A DNA stretch of 64,000 nt. Origin: Bacillota bacterium (GTDB taxonomy: Bacteria; Bacillota; Dehalobacteriia; UBA4068; UBA4997). The stretch is from assembly GCA_017397935.1 (NCBI GenBank), contig JAFQHN010000001.1, positions 19,134 to 83,133 of the forward strand. The letters are read 5' to 3'. The translations under genes were made by a program, and so were the position numbers. Below the pieces are notes generated by a model. That model saw only the letters and a list, made by a program, of their open reading frames with translations, ran no database searches and was not told the DNA's origin. Below are positions 1 to 64,000 of this stretch, one piece after another. The first letter of the stretch is position 1, and every line of letters begins with the position of its first letter.

Positions 1-1022
1 TCATCAAGCGGCAAACCAACAGCCGCCAGCGCCGCCGCACGCTCATCCACCGCCTGCTGAATAGACAGCACCTCATAGCGGATACCCAAATTCTCAGCCA
101 GCTTGGCGGCAATCTCCCTGGTCGCGTCACAGTTATACTTGCTGGGCAGATTGATACCCAACACGTTCTCCCGGCCAAGAGCCGCTACCGCCACACAGGC
201 CGCCACACAGGAATCTATGCCGCCGGAGAGGCCAACTACCGCCTTGGTAATGCCCACATTGGCAGAATACTCCCGCACAGCGTGTACCAGGCCGTTATAC
301 AGCACCTCCACGCTGTCATTGGCCGCAACTTCCAGCGCCGCGCCGGGGTTTTCGGTATCCACCACCACCAGCTTCTCGGCAAACTGCCCGGCCGAGGCGA
401 TCATCTCACCGTTAGGGGCAAAAACCGCACTGCCGCCGTCATAAACATAAACCGGCTTGCCTGCATCCTGCACACCCACATGGTTTACATAAACCAGCGT
501 CTGGCCATAGGTTTTGGCAAACTCGGCAAAGCCCTGATGAAACTGCGGCGTTTTATCATGCAGATAAAAAGATGTGCCCAGACGAATAACCAACGGCGCC
601 TGCGGGTGCTGCTGCTGTTCGGTCAACAGGGCAAAATCCAGCTGCCCGCCCTTAACCTTGGCCGAGAAGCTGCCCATCGGTGAGGAAATCTGCCGCCCGG
701 TTTGGGCCACATAAATGGCACTGGCCGGGTTGGCGTTGCCGTTTTGGTCACGCATCAGCCCAATGCTGCCGAAAACCACCACCATATCCCCCATCGAGTT
801 GGTGGCCGAAATCAGCTTGCGGTTATAATTCTCACACTCCTGCAAGATACCGGGGCTGTTCCACGCCTGCCCCAAAAAGCTGCCGGTCATGGCCAGCTCC
901 GGGAATACTACCAGCTCAGCGCCCTCAGCATGGGCACGGCGGCAATAATCCAGCATGGTTTTATAATTTTGGTCCGGCCGGCCCGCACGGACTTTAATTT
1001 GTGCTATCGCAATTTTCGTCAT
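1..1022 (-). CDS. nadE: Glutamine-dependent NAD+ synthetase, N-terminal ~340 codons (C-terminus beyond left edge)
   Basis: Missing from the ORF track only because no stop lies in the window. Hand translation of the minus strand from ATG 1022-1020 gives MTKIAIAQIKVRAGRPDQNYKTMLDYCRRAHAEGAELVVFPELAMTGS... (CN-hydrolase type glutaminase domain). It continues in frame to ...KAVVGLSGGIDSCVAAC (SGGxDS PP-loop of NAD synthetase) and stays open to position 1. The + ORFs 103..1070 are mirror frames. Confidence 0.8.
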   Translation of the reverse strand, partial: MTKIAIAQIKVRAGRPDQNYKTMLDYCRRAHAEGAELVVFPELAMTGSFLGQAWNSPGILQECENYNRKLISATNSMGDMVVVFGSIGLMRDQNGNANPASAIYVAQTGRQISSPMGSFSAKVKGGQLDFALLTEQQQHPQAPLVIRLGTSFYLHDKTPQFHQGFAEFAKTYGQTLVYVNHVGVQDAGKPVYVYDGGSAVFAPNGEMIASAGQFAEKLVVVDTENPGAALEVAANDSVEVLYNGLVHAVREYSANVGITKAVVGLSGGIDSCVAACVAVAALGRENVLGINLPSKYNCDATREIAAKLAENLGIRYEVLSIQQAVDERAAALAAVGLPLD

Positions 1023-1159
1023 CAAACACAATCCTTTCCCTATCAAAATATAATTTACTTTTTAAGGTAGATTTTTACTCATACATTATTATTTTAGCAC
1101 TATTACAGGGTAATTGTCCACCACCGTTTTTCATCCTGCCCTTTACCTTTTGGCCCGAT

Positions 1160-1203
1160 TCAGACAATAAACAACCTCCCTTCGCTAAAATTACGGAGGG
1201 AGG
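1160..1203 (-). terminator. Putative intrinsic terminator downstream of the nucleotidyltransferase gene
   Basis: 10-bp stem (1175-1184 pairs with 1194-1203, one G-U), 9-nt loop. On the minus strand it is followed by TTGTTTATTG. Confidence 0.5.
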
Positions 1204-1224
1204 TATATTAACAGATATTAACCA

Positions 1225-1253
1225 CTCGATAAATTCTTATTTTTTCAGTTTAC
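1225..1253. repeat. Left copy of a ~30-bp direct repeat flanking the nucleotidyltransferase gene
   Basis: CTCGATAAATTCTTATTTTTTCAGTTTAC. It contains the stop codon (1245-1247) and matches 1911-1941 apart from a 3-nt indel and 2 mismatches. Confidence 0.8.
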
Positions 1254-1901
1254 AGAAATCCACTGCTTTGCCCAAACAAATAATGTATCAGACATCGGAA
1301 TAAAATCAACCGTACCGCCTTTTTTCAAACTTAAAAATGTATTGATAATGGCTTGTTCCTTAGGCGCTGCGGATGCGAGCAATTCTTCCTGCTGTTTGAT
1401 ATAGTTTCCTGTCTGCTTAAAGACAATGGCCTGTACAACAAAAGAAGCCGATTTATATAAAGCTCGCAAAATATCTTCGCTCTTTTCATGAAGCATATTG
1501 TGAACACATCCGTGGAATATGTTGCATACACCGATTTTAATTGCTCTGTTCACAGCACTTTCGTCAACAACATTTAGCACTTCATCAAGACTTCCCTTAA
1601 TCGGTGTCGTGTCATGGCAAAACTGAAACAGGTCAGACGGTTCCCAATTCATAATATCATCTTTCCCAGAGAGAAAACCACAAATCAGTTCTCTGTGAGG
1701 CAAGGCATCCAACATTGAAGCATAAGACCGAACATCCAAGGGAGATAATTCGTCCAGTATCACAACAATATCAATATCACTCGTTGGGGTTGCTTCCCCA
1801 CGGCCATAACTGCCCTGCAAGCCAACAAACCACACACGATTCCCAAATGTGGCATTTAACTTCTGCGAAAAGGCATCCATCCAGACAGAAATATCTATCA
1901 T
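1245..1901 (-). CDS. Nucleotidyltransferase-domain protein (KNTase/ANT-like or MNT-like architecture)
   Basis: ORF 1245..1910; start moved to ATG 1901, 7 nt behind GAGGTG. Carries the minimal NTase motif FVGLQGSYGRGEATPTSDIDIVVILDE followed by a helical C-domain. Visibly AT-richer than its neighbours. Confidence 0.65.
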   Translation of the reverse strand: MIDISVWMDAFSQKLNATFGNRVWFVGLQGSYGRGEATPTSDIDIVVILDELSPLDVRSYASMLDALPHRELICGFLSGKDDIMNWEPSDLFQFCHDTTPIKGSLDEVLNVVDESAVNRAIKIGVCNIFHGCVHNMLHEKSEDILRALYKSASFVVQAIVFKQTGNYIKQQEELLASAAPKEQAIINTFLSLKKGGTVDFIPMSDTLFVWAKQWISVN

Positions 1902-1910
1902 ATAAATCAC

Positions 1911-1941
1911 CTCGTCAATTCTTATTTATTTTTCAGTTTAC
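1911..1941. repeat. Right copy of the direct repeat flanking the nucleotidyltransferase gene
   Basis: CTCGTCAATTCTTATTTATTTTTCAGTTTAC, abutting the RBS of the gene. Confidence 0.8.
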
Positions 1942-2099
1942 TTTATCATATTTCGCTGCTTCATTCAACGCATAAAAATCAACATAGCGTGGCTCCATTC
2001 TGCACTTTTTGGCGATACATAAAAAGTGCCTCCGACAATAATTCGACGAAGGCACAGTTCATTTTTAGTTTTATGTAGATAAATCCCTGCCCAATCAAA

Positions 2100-2393
2100 C
2101 TCACAGCAGGTTATCCGCAGATGGCACCGCAGATGTGCCGCTATTGTCACCTAACTTGCAGAAATGCAAGAGTGGTGCAGATTTGGGCGAGTATACCCAA
2201 ACCCTAAGCGGTTCACCAATTCAAAAAAGTGTGCGAGTGCGTCAGATTTGGATAAGTACACCCAACCCCTAAGCGTTTCAAATGTGCGTCAGATGCAAGG
2301 AATAAATTGATTTTATCGAGCAAGCTGAACAAATAGTTCGCGTTGCGAGTAAAATCAATTTATGACACCGCAGATGGCGTGCAGTTGGAAGGC
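2100..2393. repeat. Intergenic array of the CAGATG-core repeat family plus a long inverted repeat, 3' of pckA
   Basis: Contains CCGCAGATG twice, ACCGCAGATGTGCCGCTATTGTC (~2126) and GAAATGCAAGAGTGGTGCAGAT (2161). Also has two ~62-nt tandem units ending in CAGAT, and a 19-bp-arm inverted repeat (2304-2323 / 2343-2361). Confidence 0.7.
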
Positions 2394-3974
2394 TTATTGT
2401 TTCTGCTTGGGGCCGGCAGCGAGAATATCTGCATCCACACCATGATACCCCTTAAAGTTCTCCACAAACAGAGCAGCCAGCTTCTTGGCGGTTTCATCAT
2501 AAGCAGCTTTGTCCTCCCAGGTGTTGCGGGGGTTCAGCACCTCAGCCGGAACCTCAGGACAAGTGGTGGGGATGGAAAGACCGAAGATCTCATCGGTCTC
2601 GTACTCAACATCAGCCAAAGAGCCGTTCAGAATAGCGGTAACCATAGCACGGGTATATGCCAGCTTCATACGGGAGCCAACGCCGTAGGGGCCGCCGGTC
2701 CAACCGGTGTTCAGCATATAAACCTCGGTGCCGTATTCCTGCAAATTGGCGCGCAACAGGTCAGCATATTCGCCAACCGCACGGGGCAGGAAGGGAGCGC
2801 CAAAACCGGCCGAGAAAGTAGCCTGCGGCTCGGTAATGCCGCGCTCGGTGCCGGCCAGCTTGCTGGTGTAACCGGACAGATAATAGTAGCTGGCCTGGTT
2901 GCGGTCCAGACGGGAGATGGGAGGCAATACGCCGAAAGCGTCAGCGGTCAGGAAGATAATAGCCTTGGGATGACCGCCCTGGCCGGAAAGTACAGCGCCG
3001 GGGATGTAATCAACCGGGTAGCCGGTGCGGATATTCTCGGTAATGCTGTCGTCGTCATAATCGGCAACGCGGTCCTCGTTCATCACCACGTTCTCGATTA
3101 CCGAGCCAAACTTGATGGCGTTCCAAATCTGGGGCTCGCCTTCTTCGCTCAGCTTAATAGCCTTGGCATAGCAGCCGCCCTCAAAGTTAAAGATACCCTC
3201 AGGAGACCAACCGTGCTCGTCGTCACCGATCAACTGACGGTTCGGGTCAGCGGAAAGGGTGGTTTTGCCGGTGCCGGACAAGCCAAAGAACAATGCGGTG
3301 CTGCCGTCCTCGCCAATGTTGGCAGAGCAGTGCATCGGGCAAACGCCGCGCTCGGGCATCATGTAATTCATGTAGCTGAAGCAGGATTTCTTCATCTCGC
3401 CGGCATAAGCAGCAGCGCCGATCAGAATTTCCTTGCTGGTAAAGTTCAGGATAATAAAGGCCTCAGAATTGGTCTTATCCAGCTCGGGGATGGCCTTGAA
3501 GCCGGGAGTGCAAACCAAAGTAACCTCAGGCTTAAAATCAACCAGCTCCTCAGCGGTGGGGCGGCGCAGCAGATGATGAATAAACAGATTCTGCCAGGCG
3601 TACTCGTTGATCACACGCACCGGAATGCGGTAGTTCGGGTCAGCGCCCACATAGCCTTCAAATACAAATACATCCTTGCCTTCCAGATAAGCCTTCTGGC
3701 GGGAGCGCAAAGCGGCAAAAGCCTCGGGGTCAAAGGGTTTGTTGATTTTGCCCCAATCCACGGTATCAGCGGTGGTCTCATCCTTAACCACAAAGCGGTC
3801 CTCAGGAGAACGGCCGGTATATTTGCCGGTTTCCACAGCCAGCGCACCGGTAGAGGACAAACAGCCCTCGCCACGGCTCAAAGCCAATTCCACCAGCTTA
3901 ACGGCCGGCAGATTTTCATAAATTTCACCCAGATTGATATAACCGGCAGCTGCCAGAGTTTCTCTCATAGTCAT
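2394..3974 (-). CDS. pckA: Phosphoenolpyruvate carboxykinase (ATP)
   Basis: ORF 2394..3995. GLSGTGKTTLS P-loop and full-length resemblance to ATP-dependent PckA. Start set at ATG 3974 behind GGAAAGGA. Confidence 0.93.
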   Translation of the reverse strand: MTMRETLAAAGYINLGEIYENLPAVKLVELALSRGEGCLSSTGALAVETGKYTGRSPEDRFVVKDETTADTVDWGKINKPFDPEAFAALRSRQKAYLEGKDVFVFEGYVGADPNYRIPVRVINEYAWQNLFIHHLLRRPTAEELVDFKPEVTLVCTPGFKAIPELDKTNSEAFIILNFTSKEILIGAAAYAGEMKKSCFSYMNYMMPERGVCPMHCSANIGEDGSTALFFGLSGTGKTTLSADPNRQLIGDDEHGWSPEGIFNFEGGCYAKAIKLSEEGEPQIWNAIKFGSVIENVVMNEDRVADYDDDSITENIRTGYPVDYIPGAVLSGQGGHPKAIIFLTADAFGVLPPISRLDRNQASYYYLSGYTSKLAGTERGITEPQATFSAGFGAPFLPRAVGEYADLLRANLQEYGTEVYMLNTGWTGGPYGVGSRMKLAYTRAMVTAILNGSLADVEYETDEIFGLSIPTTCPEVPAEVLNPRNTWEDKAAYDETAKKLAALFVENFKGYHGVDADILAAGPKQKQ

Positions 3975-4080
3975 AACATTTAGTCCTTTCCGCATTATCT
4001 CTTTTCTTATGATGTTTGAAATTTTCCATAATGCTGTCTGCGTATCCCGGCAGACAGGAACAACTTATCGGCAGACTTTC

Positions 4081-4479
4081 TTATTTGAAGAATCTGTTGA
4101 TTTCGATTTCAGCGTTTTCCACGCTGTCAGAGCCGTGGATCAGGTTCTCGCTGGTGCAGAAGGCGTAATCGCCGCGGATGGTGCCGGGGGCTGCTTCTTC
4201 CCACTTGGTTGCGCCCATCAGAATACGCATACCCTGAACAACATCGGGACCTTCAACGATCATAGCCAGAACCGGGCCGGAAACCATATACTCAACAACT
4301 TCCGGGAAGAAAGGCTTATCAGCGATGTGTGCATAATGCTCCTTCAAAACTTCCTCAGTCAGCATAATAGTCTTGGCCTCGGCAATCTTGTAGCCCTTGC
4401 GCTCAATGCGGGAAATAATTTCACCTGCTACGCCTCTCTTCAAAGCATCGGGCTTCAACATAATATAAGTGCGTTCCAT
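4081..4479 (-). CDS. ndk: Nucleoside diphosphate kinase
   Basis: 132 aa, MERTYIMLKPDALKRG...NLIHGSDS, typical Ndk. Confidence 0.93.
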   Translation of the reverse strand: MERTYIMLKPDALKRGVAGEIISRIERKGYKIAEAKTIMLTEEVLKEHYAHIADKPFFPEVVEYMVSGPVLAMIVEGPDVVQGMRILMGATKWEEAAPGTIRGDYAFCTSENLIHGSDSVENAEIEINRFFK

Positions 4480-4544
4480 AATAAAAATTCCTCCTTAAAA
4501 ATCTTAAAAATAATTATATTCTAAACAGTATCTGTTTATAAACC

Positions 4545-4715
4545 TTTTATACCTCGCTACTCCGGTAATGCCTGCCTACTTTTTTTCCATACATTCAGCA
4601 AATCTCACCAATCAGCGGCAGCTTTTTTATACCGCCCCACTTCGGCAATGCCTGCTTACTTTTTCTGTAAACCCGGCAGACTTTACCAATCAACGATAGC
4701 TTATTTTTTCACTTA
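4545..4715. repeat. Tandem ~80-bp units of the TTTTATACC-head family (2 copies plus a degenerate third)
   Basis: TTTTATACCTCGCTACTCCGGTAATGCCTGCCTAC... at ~4545 and TTTTTTATACCGCCCCACTTCGGCAATGCCTGCTTAC... at ~4623; period 80. Confidence 0.75.
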
Positions 4716-6005
<1,290 letters not shown>

Positions 6006-6293
6006 TCACACATCTCCTTCCACAAAATTGCGAAACCACCGGTTTATTTAACCCACCGTCAGCCAAAGTTTGTTCTGTTTTACAATTATCACAGGCCTGC
6101 GGACATATTTCCACACATTAAAAATTATACTATATCTTAAACTTAACTGTCAACAAAATCTGCCGCTTAAAAGCCAAAAAGCCAAATAAAAAAGCGTATC
6201 GGGCAGCCATCGGCCGCTTAATACGCTTCCTTTTATTTTTGATATGTTTTGGATACCCACATAACCCGGTCGGCAGAGCCATCAGACTTTCAA

Positions 6294-6324
6294 ATGAAAA
6301 ACCCCTGCCATAACAACAGGGGTT
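6294..6324 (-). terminator. Intrinsic terminator after the tRNA cluster
   Basis: Minus-strand AACCCCTG-loop-CAGGGGTT hairpin (6300-6307 / 6317-6324) followed by TTTTTC. A second hairpin AGCGTAT...ATACGCT with a T-run lies at ~6192-6235. Confidence 0.7.
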
Positions 6325-6331
6325 TTCGGCG

Positions 6332-6408
6332 TGGTGACACGTAGGGGATTCGAACCCCTGAATGCCAGCGTGAAAGGCTGGTGAGTTAAGCCCCTTCTCC
6401 AACGTGCC
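6332..6408 (-). tRNA. tRNA-Glu (anticodon UUC)
   Basis: The reverse complement folds as a cloverleaf: GGCACGT acceptor stem, anticodon arm CCAGC-CTTTCAC-GCTGG, T arm AGGGG-TTCGAAT-CCCCT, encoded CCA. Confidence 0.9.
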
Positions 6409-6412
6409 ATAC

Positions 6413-6488
6413 TGGTGATCCATCCGCGATTCGAACGCGGGACACCCTGATTAAAAGTCAGGTGCTCTGCCGGCTGAGCTAATGGATC
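6413..6488 (-). tRNA. tRNA-Lys (anticodon UUU)
   Basis: The reverse complement is GATCCATTAGCTCAGCCGGCAGAGCACCTGACTTTTAATCAGGGTGTCCCGCGTTCGAATCGCGGATGGATCACCA. Anticodon loop CTTTTAA. Confidence 0.92.
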
Positions 6489-6491
6489 AAA

Positions 6492-6567
6492 TGGTGGACC
6501 ATCGCGGACTCGAACCGCGGACATTCTGATTAAGAGTCAGCTACTCTACCAACTGAGTTAATGGTCC
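6492..6567 (-). tRNA. tRNA-Lys (anticodon CUU)
   Basis: The reverse complement is GGACCATTAACTCAGTTGGTAGAGTAGCTGACTCTTAATCAGAATGTCCGCGGTTCGAGTCCGCGATGGTCCACCA. Anticodon loop CTCTTAA. Confidence 0.92.
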
Positions 6568-6605
6568 AAATCGCTCAACACAGCAAAATCATACTGCATT
6601 TATGG

Positions 6606-6634
6606 ATTATACAGAAGTTGTCCTTAAATGTCAA
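6606..6634 (-). promoter_or_regulatory. Consensus sigma-A type promoter for the tRNA cluster
   Basis: Minus strand reads TTGACA, a 17-nt spacer, then TATAAT, about 30 nt upstream of the first tRNA. Confidence 0.7.
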
Positions 6635-6860
6635 TACTTTTTTGCAATTTTTTTTGGATTTTTTGTTTTTTCTTGCACTTTATCCTCTTTCTTCCAATTA
6701 TAATACATTTTTGCCTGCGCAGTTATTTTGGTCTTTTTCGCCGAAGTTTGCCTGTAATAATCGCAATTTGCGTTTCCCCACCGACACCGTTAGCGCAATT
6801 TTTTCCGCCCCTCTGTTCTATAATATACCAATAGTGTTGATAGTTTTCGGAGGTCTTTTT

Positions 6861-7985
6861 ATGAAATTTCCCAGATTTGCCCCGCTGCTGCTGCTCCTTT
6901 TGCTGCTCCTTTTGCTGCCCCTGCTCCTCGCCGCCCCGGCCCGTGCCGAGGTTTTGGCCGAGGTCACCCCCGAAGTTCCGCCGGCAGATGAACAGGCGCT
7001 GCCGGCCAACTCCTGGCGGCTCACCCTGCTCACCGATGACGGTCAACCCCTCACCGAGTTTTCTCTGCCGCAGGATTACACCGGCGGCGGCATTACTTAC
7101 ACTTTAAGCGAGCCTTTTATTCCCCTGCGCCCCCTGGCAGAGAGTCTGGGCGTGCCGCTTGTCTGGCAAAAATTCGCCGATGCGGACTGCGCAGTCTGGG
7201 CCGCCGACGATAACGCCCGTCTGTTTATCGCCAACCGCCCCAATGTCCTCCATTTTACCGCTGACGATAACGGCTCATGGCAGCCCGCCCGGGAAATTCA
7301 GTATCAACAGCCGCTGCTGGTGGGCGGCACTTTTTGTGTCCCGTTAAGTTATCTTGCCTGCCTTGGTCTGGCTTACGATTACGAGGCTTCCAGCGGACAA
7401 ATCACCGTTTATGCACCCCATCTTACCGCCGCCGATCCTTATGCCCTCTGGTCGGCCGCGCAGGCTCCGCTGGCTGATATTCTGCCGCCCCCTGCCCATC
7501 TGCTGGCCACCGCCACCACCCTGTTTGATCCCGCCGAAATCAACCGCTGCCAAAACATTCTGCTGGCTGCCGGCGCTCTGCACGGCCTGGTCATCGCCCC
7601 CGGCGAGGAGTTTTCCTTCAACACCTCCGTCGGCCCCCGCACCGCTGACCGCGGTTATCGCACGGCCATCGTTTTCATTGATGAAAAAGCTGTGCCCGGC
7701 ATCGGCGGCGGCGTCTGTCAGGTCAGCACCACCGTCTATCAGGCCGCTTTGCAGGCCGGCCTTACCGTCACCGAGCGTCATCCGCACTCTCTGCCCGTCA
7801 ATTATGCCCCCGCCCATCGGGATGCCACCGTGGCCTGGGGTGCGCTGGATCTCCGCTGGCGTAATGATTTTGACCACCCCGTACAGCTCGCCTGCCACAT
7901 CAAAGACGGCAGCCTGACCGTAAAGATTTACCAAATCGCCGCCAATTCCAACACCAACCGCTTCCTTGGCAATCTCGTAGATTAA
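6861..7985 (+). CDS. VanW-family protein with signal peptide and N-terminal stalk domain
   Basis: ORF 6561..7985, trimmed to ATG 6861 behind GGAGG. Signal peptide MKFPRFAPLLLLLLLLLLLPLLLAAPARA. C-terminal FSFNTSVGPRTADRGY...GGGVCQVSTTVYQAAL...ERHPHS is VanW-like. Confidence 0.7.
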   Translation: MKFPRFAPLLLLLLLLLLLPLLLAAPARAEVLAEVTPEVPPADEQALPANSWRLTLLTDDGQPLTEFSLPQDYTGGGITYTLSEPFIPLRPLAESLGVPLVWQKFADADCAVWAADDNARLFIANRPNVLHFTADDNGSWQPAREIQYQQPLLVGGTFCVPLSYLACLGLAYDYEASSGQITVYAPHLTAADPYALWSAAQAPLADILPPPAHLLATATTLFDPAEINRCQNILLAAGALHGLVIAPGEEFSFNTSVGPRTADRGYRTAIVFIDEKAVPGIGGGVCQVSTTVYQAALQAGLTVTERHPHSLPVNYAPAHRDATVAWGALDLRWRNDFDHPVQLACHIKDGSLTVKIYQIAANSNTNRFLGNLVD

Positions 7986-7991
7986 CCGGCA

Positions 7992-8438
7992 TCAGCACAC
8001 ACCGGCTTGCAGCAGCTTCAATTTGCGGCTCAAATGCCGCTGGCTATACCCCACCTCGTCGGCCACATTCTCCCAGGTCAACCCTTCAATATAATACAGG
8101 CGCAAAATACGGCGGTTCTCCGGCGAGTAGCTGTCAATGTCCTGCTCGATCTGTATGCGCAGTTCAATCAGCCGGTTCAATTTCTCGGCCAGCAGGCAGG
8201 ATAACTCCCACAGCTTGGCGGCCGTCTCACCGGTCGCGTCGTTTGCCCCACCACCCTTGGCATACACGCCCACCGGCCAGCTTGATGGCACCCGCCCCTG
8301 CGCCAGGGCCTCTTTTTCCGCCTCCAAATCCGCAATCTCACGGCATAACTGGCGGTACTGCTTCATCTGCTCAAAATCCACCTGCCTGCTCTCTCTCAAA
8401 TTCTCTGTCATATTCTCTTTTGCATTTTTGTTTGCCAT
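7992..8438 (-). CDS. Small sigma-70 region-4 type HTH protein (phage-style positive-regulator architecture)
   Basis: 148 aa. Coiled-coil N-terminal half, then C-terminal RRILRLYYIEGLTWENVADEVGYSQRHLSRKLKLL, which resembles a sigma70_r4 HTH. Confidence 0.5.
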   Translation of the reverse strand: MANKNAKENMTENLRESRQVDFEQMKQYRQLCREIADLEAEKEALAQGRVPSSWPVGVYAKGGGANDATGETAAKLWELSCLLAEKLNRLIELRIQIEQDIDSYSPENRRILRLYYIEGLTWENVADEVGYSQRHLSRKLKLLQAGVC

Positions 8439-8599
8439 CCAAACTCACCCTCACTTTTTCGGCTGTATTTTTTGCTTATTACGCAACAAATTTCTCTTGA
8501 TGCGCCCATAAGTTACTTATCATGCACCTAATATATCACAGTTTATGTTACCAGTCAAGCAACTTTTTCCATAATTTTCCTTAATTTCGCAAAAATCTG

Positions 8600-8627
8600 T
8601 TGCATAATGTGCAATTTATGCTATAAT
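8600..8627 (+). promoter_or_regulatory. Putative promoter of the XRE/S24 repressor gene with an overlapping palindrome
   Basis: TTGCAT, 16-nt spacer, TGcTATAAT. TTGCATAATGTGCAA is an inverted repeat across the -35. Two direct TTTATGACA copies (~8645 and ~8655) lie between the -10 and the RBS. Confidence 0.5.
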
Positions 8628-8688
8628 CTAACTGTAACCCCCAATTTATGACATTTTATGACACATTTATTATTATGAGGTGATCATC

Positions 8689-9300
8689 ATGACCTTAGGC
8701 AGCAATATTCGGGAGGCACGCCGCCGCCGCAAGCTTACGCTGGAAGATTTGGCACAGCAGGTCGGTCTCAGCCGCCAAACCCTCAGCCGCTATGAAAACG
8801 GCATTATCGCCAACATCCCGCACGATAACATTGTGCGTCTGGCCGAGGCGCTTAACACCACCCCTGCCAGCTTAATGGGGTGGAGTGATGAATTTTCCGC
8901 CTACACCCCCACCCAGCGTATCCCCATTTTGGGCCGCATCTCGGCCGGCCTGCCGCTTTACGCCGAGGAGCAGGTGGAAGGCAGCGTCCTCACCGAATTA
9001 AACGGCGGCAACGAGTATTTTGCCCTGCGGGTAAAGGGTGACAGCATGGACGCCGCCCACATCTTCGACGGCAACATTCTCATCGTCCGCAAGCAGGATA
9101 TGGTGGAAAACGGCGAGATTGCCGTGGTAATGATTGATGACAACGACGCCACCGTCAAGCGCTTTTATTGCCACAACCAAACCGTCACCCTCATCCCCCA
9201 ATCCACCAACCCTGCCCATCTCCCCCAAATTTACGATATGTCGCATACCTCGGTACGCGTTATCGGCAAAGTCATTAAAAATGAAATATCGTTTGAATAA
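8689..9300 (+). CDS. LexA-like self-cleaving repressor (XRE-type HTH fused to S24 peptidase domain)
   Basis: Start ATG 8689 behind GAGGTG. N-terminal LTLEDLAQQVGLSRQTLSRYENG is an HTH_XRE. Ala-Gly site in ISAGLP, catalytic Ser in VKGDSM and Lys in ATVKRF are S24 hallmarks. There is no winged-helix LexA N-domain. Confidence 0.8.
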   Translation: MTLGSNIREARRRRKLTLEDLAQQVGLSRQTLSRYENGIIANIPHDNIVRLAEALNTTPASLMGWSDEFSAYTPTQRIPILGRISAGLPLYAEEQVEGSVLTELNGGNEYFALRVKGDSMDAAHIFDGNILIVRKQDMVENGEIAVVMIDDNDATVKRFYCHNQTVTLIPQSTNPAHLPQIYDMSHTSVRVIGKVIKNEISFE

Positions 9301-9485
9301 TTTTATACCTATCTACCATACTGCACTCGCCAACTTTCGGTTTAGATAACTAATTTTTATCATCACGCAGCTTTCTGCATTCTTTATACCTCCCTACCAT
9401 ACTACACCACTCATACTCTCAGTTTAGATAACTAATTTTTATCATCACGCAATTTTCTGCATTTTTATACCTACCTACTGTACCA
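9301..9485. repeat. Tandem 81-bp units of the TTTTATACC-head family (2.3 copies)
   Basis: TTTTATACCTATCTACCATACTGC..., CTTTATACCTCCCTACCATACTAC..., TTTTTATACCTACCTACTGTACC. Heads at ~9305, 9386 and 9467. Confidence 0.8.
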
Positions 9486-9486
9486 A

Positions 9487-9562
9487 GAAATGCAAGAGTA
9501 TTGCCATTATCTTTTCTAATCTCTGAGAAATGCAAGAGTGGTGCAGATGTGCTGCCTTTGTC
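9487..9562. repeat. CAGATG-core repeat family, two copies (second is a fused A+B box)
   Basis: GAAATGCAAGAGTATTGCCATTATCTTTTCT and GAAATGCAAGAGTGGTGCAGATGTGCTGCCTTTGTCTTTTCT. Confidence 0.7.
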
Positions 9563-9694
9563 TTTTCTCTACTTTTTGCAGGATAAAGTATTTTCATGCC
9601 GAATATCCATAAGCAGTAGGTTTATGCCGCTTTGTCGGCATCATTATGTTTGCTGATTTACAAATTTTTCACAAATTTTAAGGAGGACTTACCA

Positions 9695-10630
9695 ATGGCA
9701 CTTATCAACACCACCGAAATGTTCCGCAAAGCTTATGCCGAAGGCTACGCTGTCGGCGCTTTCAATGTAAACAATATGGAGATCATTCAGGGCATCACCG
9801 AGGCCGCCAAAGAGACCAACTCCCCGCTGATTTTGCAGGTCAGCGCCGGTGCCCGCAAGTATGCCAAGCACGCTTATCTTATCAAGCTGGTAGAAGCCGC
9901 CATGGAGGACACCGGTCTGGATATTGCCCTGCACCTGGACCACGGCGAGGATTTTGAGATCTGCAAGGCCTGCATTGACGGCGGTTTCTCCTCCGTGATG
10001 ATCGACGGCTCCAAGCACAGCTTTGAGGATAACATCGAGCTTACCCGCCGGGTGGTAGAATACGCTCATCAGTTCGGCGTAACCGTAGAGGGTGAGCTGG
10101 GCCGTCTGGCCGGCGTAGAAGACGATGTTAATGTCAGCGCCGAGGATTCCTCTTACACCGACCCCGCCCAGGTAGAAGAATTTGTTACCCGCACCGGCGT
10201 AGATTCGCTGGCCATCGCCATCGGCACCAGCCACGGCGCTTACAAATTCAAGCCCGGCACCAAACCGCAGCTCCGCTTTGATATTCTGGCCGAGGTTGAA
10301 CGCAGACTCCCCGGCTTCCCCATCGTACTGCACGGCGCATCTTCCGTTATGCAGGATTATGTAGCCAAGGTTAATCAGTTCGGCGGTTCCATGCCCGATG
10401 CCATCGGTGTGCCCGAGGATATGCTGGCACAGGCCGCCAAAATGGCCGTCTGCAAAATCAATATTGATTCCGACCTGCGTTTGGCCATGACCGCCGCCGT
10501 GCGTGAGCATCTGGTAAACAACCCGGATCACTTTGACCCCCGCCAGTACCTCACCCCCGGCCGCAACGCTATCAAGGAGGTTGTGGCACACAAGATGATC
10601 CACGTTCTTGGCTGTGCCGGTAAAAGATAA
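9695..10630 (+). CDS. fba: Fructose-bisphosphate aldolase, class II
   Basis: Start ATG 9695 behind AAGGAGG. MALINTTEMFRKAYAEGYAVGAFNVNNME...LHLDHG...GTSHGAYKF, typical class II FBA. Confidence 0.92.
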   Translation: MALINTTEMFRKAYAEGYAVGAFNVNNMEIIQGITEAAKETNSPLILQVSAGARKYAKHAYLIKLVEAAMEDTGLDIALHLDHGEDFEICKACIDGGFSSVMIDGSKHSFEDNIELTRRVVEYAHQFGVTVEGELGRLAGVEDDVNVSAEDSSYTDPAQVEEFVTRTGVDSLAIAIGTSHGAYKFKPGTKPQLRFDILAEVERRLPGFPIVLHGASSVMQDYVAKVNQFGGSMPDAIGVPEDMLAQAAKMAVCKINIDSDLRLAMTAAVREHLVNNPDHFDPRQYLTPGRNAIKEVVAHKMIHVLGCAGKR

Positions 10631-11883
10631 TGCGTATTGCTCTTTTTGCTGAAACTTACCTGCCCAATGTCAGCGGCGTGGTCACCCATGTCCACGCCCT
10701 GCGGGTAGGGTTAGAGCGTCTGGGCCATCAGGTTCTGGTGGTCTGCGGCGATAACAGCTACGGCGGCCATCTGTTGCAGGACGGCGTACTCTATTGCCCC
10801 GGCTATGTGTCGCAGAAATTCTACGGCTACACCATCTCCACCCCGTGGAGTCGTCAGCGCTCCAAATACATCCGGGATTTCAACCCCGACATCATCCATC
10901 TGCATACCGAGTTCGGCATCGGTTTTTTTGGTATGCATTGGGCCTTAAAGCATGATGTGCCGCTGGTTTATACCCTGCACACCATGTACGATGATTATGT
11001 TTATTATATCGCGCCCCGGCCGTTCATTCCGGCTGCCCGCAGCCTCTCCCACCGTTACATCAGCAGATACATCACCAACTGCGATGCCATCACCGGCCCC
11101 TCGCTTAAATGTCAGGAGTATGTTGATGCGCTGGGCATAAAGCGGCAGGTGCGTGTCATCCCCAACCCCGTAGAGCTGGACAAGTTTACGCCGGAGAACA
11201 TCAGGCCCGAGGATGTGGCCGCCGTGCGCCAAAAGCACAATCTGCCCGATGACTGCGATTACGCCCTGTTTGTGGGCCGTCTGGGCCGCGAGAAAAGCGC
11301 CGATGTGCTGATTGACTGCTGGGCCGAGGCCGTAGCCCCCGAGGACAAGCTGAAACTGCTGATTGTGGGTGACGGCCCCGTACGCGATGAGTTAATGCAG
11401 CAGGCCGAGCGCCTCGGCGTGACTGACCGTGTTATCTTCCCCGGCAAGGTCATGCACGATGATATGCCGCCTTATCTGGCGCTGGGTTCGCTTTACATCA
11501 CCGCCTCCCTGTCCGATACCAACTCCATTTCGATGTTGGAGGGTATGGCGGCAGGTCTCCCCGTGCTGCAAAAATATGACCCCTTAAACGGCGACCAGGT
11601 CACCGAGGGTGTCAACGGCTTTGTCTTTGCCGATGCGGCCGAGTTAAAGCAGAAGATAAGCCAATATCGCGCCCTTTCCGCGCAGGATAAGCAGCGTCTG
11701 GCCGAATCCACCCGTCAATCCGTGGCCAAAAAAGGCTATGAGGCATTGGCCGAGAATTTGCTGGCTGTTTACGCCGAGGCCCAGGCACACAAAGACACAC
11801 GCCAAGAGCCCGCTTATCTGCCGTTAAAGCTGCGCCGCCGCCTGAAAAACACCGTCGGCAAGATTTATAAACGCCCCCGGTAA
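10630..11883 (+). CDS. Family 4 glycosyltransferase
   Basis: 417 aa. MRIALFAETYLPNVSGVVTHV N-terminus and a C-terminal GT1/GT4 EX7E region (SISMLEGMAAGLPVL). The start overlaps the fba stop (TAATG). Confidence 0.75.
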   Translation: MRIALFAETYLPNVSGVVTHVHALRVGLERLGHQVLVVCGDNSYGGHLLQDGVLYCPGYVSQKFYGYTISTPWSRQRSKYIRDFNPDIIHLHTEFGIGFFGMHWALKHDVPLVYTLHTMYDDYVYYIAPRPFIPAARSLSHRYISRYITNCDAITGPSLKCQEYVDALGIKRQVRVIPNPVELDKFTPENIRPEDVAAVRQKHNLPDDCDYALFVGRLGREKSADVLIDCWAEAVAPEDKLKLLIVGDGPVRDELMQQAERLGVTDRVIFPGKVMHDDMPPYLALGSLYITASLSDTNSISMLEGMAAGLPVLQKYDPLNGDQVTEGVNGFVFADAAELKQKISQYRALSAQDKQRLAESTRQSVAKKGYEALAENLLAVYAEAQAHKDTRQEPAYLPLKLRRRLKNTVGKIYKRPR

Positions 11884-11969
11884 GCGTCGCCCCAAATCAC
11901 AACCCAAATGTGTGCTGAATACAAAGGCCGCGGCTATTGCATATCGCACATCAAAACATTATAATAATA

Positions 11970-12003
11970 GCAGGGCAGGTCAATACCGCCCTGCTTTATT
12001 TGT
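11970..12003 (+). terminator. Intrinsic terminator after the glycosyltransferase gene
   Basis: GCAGGGC, 11-nt loop, GCCCTGC, followed by TTTATTTG. Confidence 0.65.
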
Positions 12004-12035
12004 CTGAAAAAAATATATAAAAAAGAGGATGAACT

Positions 12036-13238
12036 ATGGTTTTAATCAACGATAATTACACCAAACTGGCCGAGAGCTATCTGTTCTCCACCGTGGCCAA
12101 AAAGCGCGAGGAATACCGCGCCGCCCACCCCCAGGCAGAGATCATCAACATGGGCATCGGTGATGTTACCCAGCCCCTGTGCCCCGCCGTTATCGCCGCC
12201 ATGCAGCAGGCTGTGACCGAGATGGGCGAGGCTGCCACCTTCCACGGCTATGGGCCGGAGCAAGGCTATGATTTTTTGAAAGACGCCATTTTGCAGCATG
12301 ATTACCTCTCCCGCGGCGTCAACCTCACCGCCGATGAAATCTTCATCAGCGACGGCAGCAAAAGCGATACCGGCAACATCGGTGATATTCTGGGGCAGGC
12401 CAACATTGTAGCCATCCCCGACCCCGTCTACCCCGTTTATGTGGATACCAACATCATGGCCGGCCGCACCATCAAAATGCTGCCCACCGGCGAGGAAAAC
12501 GGTTTCTGCGCCCTGCCGCCGGATTTCCATGCCGACATTGTTTATCTCTGCTCGCCCAACAACCCCACCGGCTCGGTGCTGAACCGTGAGCAGCTGACCG
12601 CCTGGGTGGAATATGCCCTGCGCGAGAATGCCCTGCTGCTGTTCGATGCGGCCTACAAGGCCTTCATCACGGATGACTCCCTGCCGCAGACCATTTATGA
12701 GATTCCCGGGGCCGAAAAATGCGCCATTGAGTTTTGCAGCTTCTCCAAGACGGCCGGGTTTACCGGCACTCGCTGCGCCTTTGCGGTGGTGCCCAAGGGT
12801 GTAATGGGCCATACCGCCGACGGCGAAAGCGTTTCCTTAAATGCGCTGTGGAACCGCCGCCATACAACCAAATTCAACGGCACACCCTATATCGTGCAGA
12901 AAGGTGCCGCCGCCATTTACTCCGAGGAGGGGCAAAAACAGGTACAGGCCACCATCAATATTTACCGCGAGAACGCCAAAATCATCAAGGATACCCTCTC
13001 TGAGCTGGGCTTTTTCTGCATCGGCGGCGAGAACTCCCCCTATGTCTGGCTGAAAGCACCCAACGGCATGGCCTCCTGGGACTTCTTCGACTTGCTGCTG
13101 ACCGAGCTGAACATTGTGGGCACCCCCGGCAGCGGCTTTGGCCAAATGGGCGAGGGTTACTTCCGCCTGACCGCTTTTGGCAGCCGTGAAAACACCGTAA
13201 AGGCCATGGAGCGCTTCCGCAATTACTTCGGCAAATAA
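12036..13238 (+). CDS. dapL: LL-diaminopimelate aminotransferase
   Basis: 400 aa. MVLINDNYTKLAESYLFSTVAKK...NMGIGDVTQPL...SFSKTAGFTGTRCA matches the DapL class of PLP aminotransferases. Confidence 0.85.
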   Translation: MVLINDNYTKLAESYLFSTVAKKREEYRAAHPQAEIINMGIGDVTQPLCPAVIAAMQQAVTEMGEAATFHGYGPEQGYDFLKDAILQHDYLSRGVNLTADEIFISDGSKSDTGNIGDILGQANIVAIPDPVYPVYVDTNIMAGRTIKMLPTGEENGFCALPPDFHADIVYLCSPNNPTGSVLNREQLTAWVEYALRENALLLFDAAYKAFITDDSLPQTIYEIPGAEKCAIEFCSFSKTAGFTGTRCAFAVVPKGVMGHTADGESVSLNALWNRRHTTKFNGTPYIVQKGAAAIYSEEGQKQVQATINIYRENAKIIKDTLSELGFFCIGGENSPYVWLKAPNGMASWDFFDLLLTELNIVGTPGSGFGQMGEGYFRLTAFGSRENTVKAMERFRNYFGK

Positions 13239-13269
13239 ATTTTGCACTTAAAATTTGGCATAAAAATCA

Positions 13270-13304
13270 AACCCCTTCGCAGACTTTGCGGAGGGGTTAT
13301 TTTT
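13270..13304 (+). terminator. Intrinsic terminator of dapL
   Basis: AACCCCTTCGC, 7-nt loop, GCGGAGGGGTT, followed by ATTTTT. Confidence 0.75.
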
Positions 13305-13688
13305 GGCTGTCTTTCAGCTGTTTTTGGTCTATTGTCAACCAAACGGGTATACTCCCGTAAACATTTGGCGGCAATTTTGAGCATTTTCGACGATATTTGC
13401 ACCCGAAAAGCATATTTTCGGCCGGATTTTGGCATATTTTATCATATCCGCACCCAAAACAGCCAGAAATAAGCATAAACTGCCAACGGAGTGCAGCGCC
13501 GACCATTAAAAAAGGTCCTCCGGAAAAATGCCCGATTCTGCGCCCAAGACAGGTAATTTTTCGGCCTATTGTAACACATCTGCCACCAGAATTTGAGCAG
13601 CAAGACAAACTATCCAATTTGTCTTGCACCAACAAAACAACATGGGCAGTTTGTTTTTTATTGATTATCGTAAGCGGAACAAGAAGAT

Positions 13689-13872
13689 GAAAGATGTGCC
13701 GCTGTTGAGTCACTAATAAAAGATGAGGTGCTATTGCGTTCTCGTCAAAAATTACAGAGGTTCAAGAGTGGTACAGATGCAAGGAGTCAGCCGACGAATC
13801 GCAGGAGGCGTACTGATGGTACGCCGACAAGTGAGAAGGCTGAGGACACCGCAGATGTGCCGCTATTGAGCC
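13689..13872. repeat. CAGATG-core repeat family cluster abutting the SDR gene stop codon
   Basis: Contains AAGATGTGCCGCTGTTGAG, AGATGAGGTGCTATTGCGTTC and CAAGAGTGGTACAGATG. Also the hairpin GGCGTACTGATGGTACGCC (~13807) and ACCGCAGATGTGCCGCTATTGAG (~13848). Confidence 0.7.
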
Positions 13873-14607
13873 TCATATAACCAATCCACCATTTACCGGG
13901 ACTACTTGGCCGGTAATAAATGACGCCTGCGGCGACGCCAAAAAACGCACCACCTCGGCCACCTCCTCCGGGGTGCCAATGCGGCCAAGCGGCGTTTCCT
14001 CGGCCAGCACCGCCAAATCCCCGGCCGTAAGCTTCGCATTCATCTCGGTGGAGATCACGCCGGGAGCCACGCAGTTGACGCGGATACCGCTGGGGCCAAC
14101 TTCCTTGGCCAGCGCTTTGGTCAGGGCAATCAGCGCACCCTTGCTGGCCGAATATGCAACCTCGCAGCTGGCGCCCACCTGCCCCCACATGGAGGAAACA
14201 TTGATAATGCAGCCGTTTTTTCGGTGCAGCATGGCCGGCAGCGCCGCCCGGCAGCAAAAAAACGCGCCGTCCACATTCACGCCCATAATGCGCCGCCACT
14301 CCTCGGTGGACATGGCATCAAAAAGGCCAAAATGCGCCACGCCGGCGTTGTTCACCAGCACATCGGGCACACCAAAAAGCTCATCAACACGGGCAAACAT
14401 GGCCGCAACCTGCACCTCATCCGCCACATCAGCCGCAATCGCGCAGGCCGTGCCGCCCGCTGCCGCAATTTCATCGCAAACAGCCCGGGCCGCCGCCGCA
14501 TCCTGCCGATAATTGATGACGACCTGATAGCCGTCGGCCGCCAGGGCACAAGCCACCGCCCGGCCGATTCCCCGACTGCCGCCGGTAATCAACGCGACCT
14601 GTTTCAT
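13873..14607 (-). CDS. Short-chain dehydrogenase/reductase, FabG-like 3-oxoacyl-ACP reductase
   Basis: 244 aa. TGGSRGIGRA, NNAG and the S...YSASK catalytic motif. Confidence 0.8.
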   Translation of the reverse strand: MKQVALITGGSRGIGRAVACALAADGYQVVINYRQDAAAARAVCDEIAAAGGTACAIAADVADEVQVAAMFARVDELFGVPDVLVNNAGVAHFGLFDAMSTEEWRRIMGVNVDGAFFCCRAALPAMLHRKNGCIINVSSMWGQVGASCEVAYSASKGALIALTKALAKEVGPSGIRVNCVAPGVISTEMNAKLTAGDLAVLAEETPLGRIGTPEEVAEVVRFLASPQASFITGQVVPVNGGLVI

Positions 14608-14620
14608 ATCCTCACCCCCG

Positions 14621-15397
14621 TCAGCGCTTGCTGCGCCTGTGTTTTTTGCCGAAAATCAAATCCTGCACCGGGTATTGGCGGTTAAGCCAGAACAGCAGCA
14701 GGCCCAGCACCACGCCCACCAGGCTGATTACCTGCGCCATACGCAGCGGCCCCAGCATCAGGCTGTCGGTGCGGAAGCCTTCAATCACGCAGCGCCCCAG
14801 CGAGTAAAAAATCATGTAGAAGGCGGCGATATCCCCGACCTTGCGGTGCTGCCAACAGCGCCACAGCAGCATCAGCAGGCCAAAACCCAGCACGTCCCAA
14901 AGGCTCTCATATAAAAAGGTGGGGTGGCGATAAGCGCCGTCGATGAACATGGCCCAGGGGAGGTCGGTCTCATAGCCGTAAGCCTCCTGATTGAAGAAAT
15001 TGCCCCAGCGGCCGATGGCCTGCGCCAAAATCAGGCCGGGGCAGATGCAATCTGCCCAGCGGCGGAAGGATTGACGCTTATGACGGCTGACCAGCCAAAG
15101 CCCCAGCGCACCACCCAAAATGCTGCCGTGAACGGCCAGACCGCCGTGCCAAACGGCCACGATCTCTGACGGGTGGGCGGAGTAAAAGCCCCAGTTGAAC
15201 AGCACATAATAAGCACGGGCGCAGACGATACCCAGCGGCACCACCACCAGTGCCAAATCCAGAATATCATCCGGCGGCAGATTTTGCGCCGCGGCCAGCT
15301 TGCGGCAGATTAAAATGGCGATAATAATACCGGAAACAATCAATATGCCGTACCAGCGCACGGTGATTGGCCCCAGCGAAAAAGCGATTGCAGACAT
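14621..15397 (-). CDS. lgt: Prolipoprotein diacylglyceryl transferase
   Basis: 258 aa polytopic membrane protein. ...ITVRWYGILI..., HGGLAVHGSILGG, GRWGNFFNQEAYG (Lgt signature). Confidence 0.9.
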   Translation of the reverse strand: MSAIAFSLGPITVRWYGILIVSGIIIAILICRKLAAAQNLPPDDILDLALVVVPLGIVCARAYYVLFNWGFYSAHPSEIVAVWHGGLAVHGSILGGALGLWLVSRHKRQSFRRWADCICPGLILAQAIGRWGNFFNQEAYGYETDLPWAMFIDGAYRHPTFLYESLWDVLGFGLLMLLWRCWQHRKVGDIAAFYMIFYSLGRCVIEGFRTDSLMLGPLRMAQVISLVGVVLGLLLFWLNRQYPVQDLIFGKKHRRSKR

Positions 15398-15499
15398 TTT
15401 GGCCTCCGTAAAATTTAACAGATTATTTATAGCACATTATACCACATTAACGCCGCCGATACCACCACCCAAGGTAAAAATCTGTGAGGCTGCGGGGCG

Positions 15500-15850
15500 G
15501 AAGATGAGATGCTATTGTCGTTTTTATATTACTACCCCGCCCACCGCCCCTTTAATTTGTGGCCAAACCGTTGCTCACCACCTGCGGTGGCTCGCTGCCG
15601 GTTTGGCAGAGATGGAAGAAAAAGCGGCTTATCGTAAACCAAAGTGGAAGAAATACAAGAGTGGTACAGATTTCAACATATCGTACACCAAAGAAAGCAG
15701 AAATATCATCATTTAGCTACTAATAAAGGAGAGCGCAAGAGTGCCCCAGATTTCGGTGCGTACGGCAGCGCGGCGCGGAAGGCGTATTGGGCATACGCCG
15801 ACCAAGCCAAGCTGACAACAAGCCGAAAGATGAGGTGCTATTGCGTTCTC
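15500..15850. repeat. CAGATG-core repeat family cluster in the lgt / M23-peptidase divergent spacer
   Basis: Contains AGATGAGATGCTATTGTCG, GAAATACAAGAGTGGTACAGAT (~15650) and GCGCAAGAGTGCCCCAGAT. Also the hairpin GGCGTATTGGGCATACGCC (15781-15799) and AGATGAGGTGCTATTGCGTTC (~15828). Confidence 0.7.
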
Positions 15851-15924
15851 CCCATGGATAATATTTGCCAAAACCGGGCAATATATTGCCATAAGCAGGT
15901 TTTGCGGATAATTGGCAGGAAGGG

Positions 15925-16653
15925 GTGCGATTTTTGCGTTTATTGGTTATAAGCAACAATTTTTGCCGCCTGTCGGCGTTGATTTTGGGGTTGGTTTTTG
16001 GCATAATATGCTGCGCCCACTGCGGGGTGTCAGAATCGGCACGGGCGGCAACGGGGGATATTCGCTGCTACACGGCACAGCCCGGTGACAACTTTGCCAT
16101 TATTGCGCGGCGGGTGGGTTATGATGCCGAGCTGTTGGCGGCCATGAACAATTTGTCGGTGGGGTATTGCTGCCGCGGCGGTGAGATTTTGCGTCTGCCG
16201 GGGGATTACGCCGTTTCTATGGCGTCCCGAAGCCAATACAGCGCTGATTTGCGGCAAAGCACGGGCGGAGAAATCTGGCAGGCGCCGCTGCAAGGCACCA
16301 TAACCTCGGCCTTTGCCAGCGGGCGGGGAGAAAACAGGCACCACGGCCTGGATATTGCCGCCAAAACAGGCAGCGCCATTCTGGCAGGGCACGGCGGCAC
16401 AGTGACCGAAGCCGGCTGGAAGAATGACATCTACGGCTATGCGGTTGTGATTGACCACGGCAACGGCTGGCAGACGCTTTATGCGCATTGTAGTCGGGTG
16501 TTGGTATCAACCGGCCAGAGTGTGCAGCAGGGACAGAAGATTGCGCTGGTGGGCAGCACCGGCAACAGCACCGGCCCCCACCTGCATCTGGAAATCAGCA
16601 AGGACGGCGTGTATCTTAACCCCCGTGTGTACTTCGGTGATTTATCGGTGTGA
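15925..16653 (+). CDS. LysM-domain M23 family metallopeptidase
   Basis: GTG start behind GGAAGGGG. Signal/TM segment, LysM-like YTAQPGDNFAIIARRVG, and M23 motifs HHGLDIA and GSTGNSTGPHLHLEI. Confidence 0.85.
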   Translation: MRFLRLLVISNNFCRLSALILGLVFGIICCAHCGVSESARAATGDIRCYTAQPGDNFAIIARRVGYDAELLAAMNNLSVGYCCRGGEILRLPGDYAVSMASRSQYSADLRQSTGGEIWQAPLQGTITSAFASGRGENRHHGLDIAAKTGSAILAGHGGTVTEAGWKNDIYGYAVVIDHGNGWQTLYAHCSRVLVSTGQSVQQGQKIALVGSTGNSTGPHLHLEISKDGVYLNPRVYFGDLSV

Positions 16654-16678
16654 AACGGGCAATCATACCACATAAAAA

Positions 16679-16720
16679 ACAGCTTCAACCGCAAAAAAGT
16701 TGAAGCTGTTATTTTTTTTT
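16679..16720. terminator. Bidirectional terminator between the M23 peptidase gene and mrpG
   Basis: ACAGCTTCAAC, loop, GTTGAAGCTGT, flanked by an A-run upstream and T9 downstream. Confidence 0.8.
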
Positions 16721-16730
16721 GAAATTCGGT

Positions 16731-17099
16731 TTAGAAATCGGCTTTATCCTCGCTGATGAACTCGCAGTCCGGCTTCAAATCATCCCGCAGAGAGTTTTGC
16801 CACAGCGGAATACCGTAATGATAAGCGGCTTTGGCAATCATGTGCGAACCGATGGGAGCCGAAACCGAGATAAAAACCAGCGCCAGCAGGCTCATAATGC
16901 AGACGCCGACGCCCGACCAGCAAAAGTAAATAAACGCTGCCAGCATAAAGCAGATAATGCCCATGGTAGTGCCTTTGCCCAATGCGTGCATACGGCAGTA
17001 AACATCGGGGAAGCGCAGGATGCCGACCGCACCGCCCAACAGGAAGATGGCGCCAAAGAACACCAGCAGGGAAATTAAAATTTCAATAAACAATGCCAT
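16731..17099 (-). CDS. mrpG: Na+/H+ (Mrp/Mnh) antiporter subunit G
   Basis: 122 aa. FFGAIFLLGGAVGILRFPDVYCRMHALGKGTT, typical MnhG. Last gene of the seven-gene cluster. Confidence 0.85.
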   Translation of the reverse strand: MALFIEILISLLVFFGAIFLLGGAVGILRFPDVYCRMHALGKGTTMGIICFMLAAFIYFCWSGVGVCIMSLLALVFISVSAPIGSHMIAKAAYHYGIPLWQNSLRDDLKPDCEFISEDKADF

Positions 17100-17111
17100 A
17101 TCGCCGCCCCC

Positions 17112-17618
17112 TTACTTTTTGTGATGACGCTTGCGGTTTTTACGCTGATGCCGCGCGGTGGGGATATAGTTGGCCGCCGCCTTTTGCCGCGCCTCGGCCG
17201 CCTTCTTTTGCAGCTCCTCGGTCACCTTCGGGTCTTGCAGGTTTTGCAGGTCCTCGGCTTCCTCTCGGTTAAGCACAATGTTGCCGCTGGCCACAATATT
17301 ACCGCCCTGAATATATTTGCTGAGGCCCACCATCCCGATGAAGCCCAGCACGGCGATAACCATGGCGCAGGACATATACAGGCTGGTGCCCTGACGGATA
17401 GAATAAATTACGATCAGGCTCATCACGGTGACACCGCAAGAGTCCATGGCGATTGCACGGTCGGCCATGGCAGGGCCTTTTATCACACGGTACAAAAAGC
17501 TCAGCAGATTAAACGAGCAAATGACCATGGCAATATCCAAAAAGACGGGCAAAATGCGCAGGTTTTGCAGAAAAGGATTGACCGTGGCCTCGCCAAACAA
17601 AGTTTGCAGCAGACTCAT
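17112..17618 (-). CDS. mrpF: Mrp antiporter subunit F with a charged C-terminal extension
   Basis: 168 aa. The first ~100 aa are MnhF-like (FLYRVIKGPAMADRAIAMDSCG...). The tail is Lys/Glu/Gln-rich. Confidence 0.8.
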   Translation of the reverse strand: MSLLQTLFGEATVNPFLQNLRILPVFLDIAMVICSFNLLSFLYRVIKGPAMADRAIAMDSCGVTVMSLIVIYSIRQGTSLYMSCAMVIAVLGFIGMVGLSKYIQGGNIVASGNIVLNREEAEDLQNLQDPKVTEELQKKAAEARQKAAANYIPTARHQRKNRKRHHKK

Positions 17619-18100
17619 GGCTTATACACCTCCTGAATTTTCTTTTCAAAGGTGTCTTTGATGTCCGACACGATACTTTCTTCGTTGTCGATATTAAGAC
17701 AATGCACATAGAAGAACTTATTGTCCGGAGAAACCTCAACGGTAAGTGTACCGGGGGTCAGCGTGATCATATTTGCCAAAGTGGTAATCCAAAACGGCCC
17801 CTCCACCTCAATCGGCACCTTGATAATGCCCGGCTTGATGTTAAGCCTGGGCGAGAACACCTTAACCAAAACCGTCAGGTTGGCAACCAGCAGCTCATAC
17901 ATAAAGATGAATACCAACTGCACCAGCGGCCAATAGTGGCGTATGTTCAAATCCAGCACTTTTAATGTGCGCTTGCCAAAAATGTGGATGATGATAACAC
18001 CCAGTATCAAACCTTTGACAAACGCCGGCAGCGAAACATCACCGGTAAGGCCAACCCAGACCAGCGCCAATACTGTGCTTAAAAAAATCTCTACCAACAT
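17615..18100 (-). CDS. mrpE: Mrp antiporter subunit E
   Basis: 161 aa. MnhE-like (ITLTPGTLTVEVSPD). 4-nt overlap with mrpF. Confidence 0.8.
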   Translation of the reverse strand: MLVEIFLSTVLALVWVGLTGDVSLPAFVKGLILGVIIIHIFGKRTLKVLDLNIRHYWPLVQLVFIFMYELLVANLTVLVKVFSPRLNIKPGIIKVPIEVEGPFWITTLANMITLTPGTLTVEVSPDNKFFYVHCLNIDNEESIVSDIKDTFEKKIQEVYKP

Positions 18101-18151
18101 AACTCTGCCTCCTCGATTGGAAGACTATTATCAACAGCAGGGGCTGCCAGA

Positions 18152-19660
18152 TTAACCGCGCACACCCGGCACAGCCATAACAGCCTGAATATACAGCTCT
18201 GGGTTCATCAGCTGGTTGGCCGCCCTCAGCAAAATCTCTGTCACCGGCTGGGCCGCCAGACCAATACCGACCGACAGCAGCAGCAGCGCAAAGCAGCCGG
18301 GCAGCAGCCGTCCATATTTAATGCTCTTGGCGGATTCCGGCAGGGGTTTTTCCTCGCCCCAGAATACATAGAAGAAAATCTTGCTCATCGAGAACAGGGT
18401 GAAGAAGCCGGTAATCAGGGCGGCCGCCAAAATCCAGTAATTGCCAACCTGAACCGCAGCCTGCATCACCATAAATTTGCTGAAAAAGCCGGAAAGCGGC
18501 GGCAGGCCGGCCAGCGACATGGCCATCGCCAAAAAGCCCCAGCCCAACCACGGATATTTGTTGAGCAGACCGCCCATCTTCCGCAAATCGCCGGTGCCGG
18601 TAATCTGCTCGGTTACGCCCTCAAACAGAAAGAGGCCGGTTTTAATGATCATCTGGTTTGCAATATAAAACACAGCGCCGGCCAGCGACCAAACGGTATA
18701 CAGGCCCAGGCCCATAATCATATAACCTACCTGGCTGATTACATGAAAAGAAAGAATACCCTTAAAGTTCATGCGGGAGATGGCACCGAAAACGCCCAGC
18801 AGCATGGTAAACGCCGCCGCAATCAAAATGATGGTGTGAGTAAAGGCCACATTACCAACGAAAATCAAGGTGAAAACCCTGATCATGGCGTAAACGCCGA
18901 CCTTGGTAAGTACGCCGCCGAACATCGCCGCAATCGGAGCCGGAGGCTCGGTATAAGTATGAGGCAGCCAGAAGTACAGCGGGAACACCGCACCCTTTAA
19001 GCCAAACACCACAAAGAAAATCATCGCACAGACGGTGATAAGGCTCTGGTCTTCCACCATACTTATTTTCTGAGCCAGATCCGCCATATTCAGCGTGCCC
19101 ATCATGCCGTAAAGCATGGCCAGCGCGATCACGAAGATGGTGGAGGAGATCATGTTGAGGATTAAGTATTTGAAGGATTCTCTCAACTGCCCCAGAGAGT
19201 TGCCGATAACGCACAGCACATAGCTGGCCATCAGCATAATCTCAAACATTACATACAGGTTAAAAATATCACCGGTCACAAAGGAGCCGTTAATACCCAT
19301 CATAATGCAGAACCAGACGGGGTAGAAGTAGTTTTCCTCGCGCGCCTTATCCATGGTCACAAAGGCAGTATACAAACAGGCCGCCGACACAATGGAAATC
19401 AATATCACCATAATGGAGGAGAAAATATCCACCGCCAGCACGATACCAAACGGTGCCTGCCAGCCGGAGGCCGTGAAAACCAGCACAGTCTCGCCGTCTG
19501 CAACCTCGCTGAAAATCTTTAATGCCACACCGAGAGAAGTAAGCGCCGATATGCCGGCAATAACCCTCTGGATTTGAATATTACGGCCATGCAGAAACAT
19601 ACAGACGATGGCCGTGAACATCGGAATGATGATTGGCAGTGTAATCAAATTAGTGCTCAT
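18152..19660 (-). CDS. mrpD: Mrp antiporter subunit D (NuoN/ND2-like)
   Basis: 502 aa polytopic protein of the proton-pumping antiporter-like family. Overlaps mrpC. Confidence 0.88.
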   Translation of the reverse strand: MSTNLITLPIIIPMFTAIVCMFLHGRNIQIQRVIAGISALTSLGVALKIFSEVADGETVLVFTASGWQAPFGIVLAVDIFSSIMVILISIVSAACLYTAFVTMDKAREENYFYPVWFCIMMGINGSFVTGDIFNLYVMFEIMLMASYVLCVIGNSLGQLRESFKYLILNMISSTIFVIALAMLYGMMGTLNMADLAQKISMVEDQSLITVCAMIFFVVFGLKGAVFPLYFWLPHTYTEPPAPIAAMFGGVLTKVGVYAMIRVFTLIFVGNVAFTHTIILIAAAFTMLLGVFGAISRMNFKGILSFHVISQVGYMIMGLGLYTVWSLAGAVFYIANQMIIKTGLFLFEGVTEQITGTGDLRKMGGLLNKYPWLGWGFLAMAMSLAGLPPLSGFFSKFMVMQAAVQVGNYWILAAALITGFFTLFSMSKIFFYVFWGEEKPLPESAKSIKYGRLLPGCFALLLLSVGIGLAAQPVTEILLRAANQLMNPELYIQAVMAVPGVRG

Positions 19661-20003
19661 CGAAACTACCTCTCATTTGCTCAGTATCATCTGTACCCAA
19701 CTCCTGATAACAGCGGTAAGCCAGCACCAGACCAAAAGCCGTGGTGGCAAAGCCGATTACAATGGCCGTCAAAATCAACGCCTGGGGGATAGGATCCACA
19801 TAGACCGGATTTTCCACACCCTCAACAATGATGGGCGGCGCACCGCGTTTCAGCTTGCCCACTGTCATCAGCATCAGCAGCGTGCCATGAGAGAGAAATG
19901 CCGAGCCGATGATGATTCTGAGCAGCTTGCGGCTTAACATCATATACACGCCGATGGCAAATAGAATACCGATTAAGATTGAAATTAAAAGTTCCATAAC
20001 CAA
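19650..20003 (-). CDS. mrpC: Mrp antiporter subunit C (NuoK-like)
   Basis: 117 aa, three TM segments, MnhC-like. Confidence 0.85.
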   Translation of the reverse strand: MVMELLISILIGILFAIGVYMMLSRKLLRIIIGSAFLSHGTLLMLMTVGKLKRGAPPIIVEGVENPVYVDPIPQALILTAIVIGFATTAFGLVLAYRCYQELGTDDTEQMRGSFDEH

Positions 20004-20048
20004 GACCTCACAGTACCCAGTGCTTTGAACCCCAAAATTGCAGCAGGA

Positions 20049-20600
20049 TCATTTATTCTCACCGATATTTAAGATAATCGTCATACAGGTGCCGATTACC
20101 ACCAGAAAAACGCCAAAGTCAAAAACCGAGGCCGAGGTAAGCTCCCAGTTGCCGAAGAACGGAATATGAACATGACCGAAGGCGTGGGTCAAAAACGGCA
20201 TACCAAACAGGGTGCCCGCCACACCGGTGCCAAGCGCACAGGTCAAACCCATCGGCAGCAAAATGCGGGGAGATACCCTCATCGCATCGGGGAAAGGCTT
20301 GCCGAAGCACAGGTACAGCAGCACCATACCTCCGGCAATCATCAGGCCGGCAATAAAGCCGCCGCCCGGAGCATTATGCCCCGCCACCAGAATATACAGA
20401 CCGGCCAGCATGATGAAGCAAATTACCACCATGGAGGCAGTTTTTAATAAAATATTGTTGATACCGCCGCCTTTGGGCTCGTAATCATTTTCTACGGCCT
20501 CAATCACCTTACTGGTTTCAATGCGCTCCTCGCGCTTTTCCATCTCAGGGATAAGCTCGCCCAAGGGGTTTGAAGATTCTGTGTTTTTATTAACCATCAT
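20049..20600 (-). CDS. mrpB: Mrp antiporter subunit B
   Basis: ORF 20049..20630; start set at ATG 20600 behind GGAAGGAGAG. GHNAPGGGFIAGLM is the MnhB signature. Confidence 0.8.
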   Translation of the reverse strand: MMVNKNTESSNPLGELIPEMEKREERIETSKVIEAVENDYEPKGGGINNILLKTASMVVICFIMLAGLYILVAGHNAPGGGFIAGLMIAGGMVLLYLCFGKPFPDAMRVSPRILLPMGLTCALGTGVAGTLFGMPFLTHAFGHVHIPFFGNWELTSASVFDFGVFLVVIGTCMTIILNIGENK

Positions 20601-20655
20601 CAGCTCTCCTTCCCTACGGAATACATCCAAAATTCAGAATTAAGCACCTGACCAC

Positions 20656-23139
20656 TTACAGCGGACTTACGGGGAAGCGCAGATCCTCGTTATCCTGGAA
20701 GTACGGGTCAGTTTCGATAACCACGGTATCATGGCCGGTATCGTTAAAATCAGCCACTGCCGCACCGGAGGGCTCCACGCCGTGACGGTCATACAGATGG
20801 TTTCGTCCCAGCTTAATCACAATATAAACGCCGATGGCCGCAAGGCTTAAAACCGTGATCTCGCCCATGGTATCGAAGCCACGGAAGTCTACCAGCGTTA
20901 CGTTAACAATGTTGTTGCCGCCGCCCAGAGTCTTGGAATTTTCATTATAGAACCAGGCGATGGTATCGAAGTATTTGCAGCCCTGGCCCAGCATCGAAAC
21001 GGTGAAGGCCACCAAACCAACCAGACAGCCGATAAGCGCGTTGACGGTGCGCCGGCCGTTGGGGGTGGGCGGATTATCGGGGATCATGCCGTAAGGCAGC
21101 TTGTAAAGCACCAGCAGATAAAGCACGGTACTGATAGTTTCCACCATCAGCTGAGTAAGTGCCAGGTCCGGTGCGCGCATAATAACAAAATAGAAAGAAA
21201 CACAGAAGCCCACAACGCTGAGTGCCAGAATGGCCCAAATGCGCCGCTTGAAGGTGGCCACCGCCAGCGCCGCCAGCGCAGCTACCACAGCCAGCGTGAT
21301 TTCCAGCATATCCACCGGGGCCAGATCAGAGAGGTCGATCATGCTCCAAACATTAAAGTAAATCATCGGGCCAAGGATGAACAGAAGCGCACCCAGGAAG
21401 GTACCGGCCACATAATCACTCAGGCGGCCGTTAACATGGCTGTCCATCATCTTGCCGACAAAACCGGGGAAGCCGTGCAGGAACTTCTGATAAGCGGCCT
21501 CTGCCCCATGGTTAAGCTGATAAGACAGGAACAGGTTTTTAACCCAATCATAAGCACGGTAAACCAGCAGGCCGCAGGCCACCACAATGCAGGTCATGAT
21601 CAACGCGGGGGTTACACCGTGCCAGAAGGCAATATGGGCATCATAAGCCACCTGCGCCACCGACTGCACCGCACCCTTAACCAGCAGATTATAAGTCTGA
21701 TTGGGCACAACAGCGATAATAATGTTTAAGCTGACCAGCGCCAGAGCCGGGATCAGCATACCCAGGCTGCCCTCTTTGGGGTACTTGGGTGTGGTGGTGG
21801 TAACCTTTTCTCCGCGGAAGATCTTGCAGAACAGGGCCACCGAATATACAAAGGTAAAGATGCTGGCCACCACCGCCACAAACGGAATGAGGTAAGCCAA
21901 ATCACCCATAAAGGCCAAATTGGAGGAATGTGCCTCGGCTGCGGCCTCCATAAACATTTCTTTGCTGAGGAAACCGGAGAACGGCGGCAGGCCGGCCATG
22001 GAGAAACCGCCGATGCAGGCAACCAGCGCCGACAGCGGCATAACCTTGGCCAAACCGTGCAGCAGGCGCACATCACGGGTACCGGTTTGATGGTCAACCA
22101 CGCCGGTCATCAGGAACAAGCTGCCCTTAAAGGCCGAATGGTTGAGCAAATGGAACAAACCGCCGGCAATGGCAGCCTCGGTGCCAAAGCCAAACAGCGC
22201 AATAATCAAACCCAGCTGGCTGATGGTGGAGTAAGCCAGAATACCCTTCATATCAAACTGACGAATGGCCATCAGAGAGCCAAACAGCAGCGAGGACAGA
22301 CCAACCACCGTAATAATGCCGCCCCAAAGTGCGGTGCCGCCCAGAACAGGCGTCATACGGGCGATTAAGTAAATACCGGCCTTAACCATGGTGGCCGAGT
22401 GCAGATAACAGCTGATCGGGGTGGGTGCTTCCATAGCGGTGGGCAGCCAGATGTGGAACGGAACCTGTGCGCTCTTGGTAAAAGCACCGATAAGCAGCAG
22501 AATAACCATCGCCGGATACAGCGGGCTGGCCTGCAAAACATCAGCCGAGCGCAGCAAATCATCAATAGCAAAGCTGCCGGCCACATGACCGATTAAAAGG
22601 ATGGCAGCCAGCATGGACAAACCGCCGGCCATGGTAAGCAGCAGCGCTTTTTGGGCTCCCAGACGGGGATTTTCCTTCTCATACCAGAAGCCGATAAGCA
22701 GGAACGAGGAAACCGAGGTAAGCTCCCAGAACATATACATACAAATCAGATTGGCGGATGTGCAGACACCCAGCATGGCCCCCATAAACAGCATAATGAA
22801 GGTATAGAAATTTCCCAAACGCTCATTATGGTGCAGATAAAAGATGGAGTAAATCATTACCGCCAGGCCGATGCCGCTGATAAGCAGCACAAACAGCATG
22901 GAAAGACCGTCCAGCCGCACGGCCAGATCAAGCCCCAGGTTAGAAACCCACGAATATCTGAAAGCCACCGTCTGACCGGCGTTTACCTTGGGCAGCAGCG
23001 ACAAAAACGAGGCAAACAGCGCCAGCGGCACCAACACCGCCGCATAACCAACTTTATCTTTGAGGATTTTGCTGAGCAGCGGCATTAAAAAAGCAGCGGC
23101 AAAAGGAAGCAAAACCAAACCCAAAAGCATAAACCGCAC
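20656..23139 (-). CDS. mrpA: Mrp antiporter subunit A (NuoL-like, with C-terminal MnhB-like domain)
   Basis: 827 aa, NuoL/ND5-type polytopic protein. First gene of the cluster. Confidence 0.9.
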   Translation of the reverse strand: MRFMLLGLVLLPFAAAFLMPLLSKILKDKVGYAAVLVPLALFASFLSLLPKVNAGQTVAFRYSWVSNLGLDLAVRLDGLSMLFVLLISGIGLAVMIYSIFYLHHNERLGNFYTFIMLFMGAMLGVCTSANLICMYMFWELTSVSSFLLIGFWYEKENPRLGAQKALLLTMAGGLSMLAAILLIGHVAGSFAIDDLLRSADVLQASPLYPAMVILLLIGAFTKSAQVPFHIWLPTAMEAPTPISCYLHSATMVKAGIYLIARMTPVLGGTALWGGIITVVGLSSLLFGSLMAIRQFDMKGILAYSTISQLGLIIALFGFGTEAAIAGGLFHLLNHSAFKGSLFLMTGVVDHQTGTRDVRLLHGLAKVMPLSALVACIGGFSMAGLPPFSGFLSKEMFMEAAAEAHSSNLAFMGDLAYLIPFVAVVASIFTFVYSVALFCKIFRGEKVTTTTPKYPKEGSLGMLIPALALVSLNIIIAVVPNQTYNLLVKGAVQSVAQVAYDAHIAFWHGVTPALIMTCIVVACGLLVYRAYDWVKNLFLSYQLNHGAEAAYQKFLHGFPGFVGKMMDSHVNGRLSDYVAGTFLGALLFILGPMIYFNVWSMIDLSDLAPVDMLEITLAVVAALAALAVATFKRRIWAILALSVVGFCVSFYFVIMRAPDLALTQLMVETISTVLYLLVLYKLPYGMIPDNPPTPNGRRTVNALIGCLVGLVAFTVSMLGQGCKYFDTIAWFYNENSKTLGGGNNIVNVTLVDFRGFDTMGEITVLSLAAIGVYIVIKLGRNHLYDRHGVEPSGAAVADFNDTGHDTVVIETDPYFQDNEDLRFPVSPL

Positions 23140-23470
23140 CTCCTCTTAAATATCCTACGCAGCCGGCAAAACCGTAAGCTGTGTAAAAAATCTGCAAAAA
23201 ATAACTTAAAAAAACCTTACACTATAAATTTATCATGCCTGTATAAATACTTTATTAACGGCTCCGTACAATATGGCATAATATGACCCTATTTATAGAA
23301 TCTATTTAACATTACATAAATAATAGCACTTTGTGCAAGAAAATGCCATACCTTTGCAGCAAAATCTTCTTAATCATCACTTTATTTTGCCATAATATCA
23401 TGTCTTTGCAGGTTTGCTTTTGCCGCCTGTGAAAAATCTGTGAAAAACCTGTCAAATTTAACAAAACCCC

Positions 23471-23499
23471 TTTACAATGCACCTTTGCTGTGCTATAAT
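23471..23499 (+). promoter_or_regulatory. Sigma-A type promoter of rpmE
   Basis: TTTACA, 17-nt spacer, TGcTATAAT. Leaves a ~130-nt 5' UTR before ATG 23640. Confidence 0.65.
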
Positions 23500-23639
23500 T
23501 GTTAGGCTATTGAAAAGATGGCGTTCCCTGTGATTGGGTTGAATATTTTGCCCAAGGGGGCGTTTGTTTTGAGAGTACGGTGCGGAAGTTGATACCCGCG
23601 CCGGCAAAAGCGAGAAACAACAGAAAGAGGTGAATTCGT

Positions 23640-23843
23640 ATGAAGGAAGGTATCCATCCTAAGTATCAGGAAATCGAAGTAACTTGTGCTTGCGGCAATA
23701 AGTTTATGACCGGTTCCACCAACAGCGAAATCAAGGTGGAAGTTTGCTCTAAGTGCCATCCCTTTTACACCGGCAGCAAGCGTCTGATGGTTGAAGCAGG
23801 CGGCCGTGTTGACAAGTTTAAGAAAAAGTACGGCCTCAAATAA
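23640..23843 (+). CDS. rpmE: 50S ribosomal protein L31 (Zn-ribbon type)
   Basis: 67 aa, [22 protein letters not shown]...[10 protein letters not shown]. Confidence 0.95.
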
Positions 23844-23944
23844 TTCTACTGAATTTGGTCGGATGAAACCCTCGATATGGCATTCTCCTTTTTTTGAGGA
23901 CTTACGGCAGATTCCTGCCGGGAATAAAATTCTGAGGATTGTGG

Positions 23945-23979
23945 GCGGTGATGCTACTTCGGTAGTTTCACCGCTTTTT
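23945..23979 (+). terminator. Intrinsic terminator of rpmE
   Basis: GCGGTGATGCTAC-TTCG-GTAGTTTCACCGC followed by TTTTT. Confidence 0.8.
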
Positions 23980-24121
23980 CACTATAAAAAAGCTGTTAAA
24001 AAGGCTGTTATGCCGTATGGATTTTATGTTATAATTATAATAAGGAAGATTTTTGGCCGGATACTTGATATTGGCTCAATATTAGCCAGTTAAAGTGAGT
24101 GTATTATGTTGTAAATGCGGA

Positions 24122-24324
24122 GGCAAACTGCAAGGGTTTGCCGAAAGGAGATAAAGGTATAAATCCCAAAACTCCAAGTGTACAATAGTGTGGATATGAA
24201 AGCAAACTAAAAGGGTTTGCAGAAAGGAGATAAAGGTATAAAAGCCTAATACTCCAAGTGTGTAATGGTGTAGATATGAAAGCAAGCCGTAAAAGGTTTG
24301 CAGAAAGGAGATAAAGTATAAAAA
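24122..24324. repeat. Three tandem 79-81 bp units (reverse orientation of the TTTATACC family) ending at the start codon of the DUF1385 gene
   Basis: GTTTGC(C/A)GAAAGGAGATAAAGGTATAAA... occurs three times (~24137, 24216, 24297). The last copy supplies the RBS for ATG 24325. Confidence 0.8.
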
Positions 24325-25338
24325 ATGCCGAAAAATAATCAACCGGAATATTTTGGCGGCCAGGCGCTGATTGAGGGCGTGATGATGCAGGGGACGCAGG
24401 GTTATGCCATGGCGTCGCGCACACCGGACGGCCGCATTGTCTATAAAACCGGCAAGCGTAAATCCATCAAAAGCCGCCACAAGCTGCTGACGCTGCCGCT
24501 GATCCGCGGCGTGGTATCCTTTGCCGAATCAATGTATGTGGGGTTTTCTTCCCTCACCTGGTCAGCCTTCCAGGCCGGCGAGGAAGAGGAGGACAAGCTG
24601 ACCTGGCAGGATATGGTGCTGGCCATCGGTATGGCCTTGGTGCTGACGGCGGTTTTCTTTGTTATCCTGCCGGTATTTCTCGCCTCGTTCACGCTGGATT
24701 ATCTGGGGCCGTTTGGCCGCAGTTTGATAGAGGGCCTGATCCGTGTGGCGCTGTTTTTGGGGTATGTGGTGGCCATCCGCCAAATCCCTGATGTGGCGCG
24801 GGTTTTTGAATACCACGGGGCCGAGCATAAAACCATCAACGCCTGGGAGGCCGGCCTGCCGCTGACGGTGGAGAATATCCAGAAGCAATCGCGCATCAAC
24901 TGCCGCTGCGGCACCAGTTTTATTGTGATGAGCCTGATTATGATGGTGCTTATCTTCACTTTTGTGGGCAATACCAGCGTAATCGGCCGCATTATCACCA
25001 AGCTGGTGGCCATGCCGGTGGTTATGGGTGTGGCCTATGAGGTCTTCCGCCTGCCGCTGAAATACCCCGACAACCCGATTGTAAAAATACTGATTGCGCC
25101 CGGCTTGCAGCTGCAAAGGCTGACCACCAAAGAGCCGGATGCCAGGGAAATTGAGGTGGCCATGGCTGCGCTGTTGAAGGTGCCCGCCTTCCCCGGTGCC
25201 GCCGATAATGAGCTGCCGCCTAAGATGATTGATGAATTAACCTTGCAGGCCGAGCAGGCCGCCAAAAACAAGGCCAAAGATAATCTGAACAACAATGTTA
25301 ATAATGAAAATACAATTTTGACCACGGAGGGAATTTAA
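24325..25338 (+). CDS. DUF1385 (YqhQ-like) membrane protein
   Basis: 337 aa. [15 protein letters not shown]-terminus, multiple TM segments, and the conserved position upstream of prfA-prmC. Confidence 0.75.
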
Positions 25339-26405
25339 TGCTGGAAAAACTTGCCGCCCTGGCGGAAAAATATGACGCTTTGACCGAAGATATCTCCAAC
25401 CCCGAAATTATTGCTGACCAGGCCAACTGGCAAAAGCTGATGAAGGCGCACGCCGATATGGAGCCTATCGTGCTGACTTACCGTGAATATAAGCAGGCGC
25501 TGGACGGCATTGAGGATGCCAAAGAGCTGCTGGAAATTGAGAAAGACGCCGAAATGCGTGAGCTGGCGCAGGCGGAATTGGATGAGTTGAAAGAGACCTC
25601 GGCGGATTTGGAGCAGCAGTTGAAGATTTTGCTGCTGCCCAAAGACCCCAACGATGAAAAGAACGTTATTTTGGAGATTCGCGCCGGTACCGGCGGCGAG
25701 GAGGCCGGCCTGTTTGCCGGTGATTTGCAGAAGATGTATAGCCGCTATGCCGACCGCATGGGTTGGCGGCAGGAGGTGCTGTCCAGCAGCTATACCGACC
25801 TTGGCGGCATCAAGGAAATCGTTATTCTGGTGGAGGGCCGCGGCGCATACAGCAAGCTGAAATTTGAAAGCGGCGTACACCGTGTGCAGCGTGTGCCCGA
25901 GACTGAATCCGGCGGCCGTATTCACACATCTGCCGCCACCGTGGCGGTGCTGCCCGAGGCCGAGGAGGTAGAGCTGGAATTTGCCCCCGGTGATATTCGT
26001 GTGGATCTGTTCTGTGCCAGCGGCCCCGGCGGCCAGTGCGTAAACACCACCCAGAGTGCGGTGAGACTTACGCACATCCCCACCGGCATTGTGGTTAGCT
26101 GCCAGGATGAGAAGAATCAGCACAAAAACCGTGAGCAGGCCGAGAAAGTTCTGCGCGCCCGTGTTTTGGAGAAGATGATGCAGGAGGCCCACGGCTCCGA
26201 GGCCGAGCAGCGCAAATCCATGGTGGGCAGCGGTGACAGATCGGAGCGTATCCGCACTTACAACTTCCCGCAGGGGCGTGTTACCGACCACCGCATTGGC
26301 CTTACCCTGCACAAGCTGGATACCATTTTGCAGGGCTTTATTGATGAGCTGATTGAGGCGCTTATCACCACCGACCAGGCCGAGAAGCTGAAAGCTGTGG
26401 ATTAA
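25338..26405 (+). CDS. prfA: Peptide chain release factor 1
   Basis: 355 aa. PET-type recognition region and the GGQ motif ([23 protein letters not shown]). Confidence 0.95.
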
Positions 26406-26406
26406 A

Positions 26407-27228
26407 ATGCGCCTGACCGATTTATTGACCGAGCTGAAAAGCGTGCTGCCTGCCGCCGAGCATGAAGTTCTGTGGCTGCTCTCGCATTATTGGGGGCAGA
26501 GCAAAAGCCAAATGCTGCTGCACCGCCAGCAGCAGGTGCCGGCCGAGGTAGAGGCTGAGGTACGCCGGGCCGCCGCACGCCGGGCAGAGGGTGAGCCGCT
26601 GCAATACATCACCGGTTTGCAGCCCTTCTGGGATTTCGAGCTGATAGTTTCACCGGCCGTGCTGATTCCCCGTTGGGACAGCGAGGTGGTGATCGAGCAG
26701 GCCCTGTCGCTGCTGCCGCAGGATGAACCGCAGCAGGTGGCCGATATTTGCACCGGCAGCGGTGCCTATGCGCTGGCCATTAAGCACAGCCGGCCATTGG
26801 CAGCAGTAACTGCCGCCGACATCAGCAAGGATGCGCTGGATATTGCCCGCCAAAATGCCGCCAAATATGATCTGGCGGTGGATTTTAAGCAGGGCGATTT
26901 GTTATCCGCGCTGCCGCAGAGTGCTGAATTTAATTTGATTGTCAGCAATCCGCCTTACATCCGCAGCGATGAGATTTTGCCGGCCGATGTCCGCCGGGAG
27001 CCTGCGCTGGCGCTGTTTGGCGGCGAGGACGGTCTGGATTTTTACCGCCGCCTGGCAGCCGAGGCCGCAGATTACCTGCTGCCCGGTGGGTTTTTGCTGC
27101 TGGAAATCGGCTGTGAGCAGGCCGAAGCCGTAAGTGAGCTGCTGCGTGAGGCCGGTTTTGTCAACATCTGCCACGGACAGGACCTGGCGGGCTTAAACCG
27201 CTGGGTGCAGGGGCAGAAAGCTAACTAA
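26407..27228 (+). CDS. prmC: Release factor glutamine N5-methyltransferase
   Basis: 273 aa. SAM-binding DICTGSG and the NPPY motif. Immediately follows prfA. Confidence 0.9.
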   Translation: MRLTDLLTELKSVLPAAEHEVLWLLSHYWGQSKSQMLLHRQQQVPAEVEAEVRRAAARRAEGEPLQYITGLQPFWDFELIVSPAVLIPRWDSEVVIEQALSLLPQDEPQQVADICTGSGAYALAIKHSRPLAAVTAADISKDALDIARQNAAKYDLAVDFKQGDLLSALPQSAEFNLIVSNPPYIRSDEILPADVRREPALALFGGEDGLDFYRRLAAEAADYLLPGGFLLLEIGCEQAEAVSELLREAGFVNICHGQDLAGLNRWVQGQKAN

Positions 27229-27252
27229 AATAGAAGGAGGTGCGCCGAAATC

Positions 27253-28308
27253 ATGGGAGCCGAACATAAATATGATACCAAAATCGTCAGCTATTTTTGT
27301 GAGGAAAATCTGACGGAGATGTTTGCCGAGGCCGCGCGCCTGCTGAATAACGGTGAGCTGGTGGCCTTCCCGACCGAAACGGTGTACGGTCTGGGCGCCA
27401 ACGCCTATGACGCCGATGCCTGTGCCAAAATTTATCAGGCCAAGGGCCGCCCCTCCGATAACCCGTTGATCGTGCATATTGCCGATGAGGCGCAGGCCGA
27501 TGAGCTGGCCGAGGTTTCTGATCTGGCACGCCGCCTGATGGCCGAATTCTGGCCGGGACCGCTGACGCTGGTGCTGCCTGCCAAGCCGGTTTTGCCCTCT
27601 GTTGCCACCGGCGGCTTAAACACCGTGGGCCTGCGTATGCCTGCCCACCCTGCCGCGCTGGATTTACTGCGTGCCGCCAAAGTGCCCGTTGCCGCCCCCA
27701 GCGCCAATCTTAGCGGGCGCCCCAGCCCTACTGCCGCTTACCATGTCTATGAGGATATGCAGGGCAAAATTCCACTGATCATTGACGGCGGCGAGGCCGC
27801 AGCCGGTCTGGAATCCACCGTGCTGGATCTGGCATCGCCGGTACCGGCAATTTTGCGTCCCGGTGTGATAACATCAGCCGATTTGGCCGAGTTTATACCC
27901 GGCCTGGCCGAGGAAACACGCCTGCCGGAGGGTGGTATCGCCCGTGCACCCGGCATGAAGTACCGCCATTACGCCCCCAAAGCCAAGGTTATCCTCTGCC
28001 CGCCCGCTGCAATTTATGACACCTATGTGGCGGCATGGCAGCGTTTTGTGGATGAGGGCAACTTGCAGCCAAAAATTGCCGTGCTGGCCAGTATGCAGGG
28101 TATGCGCGGTTTGGCGCAGGCCGAGCATTGTTTCCTGCTGGGTGATGATTTGGAGCAGGTGGCGCAGAATCTGTTTGCCGCGCTGCGCTGGACGGATGAG
28201 ATAAACGCCGATTTGGTGCTGGCCGAGGTCTTCCCCGAGCACGGTTTGGGGCTGGCGGTGATGAACCGCCTGAAAAAAGCCGCCGGTGCGGCCAATGACA
28301 AGCTGTAA
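27253..28308 (+). CDS. tsaC: L-threonylcarbamoyladenylate synthase (Sua5/YwlC type)
   Basis: 351 aa. VAFPTETVYGLGANA, KGRPSDNPLIVH and a Sua5 C-terminal domain. Confidence 0.88.
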   Translation: MGAEHKYDTKIVSYFCEENLTEMFAEAARLLNNGELVAFPTETVYGLGANAYDADACAKIYQAKGRPSDNPLIVHIADEAQADELAEVSDLARRLMAEFWPGPLTLVLPAKPVLPSVATGGLNTVGLRMPAHPAALDLLRAAKVPVAAPSANLSGRPSPTAAYHVYEDMQGKIPLIIDGGEAAAGLESTVLDLASPVPAILRPGVITSADLAEFIPGLAEETRLPEGGIARAPGMKYRHYAPKAKVILCPPAAIYDTYVAAWQRFVDEGNLQPKIAVLASMQGMRGLAQAEHCFLLGDDLEQVAQNLFAALRWTDEINADLVLAEVFPEHGLGLAVMNRLKKAAGAANDKL

Positions 28309-28363
28309 GTAAATTATACACCGTACTTTATATAAACCGTACTTTACAAGGAGGTTTGATAAT

Positions 28364-28807
28364 ATGCTGAGAATTCTTTTTGTCTGCACGGGCAACACCT
28401 GCCGCAGCCCCATGGCCGAGGCGATGTTTCAGGCCAAAATGCCGCAGATGGAGGTTACTTCGGCCGGCGTGGGGGCCGTAAGCGGGCTTCCGCCCAGCAT
28501 TGGCGCGGTGGATGCCATGAACAGCCGCGGACTTAACATTGACCACCACCGCAGCCGCAGCCTGTCCTCTTATCTGCTGGCAGATGCCGATTTGGTGCTG
28601 ACGATGGGCCAAAGCCACAAGCAGGTAATTTTATCTGCGCTGCCGGAGCTTAGTGATAAGGTTTTCACTCTTAGCGAATATGTGGGCGAGCAGGGTGATA
28701 TTGCCGACCCCTTTGGCGGTGATTTTGAGGAATACGCCGCCTGTGCCGACCAAATTGAGGCCCTGCTGGACAAATTGGCCGCCAAACTGGCTGATCAAAC
28801 AGAATAA
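28364..28807 (+). CDS. ywlE: Low-molecular-weight protein arginine/tyrosine phosphatase
   Basis: 147 aa. Active-site CTGNTCRS and a DP motif near the C-terminus. Synteny with ywlC and ywlF. Confidence 0.85.
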   Translation: MLRILFVCTGNTCRSPMAEAMFQAKMPQMEVTSAGVGAVSGLPPSIGAVDAMNSRGLNIDHHRSRSLSSYLLADADLVLTMGQSHKQVILSALPELSDKVFTLSEYVGEQGDIADPFGGDFEEYAACADQIEALLDKLAAKLADQTE

Positions 28808-28848
28808 CGCATAATAAATCCTTGGCAAAAAAGGATAATCAACAATTA

Positions 28849-28913
28849 CAGCGAATATTTAACAGGCAGTTCCTGTTATGGGTACTGCGTATGGTAAATA
28901 TCGCTGTTTTTTT
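28849..28913 (+). terminator. Putative terminator after ywlE
   Basis: Long imperfect hairpin CAGCGAATATTTA...TAAATATCGCTG with an inner AACAGG/CCTGTT stem, followed by T7. Confidence 0.55.
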
Positions 28914-28981
28914 GCGTTTTTGCCAAAGTTTTCTATTGCATTTTATGTTTTTTGGGTTAAATTATGGGAGGTCTTTTGGTT

Positions 28982-29476
28982 ATGAAAATCGCATTGGGCT
29001 GCGACCACGCGGCGTATGAGTTGAAGGCAAAGGTTAAGGCGCACATTGAGGCCAAGGGTTATGAGGTGCGCGATTTCGGCACCTTTGATGAGGCATCGGT
29101 GGATTACCCCGATTATGCTTTTTTTGTGGGCAAGGCCGTGGTCAACGGCGAGTGCGAGCGCGGCATTTTGCTGTGCGGTACCGGTATCGGCATTGGTATC
29201 GCCGCCAACAAAATCCCCGGTGTGCGTGCCGCCCTGTGCCATGATTTGTTCTCGGCCGAGGCCTGCCGCCAGCACAACAACGCCAATATCCTTACGATGG
29301 GCGCCCGTGTGGTAGACCCGGAGCTTGCTCTGCAAATTGTGGATACCTGGCTGACCACCGAATTTGAGGGTGGCCGCCACCAGCGCCGCATTGATAAAAT
29401 CACCAGCATCGAGGACACCATGGCCGTTGAGCGTGCCGAGGAGCTGGCCAACATTGTGAAGGCGCAGAGCAAATGA
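28982..29476 (+). CDS. rpiB: Ribose-5-phosphate isomerase B
   Basis: Start ATG 28982. MKIALGCDHAAYELK...GILLCGTGIGIGIAANK, typical RpiB/LacAB. Confidence 0.9.
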   Translation: MKIALGCDHAAYELKAKVKAHIEAKGYEVRDFGTFDEASVDYPDYAFFVGKAVVNGECERGILLCGTGIGIGIAANKIPGVRAALCHDLFSAEACRQHNNANILTMGARVVDPELALQIVDTWLTTEFEGGRHQRRIDKITSIEDTMAVERAEELANIVKAQSK

Positions 29477-30054
29477 GCGAGCACGGCTATATCGAATCTA
29501 CGCTGACCGAAAAGCAGCAGGCAGACCTTAGGGCGGAAATTAAGGCTCTGCTGGCTGAATTTTTGCAGACCGCCCACCCGGAGGCCGGTTCTCTGCTGGT
29601 GGTCGGCTGCTCTACCAGCGAGGTTTTGGGGCAGCATATCGGCCGCGCCGGCTGTGAACAGCTGGGGCAGATGATTGCCGAGGAGGTTTTGGCTGCTGCC
29701 GAGGCTTACCACATCCACGCCGCCGCCCAATGCTGTGAGCATCTTAACCGTGCCCTGGTGGTAGAAAAATCCGTCGCCGGGGAACATGGCCTGCAAATAG
29801 TCAGCGCGGTGCCCCAACCGCACGCCGGGGGCAGCTTTGCCGCCGCCTTTTATCCGCAGCTGCATCAGCCCGTGCTGGTGCAGGAGATTGCTGCCGATTT
29901 GGGCTTGGACATCGGCCTGACGCTGATTGGTATGCACTTAAAGCGCGTGGCCGTGCCGGTGCGCCTCTCGGCCAAAACATTGGGGCAGGCCACGGTTACG
30001 GCGGCTGTTACCCGTCCCCCGCTGATTGGCGGTGCGCGTGCCAAATATGAGTAA
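29473..30054 (+). CDS. TIGR01440 / UPF0340 (YwlG-like) protein
   Basis: 193 aa. LLVVGCSTSEVLG motif. 4-nt overlap with rpiB, as in the Bacillus ywlF-ywlG pair. Confidence 0.7.
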   Translation: MSEHGYIESTLTEKQQADLRAEIKALLAEFLQTAHPEAGSLLVVGCSTSEVLGQHIGRAGCEQLGQMIAEEVLAAAEAYHIHAAAQCCEHLNRALVVEKSVAGEHGLQIVSAVPQPHAGGSFAAAFYPQLHQPVLVQEIAADLGLDIGLTLIGMHLKRVAVPVRLSAKTLGQATVTAAVTRPPLIGGARAKYE

Positions 30055-30105
30055 TCGCGGCATGCTGAACCCCCGAATCTAAGATTTTTCTCTAAATAAA
30101 CAATG

Positions 30106-30137
30106 ATCAGTTGGCCAAAACCAACTGATTTTGTTTT
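30106..30137 (+). terminator. Intrinsic terminator
   Basis: ATCAGTTGG-CCAAAA-CCAACTGAT followed by TTTGTTTTG. Confidence 0.75.
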
Positions 30138-30162
30138 GAAAACTAAAACCCGGCAAAATAAA

Positions 30163-30191
30163 TTGACATCCTGCGCCCAACCTGCTAATAT
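30163..30191 (+). promoter_or_regulatory. Sigma-A type promoter of the DUF1836 / purH-like pair
   Basis: TTGACA, 17-nt spacer, TAATAT. Confidence 0.6.
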
Positions 30192-30260
30192 TGTCTTGGG
30201 TGAATGTGCCAATATGTGTTGGCAAATCATTAAATCAGCAACCGAAAAAGAGGTGATGTC

Positions 30261-30818
30261 ATGTCCAATGTATCGCCGGACAATTTGCCCGAGGCCTGGA
30301 CAGAGGCAGTATTAAGGTTTCATTGTCCGCGCTACGCCGAGTTTCCGCAGGTAGAGCTTTATATGGACCAGGTGTTGAAGGTGATCGAACACAGCCTGGC
30401 GCCCATTGACAAAGGCGGCAAGGAGAAGCTGATAACCTCCACCATGGTGAATAATTATGTAAAGCAGGGTGTGGTGCAGCCGCCGCAGAAGAAGCGCTAT
30501 AACCGCAATCATCTGGCTTATCTGATGGTGGTTTGCGTGTTAAAGCAGGTGCTGCCCATTGCCGATATTTGCCGGGGTATCCGTCTGCAAATTGATACCT
30601 GCCCCATAGCACAGGCCTACGATTATTTCTGCGAGGCGCTGGAAAGTGCGCTGGTAGCGGTTTTTACCAAAAACAGCGCCGCTTTTATCGAGCAGCCGTC
30701 GGGGACTCTGCCCGAGGCACAGCTGGTGCGTGCGGCCACGCTGGCCTTTGCCAATAAGGTTTATCTGCAAACTTACCTGCAATATGTGGAAGAAGTTACC
30801 CAAGGTGCCGAAAATTAA
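30261..30818 (+). CDS. DUF1836 domain protein
   Basis: 185 aa. LYMDQVLKVIE...ITSTMVNNYVKQGVVQPPQKKRYNRNHLAYLMVVCVLKQVL matches the DUF1836 pattern. Confidence 0.65.
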   Translation: MSNVSPDNLPEAWTEAVLRFHCPRYAEFPQVELYMDQVLKVIEHSLAPIDKGGKEKLITSTMVNNYVKQGVVQPPQKKRYNRNHLAYLMVVCVLKQVLPIADICRGIRLQIDTCPIAQAYDYFCEALESALVAVFTKNSAAFIEQPSGTLPEAQLVRAATLAFANKVYLQTYLQYVEEVTQGAEN

Positions 30819-30854
30819 ACAGAATAAATAAATATAATATAAAGGAGTATTATC

Positions 30855-32027
30855 ATGCAAGAGTTATCTTTGAAATACGGCTGCAACCCCAACCAGAAGC
30901 CGGCCCGTGTTTTTGCCAGGCAGGGCGAGCTGCCCTTTACTGTATTAAACGGCAACCCCGGTTACATCAATCTGCTGGACGCGTTTAACAGCTGGCAGCT
31001 GGTTAAAGAGTTGAAGGAGGCAACCGGCCTCCCGGCTGCGGCTTCTTTTAAGCACGTCAGCCCCGCAGGTGCCGCTGTGGCCGTGCCGCTTTCGCCCGTT
31101 TTGCAGCAGATTTATTTTGTGGAGGGTGTGGAGTTATCCCCCATCGCCACCGCTTACATCCGTGCCCGCGGTGCCGACAGAATGTCCTCTTACGGCGATT
31201 TTGTGGCGCTCTCTGATGAGTGCGATGCCCAGACGGCCAGCTTCTTGCTGCGCGAGGTCTCGGACGGCATTATTGCCCCCTCTTACTCGGCTGAGGCGCT
31301 GGAAATTTTGCGCAAGAAGCGCAACGGCAATTATCTGGTCATCCGGATCGACCCCGAATATCAGCCGGCAGATTTGGAAACCAAGGATGTTTTCGGCGTG
31401 ACCTTTGAGCAACAGCGCAACAACATTAAAATTGATGAGAGCCTGCTGGACAGGCGCCCCACCAAAAATCAGGAGATCCCGGCCGACGCTGTGCGTGATT
31501 TGATCATCGCTCTGATCACGCTGAAATACACCCAGTCCAACTCGGTTTGCTATACCAAGGACGGTCAGGCCATCGGTATCGGCGCAGGCCAGCAATCCCG
31601 TATCCATTGTACCCGTTTGGCCGGCAACAAGGCTGATGTCTGGCTGCTGCGTCAGCATCCGAAGGTTCTGGCTCTGCCCTTCAAGGAGGGTATCCGCCGC
31701 CCCGACCGTGACAATACCATCGACGTTTACATCTCCAACGAGTACGAGGATGTTCTGGCCGACGGCGCCTGGCAGCAGTTCTTCACCGAGCAGCCCGAAG
31801 TGCTGACCGAAGCCGAGAAAAAGGCCTGGTTGGCTCAGGCCGAGGGCATTTGTCTGGGCTCTGACGCCTTCTTCCCCTTTGGCGACAACATTGAGCGTGC
31901 CCACAAAAGCGGCGTAGCTTATATTGCGCAGGCCGGCGGCTCGGTACGCGATGACAATGTTATTGAAACCTGCGATAAATACAACATCGCCATGGCCTTT
32001 ACCGGTGTGCGCCTGTTCCACCATTGA
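30855..32027 (+). CDS. AICAR formyltransferase-type protein (PurH-like, lacking the MGS/IMP cyclohydrolase domain)
   Basis: 390 aa. LKYGCNPNQKPARVF..., FKHVSPAGAA and a C-terminal GGSVRD...FTGVRLFHH are PurH AICARFT hallmarks. Confidence 0.75.
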   Translation: MQELSLKYGCNPNQKPARVFARQGELPFTVLNGNPGYINLLDAFNSWQLVKELKEATGLPAAASFKHVSPAGAAVAVPLSPVLQQIYFVEGVELSPIATAYIRARGADRMSSYGDFVALSDECDAQTASFLLREVSDGIIAPSYSAEALEILRKKRNGNYLVIRIDPEYQPADLETKDVFGVTFEQQRNNIKIDESLLDRRPTKNQEIPADAVRDLIIALITLKYTQSNSVCYTKDGQAIGIGAGQQSRIHCTRLAGNKADVWLLRQHPKVLALPFKEGIRRPDRDNTIDVYISNEYEDVLADGAWQQFFTEQPEVLTEAEKKAWLAQAEGICLGSDAFFPFGDNIERAHKSGVAYIAQAGGSVRDDNVIETCDKYNIAMAFTGVRLFHH

Positions 32028-32046
32028 TTTCCCTTTGATTTTAATA

Positions 32047-32085
32047 AGCGTGTCCTGCCAAACTGTGCGGGGCACGCTTTTTTTG
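32047..32085 (+). terminator. Intrinsic terminator
   Basis: AGCGTGTCC...GGGCACGCT hairpin followed by T7. Confidence 0.7.
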
Positions 32086-32221
32086 CGGATTTTGCGGATT
32101 TGGCCCGAATGATGGCCGCAAAAGTTGAAATATGTTGCAGAAATATGTTAAAATAAAGTTCGATGATATATTTTGCTGCAATTTTGTGTGATAGTTGCTT
32201 AGGTTGAATGGAGGACGCCCC

Positions 32222-33637
32222 GTGAGGAAATTGTTATCAAAAAAATTATTGAGAAGATTATTGCCCCTGCTGCTGTTGTTATTGCTGCTGGCCCTGCCCA
32301 CCACCGCATTGGCAGACGCCACACCGGTGGATGAAGACGAAAATCTGGCCGTGGTTACGCCGGCCGATGATGAATTTATTGATGATGAAGTTATTGATGA
32401 TGAAAATGTCGATGATGAAACCGTAACGCCGGTGCAGCCGGATGCAACTGTACCCGATAAGGCTGACAATAAGGCTGACGATGCGGCAGATAATACCGAA
32501 ATCGCACCCCTGCCCGACACCATGGAGGTCTGGCTGTTTGATTATGACATCAACGCCAACCGCCGCACCGAGGTTATCCCCGTCAATTTATCGCTTGGCG
32601 GCCAACATCTGCCCAGCGATGTTCCTGCCATGGCCATCTCCGGCCGCACTCTCGTCCCCGTACGCCTGATCAGCGAGAATTTGCAGGCCCAAGTGGTGTG
32701 GGAGAAATCCACCAACACCGTAACCATCACGCAGGACGGTCAAACCATCGTACTGACCATCGGCAGTAATGTGGCGCTGATCAACGGCGTGGAGACCCCT
32801 GTGCCCGATAATGTCAGCGTGTCTCTGGTGACGCACGAGCAAATTGCCCGTACCATGGTGCCGGTGCGTTTTGTCAGCGAGAACCTGGGGGCAACTGTCA
32901 ATTATCAGCAGGCAGAGCGTAATGTGGACATCATCCCCCCGGTGGTCGAGGAGCCGGAGGATGAAGAGCCTGCACCCGAGCCGCCCGGTATTGATGATGA
33001 TGGCAGCCTGTACCGCCGCGTGGTAATTGATGCCGGCCACGGCGGCAAGGACCCCGGCACCAACGGCGGTGCGCTGATTGAAAAGGACATTACGCTGGCG
33101 GTGGCCCTGCTGGTGCAGGATCTGCTGCAAGACGCCGATTATGAGGTCATTATGTCCCGTACCGAGGACGAGTACCCCGAGCTGATGGAGCGTGCCAAGC
33201 TGACGCAGGAATATGATGCGCCCATTTTTGTAAGTATTCATTGTAATGCGGCTGAGAATATCGCCTCTGCCAACGGCATTGAAACCTACATCGCCCCTGC
33301 TGATGCTTCCGATGCGGATTTGGCCGCCTATTTGCAGGCCGCGCTTATCAACGCCACCGGTGCCAATGACCGCGGTGTCAAGGAATCCCGCCTGGTGGTG
33401 CTGACGCAAAACCCTGCCCCCGCCTGCCTGGTGGAGCTGGGCTTTATGACCAACCCTGCCGAATGTGCCAAGCTGGGTGATGAGGATTATCAGCAGCTTC
33501 TGGCCCAGGCCATAGCTGACGGCATTGATAACTACTTTGCTGACTATGCCGAAGGCCTGATTGCGCCCATTTCGGCCGCCGATACGGCAGAAAAAGATGC
33601 AGAAAAAGATGCAGAAGATGATTTGGAAGATGAATAA
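32222..33637 (+). CDS. N-acetylmuramoyl-L-alanine amidase (Amidase_3) with stalk domains and acidic low-complexity ends
   Basis: GTG 32222 behind GGAGGA. Signal peptide, copper-amine-oxidase-N-like repeats (TLVPVRLISENL / TMVPVRFVSENL), and a catalytic domain VVIDAGHGGKDPGT...SIHCNA. Confidence 0.85.
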   Translation: MRKLLSKKLLRRLLPLLLLLLLLALPTTALADATPVDEDENLAVVTPADDEFIDDEVIDDENVDDETVTPVQPDATVPDKADNKADDAADNTEIAPLPDTMEVWLFDYDINANRRTEVIPVNLSLGGQHLPSDVPAMAISGRTLVPVRLISENLQAQVVWEKSTNTVTITQDGQTIVLTIGSNVALINGVETPVPDNVSVSLVTHEQIARTMVPVRFVSENLGATVNYQQAERNVDIIPPVVEEPEDEEPAPEPPGIDDDGSLYRRVVIDAGHGGKDPGTNGGALIEKDITLAVALLVQDLLQDADYEVIMSRTEDEYPELMERAKLTQEYDAPIFVSIHCNAAENIASANGIETYIAPADASDADLAAYLQAALINATGANDRGVKESRLVVLTQNPAPACLVELGFMTNPAECAKLGDEDYQQLLAQAIADGIDNYFADYAEGLIAPISAADTAEKDAEKDAEDDLEDE

Positions 33638-33815
33638 TTTACGGCAGCATGGCGGAATTTCTCGCTGTGCTGCTTTTGTTATCACCAATTAAACAGTTTT
33701 AACCACCGCCGCTTCGGTGCATAATATAAACGCATAATATAAACGGTGTTAATTTTAGCTTAACTTGGCTGTGATATAATCAATTTAGCTTGGAAACCAA
33801 AGGAGGTTGAAGAAT

Positions 33816-36218
33816 ATGACGAATCAAATACCCAATCAAACAACCATGCAAACACCCTTAAACGCCGATGAGCTGCGCCTTATCGACGCCTATTGGCGTG
33901 CCTGCAATTATCTCTCTGTCGGCCAGCTTTACCTGCGAGATAACCCCCTGCTGAGGGAGCCGCTGCGCCCCGAGCACATCAAACCCAATGTGGTGGGGCA
34001 TTGGGGCACCGCACCCGGCCAGAATTTTATCTACGCCCACTTAAACCGGGTGATCAAAAACCACGATTTGAATATGATTTACATTAGCGGCCCCGGTCAC
34101 GGCGGCCAGGCTATGGTGGCCAACACCTGGATGGAAGGCTCTTACACCGAGGTTTACCCCAACATCACGCAGGATGAGGCGGGGCTGAAAAAACTGTGCA
34201 AGCAGTTCAGCTTTCCCGGCGGAATTTCCAGCCATGTTGCGCCCGAAACTCCCGGTTCCATCAACGAGGGCGGCGAGCTGGGATATTCGCTGGCCCACGC
34301 TTTTGGGGCGGTGCTGGATAACCCCGATTTGATTGCGGCCTGCGTGGTGGGCGACGGCGAAGCCGAGACAGGCGCCCTTGCCACCGCCTGGCAGGGCAAT
34401 AAGCTGATAAATCCGCTGACCGACGGTGTGGTGCTGCCGATTCTGCACTTAAACGGCTTTAAGATTGCCAACCCCACCATCTTCGCCCGCATCTCCAAAG
34501 AGGAGCTGACTTCGTTCTTTATGGGCTGCGGCTGGCTGCCTTATTATGTGGAGGGCGATGACCCCGAATATATGCACCAGCAAATGGCCGCCGCACTCGA
34601 TGCCGCACTCGCTGACATTAAAGAAATCAAAACCAACGCCGCCGCCGGCGATACCAACCGCCCCGTGTGGCCGATGATCGTGCTGCGTTCTCCCAAAGGG
34701 TGGACGGGACCCAAAGAAATCGGCGGCAAAACCGTGGAGGGCAGCTTCCGTTCTCATCAGGTACCGATTTTGGTGAGCAGCGATAACCCCGAAAATCTGC
34801 CGCTGCTGGAAGAATGGCTGCGAAGCTATCACCCGGAGGAGCTGTTTGATGAGCAGGGCCGCCCCCTGCCCGAATTGCTGGCTTTTGTACCGCAGGGCAA
34901 CCGCCGCATGGGTGCCAACCCCGTGGCCAACGGCGGTCTGCTGCTGAGGGATCTGCGCCTGCCGGACTTCCGTGATTATGCGGTGGAATTTGAGCAGCAC
35001 GGCAGCAAATTGGCGCAGGATATGCTGGTGCTGGGCGAATTTGTGCGGGATATTGTGCGTGACAACCAGGAGGAGCGCAACTTCCGCATCTTTGGGCCGG
35101 ATGAAACGATGAGCAACCGTCTGGGAGCCGTATTCCAGCAGACCAACCGCCAGTTCTGCGCCGATGTTACGCCCGACGATGAATTTCTGGCCGCCGACGG
35201 CCGCGTGATCGACAGTATGCTCTCCGAGAATATGTGCGAGGGTATGCTGGAAGGCTATCTGCTGACCGGCCGCCACGGCTTCTTCAACAGCTACGAGGCC
35301 TTTATCCGCATTGTCGATTCCATGTTCAGCCAGCACGCCAAATGGCTTAAAGTCTGCCGTGATTTGCCATGGCGCCAGAAGATCGCCTCGCTGAACTTTG
35401 TGCTGTCCTCTCATGTCTGGCAGCAGGATCACAACGGCTTCACCCACCAGGACCCTGGTTTTCTGGATCACGTGGCCAACAAAAAGGCCGACATCGTGCG
35501 CATCTTCCTGCCGCCGGACGCCAACTGCCTGCTCTCCTGCTTCGACCATTGTATCCGCACCCGTGATAAGGTGAACGTGCTGGTGGCCTCCAAGCACCCA
35601 CGCCCCCAATGGCTGACGATGGATGAGGCCGTCAAGCATTGTACGCAGGGCATCGGCATCTGGCAGTGGGCAAGCAACGATGAAGGCGCCGAGCCCGACA
35701 TCATCATGGCCTGCTGCGGCGACACTCCCACTCTGGAAGTTCTGGCCGCGGTATCCATTCTGCGGCGCAACCTGCCGGAGTTGAAAATCCGCGTCATCAA
35801 TGTGGTGGATCTGTTCAAATTGCAGCCCCGTGCCGAACATCCCCACGGCCTGGACGATACCGATTACGATTTGCTGTTCACCAAGGATAAGCCGATTCTG
35901 TTCGCTTATCACGGCTACCCCAGCCTGATCCGGGAGCTGACTTATCGGCGCCACAACCGCAACTTAACGGTGCGCGGCTATGTGGAGGAGGGTACCATCA
36001 CCACCCCGTTTGATATGCGCGTGCAAAACTCGCTGGACCGTTTCCATCTGGTGCAGGATGCGGTGGCGCTGCTGCCGGGTTTGGGCAACCGCGGCGCTTA
36101 TCTGGTGCAGAATATGAAGGATAAGCTGGTCGAGCACAAGCAGTACATCAGCGAGTACGGCAAAGACCTGCCCGAGATCCTTGAATGGACCTGGGAGAAA
36201 AGCATGACCGGACTTTAA
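33816..36218 (+). CDS. xfp: Xylulose-5-phosphate/fructose-6-phosphate phosphoketolase
   Basis: ATG 33816 behind AGGAGG. ~800 aa. [28 protein letters not shown] and EGGELGY are phosphoketolase signatures. Confidence 0.93.
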
Positions 36219-36232
36219 TAAAAAACACAAAA

Positions 36233-36264
36233 ATAAGGCCTGCAATTCTTATTGCGGGCCTTAT
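36233..36264. terminator. Bidirectional terminator between xfp and ilvC
   Basis: ATAAGGCCTGCAA-loop-TTGCGGGCCTTAT with A-rich and T-rich flanks. Confidence 0.7.
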
Positions 36265-36295
36265 TATATTGTTGGTTATTGTTGCTTATGAAAGG

Positions 36296-37375
<1,080 letters not shown>

Positions 37376-37464
37376 TTAATTCTTATATCATACAACTATT
37401 GAGCCCAAAAAACAAGAGAGAAACAGCAAATTTTTACGCTTTTTTTGCATAATACTGCATACAA

Positions 37465-37863
37465 TCAGATTTTGGCAACAATCCAGCCAATCAGCATATT
37501 ACACAGAGAAATCACAATGCTGGACAAAATCGCCGCCCCAAAACCGCTTACCGTGCAGCCGGGGATAAGCCACACCGCCAGCCACAGCATAAAACCGTTC
37601 AGCACCAGCGCAAACAGGCCCATCGTCAGCACCGTCAGCGGCAGCGCAGCCACTTGCAGCACCGGCTTAATGCTGATATTCAACACCGTAAACAGCGCCG
37701 CCGCCACCAGCAGCGAAAGCAAGCTCTGAAAATGCAGGCCGCCCACCAGCCGCTCTGCCACCAGCATGGCCAGCGCATTGGTCAGCGCCACCGTCAACAA
37801 CTGCTGCCGGTTATTCCGCGGGTTCACATAATTGCCCTTGTTATCAATATATCCTCCGCCCAT
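37465..37863 (-). CDS. Phage_holin_4_2 / DUF360-like small membrane protein
   Basis: 132 aa, four hydrophobic segments. ...KPVLQVAALPLTVLTMGLFALVLNGFMLWL... resembles the family. Confidence 0.55.
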   Translation of the reverse strand: MGGGYIDNKGNYVNPRNNRQQLLTVALTNALAMLVAERLVGGLHFQSLLSLLVAAALFTVLNISIKPVLQVAALPLTVLTMGLFALVLNGFMLWLAVWLIPGCTVSGFGAAILSSIVISLCNMLIGWIVAKI

Positions 37864-37874
37864 ATTCCCACTTC

Positions 37875-38100
37875 CTTTTTTTATACCTATCTACTTTTAT
37901 CGTATTCTCAAACTTTTTCCTATATTCAACTCTACTTATTACTCAACTTACTGCATTTTTTTATACCTATCTACCTTTATCGTATTCTCAAACTTTTTCC
38001 TATATCCAACTCTCACTTATTACTCAACTGACTTCAATTTTTTTTTACACCTATCCGCTCTCACCGTTCTCTCAAACTTTCTCTGCCCATATCTTCCGTC
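37875..38100. repeat. Tandem 80-84 bp units of the TTTTATACC-head family (about 2.7 copies)
   Basis: TTTTTTTATACCTATCTAC(T/C)TTTATCGTATTCTCAAACTTTTTCCTATAT... occurs twice (heads ~37883 and 37963), then a degenerate TTTTTTTACACCTATCC copy (~38047). Confidence 0.85.
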
Positions 38101-38139
38101 TTGTGCGCCTTATTCGGTGGTTTTTACACAACATCTGGT

Positions 38140-38370
38140 GGTGATAATCCACTTTATCCACAAGGTTATTCACTTTCTCCACCGTTTCTGCCGATTATTC
38201 GGCCAACCGGCGGCAGTTATCACCAACCGACATTTTTTTTCACCAAAATACCGACTTTTCTGCCAAATTTCGCCAGTTATTCCACAAATTTTCCTTATTG
38301 TCCCTAACCGTTAAAACTTTCCGCCGCTATGCAGACATTTTGCGCCCAATTTGACGCAAATTTCCACAAT
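38140..38370. promoter_or_regulatory. Secondary DnaA-box cluster outside oriC
   Basis: Perfect TTATCCACA at ~38154-38162, preceded by TAATCCACT. Further 1-2 mismatch boxes follow: TTATTCACT, TTATCACCA, TATTCCACA (~38278) and ATTTCCACA (~38359). Confidence 0.5.
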
Positions 38371-38626
38371 TTTCCCTTATTTTCCCCAACTGTTAATAAA
38401 TAATCTAAAATCATCTGTTAAAATCAACCAAAAATCTTAATAAAAATGCAGATTACTTGATCTGTGCATTGTTTTTTTGCGCATAATTGGCTAAAATAAG
38501 TTTAGCATTAAAAAGCCCAAATTGCAACCTGCCCCGCTTGGCCCCGGCAATAAAATTTGGTCGGAAAATTTGGGTAGCCAAACCAAAAATAAACTTTGTA
38601 TTTAACCAAGGGAGGATAAATATATT

Positions 38627-39745
38627 ATGAAAGACCCCAGAATCTCTGAACTGGCCCGCAATCTGGTGCAATATTCCACTCGCATCCAACCGGGAGAAAA
38701 AGTGCTTATCGAGGTCAACGGAGAGGCCAAAGAGCTGACGGTTGCCCTTATCGACGAGGTTTACGCCGCCGGCGGCCTGCCCTTTGTCACCATCAAGCAG
38801 GAGGAGATCAAAGAGGCCCTGCTGAAAAACTGCACCCAACAGCAAATGGAAATGTGCGCCCGCTATGAAGCCGCCCGTATGCAGGATATGGACGCTTACA
38901 TCGGCATCCGTGCCGGAGAAAACAGCTTTGCCATGGCCGATTTGCCGCAGGATAAAGTAACCCTGTTTAACAAATTCTGGCAGCAGCCGGTCCACATGGA
39001 CATCCGCGTGCCCCATACCAAATGGGTAATCCTGCGTTATCCCAACCACAGCATGGCCCAGCTGGCCAAAATGCCCACCCACCGTTTTGAGGATTTCTAT
39101 TTCTCGGTCTGCAATCTGGATTACGCCAAAATGAGCCGAGAGATGGATAAGCTGGTGGATTTGATGAACCGCACCGACCGCGTAGAGATCAAGGGCAACG
39201 GCTGCGATCTCTCTTTCAGCATCAAGGACATCCCGGCCATTAAATGCGCCGGCGACTGCAATATCCCCGACGGTGAGGTTTACACCGCCCCCGTCCGGGA
39301 TTCGGTAAACGGCGAGATCACCTACAACGCCCCCTCTCTCTATCAGGGCACCACTTTCCAGCAGATCCACCTGCGCTTTGAAAACGGCAAAATCGTAGAG
39401 GCCACCGCCGGCAAGGATACCGAAAAGCTCAACAAAATCCTCGATACCGACGAAGGCGCGCGTTATATCGGTGAGTTTGCGCTGGGCGTCAACCCCAATG
39501 TTACCACCCCCATCTGCGACATCCTTTTTGATGAGAAGATCCGCGGCAGCTTCCATTTTACCCCCGGCGATTGCTATGAGGACGCCGAAAACGGCAACCG
39601 CAGCAGCATTCATTGGGATTTGGTGCATATCCAAACCGAAGAAATGGGCGGCGGAGAAATTTACTTCGACGGCCGGCTTATCCGCAAAAACGGCCTTTTC
39701 GTCGTGGATGAGCTGTTGGGCCTGAACCCCGAAAACTTGTTATAA
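38627..39745 (+). CDS. M29 family aminopeptidase (AmpS/PepS-like)
   Basis: 372 aa. MKDPRISELARNLVQYSTRIQPGEKVLIE..., EFALGVNP and SIHWDLV motifs. Confidence 0.85.
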   Translation: MKDPRISELARNLVQYSTRIQPGEKVLIEVNGEAKELTVALIDEVYAAGGLPFVTIKQEEIKEALLKNCTQQQMEMCARYEAARMQDMDAYIGIRAGENSFAMADLPQDKVTLFNKFWQQPVHMDIRVPHTKWVILRYPNHSMAQLAKMPTHRFEDFYFSVCNLDYAKMSREMDKLVDLMNRTDRVEIKGNGCDLSFSIKDIPAIKCAGDCNIPDGEVYTAPVRDSVNGEITYNAPSLYQGTTFQQIHLRFENGKIVEATAGKDTEKLNKILDTDEGARYIGEFALGVNPNVTTPICDILFDEKIRGSFHFTPGDCYEDAENGNRSSIHWDLVHIQTEEMGGGEIYFDGRLIRKNGLFVVDELLGLNPENLL

Positions 39746-39839
39746 GAAAACCTGTTATAATAAATATTATAAGAAACCTTATTATAATCCGTCATATATA
39801 TTAAACATTCAACAAGATTTTTTTTAAGTAGGTGAATAT

Positions 39840-41522
39840 ATGCACAACACTTTTACCTTAAATTGGCATTGGGGCCAAAAATCCGGCACCACCCAGGCCA
39901 AACCGGGCCAGCCTCTTAAAGAGCTGCTGCCCCCCCAGAGTGATGATCAGCCGAAAATTGTGGCAGCCATCTGCGGCAACCTGTTAAAAGACTTAAATTA
40001 TCCCCTGTTTGCCGCCGATGACATCACCTGGCTGGACGCTTCAACCCCCATGGGCAGTCGGGTGCTGCAAAACTCGCTGGCTTTTCTGCTGGCCGTGGCC
40101 GCCCGGCAGGAGTTCCCACAATATCAGCTGCACATTTTCCATTCTCTGCGCAACGGCCGCTTCTGCAAACTGCTGCCCACCGCCGATTTTCCCCCCCTCA
40201 CCCCGGCCGATATTGCTAAACTGGCGGCAGCCATGCACCATTTGGCAGCGGCTGATTTACCCATCCGCAAAAGCGTGGTCACCAAGCAGCACGCCGTAGA
40301 TTTCTTCCGCACCCAGGGCAACGAGCCCAAAGCACAAAACCTCAGCCAGCTGCCCGATAAGCAGGTAACGCTGCACAGTCTGGGAGACACCACGCTGCAT
40401 ATGTTCAGCAAACTGGTGCCCACCACCGGTTATCTCAACGGCTTCTGCCTCCATCCCTTTGAAGACGGCTTTATTCTGGCGGCCACCAACACCTGCCGGC
40501 AGGATGAAGCAGCTCTCTCGGCGCTGGTTTACCCCAAAACGCTTAACGCCACGCTGGAAAATTACAATAAATGGATGAGCCTGCACAGCATCAATTATTG
40601 CTGTGACTTAAACCGCTATGTGCAAACCGATGATTTTGACAATCTGGTGATTATGGCCGAGGCCCGCCAAACCCGCAGCTTGCAGCAGATCGCCGATGAG
40701 ATCACCGCCGCCTTTCCGCGTGTTAAGCTGGTGTTGATTGCCGGCCCCAGCTCATCGGGCAAAACCTCCTTCTGCAACCGTCTGGCCATAGAGCTCCGCA
40801 GCCAGGGCTTAAAGCCCATCACCCTCTCCATGGACAATTATTTCATCAATAATGATGAGCTGCCCCCCGGCGAGGACGGCCAGCCCGATTTCGAGGCGGT
40901 GGAGGCGGTAGATATTCCGCTGTTCAACCGCCAGTTACAGCAAATGATCAACGGCGAGGCCGTAGAAATGCCGGTGTTTGATTTCATCACCGGCCGCCGC
41001 AGCCAGCGCACCATACCCGTGCAGCTTGGGCCGCAGCATATCCTGCTGGTAGAGGGCATCCATGGCATCAATGAAACCCTCACCGCCCAAATCCCGGCCG
41101 AGAATAAGCTGAAAATTTACATCTCCTGCATGACGGCGCTTAATTTAGACGCCCTCACCCCCATCTCCACCAGCGATAACCGTGAGATCCGCCGTTTGGT
41201 GCGCGATGTCCGCTTCCGTGGTATCTCCGCCGAAAAAACTCTGTTAAATTGGCAAAAAGTGCGTGCCGGAGAAGAAAAAAACATCTTCCCTTATCAGGAC
41301 TCGGCCGATTTTTACTTCAACACCTCGCTGATTTATGAGTTCTCGCTGCTCTCCCCGCTGATTACGCCTTATCTGCTGCAAATCCCGCAATCCAGCCCCG
41401 CTTACCCCGAGGCCCGTCGGCTGCTGCGGCTGGTCAGCTGCTTCACCCCGGAAGAAACCAAAACCGTGCCCGCTTATTCTCTGCTGCAAGAGTTTTTGGG
41501 CGGCAGCGTGTTTGAGTTATAA
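39840..41522 (+). CDS. Uridine kinase-family P-loop protein with a long N-terminal extension
   Basis: 560 aa. The C-terminal half has IAGPSSSGKTSF (Walker A) and a PRK/uridine-kinase-like region. The ~280-aa N-terminal domain was not identified by eye. Confidence 0.6.
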   Translation: MHNTFTLNWHWGQKSGTTQAKPGQPLKELLPPQSDDQPKIVAAICGNLLKDLNYPLFAADDITWLDASTPMGSRVLQNSLAFLLAVAARQEFPQYQLHIFHSLRNGRFCKLLPTADFPPLTPADIAKLAAAMHHLAAADLPIRKSVVTKQHAVDFFRTQGNEPKAQNLSQLPDKQVTLHSLGDTTLHMFSKLVPTTGYLNGFCLHPFEDGFILAATNTCRQDEAALSALVYPKTLNATLENYNKWMSLHSINYCCDLNRYVQTDDFDNLVIMAEARQTRSLQQIADEITAAFPRVKLVLIAGPSSSGKTSFCNRLAIELRSQGLKPITLSMDNYFINNDELPPGEDGQPDFEAVEAVDIPLFNRQLQQMINGEAVEMPVFDFITGRRSQRTIPVQLGPQHILLVEGIHGINETLTAQIPAENKLKIYISCMTALNLDALTPISTSDNREIRRLVRDVRFRGISAEKTLLNWQKVRAGEEKNIFPYQDSADFYFNTSLIYEFSLLSPLITPYLLQIPQSSPAYPEARRLLRLVSCFTPEETKTVPAYSLLQEFLGGSVFEL

Positions 41523-41534
41523 CCACCCCCCAAA

Positions 41535-41560
41535 GCCGCCGATGCTACTCGGCGGTTTTT
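41535..41560 (+). terminator. Intrinsic terminator
   Basis: GCCGCCGA-TGCTAC-TCGGCGG followed by TTTTT. Confidence 0.75.
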
Positions 41561-41711
41561 AATTTGCCAAATAAAGGCAGGCAAAACCGCCCCATTGTGC
41601 CCCAAATTTACTCATAATCAGCGCAAAATCCTCCCATACTAAAACCAGACCTGAAAAGGCGCAATTTACAACAAGCAAACCCATAAAACTTAGTAAACGG
41701 AGGATCAAAAG

Positions 41712-42113
41712 ATGAGAAAAGCAAGCAATAAAATCAGTAAGCTGAGGAAATTTTTCGGCGTAATGCTGGCCTGCCTGCTGATAGCCGCCTCTCTGGCCGG
41801 CTGTTCAGACAACAACGGCAGCGGCACAGGCACAGGTACTGGCACAGGCACCAACACCGGCATGGGCATGGGCAACACCGCCCCCGGCACCAGCAACAAC
41901 GGCACGGGTTATAACCCCAACGCCACCAACACCGGCAACTCCATGCTGTCTGATAGCTATGACACCAACAACGGCCTGGGCGATAACAACGGCACCGGCG
42001 CAGCCGGCTACGGCTCCGGTTACAGCATCGGCACCGGCGTCAGAAACAGCGATTACCAAAACAGCGGCGTTATCGGCGCCGGCCGCACCGGCAATATCTC
42101 CGCCGATATGTAA
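41712..42113 (+). CDS. Low-complexity Gly/Thr/Asn-rich lipoprotein
   Basis: 133 aa. Signal peptide with lipobox LAGC, then GSGTGTGTGTGTNTGMGMGNT... RBS ACGGAGGA lies upstream. Confidence 0.6.
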   Translation: MRKASNKISKLRKFFGVMLACLLIAASLAGCSDNNGSGTGTGTGTGTNTGMGMGNTAPGTSNNGTGYNPNATNTGNSMLSDSYDTNNGLGDNNGTGAAGYGSGYSIGTGVRNSDYQNSGVIGAGRTGNISADM

Positions 42114-42136
42114 CGCTCCATTTCCTCACACAAAAA

Positions 42137-42175
42137 ACGGTAACGACATTTTACCTTGTCGCTACCGTTTTTTTT
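42137..42175 (+). terminator. Intrinsic terminator of the lipoprotein gene
   Basis: ACGGTAACGAC-loop-GTCGCTACCGT followed by T8. The T-run runs directly into the first TTTTTATAC repeat head. Confidence 0.8.
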
Positions 42176-42500
42176 ATACATAAGCTACTATACAGCCTCA
42201 ATCTTACTTTTCATAAAAAAGCCATAATCAGTTTTTCCTCTAATCTCGGCTTTTTTATACCTTAGTTTCTTTGGTGCCTGAATTGCACTTTTTCAGCGAA
42301 AACTACAATCAGTTTTTTCCTCTAATCTCAGCTTTATTTTATACCTTAGTTACTATAAAGCCTTAATTATGCTTTTCATAAAACCGCAATCAGCTTTTTC
42401 CTCTAACTTAGGCCTTTTTTATACCTTGGTTACTATGGTGCCTTAATTGTACTTTTTACCAAAACCGCAATCAGTTTTTTTACCAAATCTGCTCTTGTAC
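42170..42500. repeat. Four tandem 80-84 bp units of the TTTTATACC-head family between convergent genes
   Basis: Heads at ~42176, 42257, 42341 and 42421. Units read TTTTTATACCTTAGTTACTAT..GCCTTAATT..CTTTT.A.AAAACCGCAATCAGTTTTTCCTCTAATCT. Confidence 0.85.
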
Positions 42501-42506
42501 CCTTGC

Positions 42507-43013
42507 TTACAGGTCACCGATAAAGCTTACCGGCAGCACGCTCAAAGAGATTTCGCCGGTACGGATGATCTCGATAATGCCGTATTTCTTCATCAGCATA
42601 CAGAAGGAATCGATCTTCTTGCTGTCATTGGTCACCTCAATAACCATCGCCTCAGCGTTAAAGTCGATAATGCGACCCATAAACACATCCACAATGCTCA
42701 TAATTTCCTGCCGATACTCATCCGAGGTCTTAATTTTCACCAGCGCCAGCTCCCTGCTCATCGACGCCGATTTCGACAAATGCACCACGCGGTACACCTG
42801 CACCAGCTTCTCTATCTGAGCCATTATCTGCTCCAACTGCCAATCCTCCTCGATAGAAACCACCAGAGAAATGCGGGTAATGCCCTCCTTCTCGGTTTTC
42901 GAGGCAGCGATAGATTCAATATTATACCCCCGGCGAGAAATCAAACCCGAAACGTGCGTCAGTACGCCGGGGCTGTCCTCTACCAAAACAGCCAGTTGTT
43001 TTCTCTTCATCAA
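42507..43013 (-). CDS. ilvN: Acetolactate synthase small (regulatory) subunit
   Basis: 168 aa. ACT domain LAVLVEDSPGVLTHVSGLISRRGYNIESI. 4-nt overlap with ilvB. Confidence 0.92.
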   Translation of the reverse strand: MMKRKQLAVLVEDSPGVLTHVSGLISRRGYNIESIAASKTEKEGITRISLVVSIEEDWQLEQIMAQIEKLVQVYRVVHLSKSASMSRELALVKIKTSDEYRQEIMSIVDVFMGRIIDFNAEAMVIEVTNDSKKIDSFCMLMKKYGIIEIIRTGEISLSVLPVSFIGDL

Positions 43014-44692
43014 TAATCACTCCCCCCAAAAACCATTTCCGAAAGTGACTTGCCGGGCGCAACCATCGGCATAACATTTTCTTCCTCGTCCACCAACACT
43101 TCCACCAGCACCGGGCCGGGGGTATTTCTGGCCTGCTCCAAGGCAGCCCTCACATCCTCCGCCTTCTCCACGGTAATGCCCGTGCAGCCCATAGCCTCGG
43201 CCAGCTTGGCAAAACTTATCTTGAACTCGTGCTTGGATGCCGACATACGGTTGTTAAAGAACATTCTCTGCCATTGACGCACCATGCCCAGGCCCCGGTT
43301 GTTCAAAATCAACATCTTCACCGGCAGATTTTCCTCGGTCAGCGTGGCCATTTCCTGGCAGTTCATCATAATACTGCCGTCGCTGGATACCAACCAAACC
43401 TCTTTATCCCCGGCCAAAACCGCCGCACCCAGCGCCGCCGGCAAACCGTAACCCATAGTACCCAGGCCGCCGCTGGTCAAAAAAGTTCTGGGGTGCTTAA
43501 AATCCAGATACTGGGCAGACCACATCTGGTGCTGGCCAACGTCGGTGGCGATAACCGCCTCGCCTCTGGTCAAATCGTTCAGCTCCTCCAACACATACTC
43601 CGGCTTGATAACCTCGGCAGATTTTTCATAGCTCATCGGATGCTCCTGCTTCCATTTGGCACAATTGGCCAGCCAATCGCTCAAATTACCGGTCTCGGCC
43701 TGCATCAACAGCGGCAAAGACCACTTCAAATCACCGGCCAGCCGATAATCAATGCGTACATTTTTATTAAACTCGGCCGGGTCAATATCCAAATGCACCA
43801 CTCTGGCGCCGGCCGCAAAGGTGTTCAGCGTGCCCGTCACACGGTCATCAAAGCGCACACCCACACCAATCAGCAAATCGGCGTGCTGTACCGCCATGTT
43901 GGCCGCATAAGTGCCGTGCATACCCAGCATACCCAAATGCAGTTCATCATCGGTAGGGTACGCAGTCAGGCCCATCAAACTGGCCACCACGGGGATTTTC
44001 GTCTTGGCCACCAGCTCTCTCAGCAAATCAGACGCGCCGGAGCTTACCACACCGCCGCCCACAAACAGCACCGGGCTGTGGCTGCGGTTGATGACGTCCA
44101 AAATAGCCTGCAAATCGGCCGTGCCGCCCTCAGTTTTCGGCTGATAACTCCAATGCAGGTGGTCCAGATTTTCGGGGTAATCCCATTCCGCCTCATCCAA
44201 AAATACGTCCTTGGGGATATCCACCACCACGGGGCCGGGGCGGCCGCTACGGGCAATATAAAAAGCTTTTTTAAGCGTCAATGCCAAATCATTAACGTCC
44301 TGCACCAAAAAATTATGCTTGGTAATGGGCGTGGTAATACCCACCACATCCGCCTCCTGGAAGCTGTCCTTACCAATGGCCGCGCGCACCACCTGGCAGG
44401 TAATGCACACCATAGGGATGGAGTCCATATTGGCGGTGGCAATACCGGTGATCAGATTGGTGGCTCCCGGGCCGGAGGTGGAAATGCAAACACCCACCTT
44501 ACCGGTAAATCGGGCATAACCGTCGGCTGCGTGTACTGCACCCTGCTCATGGCGGGTCAGCACGTGGCGCAGACCGCTGTCATACAGGGCGTCATAAAGC
44601 GGCAGCGCACCGCCGCCCGGATAGCCGAAAACAGTTTCAATACCCTCGGCTCTGATAGCTTCAACAACAATATTCGCACCCTTTAATCGCAT
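43010..44692 (-). CDS. ilvB: Acetolactate synthase large subunit, biosynthetic type
   Basis: 560 aa. ThDP enzyme with GYPGGGALPLYDAL and a GLGTMGYGLPAALGA...GDGS-type ThDP motif. Confidence 0.95.
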   Translation of the reverse strand: MRLKGANIVVEAIRAEGIETVFGYPGGGALPLYDALYDSGLRHVLTRHEQGAVHAADGYARFTGKVGVCISTSGPGATNLITGIATANMDSIPMVCITCQVVRAAIGKDSFQEADVVGITTPITKHNFLVQDVNDLALTLKKAFYIARSGRPGPVVVDIPKDVFLDEAEWDYPENLDHLHWSYQPKTEGGTADLQAILDVINRSHSPVLFVGGGVVSSGASDLLRELVAKTKIPVVASLMGLTAYPTDDELHLGMLGMHGTYAANMAVQHADLLIGVGVRFDDRVTGTLNTFAAGARVVHLDIDPAEFNKNVRIDYRLAGDLKWSLPLLMQAETGNLSDWLANCAKWKQEHPMSYEKSAEVIKPEYVLEELNDLTRGEAVIATDVGQHQMWSAQYLDFKHPRTFLTSGGLGTMGYGLPAALGAAVLAGDKEVWLVSSDGSIMMNCQEMATLTEENLPVKMLILNNRGLGMVRQWQRMFFNNRMSASKHEFKISFAKLAEAMGCTGITVEKAEDVRAALEQARNTPGPVLVEVLVDEEENVMPMVAPGKSLSEMVFGGSDY

Positions 44693-46041
44693 AATTCAGC
44701 CTCCTTAACAGCCAGCCAAATTGCACATTCCAGGCGGATTCGGCTGATTTTGCAGCCCAGTTCATAAGGCTGCATAATATCGTGGTGGAACAAATCGGCA
44801 TTGGCATGGCAGCCGCCGCTGCAAAAGAACCGCGCCCAGCAGTTCATGCAGCTTTCCTTGTTATACACATGGGCGTTGCGGAATTTATCCACCAATTCCT
44901 TACTCTTTGGCCAAACACCTTCCGCCACCGTACCCAGCTTGTACTCCTCACGCCCCACAAACTGGTGGCAAGGATAAAATTCGCCCTCAGGTGTTACCAC
45001 CATATACTCATAACCGGCGCCGCAGCCCGTCAATCTCTTGGGCAGGCACGGCCCCTGCTTCAAATTCAGCTTAAAATGGAAGAAGTCAAAAGGTCTGCCC
45101 TCCTCACGCCGCGCCTCAAAAAGCTCGGCCAGCTTCCAATATTCCTCTTTCAGCTGGGGCAGGTCCTCCTCATGCAGCTTGCGCGGGCCATAAAGCTCCA
45201 CCGCCGGCTCCATGGATAAACGCGGAAAGCCCATATCCAGCCAATGCTTGATGTCCTCGCTGAAATCCTTGTTATAGCCGGTATATGTACCGCGCACAAT
45301 GGCGTTCTGGCGGGTGTTCTGCGCCAAAAACATCTTGATGTTCTCGGTCACCTGCTCATAGCTGCCGCTGCCATCGGGGAAAACTCTCTGGCGGTCATGC
45401 ACCTCTTTGCGCCCGTCATGGCTAAGCACCACACTCACGGCATTTTCCTCGGCCCAGGCCGCAATCTCCGGCGTCAGGCCCACACAGTTGGTGGTAAAGG
45501 TAAAGCGCAGCGTCTTGCCAAATTCCTTTTCTCTCTCCCGTCCATAAGCCACCAGCCGCTGTACCACATCAATATTCAGCAGAGGCTCACCGCCAAAAAA
45601 GTCAACCTCCAAAAATTTGCGGATACCGCTGTGCGTCAGCAGATAATCCAGGGCCGCCGCACCCGTTTCAAAGCTCATCATGCTGCGTTTGCCGCCAAAG
45701 CTGCCGGTGGATGCAAAACAATAACGGCAGCGAAGATCACAGTCGTGGCAAATATTCAAACACAGCGATTTCAACACCGGCGCCGGCGGAATATACTTGC
45801 CCAAATAGGCGTCATCGGTAAACAGCACCTGCTCCTCTTTCAGCGCCATCAATTCCTCGGCAATCTCCTGCTCATCCGCAGATAACTCCTCGCCGGCCTG
45901 CAATTTGTTCAGACACTTCACGGTGTCCTCATCGATCCGCATCACCGAGCCGCTGTTAATATCCAGCAGCAGCCAACCGTCAGGCACAGCAAACCAATGA
46001 ATTTTGGCCAGTTCCGATACATCAAAATTTTCCCAAACCAT
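44683..46041 (-). CDS. SCIFF peptide radical SAM/SPASM maturase (thioether cross-link forming)
   Basis: 452 aa. CHDCDLRCRYC radical SAM cluster motif and a C-terminal SPASM Cys clusters (CMNCWARFFCSGGCHA). Located downstream of a SCIFF precursor. Confidence 0.88.
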   Translation of the reverse strand: MVWENFDVSELAKIHWFAVPDGWLLLDINSGSVMRIDEDTVKCLNKLQAGEELSADEQEIAEELMALKEEQVLFTDDAYLGKYIPPAPVLKSLCLNICHDCDLRCRYCFASTGSFGGKRSMMSFETGAAALDYLLTHSGIRKFLEVDFFGGEPLLNIDVVQRLVAYGREREKEFGKTLRFTFTTNCVGLTPEIAAWAEENAVSVVLSHDGRKEVHDRQRVFPDGSGSYEQVTENIKMFLAQNTRQNAIVRGTYTGYNKDFSEDIKHWLDMGFPRLSMEPAVELYGPRKLHEEDLPQLKEEYWKLAELFEARREEGRPFDFFHFKLNLKQGPCLPKRLTGCGAGYEYMVVTPEGEFYPCHQFVGREEYKLGTVAEGVWPKSKELVDKFRNAHVYNKESCMNCWARFFCSGGCHANADLFHHDIMQPYELGCKISRIRLECAIWLAVKEAELCD

Positions 46042-46124
46042 AAACTTACCTCAATATATCCCAAAATTTTTTATTTTTTAAGCACCTTTTTCTTAGATGC
46101 TATCCTTAAACTTTCTCGTAAATT

Positions 46125-46345
46125 TCTCTTAGATTTTCCCATAGATAAACCAAACAGGGGCACTATCAATCCACGAACTGCCGATTTCACTCAACATTCG
46201 GCAAAATCACCCCAATTTGCTCTTAGATAAACCAAACGGGGGCACTATCAACTAACCAACCGTCAATTTTACTCAACATTTGATAACCCCAACAAATTTC
46301 ATCTCAAATAAATCAAACGGGGGCATAAAGAATGCCCCCGCTGAT
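46125..46345. repeat. About 2.5 tandem ~85-95 bp units between the SCIFF precursor and maturase, each carrying a terminator half-site
   Basis: CTCTTAGAT..AAACCAAAC(A/G)GGGGCACTATCAA...TCACTCAACATT... occurs twice, then CTCAAATAAATCAAACGGGGGCAT, which forms the real hairpin. Confidence 0.75.
46305..46340 (-). terminator. Intrinsic terminator/attenuator directly after the SCIFF precursor
   Basis: Minus strand CGGGGGCAT-TCTTT-ATGCCCCCG followed by TTTGATTTATTTG, 17 nt after the stop codon. Confidence 0.7.
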
Positions 46346-46356
46346 TCTGCAAAAAT

Positions 46357-46497
46357 TTATTTTTCGCAGGCCTGATTGCCAACCGTGCAAGAGGTTTTGC
46401 AAGCAGACTGACAGGAGCTTTGGCAGCTGCCGCAGCCGCCGTTTTTAGCGGTTTCCTGTAACTTACCCTTAACCACAACCTGAATGTGCTTAGCCAT
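46357..46497 (-). CDS. SCIFF (six-cysteines-in-forty-five) ranthipeptide precursor
   Basis: 46 aa, MAKHIQVVVKGKLQETAKNGGCGSCQSSCQSACKTSCTVGNQACEK. This is the conserved SCIFF C-terminal pattern GGCG.CQ.SCQSACKTSCTVGNQ.CE. RBS GAGGAGGGGGA. The longer 93-aa track ORF is trimmed to this ATG. Confidence 0.9.
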   Translation of the reverse strand: MAKHIQVVVKGKLQETAKNGGCGSCQSSCQSACKTSCTVGNQACEK

Positions 46498-46560
46498 CAA
46501 TCTCTCCCCCTCCTCACCGCGCTTAGCGCACGGCAAATTTTTTAGGTTTACAATAGGGTA

Positions 46561-46589
46561 ATTATAGCACACTTTCCTCGCATCTTCAA
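46561..46589 (-). promoter_or_regulatory. Putative sigma-A promoter of the SCIFF operon
   Basis: Minus strand TTGAAG, 17-nt spacer, TGcTATAAT, ~60 nt upstream of the SCIFF ATG. Confidence 0.55.
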
Positions 46590-46692
46590 GCAAATTATCG
46601 GCATTTTTGCATTTATTCATATACAAGCCCGCACCCATCCGCCCCCCGCCGCATAACCTGTACTATAAACCAAAACAAAAGGGGGCTTAAAC

Positions 46693-46977
46693 ATGGCCTG
46701 CTGTAATAATAACTGTAATAACTGCTGCAATAACTGCTGTCGGTGCTGCAATAACAATGACACCGCAGCCGCCAACACCAATAACAACAACTGCTGCTGT
46801 AACAATAACAACTGCTGCTGCCGTCGCCGCCGCAATAACTGCGATTTCAGCAATCTCGGCATCTTTGGCAACACCTGGTCGCTGGGCGGTCTGGGCCGTC
46901 GCAACAATAACTGCGGCTGCAATAACTGCAATAACTGCGGCTGTGATAATTGCAATAACTGCAACAACTGCGGTTGA
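46693..46977 (+). CDS. Cys/Asn-rich small protein 1 (family not recognised)
   Basis: 94 aa with 24 Cys and 35 Asn: MACCNNNCNNCCNNCCRCC...CGCNNCNNCGCDNCNNCNNCG, with a short FSNLGIFGNTWSLGGLG core. AAGGGGG RBS 8 nt before the ATG. The antisense Q/L frame (46617..46967) has a TTG start and no RBS. Confidence 0.55.
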   Translation: MACCNNNCNNCCNNCCRCCNNNDTAAANTNNNNCCCNNNNCCCRRRRNNCDFSNLGIFGNTWSLGGLGRRNNNCGCNNCNNCGCDNCNNCNNCG

Positions 46978-47140
46978 TTTTGTACCTATCTACTCTCGTT
47001 TACCATAAAAATTTCACCTTTGATTAAAATTACCCGTTCCTCTCTAATCTTTCACCTTATTTTGTACCCATCCACTCTTGTTTACCATAATTTTCTTTTC
47101 TTCCCGTTTTATTTAATCACTATAAAAATCTCAGCTTTTG
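46978..47140. repeat. Two tandem 82-bp units of the TTTTATACC-head family (TTTTGTACC variant) plus shared tail motif
   Basis: TTTTGTACCTATCTACTCTCGTTTACCATAA... and TTTTGTACCCATCCACTCTTGTTTACCATAA.... Tail TCACTATAAAAATCTCAGC at ~47117, near-identical to ~49959. Confidence 0.8.
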
Positions 47141-47245
47141 TCATAGGATAGCAACACGGCTTGCGGCGAGTAAGCAAATTTTCCTTTCACCACCAAAAGT
47201 CGTTAACCATAAAATATATCAAAATGAAAAAGGAGGTCATCGCTT

Positions 47246-47515
47246 ATGCTTTCCAACTCTATCTTCGGCAACTGCTGCAACACCTGTGGTAATTGGGGTA
47301 ACAACTGCGGCAATTCCTGCGGCGGCAACTGGGGCAGCAACTGTGGCTGCGGCTGCGGAAACGGCGTTCTCGGCACCAACACCGGCACCAATCTCGGCAA
47401 CTCGGCATTTTGCTTCGTCGGCGAATGGGTAAACATTGTGGTTACGCTGACCATTTTGCAGAGCATTCTGGGCCTGGTTTGCAACTGGAACTGCGGCTGC
47501 AACAACTGCAACTGA
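47246..47515 (+). CDS. Cys/Asn/Gly-rich small protein 2 (family not recognised)
   Basis: 89 aa with 13 Cys: MLSNSIFGNCCNTCGNWGNNCGNSCGGNWGSNCGCGCGNG..., a hydrophobic EWVNIVVTLTILQSILGLV segment, and a C-terminal CNWNCGCNNCN tail like protein 1. Strong AAAGGAGG RBS 7 nt upstream. Confidence 0.6.
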   Translation: MLSNSIFGNCCNTCGNWGNNCGNSCGGNWGSNCGCGCGNGVLGTNTGTNLGNSAFCFVGEWVNIVVTLTILQSILGLVCNWNCGCNNCN

Positions 47516-47553
47516 TTTATCCCCAAAAAATTTACGCCACAAATCCAGCTTGG

Positions 47554-47581
47554 GGTGGCCGGTTTGCGCCGGCCGCCTTTT
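47554..47581 (+). terminator. Putative terminator after Cys-rich gene 2
   Basis: GGTGGCCGG-TTTGCG-CCGGCCGCC (one mismatch) followed by TTTT. Confidence 0.55.
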
Positions 47582-47632
47582 GCTGTAAATCCGCCCGTTT
47601 GTCCCAATATCCCAAATAAAGGAGGAATTTTT

Positions 47633-48565
47633 ATGACCAAGCAAGAGCTTATCTCCCACCTGCTAAGTTTAAGCCGCAGCCTGAAAAATCTGGCGGATAT
47701 GCTGCAAAACCTGCCCGATGCCGACATAACCGACGCCTGGCAGCCACCCACCGAAATCTCCGCCGAAATAATTATTGATGAGATCAAAGAGCCCGAAATC
47801 AACATCACAAAAGATGAGGAAAATCTTACAGCCGATACCCAGGCCGACCAAAAACATGAGCAGCCTAATGAGCAGCCTAATGAGCAGCCTAATGATAAGC
47901 CGCAAGCCTCATCGCAGCCTTCCCCTCAGCCGCCCTTTAATCCGCTGGCTCAGCTTTTCGGCGGCTTAAAGCTCCCAAATATGCCCAATATAAACACACC
48001 CGCCCCCAATCCGCTTAATCTGCTGAATATGCTGGGCGGCAATCCCCTCGGCAATCTCGGCGGCCTGATGAACCCGGCAGGCCTGGCCGGCCTTGGCAGC
48101 AAATCCGGCTTAAATCTGCCCACCACGCTGACCGAGCTGCACGATAACCCCCAAATATTAAACATGGTCAATCAGGTGGCCGCCAATCCGCAATCCCTTT
48201 CGATGTTATCCCAGCTTACCGGCCAAAATCCCCAACAGCTGCAAACCATGCTGCAAGCCTTAAACCCCGCACCGACAGCCGCCACAGAAACCGTAAATAA
48301 TGCAGTAGCCGAAACCGCCGCTCCATCTTCCTTAAATGACATTTCCGGTCTTATATCCGGTTTGGGCAATCTGCTCGGCGGCAATCTTAATCAGCAGCCG
48401 GCCGTAAATCCATCCAACCCCGTAAATAATCTGCCCACCAATGCTGCTGTTATTTCCAATAATACCGCCATGCAGGCCATGCCCGTCACCCCTGCCACCG
48501 CCCATCTGGATAATCTGCTCGCTCAATGGCATTGGCAGCCTTATGCCCGCGTCTGGAAGATGTAA
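47633..48565 (+). CDS. Pro/Gln/Asn/Leu-rich low-complexity protein (unknown function)
   Basis: ATG 47633 behind AAAGGAGGA. 310 aa. Structured-looking N-terminus MTKQELISHLLSLSRSLKNLADMLQNL, then QPNEQPNEQPNDKPQ and NPLNLLNMLGGNPLGNLGGLMNPAGLAGLG type repeats. Confidence 0.55.
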   Translation: MTKQELISHLLSLSRSLKNLADMLQNLPDADITDAWQPPTEISAEIIIDEIKEPEINITKDEENLTADTQADQKHEQPNEQPNEQPNDKPQASSQPSPQPPFNPLAQLFGGLKLPNMPNINTPAPNPLNLLNMLGGNPLGNLGGLMNPAGLAGLGSKSGLNLPTTLTELHDNPQILNMVNQVAANPQSLSMLSQLTGQNPQQLQTMLQALNPAPTAATETVNNAVAETAAPSSLNDISGLISGLGNLLGGNLNQQPAVNPSNPVNNLPTNAAVISNNTAMQAMPVTPATAHLDNLLAQWHWQPYARVWKM

Positions 48566-48594
48566 ATAAAGATGTAAATAAAGATGTAAATAAA
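48559..48594. repeat. Triplicated 12-mer containing the stop codon of the preceding ORF
   Basis: GATGTAAATAAA three times, followed by (AAAATA)n. Confidence 0.85.
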
Positions 48595-48614
48595 AATAAA
48601 AATAAAAATATAAA

Positions 48615-48652
48615 TAGAATAAAAAAGCAGGCCTGCCCTCGCAAACCTGCTT
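48615..48652 (-). terminator. Intrinsic terminator of recF
   Basis: Minus strand AAGCAGG-loop-CCTGCTT followed by TTTTTTATTC. Confidence 0.6.
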
Positions 48653-48667
48653 AATATCCACTTTTAA

Positions 48668-49798
48668 TTAAACACGCCGCACCTTCCCCGCACTTACCGA
48701 GAAACTGTAATAATCGTTAGGCTGCAAAACCGGCAAATCGTCGCCCACATCGGTGGATGTAATAAAAATCTGCGCCTTATTCAACATCAACCGCAGCAGT
48801 GCTCTGCGCCTGTTGGCATCCAATTCCGAGAACACATCGTCCAGCAGCAGCAGCGGATAATAACCGGCCACCTGCTGCACCAGCTCGATCTCCGATAATT
48901 TCAGCGCCAGCGCCGCCGTTCTCTGCTGCCCCTGAGAGCCGTAATGCCGCCCGTCCACTCCGTTAATAAATATGCGGAAGTCATCACGGTGCGGTCCCAC
49001 CAGCGTCAGCCGCCGCCTTTTTTCCTCCTCACGCCCCGCCGCATAAGCCGTCAGCAGCGCCTCGGCATAGTCCTGCTCGCCCGCATCCTCCGGTAATTCC
49101 GCAAACGGAGAGCTGTATTCCAGCCGCAGCTCCTCCTGTCCGCCCGTCAGCCTGCCATGAATTTCCCGGCTAATCTCATTCAGGTGCGCCAACATCTGCC
49201 GCCGCATTTTAATAATCACCGCGCCGTTTCGGGCCAGCTGCTCATCCCACACCGCCAACTCGGCATCTGCCGCCTCTGCCCCCGCCTTAAAATCCAGCTG
49301 CTTTAAGAAATTATTGCGCTGCATCAGGGCCTTCTTATAATTGCTCAAATACAGGTGATATCCACGGTACAGCTGGATCATCTCGCGGTCCAAAAAATGC
49401 CGCCGCACCTCTGGCCCCTTCTTCACCAGCTCCAAATCCTCCGGCTGAAAAACCACCGTATGCAAAAACCCGGCAATCTCGCTGATTTTCTTGCAAGGCA
49501 CCTCGTCCTTCTTCCAAAACCGCTGCCGCCGCTGATACCCGACAGACAGCGTGTGACTGCCGCCCTTATCGCACAGCTCCGCCTTCAAAAAGAAGAAATC
49601 CTCATCCCACCGCTTAATTTTCTCCTCATTTTGCTCACGGAAGGATGACCCCAGGCTCAGATAAGCGATGGCCTCCAACAAATTGGTCTTGCCCTGCGCA
49701 TTATCCCCGCAAATAATATTCAGCTTCGGGTGAAAATGCAAACTGCATTCGTGATAATTACGAAAATTCCGCAGCAATATGCTGTTCAAGCGCAGCAC
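48668..49798 (-). CDS. recF: DNA replication and repair protein RecF
   Basis: ORF 48668..49807. Preferred start is GTG 49798, 8 nt behind GGGAGG. LRNFRNY..., Walker A GDNAQGKTNLLEAI, and an LLLDDVFSELD Walker B-like region. Confidence 0.92.
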   Translation of the reverse strand: MLRLNSILLRNFRNYHECSLHFHPKLNIICGDNAQGKTNLLEAIAYLSLGSSFREQNEEKIKRWDEDFFFLKAELCDKGGSHTLSVGYQRRQRFWKKDEVPCKKISEIAGFLHTVVFQPEDLELVKKGPEVRRHFLDREMIQLYRGYHLYLSNYKKALMQRNNFLKQLDFKAGAEAADAELAVWDEQLARNGAVIIKMRRQMLAHLNEISREIHGRLTGGQEELRLEYSSPFAELPEDAGEQDYAEALLTAYAAGREEEKRRRLTLVGPHRDDFRIFINGVDGRHYGSQGQQRTAALALKLSEIELVQQVAGYYPLLLLDDVFSELDANRRRALLRLMLNKAQIFITSTDVGDDLPVLQPNDYYSFSVSAGKVRRV

Positions 49799-49809
49799 CT
49801 CGGCCACCT

Positions 49810-49985
49810 CCCTTTTTTATACCCAACTACTCTCTGCAATAAATTACTTTATTTTTTCTCTCAACATATCGGTATTTCCAAATATAAACTATATTTTTTA
49901 TACCCAACTACTATCTTCTATAAAAAAACTTCTACTTTCTCTTTTACTCCATCATATTTTCACTATAAAAATCTCTGCCCTTTTC
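49810..49985. repeat. Two tandem 81-bp units of the TTTTATACC-head family plus shared tail motif, abutting the recF RBS
   Basis: TTTTTTATACCCAACTACTCTCTGC... and TTTTTTATACCCAACTACTATCTTC... (heads ~49819 and 49900). Tail TTCACTATAAAAATCTCTGC at ~49959. Confidence 0.85.
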
Positions 49986-50070
49986 CCACGGCTCCTAAAA
50001 ATTTTGTATAAAACCTTATATAAATAGGCGTACAAAACTCTGCACGCCTATTTTAATTTCTATTAAATTA

Positions 50071-50349
50071 TTAAAATTCCTCTGCCATCACCAGATAATG
50101 CATTTCCTCATCCACTTCATCATCCGCAGCCAGGGTTACCAAATCACCGGCCTGCAATTTCTGGCCGGCCACCGTACAAACCTGCCCGTTCAACAGCACC
50201 AAGCCCTCACGCACCAGCTCCTTGGCCTCGCCGCCGGTCAGCACCAGCCCGGCCCACTTCAAAAACTGGGTCAAAGTGATCGGAAAACTGTTCACCGCAA
50301 TCTTATTCACATTTTCGGGCATATCTGCCATAAAATTTTCCTTATTCAT
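50071..50349 (-). CDS. yaaA: S4-domain RNA-binding protein YaaA
   Basis: 92 aa. ITLTQFLKWAGLVLTGGEAKELVREGLVLLNGQ resembles Bacillus YaaA, and it holds the conserved dnaN-yaaA-recF position. The start could be the internal ATG at 50331. Confidence 0.8.
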   Translation of the reverse strand: MNKENFMADMPENVNKIAVNSFPITLTQFLKWAGLVLTGGEAKELVREGLVLLNGQVCTVAGQKLQAGDLVTLAADDEVDEEMHYLVMAEEF

Positions 50350-50363
50350 ATCAAATTCCTCGC

Positions 50364-51479
50364 TTACGGGTTCACCAGACGCAGCGGCAAAATAATATAA
50401 ATAAAGCTTTCGTTATCCTCCTCGGTCATAGTGCCGGGGGTCAGATTACCGGAGAGCTGCATATAAATATTCTCGCTGCTGCTTACCTTCAAAAAGTCCA
50501 GAATATACTTCAAATTATAACCCACCAGCAGCTCCTCACCGCTTACCGTCGCCGCAATAACCTCACGGATGTTGCCAATATCGCTGGTGTTGGCGGTCAT
50601 TATTATCTGCTCCGGCTTAAATTCCAGACGCACAGTGTTGTTGGCGTCCTTGCTCAGCAGGCTGGCACGCTTCAAAGAGCTGTTAAACAAACTCTTATTC
50701 ACAAAAATCCGGTGCTTAAACTGCTCCTCCTTCGGGATGATCGGATGATAGTCCGGGAACTGCCCCGAAATCAACCGGGAGATAATGATCGTCGAACCCA
50801 GGCGGAAGCAAATATTATTTCTGCTGATGTTGATCTGCACTTCCTCCTCGGCATCAGCCAGCGCAGCCACATCCAGCATGGTCTTGGCCGGCACAATAAC
50901 CTTCATCGCCGCGGTGTTGTCCGTCTGCCACACCGCCTTGGATAAGGTCAGACGGTGGAAGTCGGTCGCCACAAAGTTAATGTTCGCCCCGTCAATATCC
51001 ATCATAATACCGGTCAAAATCGGCTGAATTTCATCATTGGCGCAGGCAATGGCTGTCTGCTTCACAATTCTGGCAAACATATCACCTTTCAGGCTGCCGG
51101 CCAGCTCGCCCTGCAAATCCGGCAGATGCGGAAACTGGTCGCTCTCAAAGCCGCGTACATTGATAGAAGAAATACCGTAGTTGATATTCACATCATAATC
51201 GTTGATCAGGCTGATATTGATATTATTATCCGGCAGCTGGCGCACAATATCAATAAACCGTTTGCCGTCGGCAATCACCAACCGCCCGGGGCTTACCACA
51301 TCGGCCGGCACATCGCACTGCACCGCAATATCCAGGTCAGTCGCCCGCATGGTAATATGGTTATCCTCGGCAATAATCAAAATACCGGCCAAAATAGGCA
51401 TGGTATTCTTGGTAGAAATCGCCTTGCCGATAATCTGCACCCCAAATAATAAATCTTCTCTCTGGCAATTAAAGTTCAT
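50364..51479 (-). CDS. dnaN: DNA polymerase III beta sliding clamp
   Basis: ORF 50364..51548, trimmed to ATG 51479 behind AAGGAGAG. MNFNCQREDLLFGVQIIGKAISTKNTMPILAGILI is a typical DnaN N-terminus. 371 aa. Confidence 0.93.
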   Translation of the reverse strand: MNFNCQREDLLFGVQIIGKAISTKNTMPILAGILIIAEDNHITMRATDLDIAVQCDVPADVVSPGRLVIADGKRFIDIVRQLPDNNINISLINDYDVNINYGISSINVRGFESDQFPHLPDLQGELAGSLKGDMFARIVKQTAIACANDEIQPILTGIMMDIDGANINFVATDFHRLTLSKAVWQTDNTAAMKVIVPAKTMLDVAALADAEEEVQINISRNNICFRLGSTIIISRLISGQFPDYHPIIPKEEQFKHRIFVNKSLFNSSLKRASLLSKDANNTVRLEFKPEQIIMTANTSDIGNIREVIAATVSGEELLVGYNLKYILDFLKVSSSENIYMQLSGNLTPGTMTEEDNESFIYIILPLRLVNP

Positions 51480-51548
51480 GATGCTCTCCTTAAAGCTTAA
51501 AAAACATTCAGTTTCGGTATTACAGCATATTTTGCTTCCTAACAGCAT

Positions 51549-52446
51549 AAAATCAATATAGCATTAGGCAAAAAACAGCCAAAAAGATTTTGCTTAAAAA
51601 AATTTTTTGGCGTTATCATCAGTCATATTCTCAAATTTATGCACATATATTATTACACATATATTATTATTATAATAATTTAGTAGCAGTATTATTAGGC
51701 CATGTTTATATTGTGGAAAACTATCCCCAAGTCAGGTTTTATCGGGCTTCCTCCCCCTGGATAACAATGTGGATACTCACAATCCCCAATATTCCACAAT
51801 TAACATTTTCAAACATCCTCGCCGGCATCCAACATTTTTCCAACAACCGTAATAACAACTTTTTCAACAATTCTGGAAAATTCTGTGGAAAACTATTACA
51901 GGCGGCACTACCATTTTAGTCATTATACTATATTTCAACAATTATCACAAGAGCATTTTTCTATTTCTTCCGGACATTTGTGGACAAGTTCTTTATACCT
52001 ATCTACTTTCCTCTTTCGTTCCAACTTTATCCACTATCTCCATTTATTCCTTCTACCATCCATTCCTGCATATTTGATACCTTTACTACATTTATTTTTC
52101 GTCCCAACTTTATCCACTGTTTCATAAATTTTTTGTTTTTCCACCCATCTCTGCATTTTTTTATACCTAACTTATTTTATCTTTCGCCCAAACTGTTTCT
52201 CTATATTTCCACATTTCTTTTCTATCATAATATCCACATCTTTTATACCTACCTACTTTCCTCCTTCTCTCCTCCTTTCCTCACTATAATTTATTAACTA
52301 TTCACTTTTCACCATTCACCATTCACTCTTAACTCTTAAAATATAAAAATCGCCTGCCCTTACCTTCGGCAGACGATTTTTCTCATCTAAATTCAATTAT
52401 TCTACTTTTCCTGACTCTCCAACGGCTTCAAAAACCCCTCAAAATC
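51549..52446. other. oriC: oriC (dnaA-dnaN spacer): AT-rich unwinding element, DnaA-trio, and at least 10 DnaA boxes
   Basis: 898-bp non-coding spacer with a very AT-rich stretch at ~51590-51680. DnaA-box matches (0-2 mismatches to TTATCCACA, both strands) lie at ~51712, 51768, 51790, 51884, 51979, 52027, 52110, 52205 and 52230. Confidence 0.8.
51681..51701 (+). promoter_or_regulatory. DnaA-trio-like element with GC cluster
   Basis: TAG TAG CAG TAT TAT TAG followed by GCC. It sits between the AT-rich region and the first DnaA box (TGTGGAAAA at 51712), the arrangement described for Bacillus subtilis oriC. Confidence 0.55.
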
Positions 52447-53796
52447 TTACCCTGTGATCATCTCGGTCAGATCCTTGATATTCTTCTGCAAATTGATGTC
52501 CGTTTTCAAATCAGCGGTGATTTTCTTGGTGCCGTGCAATACGGTAGTATGGTCGCGCTTGCCAAAATTATCGCCAATCTCGTTCAAACTCATATTCAGC
52601 AGGGTCTGGCACAAATACATGGCGATGTGCCGCGGCTTGGTAATGCTCTGGTCGCGCCGCGGAGAAGCCAAATCGCTGCTCTGCAAGCCAAAGTAAGACG
52701 CTACCGAGTCCTTGATCAATGCCGGCGTCAGCGCCTGCTTTTTCTTGTTGGGCAGCAGATCCTCCATCACCGTTTCGGTCAGCGCCAGATTGATGATCGG
52801 CGAACCGTTGACCATAGCATAATACTTCACGCGGTTCAGCGCACCCTCCAGCTCACGGATGTTCGACGGAATGTTGGTGGCGATGTACGCGATGGAATCC
52901 TCGGTAATTTTCAAATTTTCCATCTCGGCCTTATATTGCAGAATAGCAATACGGGTTTCCAAATCAGGCTGCTGCACATCGGTGATCAAGCCGCCCTCAA
53001 ACCGTGACCGCAAACGCTCCTCCAAAGTCGCGATCTCCTTGGGATGGCGGTCAGAGCTGATAACAATTTGCTTGCCTTGCTCATACAACGCATTAAAGGT
53101 ATGGAAGAATTCCTCCTGCGTGGTTTCCTTGCCGGCCAAAAACTGAATATCGTCGATCAGCAAAATATCCGCATTACGGTATCTCAGCTTAAATTTTTCA
53201 ATATTACCCTGCCGTACCGCGCTGATAAATTCGTTGGTAAAAGTCTCGGTAGAGATATACAAAATATTGGCGTTGGGATTATTCTGTGTCACCCGGTGGC
53301 CAATAGCGTGCATCAAATGGGTCTTGCCCAGGCCGCTTCCGCCGTAGATAAACAGCGGGTTATAGTTTTTAGCCGGCCGGTCAGCCACCGCCAACGCCGC
53401 CGCATGGGCAAAACGGTTGCTGGTGCCCACCACAAAGCTCTCAAAATTATACCGCGGATTAAACCGGTTGGCATTGGGGTTGGCCGGCTTGATGTAAGGA
53501 GAGGTGCGGTATTCGGCCGGCGCCTCCTGCGGCTTCCTTTCGGCAGCCTCCATGTTGTCACCTATGTAATAGATAATATCCAGCTTTTCCTGGGCAATCT
53601 TGGTCACAATTTCATGCAAAATCTGCCCGTAATGGCTTTCCATCCATTCCGCCTGCTCATTACTGTATACCTTCAAATATAATGAAGACTGTTTTTTATC
53701 CACCGCCAACACATTCATAAACCAGTGGTCAACCGCATTCTGGCTCAAATGATTGCGCAGTTCGGTTATAATTTGGGGCCAAAGCTCATAATTCAT
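52447..53796 (-). CDS. dnaA: Chromosomal replication initiator protein DnaA
   Basis: 449 aa. Walker A GGSGLGKTHLMHAIG, IDDIQFLAGKE, and a C-terminal DNA-binding domain (...RHIAMYLCQTLLNMSLNEIGDNFGKRDHTTVLHG). Confidence 0.97.
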   Translation of the reverse strand: MNYELWPQIITELRNHLSQNAVDHWFMNVLAVDKKQSSLYLKVYSNEQAEWMESHYGQILHEIVTKIAQEKLDIIYYIGDNMEAAERKPQEAPAEYRTSPYIKPANPNANRFNPRYNFESFVVGTSNRFAHAAALAVADRPAKNYNPLFIYGGSGLGKTHLMHAIGHRVTQNNPNANILYISTETFTNEFISAVRQGNIEKFKLRYRNADILLIDDIQFLAGKETTQEEFFHTFNALYEQGKQIVISSDRHPKEIATLEERLRSRFEGGLITDVQQPDLETRIAILQYKAEMENLKITEDSIAYIATNIPSNIRELEGALNRVKYYAMVNGSPIINLALTETVMEDLLPNKKKQALTPALIKDSVASYFGLQSSDLASPRRDQSITKPRHIAMYLCQTLLNMSLNEIGDNFGKRDHTTVLHGTKKITADLKTDINLQKNIKDLTEMITG

Positions 53797-53895
53797 AAAA
53801 AATCACCTAAAATATCAACAAAAATTGGGGAATATTCCCGTAAAATAAGGTCGAAATCTTTCGAATCCCTAATGTATTGTCTATGATAACAAAAT

Positions 53896-53928
53896 TTATC
53901 CACTTTGACAAGCCATTTTTGTGGAAAA
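53896..53928. promoter_or_regulatory. DnaA boxes upstream of dnaA (second oriC / autoregulatory cluster)
   Basis: TTATCCACT (~53896-53904) and TGTGGAAAA (~53920-53928, reverse complement TTTTCCACA) in the dnaA-rpmH divergent spacer. Confidence 0.6.
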
Positions 53929-53966
53929 GTTAGGACATTTACGGACATCTTTTTTTGGCAGGTATC

Positions 53967-53995
53967 TTGACAAATATCATATTTTTTATTATGAT
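53967..53995 (+). promoter_or_regulatory. Sigma-A type promoter of rpmH
   Basis: TTGACA, 17-nt spacer, TATGAT (followed by ATAAT). Confidence 0.6.
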
Positions 53996-54093
53996 ATAAT
54001 TTACCTGTTGTATGACTATGTTCAGATAGTCGTAGCGAACAGAGGCATCTTTAATCATCAAAGAGCGATTAAAAAAGAATGGAGGTATTGATG

Positions 54094-54228
54094 ATGAAAA
54101 GAACTTATCAGCCGAAAAACCGTGTTCATAAGAGAGTACATGGCTTTCTGGCCCGCATGAGCAGCAAAAACGGCCGCAAGGTTTTGGCTCGCCGTCGCGC
54201 TAAGGGCCGCAAGGTTTTGTCTGCCTAA
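54094..54228 (+). CDS. rpmH: 50S ribosomal protein L34
   Basis: Below the ORF-track size cutoff. Hand translation gives (M)[53 protein letters not shown]. The start could be ATG 54091 or 54094. Confidence 0.93.
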
Positions 54229-54430
54229 TATATAGAGGCAAAATCTTATCCGGTTTTGTCACATTTTTCTTCAAAGCGCTACCCTTTGGGGCAGGGTTTG
54301 TTTCCTGTACCCCAAAGGTAGTCAGCTTCGAGATTTCGGCAAAGCCCCACAGCCCGTGCCAAGTGCAGTATTTATTGCCGCAAATTTACGGTTTATTCAG
54401 TAAAATATTTTTGATAAAGAAGAGTATTAT

Positions 54431-54772
54431 ATGTTAAAGCAGGGCAATCGTTTGAAAAGAAGGCAGGATTTTCGTCGGGTTTATCAACGGGGAAAATCGC
54501 TTAAAAACCATGCTTTTGTCATGTGCTGGCGGCCGGCGCAAAAACAAAATTTGCGTATCGGCTTCTCGGTATCCAAAAAAATCGGTAAAGCGGTAGAACG
54601 CAACCGGGTTCGCCGCAGGCTGCGTGAGGCTTGCAGGTTAGAGCTCGCTGCTTTTGCGCCCGGCTATGATTATGTCTTTATTGCCCGGACAGGCGCCAAA
54701 GAGGAAACTGTGGAGAGCTTTCGCGCCCGTCTGTTAAAGATTTTGCAAACTGCCAACTTAACCCCCCGCTGA
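54431..54772 (+). CDS. rnpA: Ribonuclease P protein component
   Basis: 113 aa, basic. [10 protein letters not shown]...[23 protein letters not shown] (RNR motif). Confidence 0.9.
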
Positions 54773-54812
54773 TCTCAGTTCTTGTTTGCGAATTTTGTAC
54801 GGGGTACTGCTT

Positions 54813-55022
54813 ATGCGTAAAGTTTTCATATTACTTATCCGCTTTTATCAAGTGGCAATCTCACCTTACCTCGGCCCAAATTGCCGTTATACTCCCACTT
54901 GCTCGGCTTACGCCATCCAGGCTATCGAGAAATACGGTGCCTTAAAGGGCGGCTGGATGGCCTTCAAGCGTATTTTGCGCTGCCACCCCTTCCATAAAGG
55001 TGGCTATGACCCGGTAAAATAA
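54813..55022 (+). CDS. yidD: Membrane protein insertion efficiency factor YidD
   Basis: ATG 54813. [35 protein letters not shown]...RILRCHPF, typical YidD. Confidence 0.9.
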
Positions 55023-55083
55023 AAATTTTCGCCGGTTATTTTTTTATCCGGCACCCAGCTTATAAAAGGAAGCTAAAAATTTA

Positions 55084-55908
55084 ATGTTTGATAGTTTTGT
55101 AACCAACTGCCTGGAAGGTATTTTCCGGGTAACAATGAATCTGGGTTTCCCCAGTTACGCCATCGCGATAATGGTTATCGCCGTGGTGATCAGAATGGTC
55201 CTGCTGCCGCTTAACATGAACCAACTGCGTTCGTCCATCGCCATGCAGCAGATTCAGCCTCAGCTCAAAGAGATTCAGGCAAAATACGCCAATAATCCTG
55301 AGCTGATGAATCAAAAAACCATGCAGCTTTATCAGGATTACGAGATTAACCCCATGGCAGGCTGCCTGCCGCTGTTAATTCAGTTCCCCATCTTGATTGG
55401 CCTCTATAACGGCCTCAGCTCTTTCGTTCCGCAGTACAGCGAGTATTACAAGTTCCTGTGGATTCCGGATTTAAGTCAGGTTGATACCACTTACATTATG
55501 GTATTGTTGGTCGGTGCCAGCACGGCGCTCCAAAGCGTGATCGTTACCGGAAAACCCACCCAGGCAATGCAGTGGTATATGGTAATCGCCATGCCCCTGA
55601 TGATGGGTTGGATGGCTGCCAAATTCCCGGCCTTCCTGTGCATTTACTGGCTGTCCATCACCGTTGTCGGCATCTTCCAGCAGCTGCTTATCACCAAGCC
55701 TGTCAAGAAGAAAATGGAAAAGCGTCAGGCTGAACTTGCCGAGGAACGCCGCCAGAAATTAGAGGAGCGTAATGCGGCCAATGCCGTGGCCAAAGCCAAC
55801 CGCGCTGCCAGAAGAGCTGAAAAAAACAACAAATCCATCGAAGAAATTGAAGCCGCCGGCGAACAAAAACAGCGAGAACATAAGAAAAATCGCCGCCGCA
55901 GCAGATAA
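55084..55908 (+). CDS. yidC: Membrane protein insertase YidC/OxaA (SpoIIIJ-like) with basic tail
   Basis: 274 aa. LPLNMNQLRSS...MQLYQDYEINPMAGCLPLLIQFPILIGLY is the 60-kDa inner-membrane insertase core. Confidence 0.9.
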   Translation: MFDSFVTNCLEGIFRVTMNLGFPSYAIAIMVIAVVIRMVLLPLNMNQLRSSIAMQQIQPQLKEIQAKYANNPELMNQKTMQLYQDYEINPMAGCLPLLIQFPILIGLYNGLSSFVPQYSEYYKFLWIPDLSQVDTTYIMVLLVGASTALQSVIVTGKPTQAMQWYMVIAMPLMMGWMAAKFPAFLCIYWLSITVVGIFQQLLITKPVKKKMEKRQAELAEERRQKLEERNAANAVAKANRAARRAEKNNKSIEEIEAAGEQKQREHKKNRRRSR

Positions 55909-56016
55909 GAAAATTATTACGCTCTGTTTTGGGAAAATTTTCTATAATAATTTTCTTATATTATACCGGTTATTATTGCGGCCGTTATTTTTTAACGGTT
56001 AGAGGAGGCAATAAAA

Positions 56017-56667
56017 ATGATTGTTTTAGAGAAATCTGCGAAAACTGTGGACGCAGCCGTAGAGCTGGCGCTGAAAGAACTCGGCGTAGCCAAGGCTGAT
56101 GTCGAGGTTGAGGTTCTGGACCCCGGTTCCAAGGGTGTTCTTGGCCTGTTCGGCGGCAAAGATGCCGTAGTTCGCGTTAGTTATAATGATAACAACCCTG
56201 GCCGTGACGCCATCAACTTCTTGCAGCCCATTTTCGCCAAGCTGAAAGTTAACCCCACCTACACCATCGAGGAAAAAGAAGGTATGGTTTGGATCACCTT
56301 CAAAGGCAAGGGTCTGGGCGCCATCATCGGCCGCCGCGGCGAGACTCTGGACGCTCTCCAATATCTCACCAACCTCTCGGTCAATCGCCAGTTCGAGGAG
56401 AAAAGTCGCATCGTGCTGGATGTTGAGGGTTACCGTGCCGAGCGTGAAAAAACGCTGGCCAATCTGGCCAAAAAAATGGCTGATAAAGCCCGCCGCAGCG
56501 AGCGTGATGTGATTTTGGAGCCGATGAGCCCCCATGAACGCCGCGTTATCCATATCGCTTTGCAGGATATGGAGGACATCAAAACCGTCAGCGTCGGCGA
56601 GGAGCCTTATCGCAAAATCATTATCAAGCGTGTGCACAAAGAAAAATCCGGTTATGATGCCGAATAA
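56017..56667 (+). CDS. jag: Jag/KhpB RNA-binding protein (Jag_N, KH, R3H)
   Basis: 216 aa. GAIIGRRGETLDALQYL (KH) and EPMSPHERRVIHIAL (R3H). Conserved position after yidC. Confidence 0.88.
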   Translation: MIVLEKSAKTVDAAVELALKELGVAKADVEVEVLDPGSKGVLGLFGGKDAVVRVSYNDNNPGRDAINFLQPIFAKLKVNPTYTIEEKEGMVWITFKGKGLGAIIGRRGETLDALQYLTNLSVNRQFEEKSRIVLDVEGYRAEREKTLANLAKKMADKARRSERDVILEPMSPHERRVIHIALQDMEDIKTVSVGEEPYRKIIIKRVHKEKSGYDAE

Positions 56668-56688
56668 TCTTGTGATATGACTTAATTT

Positions 56689-56721
56689 CAGGCTGCTTGC
56701 GGAGGTGAGCAGCCTGTTTTT
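56689..56721 (+). terminator. Intrinsic terminator after jag
   Basis: CAGGCTGCT-loop-AGCAGCCTG followed by TTTTTG. Confidence 0.75.
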
Positions 56722-56760
56722 GTACCCGTTTTTTTTTCTGCTGATAAGGGAGGTATTTTT

Positions 56761-58152
56761 ATGTTGGGGCAAACAATCGCAGCAGTCGCCACTCCGCCCG
56801 GCAGCGGCGGCGTCGGCATCATTCGCATCAGCGGCCCGGATGCTTACACGGTGCTGCAAAAAGTGTTCCGGCCGCGCAGGATGCCGCAGGACGGCCGTTT
56901 TGCGCCGCGGTATATGTATCTGGGCACGGTGCAGGATGCCGCCGGCAATCTGCTGGATGAGGTGCTGGCCGTTTATATGCCTGCCCCCCACTCCTACACC
57001 GGCGAGGATGTGGCCGAGATCCAATGCCACGGCGGTTATCTGGTCTGCCGTGAGATTTTGGCCGAGGTGCTGGCCGCAGGTGCCGCCCCGGCCGGCCCCG
57101 GTGAATTCACCGCCCGCGCCTTCATCAACGGCAAAATGTCGCTGGACCAGGCCGAGGCCGTTATCGACATCATCGAAGCCAAAAGCGTGGACGCGCTGAA
57201 AATTTCCGAGCGCCAGCTTTCCGGCAGTTTGCAGCAGCAGATTGCCGGGCTGGCCGATAATCTGCTGGATATGCTGGCCGAGTTGGAGCTGATGATTGAT
57301 TACCCCGAAGAAACCGAGGCCGAAGATGTGGCTCAGGCAGACAGGTTCGGTGGCAGATTACACAGCGTGCAGGCCAGTCTGAACACCCTGCTGCAACAGG
57401 CCAGGGAGGGGCGGTATTATCGTGACGGCGTGCTGACGGCCATTGTCGGGCCGGCCAACGCAGGTAAATCCACCCTGTTAAACGCCCTGCTGGAAACCGA
57501 CCGCTCCATCGTCACCCCCATAGCCGGCACCACCCGTGATACCGTGGAGGAATACTATGTGCTGCGCGGCCTGCCCTTAAAGCTGGTGGACACCGCCGGC
57601 ATCCGTCCTACCGATGATCTGGTTGAGCAGGCCGGCATTGAGCGCAGCCGCAAAATTCTGGCCGATGCCGATCTTATCCTGCTGATGCTGGACGCCACCT
57701 CCCCCCTCGACGATTTTTGGCGCCGTCTGATTTCCGACAACCTGGGTCGCCCCCTGCTCCTGCTGTTGAACAAGAGTGATCTGGCCGCTGATAAAATGGC
57801 TGATCTGGCCGCTGAGCTGGGCGTTTTGGCCCCCGGCGTGCCGCAGCTCATCCTCTCTGCCAAGCTGGGAGACGGCTTGGAGGGCTTAAAGGATGAGGTC
57901 TCTGCCCTGCTGTTATCCCAAAGCACCGGTGAACCTCTCTCCGGCCTCATCAATGAGCGCCAACGCGCTGCCCTGTTGACCGCCAATCAGGCTCTGCAAG
58001 ATGCCGCCGCCCGCAACGATTTGTTCTTCGATGCGGATCTGCTCAGCGTGGATTTGCAAACCGCCTGGCAGGCACTGGCCGAAATCAGCGGTCAGGCAGC
58101 CGCCGATGACATCATCGAGCGTGTTTTCTCCCGTTTTTGTCTGGGCAAATAA
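56761..58152 (+). CDS. mnmE: tRNA modification GTPase MnmE
   Basis: 463 aa. IAAVATPPG...G(I/V)IRISG N-terminus, G-domain GPANAGKSTLLNAL and DTAG, and a C-terminal CLGK. Confidence 0.95.
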   Translation: MLGQTIAAVATPPGSGGVGIIRISGPDAYTVLQKVFRPRRMPQDGRFAPRYMYLGTVQDAAGNLLDEVLAVYMPAPHSYTGEDVAEIQCHGGYLVCREILAEVLAAGAAPAGPGEFTARAFINGKMSLDQAEAVIDIIEAKSVDALKISERQLSGSLQQQIAGLADNLLDMLAELELMIDYPEETEAEDVAQADRFGGRLHSVQASLNTLLQQAREGRYYRDGVLTAIVGPANAGKSTLLNALLETDRSIVTPIAGTTRDTVEEYYVLRGLPLKLVDTAGIRPTDDLVEQAGIERSRKILADADLILLMLDATSPLDDFWRRLISDNLGRPLLLLLNKSDLAADKMADLAAELGVLAPGVPQLILSAKLGDGLEGLKDEVSALLLSQSTGEPLSGLINERQRAALLTANQALQDAAARNDLFFDADLLSVDLQTAWQALAEISGQAAADDIIERVFSRFCLGK

Positions 58153-58328
58153 GCTCACACCCAACATAATATGTAAGATTTTGATAGAATGCAGGGTTTC
58201 GGCCCTGCATTTTTCCTGTTTGGCGGATATTTGCCGATTATTTGACACCGCCGCAGTTGCAACGGCCGTTTATCGGTGTTATAATAATATATTATAGTAA
58301 TTTTGGGCAGCAAATATTGCATTCAAAA

Positions 58329-58344
58329 TGTTTCACGTGGAACA
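58329..58344. promoter_or_regulatory. parS: parS site (consensus)
   Basis: TGTTTCACGTGGAACA is the reverse complement of TGTTCCACGTGAAACA, a full match to the Firmicutes parS consensus TGTTNCACGTGAAACA. Confidence 0.85.
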
Positions 58345-58410
58345 TTTTGGGGTGATTTGTCGGTTCCTACGCTTTATGTGAGATATTCTGCATAGTCGTA
58401 ATGTATAAAA

Positions 58411-58426
58411 AGTTTCACGTGGGACA
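58411..58426. promoter_or_regulatory. Degenerate parS-like site
   Basis: AGTTTCACGTGGGACA (2 mismatches). It shares the flank CATTTTGGGGT.ATTTGT with the site at 58329, so it is a local ~32-bp duplication. Confidence 0.5.
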
Positions 58427-58438
58427 TTTTGGGGTAAT

Positions 58439-60382
58439 TTGTTGCTTGATATGGAGGAAAATGCTTTGACAGGTTTGTCTGCAAAAAATAATCTGGATTT
58501 ATTTGTGGCCGGTGATTATGATGTGGTGGTTATCGGTGCGGGCCATGCCGGCTGCGAGGCTGCTTTGGCAGCGGCGCGGCTGGGTGTTTCCACGCTGTTG
58601 GTCACGCTTTCGATGGACAGCGTGGCGATGGCTCCCTGCAACCCCTCGATTGGTGGGCCGGCCAAGGGTGTTATCGTCCGCGAGATTGATGCGCTGGGCG
58701 GCGCCATGGCCAAAATTGCCGACAAGACGCAGATTCAGATTCGGCTGCTGAACACCAGCAAGGGCGCAGCGGTGCAGGCCTTGCGTGCCCAAATTGATAA
58801 AAAGGGTTATCAGCAGGCCATGCTGGCATATTTGCAGGCCCAGCCAAATCTGGACATCAAGCAGGGCGAGGCCACCGACATCCTCACCGAGGACGGTGCG
58901 GTAAGCGGTGTGCGGCTGCGCACCGGCGCCATTTATACCTGCCGCCGTTTGGTCATTACCAGCGGCACATATCTTAAAGGCAGCGTGATCATGGGCAGCT
59001 GCGCTTATCCCTCCGGCCCGGCCGGCTATCCCCCGGCCTCTTATTTATCGGAGAGTTTGGCGGAATTGGGCATTGAGCTGGGGCGTTTCAAAACCGGCAC
59101 CCCGGCCCGTGTGGATAAAAACTCGCTGGATTTCAGCAAGATGAGCGAGCAAAAGGGCGATGACACCGGCCTCCACTTCTCGTTTGAGGAGCCGCCGGAG
59201 GAGCGCCCCAACATCAGCTGCTGGCTGACCTACACCAATGAGGACACGCACCGGCAGATTTTGGATAACATGGACCGCTGCCCGCTGTATTCGGGCCTGA
59301 TTAAGGGCGTGGGGCCGCGTTATTGCCCGTCGATTGAGGACAAGCTGCGGCGCTTCCCCAATAATCCGCACCATCAGTTGTTTTTGGAGCCGGAGGGCTT
59401 GGATACCAACGAGTATTATGTGCAGGGAATGTCCACCAGCCTGCCCGAGGATGTGCAATATGCCTTTATGCGCACTATCCCCGGTCTGGAAAATGTCAAA
59501 ATCATCCGCCCGGCCTACGCCATTGAGTATGATTTTGTCTACCCCACCCAGCTTAAACGCACTTTTGAGCTGAAAACCGTGCCCGGGCTCTACACCGCAG
59601 GGCAAATCAACGGCACCTCCGGCTATGAGGAGGCCGCCGGTCAGGGTTTGTATGCCGGGGCCAATGCGGCGCTCAGCTTGTTGGGGCGTGAGCCGCTGCT
59701 GTTGGAGCGCTCGGAGTCGTATCTGGGTGTGCTGATTGATGATTTGGTGACCAAGGGCGTGACCGAGCCGTACCGAATGTTTACATCCCTGGCGGAGTAC
59801 CGCTTGCTGCTGCGCAACGATAATGCCGACCAGCGGCTGCTGCCCAAGGCTCACCGTTTGGGGTTGGCCGATGATAAGGCCATGCAGCGGCTGCAAGATA
59901 AATTGGCAGCGGTGGAGGTGGAAAAGGCCTTCTTGCAGGGGGCGACCATTCATGCGGATACCGCCGGGTTGGCTGAACTGCTGGCTGAGCGTAAATCCAC
60001 CCCGTTTAATGGCGGCATAAGGGCGTGGGAGCTGCTGCGCCGCCCCGGCATTGAGTATGCGGACATTTGCGGCCTGCTTGATCGTGAACCGCAGCCGGCG
60101 GAGATTGCCGAACAGCTGGACATCGAGGCCAAATATTCCGGTTATATTGCAAAGCAGCAGGCGCAGGTGCAGAAAATGAAGCAGTTGGAGGGTAAACGCT
60201 TGCCCGAGGATGCCGATTATCTGCACATTGAAGGGTTGAGTTTGGAATCCCGCCAGAAATTGGCCGAAGTGCGCCCGGATAATCTGGGGCAGGCCAGCCG
60301 CATTACCGGTGTTTCGCCGGCGGATATTGCGGTATTGCTGATTTGGCTGCGGCAAAAGCAGGAACAGCCGCCGCAGGAGTAG
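58439..60382 (+). CDS. mnmG: tRNA uridine 5-carboxymethylaminomethyl modification enzyme MnmG (GidA)
   Basis: ~640 aa. [19 protein letters not shown] motif and a full-length GidA pattern. The start is TTG 58439 or ATG 58451. Confidence 0.95.
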
Positions 60383-60403
60383 AATATCTAAGCTGAACAA
60401 GAG

Positions 60404-60419
60404 TGTTTCACGTGAAACA
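60404..60419. promoter_or_regulatory. parS: parS site (perfect palindrome)
   Basis: TGTTTCACGTGAAACA between mnmG and rsmG. Confidence 0.88.
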
Positions 60420-60448
60420 TTTTGAGATAAGGTAAATGGAGAGAAAAT

Positions 60449-61288
60449 ATGTTTGATTTTTTTAAGAAGAATAAGGTAGAGGACACCAAAACCCCTGTTA
60501 AACTCACTTATGGTGAGGACCGCGGCGGCGAGCAGACCGAGGATCTGACGCTGGACGGCGTGCAGATCGACCGCAACCTGTTTGCCCACACGGTGGAGCG
60601 TTATGCCCCTCGCACCGGTGTGGATATCAGCGAGGAAATGCTGGAAATGCTGACCGATTATTACGAGATGGTGGTGCGCAGCAACGCCAACGTGAACCTG
60701 ACGGCCATTACCGAGGCCAAGGATTTTGCCATCAAGCACATTATTGACAGCCTGATGCTGCACCAGTTTTTGGAGCCGAACCATAAAAAGAAGCTGATGG
60801 ACGTGGGCACTGGTGCGGGCCTGCCGACTATTCCGCTGGCGATTACTCATCCGAATCATAAATTTGCGGTGATTGAATCGCAGAACAAGCGTTACGAGTT
60901 TGTGAAATTTGCCTGTACCAATTTGAATGTCTGCAACATTGGTATCAACCGCTACCGTGCCGAGGAGGCCGGCCACCGCGCATTGTACCGCGAGAAGTTT
61001 GAGTTTGCCACCGCGCGTGCTGTGGCGCCGCTGAATGTGCTGTGTGAATATTGCCTGCCGATGGTGATGATGGGCGGATATTTCCTGGCGATGAAGGGGG
61101 CGAACTTCCGGGAGGAAATTGACGCCGCCGATAATGCGATGTTCCAGCTGGGCGGCCGCTTGGAGGAAGTGCGCGAGTATGAGCTGCCCACCGGTGAACA
61201 GCGCGCGATTGTTGTTATCAAAAAGGTGGTGCCGTGCCGACGCAATTTGCCGCGCAGCGCCGCAGCCATTAAGAAAAATCCTTTTTAA
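60449..61288 (+). CDS. rsmG: 16S rRNA (guanine527-N7)-methyltransferase RsmG (GidB) with ~45-aa N-terminal extension
   Basis: 279 aa. NLTAITEAKDFAIKHIIDSL and DVGTGAGLP SAM motif. Conserved position between mnmG and soj. Confidence 0.9.
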   Translation: MFDFFKKNKVEDTKTPVKLTYGEDRGGEQTEDLTLDGVQIDRNLFAHTVERYAPRTGVDISEEMLEMLTDYYEMVVRSNANVNLTAITEAKDFAIKHIIDSLMLHQFLEPNHKKKLMDVGTGAGLPTIPLAITHPNHKFAVIESQNKRYEFVKFACTNLNVCNIGINRYRAEEAGHRALYREKFEFATARAVAPLNVLCEYCLPMVMMGGYFLAMKGANFREEIDAADNAMFQLGGRLEEVREYELPTGEQRAIVVIKKVVPCRRNLPRSAAAIKKNPF

Positions 61289-61340
61289 CAGGGAATTTTA
61301 GACAAAATCGACAGGTCTGTGGGATTGAAAAGAGAAGTTA

Positions 61341-61593
61341 GGGGCAAGGTATTGCGGCGCCCCGTTTTAACAGGCCTTTTGGTGCGGGATTGACCGGTTA
61401 TATGTGATTAGCGAGGATAAATTATGGGGCAAAACAATGCGGTTTCTGATTTGCAAAGAACTGTAATATGAAATCGGCAGGCTTGCGTAGTTTACGAGGG
61501 AAAAGATATGGGACAAATTATTGCAATATCCCGTTTTAGCAGGTCTTTTGGTGAGAGATTGACCGGTTGTATGCGATTAGCGAGGAAGTAGTT
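61341..61593. repeat. Three tandem ~84-bp copies of the soj 5' end (start codon, first codons and upstream leader)
   Basis: ATGGG(G/A)CAAA..A(T/A)TGC.. recurs at ~61424 and ~61508 before the real ATG 61594. CCGTTTTA(A/G)CAGG(C/T)CTTTTGGTG.G.GATTGACCGGTT.TATG.GATTAGCGAGGA occurs at ~61362 and ~61531. Confidence 0.8.
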
Positions 61594-62361
61594 ATGGGAC
61601 AAATAATTGCGGTGGCCAACCAGAAAGGCGGCGTGGCCAAGACTACGACTGTCATCAACCTGGCGGATGCGCTGGTGCGGGCCGGCAAGAAGGTATTGGT
61701 GGTTGATTTGGACCCGCAGGGCAACGCCACCAGCGGATTGGGCATTAACCGCCGGGAGTTGGAGAACACCATTTATCATTTGCTGATTGATGAGGAAAAA
61801 GCGGAAGATATAATCTTGCAGACGCAGTTTGGTGAGCTTTATGTGCTGCCGGGCGATATAAATCTGGCCGGCGCTGAGCTGGAACTGGTGCTGTTGGAGA
61901 ACCGCGAGTACCGCTTGCAGCAGGGGCTGCAATATGTGCGGCCGGTTTTTGATTACATATTGATCGACTGTCCGCCCTCGCTGGGGCTGCTGACGCTGAA
62001 TGCGCTGACCGCCGCCGACAGCATAATTATACCTGTGCAGGCCGAGTATTATGCCTTGGAGGGCTTGCAGCAACTGTTCTCTACCTTTATGAAGGTGCGG
62101 AATTCTCTGAACCCTGATTTGGCGATTTTGGGCGTGCTGCTGACGATGTATGACAGCCGGGTGAATTTGGCGGCGCAGGTGGTGGAGCAGGTGAAGGATC
62201 ACTTCGGCACGCTGGTGTTTGAGGTGGTTATCCCCCGTAATGTGAGGTTATCTGAGGCGCCGAGCCACGGTATGCCGATAAGCTATTATGATGCGAGGAG
62301 CAAGGGTGCGGCCACATATAAACTGCTGGGTGAGAGTGTTATGGAACGCTGTGGATTATGA
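61594..62361 (+). CDS. soj: Chromosome partitioning ATPase ParA/Soj
   Basis: ATG 61594. MGQIIAVANQKGGVAKTTT deviant Walker A and a full-length Soj pattern. Confidence 0.95.
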   Translation: MGQIIAVANQKGGVAKTTTVINLADALVRAGKKVLVVDLDPQGNATSGLGINRRELENTIYHLLIDEEKAEDIILQTQFGELYVLPGDINLAGAELELVLLENREYRLQQGLQYVRPVFDYILIDCPPSLGLLTLNALTAADSIIIPVQAEYYALEGLQQLFSTFMKVRNSLNPDLAILGVLLTMYDSRVNLAAQVVEQVKDHFGTLVFEVVIPRNVRLSEAPSHGMPISYYDARSKGAATYKLLGESVMERCGL

Positions 62362-62402
62362 GTTTGTGTATAAATATGCAGATTGCAAAAGGGGTGTAAT
62401 TT

Positions 62403-63323
62403 ATGGCTAAGAAGGGTTTGGGCAGCGGATTGGATGCGCTGTTTGGCGGTAACGCCCCCACGCCGCGGCAGGTGCAGGAGCACGCTGCCGGTGACAAGGT
62501 GCTGCATTTGTCGTTGGATGCGGTAAGTGCCAATCCGTCGCAGCCGCGCCGCAGTTTTGAGCAGGGCAAGCTGAACGAGTTGGCCGACAGTATTAAGGAG
62601 CAGGGCGTTTTGCAGCCGATTTTGGTGCGCCCGGTGGACGGTGCGGCCGGGAAATATGAGATCGTGGCCGGCGAGCGGCGGTATCGGGCGGCTAAGCAGG
62701 CCGGTTTGAAAACTATCCCCGCGATCGTTAAGGAATTGGACGACAAGGTGACGCTGGAAATTGCGCTTATTGAGAATATTCAGCGGCAGGAGCTGAACCC
62801 CTTGGAGGAGGCGGCATCTTACCGCGATTTGCTGGATAATTATGGCTATACTCAGGCATCGTTGGCCACGCGTCTGGGAAAATCACGGGTGTATGTGGCC
62901 AATACTCTGCGCTTGCTGGGCCTGCCGAAGGAAATTCAGGCGATGATCACCAAGGGCGGCTTGACTGCCGGGCATGGCAAGGCACTGTTGATGGTGGAGG
63001 ATGCCGCTGACCGCTTGCTGCTGGCCGAATATGCCAGGGAGCAGGGGTTATCGGTGCGGCAGACTGAGGAGCTGGCCAAGAACCCCAAGGCGCTGCACAA
63101 GCCGGCCGCCAAAGCCGAGCCGAAGGCCGAGCGCCAGCCTAAGCTGCCGAGTGCCGATGATTTGCTGTTGGCAGCGGTGGAGGAGAGGCTGCGTGACCGT
63201 CTGCACACCAAGGTGAATGTGCAGAATTTGGGTGATTTGCATGGCCGCATTACGCTGGAATATTACGGCGAGGAAGAATTGGAGCGGCTGCTGGAATTGC
63301 TGCTGCCCGATGTGCAGTTCTGA
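62403..63323 (+). CDS. spo0J: Chromosome partitioning protein ParB/Spo0J
   Basis: 306 aa. GLGSGLDALF, SIKEQGVLQPILVR, GERRYRAAKQAG (ParB box) and an HTH region. Confidence 0.95.
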   Translation: MAKKGLGSGLDALFGGNAPTPRQVQEHAAGDKVLHLSLDAVSANPSQPRRSFEQGKLNELADSIKEQGVLQPILVRPVDGAAGKYEIVAGERRYRAAKQAGLKTIPAIVKELDDKVTLEIALIENIQRQELNPLEEAASYRDLLDNYGYTQASLATRLGKSRVYVANTLRLLGLPKEIQAMITKGGLTAGHGKALLMVEDAADRLLLAEYAREQGLSVRQTEELAKNPKALHKPAAKAEPKAERQPKLPSADDLLLAAVEERLRDRLHTKVNVQNLGDLHGRITLEYYGEEELERLLELLLPDVQF

Positions 63324-63396
63324 TAAGAGAATTTGGGAGAAGATTTGAGTATAAATGTGAAGATTGTGTATAATTATGCAAGGAGAGGTGATGCCA

Positions 63397-64000
63397 ATGC
63401 CGAAATTTGCCGGATTGATTTTTGATTTGGACGGGACATTATCTGACAGTGTGCCGATGATTATGAAAAGTGCGGAATCGGTGCATGGGAAGCTGGAACT
63501 GCCATGGAATGCGGAGGAGTTTGCCGGATTTATCGGGCGGCCGCTGTATGAAACTGCCGCTTTTTATGCCGCGGGGCGTGAGCAGGAGTATTTGGAGCTT
63601 TTCCGTGAGTTTAATACGCTGTATATCCCGAAGATGATCAAGCCTTTTCCCGGTATCCCCACGCTGCTGGCGAAGTTGCAGGACAAGGGGGTGCCGCTGG
63701 CGATTGTGACTTCTCGGCTGCAATGGAGTACGGAGTGGTCATTGGAGCTGCTGGGCATCAAGGGGTATTTTACCGCGGTGCTGGGCGTGGAGGCAAGCGT
63801 TAAGCACAAGCCCAACCCTGAGCCGGCGCTGTTGGCGCTGGAAAAGCTGGGAGTGGCGGCCGAGAAGGCGGCGTTTATCGGTGACGCGGCGGTGGATATT
63901 GAGTGCGGACGCGCGGCAGGTATGCAGACCATTGGTGTTGGCTGGGGCGTGGCCGGCGGCGAGTTGAAGGCCTTGGCCCGACCGGATTATTTTGCCGGGG
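63397..64000 (+). CDS. HAD-superfamily hydrolase (PpaX/phosphoglycolate phosphatase-like), partial at right edge
   Basis: Not in the ORF track because there is no stop in the window. Hand translation from ATG 63397 behind AGGAGAGG: MPKFAGLIFDLDGTLSDSVP... (DxDGT motif I), ...LAIVTSR... (motif II), ...KPNPEP...FIGDAAVDIECGRAAG (motifs III/IV). Confidence 0.8.
   Translation, partial: MPKFAGLIFDLDGTLSDSVPMIMKSAESVHGKLELPWNAEEFAGFIGRPLYETAAFYAAGREQEYLELFREFNTLYIPKMIKPFPGIPTLLAKLQDKGVPLAIVTSRLQWSTEWSLELLGIKGYFTAVLGVEASVKHKPNPEPALLALEKLGVAAEKAAFIGDAAVDIECGRAAGMQTIGVGWGVAGGELKALARPDYFAG

Follow-up and report, generated by a model that had tools for sequence, protein, structure and literature searches.

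ORF1 and ORF2, two small and extremely Cys/Asn-rich genes of an uncultured gut bacterium, are real genes under purifying selection. Both are orphans with a conserved promoter footprint, and the pair is independent of the SCIFF operon beside which it lies in the 64,000-nucleotide stretch of DNA analysed here (the window). Since each gene carries a sigma-K-like promoter, spore-surface building blocks are likelier products than radical-SAM substrates. We propose, as an assignment whose chances we regard as evenly balanced, that both encode late mother-cell, disulfide-cross-linkable proteins of the spore coat or exosporium that make up a new family.

Two orphan Cys-rich genes next to the SCIFF operon

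ORF1 (46693..46977, + strand) encodes 94 aa, including 24 Cys and 35 Asn (26% and 37%, together 63% of residues), most of its codons being AAC, AAT or TGC, and ORF2 (47246..47515, + strand) encodes 89 aa with 13 Cys, 19 Asn and 17 Gly. A Shine-Dalgarno sequence precedes each of them at the correct distance (AAAGGGGG and AAAGGAGG, respectively); the coordinates and counts of the original prediction, and its good Shine-Dalgarno sequences, were confirmed. Downstream lies ORF3 (47633..48565, + strand), a mostly disordered, Pro/Asn/Gln-rich orphan protein of 310 aa. On the other side, on the - strand, are the gene for the SCIFF precursor, scfA (46357..46497; 79 bits with Pfam, 74 bits with NCBIfam), and that for its maturase ScfB (44683..46041), a radical SAM/SPASM protein that scores 517 bits with TIGR03974 (cutoff 425). 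The correct start of SCIFF (MAKHIQ...) is position 46497, which leaves the predicted 195 bp to the divergent ORF1.

As had been anticipated, ORF1 and ORF2 fit no characterised family in Pfam, NCBIfam, PHROG, PADLOC or PDB. Neither has a Pfam or NCBIfam match even at E<=1, and an NCBIfam scan of eight homologues and the three window proteins gave none at this threshold. PHROG and PADLOC scans of ORF1, ORF2 and ORF3 returned no match, and a phage or defence origin of the cluster was rejected on these scans. Profile searches of the PDB gave no match at E<=1 for ORF2 and only noise for ORF3 (E>0.04), which has a weak match to PF09280 (E=0.011). We detected no similarity of ORF1 or ORF2 to CotY/CotZ/ExsY, CdeC, CdeM or CsxA (Pfam and NCBIfam, plus a PDB profile for ORF2), and no match to bacterial metallothionein models (Pfam, NCBIfam) or to the SCIFF/ranthipeptide precursor models PF13165 and TIGR03973 (E<=1). 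Models of Cys-rich RiPP precursors (CcpA/CLI_3235, CXXX-repeat, CefA, heterocycloanthracin) matched none of the three window proteins and eight homologues, and the YjcZ model TIGR01732 matched none of ORF2, P0039 and P0043 at E<=1. An Rfam scan of 46000-48700 yielded a single sub-threshold chance match.

Conserved segments of the three proteins

ORF2 is composed of a hypervariable, Cys/Gly/Asn-rich N-terminal part of 45-55 residues, an invariant core (FVGEWVNIVVTLTILQSILGLVCNWNC, residues 57-83; 47414..47494, + strand) and a short Cys/Asn string as C-terminal tail. The core is a 27-residue hydrophobic helix, FVG(D/E)WVNIVVTLT(I/V)LQSILGLVCNWNC. Among 16 loci its nucleotide identity goes down to 75%, with residues that are invariant or near-invariant, and the variable columns at the first, second and third positions of its 27 codons number 6, 0 and 24. 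Its antisense frames vary and contain stop codons. This helix is more conserved than DnaA across these genomes. It is predicted as a single helix with Trp at both ends, and its Trp-flanked hydrophobic part, of ~21 residues near the C-terminus, is hydrophobic enough for a membrane span (Kyte-Doolittle 19-residue mean 1.97). AlphaFold2 models ORF2 as one long helix (46-82, pLDDT 56-78) with disordered arms, at a mean pLDDT of 47. Cys accounts for 11-18% of ORF2 across loci, and Lys and Arg are absent in every locus.

The ORF2 family is an orphan. Its ~50 protein clusters come without exception from gut "Peptococcaceae"/Bacillota MAGs, and this lineage is found in metagenomes of rabbit, chicken, mouse, goat and human. 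An exhaustive profile search of 1.84 billion representatives found nothing beyond the family itself, and the core peptide string is absent from the searchable literature. Within the 90%-identity cluster of ORF2, in-frame indels restricted to the low-complexity part give the members lengths of 83 to 92 aa, which bears out for ORF2 the proneness to slippage that had been foreseen. Tandem arrays of 9, 12, 18 and 24 nt are found in ORF1 and ORF2 alike (Tandem Repeats Finder), and in both proteins the positions and numbers of Cys differ between close strains.

The kept segments of ORF1 are the N-terminal MACCNN and CDFSNLGIFGNTWSLGGLG (nt 46840-46896). Its homologues, found in 11 loci, have in common only MACCNN or MANNN and a GIFGxxxPLGG motif, in which the Gly and Ile columns are invariant and the third positions of their codons vary. 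Cys content ranges from 15 to 36% across loci, and CCDPC repeats are present in the homologues of L009, L012 and L020. A homologue search with ORF1 only gave 1069 word candidates and, because of composition bias, 0 at E<=0.01; relatives were identified by synteny instead of sequence search. The antisense Q/L-rich ORF (46617..46967, - strand), which conservation might have followed according to the original prediction, was checked and rejected as the true gene, since the conserved frame is the sense one. The short hydrophobic core attributed to both proteins exists in ORF2 but not in ORF1, whose Kyte-Doolittle 19-residue mean is 0.44, and a profile comparison of the two detects no homology (hhalign probability 9%).

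ORF3, which accompanies the pair in most loci, has an N-terminal helix that is conserved and a C-terminal sequence that is invariant, LLAEWHWQPYARVW, as well as a small helical module (LPxTLAELHDNPQ...NPQSL...LTGQxPQ). Its AlphaFold2 model is mostly disordered (mean pLDDT 47), and neither this model nor that of ORF2 is good enough for comparing folds.

A sigma-K-like promoter footprint precedes each gene

A two-box footprint, [G/T]CAC[C/A]-N16-CATA, lies upstream of each gene at 38-65 nt from the ATG. In the window, the ORF1 promoter (46631..46668, + strand) has the -35 box GCACC at 46631-46635, a 16-nt spacer and the invariant block CATAACCTGTACTATAA at 46652-46668; that of ORF2 (47187..47222, + strand) has TCACC at 47187-47191, a 16-nt spacer and CATAAAATATATCAA at 47208-47222. 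The latter includes the CATAAAATA at 47208-47216 that had been proposed as a sigma-K -10 element. It is indeed present, and its CATA is paired with a conserved -35 box 16 nt upstream, which makes the spore coat or exosporium hypothesis the best supported of those originally put forward.

The strict pattern [G/T]CACC-N16-CATA is found in 10 of 12 loci for ORF1 (L006 and L013 have GCACA) and in 15 of 16 for ORF2 (L020 has GAACC). The three deviant boxes keep AC-N17-CATA and are all recovered by a relaxed pattern, so that the ORF1 footprint is present in 12/12 loci, always with 17 nt from AC to CATA. Alignments show that the sequence between the boxes varies; only the boxes and their spacing are constant. 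With the relaxed pattern, 28 of the 47 matches in 382 kb are promoters of the ORF1/ORF2 type. In a separate motif scan of the 64-kb window, two of the three matches are those of ORF1 and ORF2 themselves.

In B. subtilis, sigma-E and sigma-K recognise a common -10 and differ at position 4 of the -35, where C denotes sigma-K; the -35 element, a 5-mer, is followed by a gap of 14-16 nt (PMC517825). The promoters of ORF1 and ORF2 have the features of this B. subtilis-derived rule, that is, C at -35 position 4, a CATA -10 and 14-16 nt spacing. The -10 box reads CATAAATAT in most ORF2 loci, as against the textbook CATAnnnTA, and the ORF1 block reads CATAACCTG; the nnnTA half is an imperfect fit in most loci. 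We know of no other Firmicute sigma consensus that fits these -35 and -10 boxes and the 17-nt AC-to-CATA spacing. We therefore infer, from the B. subtilis consensus, that the promoters are of the sigma-K type, and such promoters would become active in the mother cell at a late stage of sporulation. The conserved blocks extend beyond the canonical -10 element, and since they are longer than a -10 requires, another DNA-binding factor may act at these promoters.

A sigma-A promoter considered for ORF2 (TTCACC-18-TAAAAT, scoring 9/12) was rejected, its hexamers differing from the conserved blocks. Also in the window, the ORF1-ORF2 spacer contains a duplication (46977..47090, + strand; copies 46977-47008 and 47059-47090, 82 nt start to start), each copy holding a further sigma-K-like pair of boxes, GTACC-N17-CATAA, whose spacing is longer by 1 nt. 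This duplication is confined to the window; the spacers of related loci measure just 83-134 nt.

A terminator-like hairpin with a T-rich tail (47159..47187, + strand) would end the ORF1 transcript directly upstream of the ORF2 -35 box, and a similar GC hairpin and T-run stand ahead of GCACC in three loci (L001, L002 and L007). On the 3' side of ORF2, a GC-rich hairpin (GGTGGCCGG...CCGGCCGCC) followed by TTTT (47554..47582, + strand) resembles an intrinsic terminator and is kept in all loci that carry ORF3.

The pair is found without SCIFF

ORF1 and ORF2, usually with ORF3, remain linked across loci. They are divergent from SCIFF in the window and in ~10 related loci, and the pair and the scfA-scfB operon have their own promoters, that of scfA being of the sigma-A type (TTGAAG-17-TATAAT, with TG; 46589->46561, - strand). 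In five loci (L008, L009, L012, L020 and L022), however, the pair is present with no SCIFF, scfB or radical-SAM gene nearby. The adjacency to SCIFF is thus lineage synteny and not a functional signature. In three other loci (L003-L005) SCIFF and scfB are found and ORF1 is missing. The flanks of the loci contain no YcaO and no additional radical-SAM gene.

Alternative explanations

The original prediction also considered that the two proteins are substrates of radical-SAM chemistry, that is, RiPP precursors cross-linked by thioethers through ScfB or another such enzyme in trans. Their small size and Cys-richness are shared by SCIFF (ScfA) and other ranthipeptide precursors, and Asn and Asp are frequent in them; SCIFF adjoins the pair in most loci, at 195 bp in the window; ScfB is a genuine ranthipeptide maturase, and SCIFF has been linked to sporulation gene expression in C. 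beijerinckii (review PMC8102284). But ScfB already has its own cognate substrate, and the association is broken in both directions, by the five loci with the pair and no SCIFF and by the three with SCIFF and no ORF1. The pair is not co-transcribed with the maturase and has another promoter type, and it comes with no maturase, protease or exporter gene in the same direction. No NCBIfam Cys-rich precursor model matches, and conservation is centred on a hydrophobic helix close to the C-terminus and not on a leader peptide; the Cys and Asn positions are hypervariable, unlike the Cys pattern of SCIFF, which is strictly conserved. We regard this explanation as quite improbable. The pair might also encode precursors of a thiazole/oxazole-modified microcin or of another bacteriocin, since the CGCGCG and CNSCGC repeats resemble the Cys-repeat cores of heterocycloanthracin-type precursors. 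These repeats are N-terminal, however, instead of C-terminal to a leader, no NCBIfam model matches, and the +/-10 kb around the pair is devoid, at all loci, of genes for a YcaO cyclodehydratase, a dehydrogenase, an ABC exporter or immunity, so that we give this origin hardly any credence.

Metal sequestration or storage by metallothionein-like proteins, likewise proposed at the outset, would explain the very high Cys content and the CxC and CxxC strings. Nothing speaks for it specifically: close strains differ in the number and position of their Cys residues, no metallothionein family matches, no metal transporter or regulator is found among the neighbouring genes, and the invariant hydrophobic helix would be left unexplained. 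We consider such a role very unlikely. A less distant possibility, although still a doubtful one, is that ORF1 and ORF2 are small Cys-rich membrane or envelope proteins unrelated to sporulation, whose promoters carry a lineage-specific sigma or activator site that merely resembles sigma-K; ORF2 would then sit in the membrane by a tail anchor, and its cytoplasmic arm would be redox-active or buffer thiols. The Trp-flanked helix and its position are as expected for such a protein, and the promoter blocks are longer than a canonical -10. Further, Pfam and NCBIfam searches of ~100 kb of contig (the window and ~30 kb beyond) and of the sequences flanking related loci found no sporulation-specific genes, which also counts against the spore-surface proposal; M23 peptidase and amidase matches fall well short of the SpoIIQ and CwlD cutoffs. 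Against the explanation without sporulation, the -35, the -10 and the 17-nt AC-to-CATA spacing fit the mother-cell sigma pattern, and an invariant helix with no flanking K or R is not typical of simple membrane anchors.

A candidate spore-surface cluster

On the spore-surface reading, ORF1 and ORF2, with ORF3 downstream, would constitute a lineage-specific gene cluster of an uncultured gut group labelled Peptococcaceae. Each of the two would be a separate monocistronic unit under the alternative-sigma promoter kCACm-N16-CATA, and ORF3 would probably be expressed from transcripts that run past the terminator of ORF2. Expression would come late in the mother cell during sporulation, and the products would have a structural role in the outer layers of the spore, be it coat, crust or exosporium. 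Their repetitive, Cys-rich and Lys/Arg-poor arms would permit dense disulfide cross-linking, arm length drifting by codon slippage, and the Trp-flanked invariant helix of ORF2 would serve as assembly module. It could self-associate into a lattice or fibre, or act as a tail anchor in the outer forespore membrane, although the lack of flanking positive charges, unusual for a membrane anchor, counts against the latter. ORF1, with its GIFGxxxPLGG motif, and ORF3 may be partner or scaffold proteins.

Clostridial exosporia are built from Cys-rich self-assembling proteins, CsxA (PMC7333573) and CdeC/CdeM (PMC6101409, PMC7677010). Like CotY/ExsY of Bacillus, these proteins of C. sporogenes/botulinum and C. 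difficile, respectively, are late products of the mother cell that self-assemble and owe their stability to disulfides (PMC7333573, PMC6101409, PMC7677010). By analogy, the composition of ORF1 and ORF2 fits cross-linked spore envelope proteins, and their putative sigma-K-type promoters fit the same class, whose members are, as ORF1 and ORF2, lineage-restricted and dissimilar in sequence. However, the candidate proteins show no sequence similarity to the established ones; at 55-206 aa they are of much smaller size, their Cys/Asn/Gly repetition is far more pronounced, and ORF2 contains an invariant hydrophobic helix absent from the others. To our knowledge, no known coat protein shares the architecture of ORF2. 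Another comparison is with the YjcZ proteins (TIGR01732), which are tiny, restricted to Firmicutes, associated with sporulation, and carry a Gly/Cys/Tyr-rich stretch beside one hydrophobic helix. ORF2 is likewise tiny and has a Cys/Gly-rich stretch beside its helix, but the sequence and near-C-terminal position of that helix differ. The keratin-associated proteins of hair (high-sulfur, high-Gly) offer a functional analogy only: they too are low-complexity Cys-rich repeats, recalling CCDPC of the ORF1 homologues, and they form a disulfide cross-linking matrix and evolve rapidly in repeat length, but they are eukaryotic and of unrelated origin.

Dehalobacterium formicoaceticum is a spore former with a full sporulation gene set (PMC5597755). 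It is the sole cultured Peptococcaceae-classified bacterium among those examined, and the MAG lineage is tied to it solely via the family-level NCBI label Peptococcaceae. In the literature searched, no paper ties Dehalobacteriia gut lineages to spores.

It is conceivable, if rather unlikely, that the ORF2 helix is a new kind of module for self-assembly or tail anchoring and nucleates a lattice, locked by disulfides, on the spore surface, the slippage-prone Cys/Asn/Gly arms giving rapidly evolving surface variation. In a bolder version of this idea, the SCIFF system would cross-link the arms of ORF1 and ORF2 by thioethers during sporulation; if so, they would be the long-sought physiological target of SCIFF. 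The design of ORF2, hypervariable Cys-rich arms around an invariant helix, could inform self-assembling, disulfide-locked protein materials. For RiPP genome mining, Cys-richness and a radical-SAM operon next door are insufficient for calling a precursor. Spore coats of non-model anaerobes consist of lineage-specific proteins that homology searches overlook; here a promoter footprint and composition recovered the genes, an approach that can work elsewhere. If our proposal is true, ORF1 and ORF2 would be the first candidate spore-surface components of a widespread, uncultured gut lineage of Peptococcaceae-like bacteria.

Conservation of ORF1 and ORF2

ORF1 (46693..46977) and ORF2 (47246..47515), on the + strand, lie exactly where the original prediction had placed them; each follows a good ribosome-binding site and consists of short codon repeats of AAC/AAT/TGC/GGC. 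Their products have 94 aa (24 Cys, 35 Asn) and 89 aa (13 Cys, 19 Asn, 17 Gly). The neighbours also agree with that prediction. Divergent from ORF1, on the - strand, are the genes of the ranthipeptide precursor SCIFF (scfA, 46357..46497) and of its radical SAM/SPASM maturase ScfB (scfB, 44683..46041), with ilvB and ilvN coming next. On the opposite side, the orphan gene ORF3 (47633..48565, +; 310 aa, Pro/Asn/Gln-rich) lies between ORF2 and recF, an S4-domain gene, dnaN and dnaA, all on the - strand. A further orphan of low complexity is found close by (41712-42113, +), a predicted lipoprotein of 133 aa (signal sequence ...LAGC), Gly/Asn/Thr-rich with a (GT)5 run, without family and conserved in two related loci (L006 and L007).

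Neither protein matched Pfam, NCBIfam, PHROGs or PADLOC, permissive thresholds included, and the ORF2 family profile had no match in the PDB, which bears out the earlier description of the pair as belonging to no recognisable family. ORF1 alone as a query gave zero homologues because of its composition bias, and homology between ORF1 and ORF2 was not detectable. When 5.8 billion proteins were searched with ORF2, 47 clusters came back from gut metagenomes and MAGs, all unnamed or "hypothetical"; run exhaustively against 1.84 billion cluster representatives, the ORF2 profile recovered only its own family, which marks it, within these collections, as a narrow orphan family. The ORF2 core peptide string is absent from the searchable literature, and the family is undescribed, with neither names nor models.

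ORF2 homologues join a hypervariable N-terminal stretch of 40-90 residues, made of Cys/Gly/Asn strings, to an invariant segment, FVG(D/E)WVNIVVTLT(I/V)LQSILGLVCNWNC. Across 16 independent loci, the third position varies in 24 of the 27 core codons, the first in 6 (Leu or Val/Ile changes) and the second in none; pairwise nucleotide identity is as low as 75%, and the antisense frames are interrupted and unconserved. This pattern indicates strong purifying selection on the sense-frame protein, and for ORF2 it answers the earlier concern that conservation might follow the antisense frame. In the same loci RecF is only 54-77% and DnaA 68-84% identical to the window, so the ORF2 helix is more constrained than these housekeeping proteins. 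Inside one 90%-identity cluster, in-frame gain or loss of GNW/CG/NC units gives ORF2 lengths of 83 to 92 aa, confirming that the repeats, predicted to be prone to slippage, do evolve in this way with the frame conserved.

A Cys-rich syntenic ORF lies directly upstream of ORF2 in 11 loci. These ORF1 homologues (54-206 aa) share an N-terminus, MACCNN/MANNN, and a motif, G(I/L)GI(F/W)G-x3-(P/S)LGG (CGIWGW in the most distant loci), whose invariant Gly/Ile codons differ in third positions; all else is variable, with CCDPC repeats in some. Their architectures differ widely: the 206-aa form (L013 1965-2585, L025 7575-8195) carries two CDxCGN..(R/K)(W/F)xIT mini-domains flanked by Cys/Asn arms, and those of L009 (5372-5854), L012 (5121-5402) and L020 (4792-5091) have tandem CCDPC(Q/E/D) repeats that recall keratin-associated proteins. 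Judged by this conservation, both ORF1 and ORF2 are real genes.

Distribution and association with SCIFF

Thirteen loci came out of a scan of 185,579 species-representative genomes. All belong to uncultured "Peptococcaceae"/Bacillota MAGs, from the guts of rabbits, chickens (Candidatus Avidehalobacter gallistercoris), mice, goats and humans. Closer relatives of the window keep the order ilvN-ilvB-scfB-scfA <> ORF1-ORF2-ORF3 >< recF. In three loci (L003-L005) ORF2 directly follows SCIFF and ORF1 is absent. Locus L008 has ORF1-ORF2-ORF3-recF and lacks SCIFF and scfB; in L009, L012, L020 and L022 the ORF1-ORF2 pair is present by itself, adjoining ndk, with no radical-SAM gene in the flanks. L006/L024 and L013/L025 are further rearranged, with the trio still whole. 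Since the pair persists without a neighbouring scfB in five loci, the conserved unit is ORF1 plus ORF2, usually with ORF3, and the adjacency to SCIFF is inherited synteny in part of the lineage. Elsewhere in the window, the PEPCK gene is one codon longer (2394-2399, -; stop TAA to CAA) than in the otherwise near-identical ERZ28655125 scaffold_65, so the two strains differ slightly.

Promoters of ORF1 and ORF2

Phylogenetic footprinting of the upstream regions was the most informative result of the analysis. Besides the ribosome-binding site, the only conserved blocks upstream of ORF2 are tGCACC and, downstream of it by exactly 16 nt, CATAAATATAAATATCAA, with an unconserved spacer. ORF1 is likewise preceded by GCACC (or GCACA/TCACC), 16 variable nt and the invariant CATAACCTGTACTATAA, and the AC-to-CATA distance is 17 nt in 28 of 28 cases. 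Scanning 382 kb for [GT]nAC[CA]-N16-CATA gave 47 matches, 28 of them ORF1/ORF2 promoters; in the 64-kb window these account for two of three. The motif bears no resemblance to sigma-A promoters.

Promoters of sigma-E and sigma-K in B. subtilis have the same -10 element (CATA...) and a gap of 14-16 nt between blocks, and differ solely at position 4 of the five-nucleotide -35 element, which is C for sigma-K and T for sigma-E (Eichenberger et al. 2004, PMC517825). By this B. subtilis consensus, the C at that position assigns the ORF1/ORF2 motif to the sigma-K type. The sigma-K -10 box predicted upstream of ORF2 stands as a conserved CATA with a [G/T]CAC[C/A] partner 16 nt upstream. Of all these promoters, only that of ORF2 in the window agrees with the textbook CATAnnnTA in the 3' half of its -10 box. 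The conserved blocks also exceed a -10 element in length, a hint of some additional regulator. The 17-nt CATAACCTGTACTATAA (46652-46668, +, and 11 loci) is invariant in all lineages, far exceeding the needs of a -10 element, and is a candidate binding site for a regulator; on the reverse strand it reads GTACAGGT, which matches the B. subtilis SpoIIID consensus at 7/8 positions.

A hairpin with a T-run (47159-47187) sets ORF1 apart from the ORF2 promoter, and a conserved GC hairpin with TTTT (47554-47582) lies 3' of ORF2. ORF3 has a ribosome-binding site and no comparable promoter, and is therefore probably expressed through read-through. The ORF1-ORF2 spacer measures 268 nt in the window and 83-134 nt in relatives, the difference being accounted for by a duplication (46977-47090, +; 82 nt start-to-start), each copy of which holds GTACC-N17-CATAA, a further sigma-K-like pair of boxes spaced one nt wider, which may act as a decoy or additional promoter. 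The same 82-nt period recurs in the 315-nt SCIFF-to-maturase spacer, which houses three tandem direct repeats of ~82 nt (46132-46325, transcribed on the - strand), each with the core AGATAAACCAAACGGGGGCA, the last overlapping a terminator-like hairpin (46316-46342, -); this region could be an attenuator or processing region setting the precursor-to-enzyme ratio. Further away, next to a LexA-like repressor and a VanW-domain gene, a 148-aa protein (7992-8438, -) comprises no more than a part resembling sigma-70 region 4 (TIGR02937, 41 bits, slightly under the cutoff); it could be a sigma factor that is truncated or atypical.

Protein anatomy

Lys and Arg are absent from ORF2 in every locus, and acidic residues number just one or two. 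Modelled by AlphaFold2 from the family alignment, ORF2 is predicted to have a disordered N-terminus followed by a single long helix at residues 46-82 (pLDDT 56-78). A 19-residue window, WVNIVVTLTILQSILGLVC, with Trp61 and Trp81 on either side, averages 1.97 on the Kyte-Doolittle scale; in a tail-anchored topology it could cross a membrane. Its invariance, polar Asn/Thr/Gln/Ser positions included, instead favours close and specific packing on every face, of the sort found in self-assembling shells. A hydrophobic segment is absent from ORF1 (maximum 0.44). Two ORF2 homologues from metagenome contigs have features that may be gene-calling or assembly artefacts: P0039 carries an extra N-terminal hydrophobic stretch, GGNSALWIIILIIILFGWGG, which resembles a YjcZ-type tiny transmembrane segment without matching NCBIfam, and P0044 is joined to a fragment of YjeF_N (PF03853).

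For ORF3, a conserved orphan that travels with the pair, only 20 relatives were found, all unnamed. It is mostly disordered, with a conserved N-terminal helix, an (NEQP)3 repeat (47856-47901), an invariant C-terminus, LLAEWHWQPYARVW, and a small helical module, LPxTLAELHDNPQ..NPQSL..LTGQxPQ, weakly like XPC-binding/STI1 repeats (PF09280, E=0.011, below threshold).

A possible role in the spore envelope

The shared sigma-K-type promoter, the extreme Cys content, the lack of Lys/Arg in ORF2 and the repeat arms drifting in length around an invariant motif make the spore coat or exosporium, proposed originally, the best-supported reading, one to which we give about even chances. ORF1 and ORF2 would be transcribed separately, each from a mother-cell promoter of the sigma-K type, and their products built into the coat or exosporium late in the mother cell; disulfides would join the Cys-rich chains, and the variable arms would surround a small invariant assembly motif. 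CsxA, CdeC/CdeM and CotY/ExsY follow the same logic, being Cys-rich, self-assembling, lineage-specific and dissimilar in sequence (PMC7333573, PMC6101409, PMC7677010); ORF1 and ORF2 have zero homology to them, so the resemblance is one of kind, not of family membership. Against this reading, neither ~100 kb of the contig nor the regions flanking the related loci yielded any sporulation-specific family; the imperfect -10 fit and the length of the conserved promoter blocks weaken it as well. Sporulation in the lineage is supported only through D. formicoaceticum, a cultured bacterium likewise placed in Peptococcaceae, which forms spores and carries the complete set of sporulation genes (PMC5597755); the family itself was not found in the entry for that genome in the collection.

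A membrane or envelope protein outside sporulation, under another factor, is somewhat unlikely. The exciting idea that the pair serves as substrate of the SCIFF maturase is not supported: some loci have no radical-SAM neighbour, the promoters differ from that of SCIFF, which lies 100 bp off on the opposite strand and has TTGAAG-17-TATAAT preceded by a TG, no conserved Cys/Asn pattern or leader is present and no precursor model matched, making RiPP precursors for ScfB highly improbable. Composition, and nothing else, speaks for metallothionein-like proteins, which we consider very unlikely; the same holds of thiazole/oxazole-modified or other bacteriocin precursors, which are hardly credible.

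What the pair most likely represents, Cys-rich and lineage-specific proteins of the spore envelope under sigma-K, is a kind already known; what deserves notice here is the invariant ORF2 helix, together with the clean promoter footprint.
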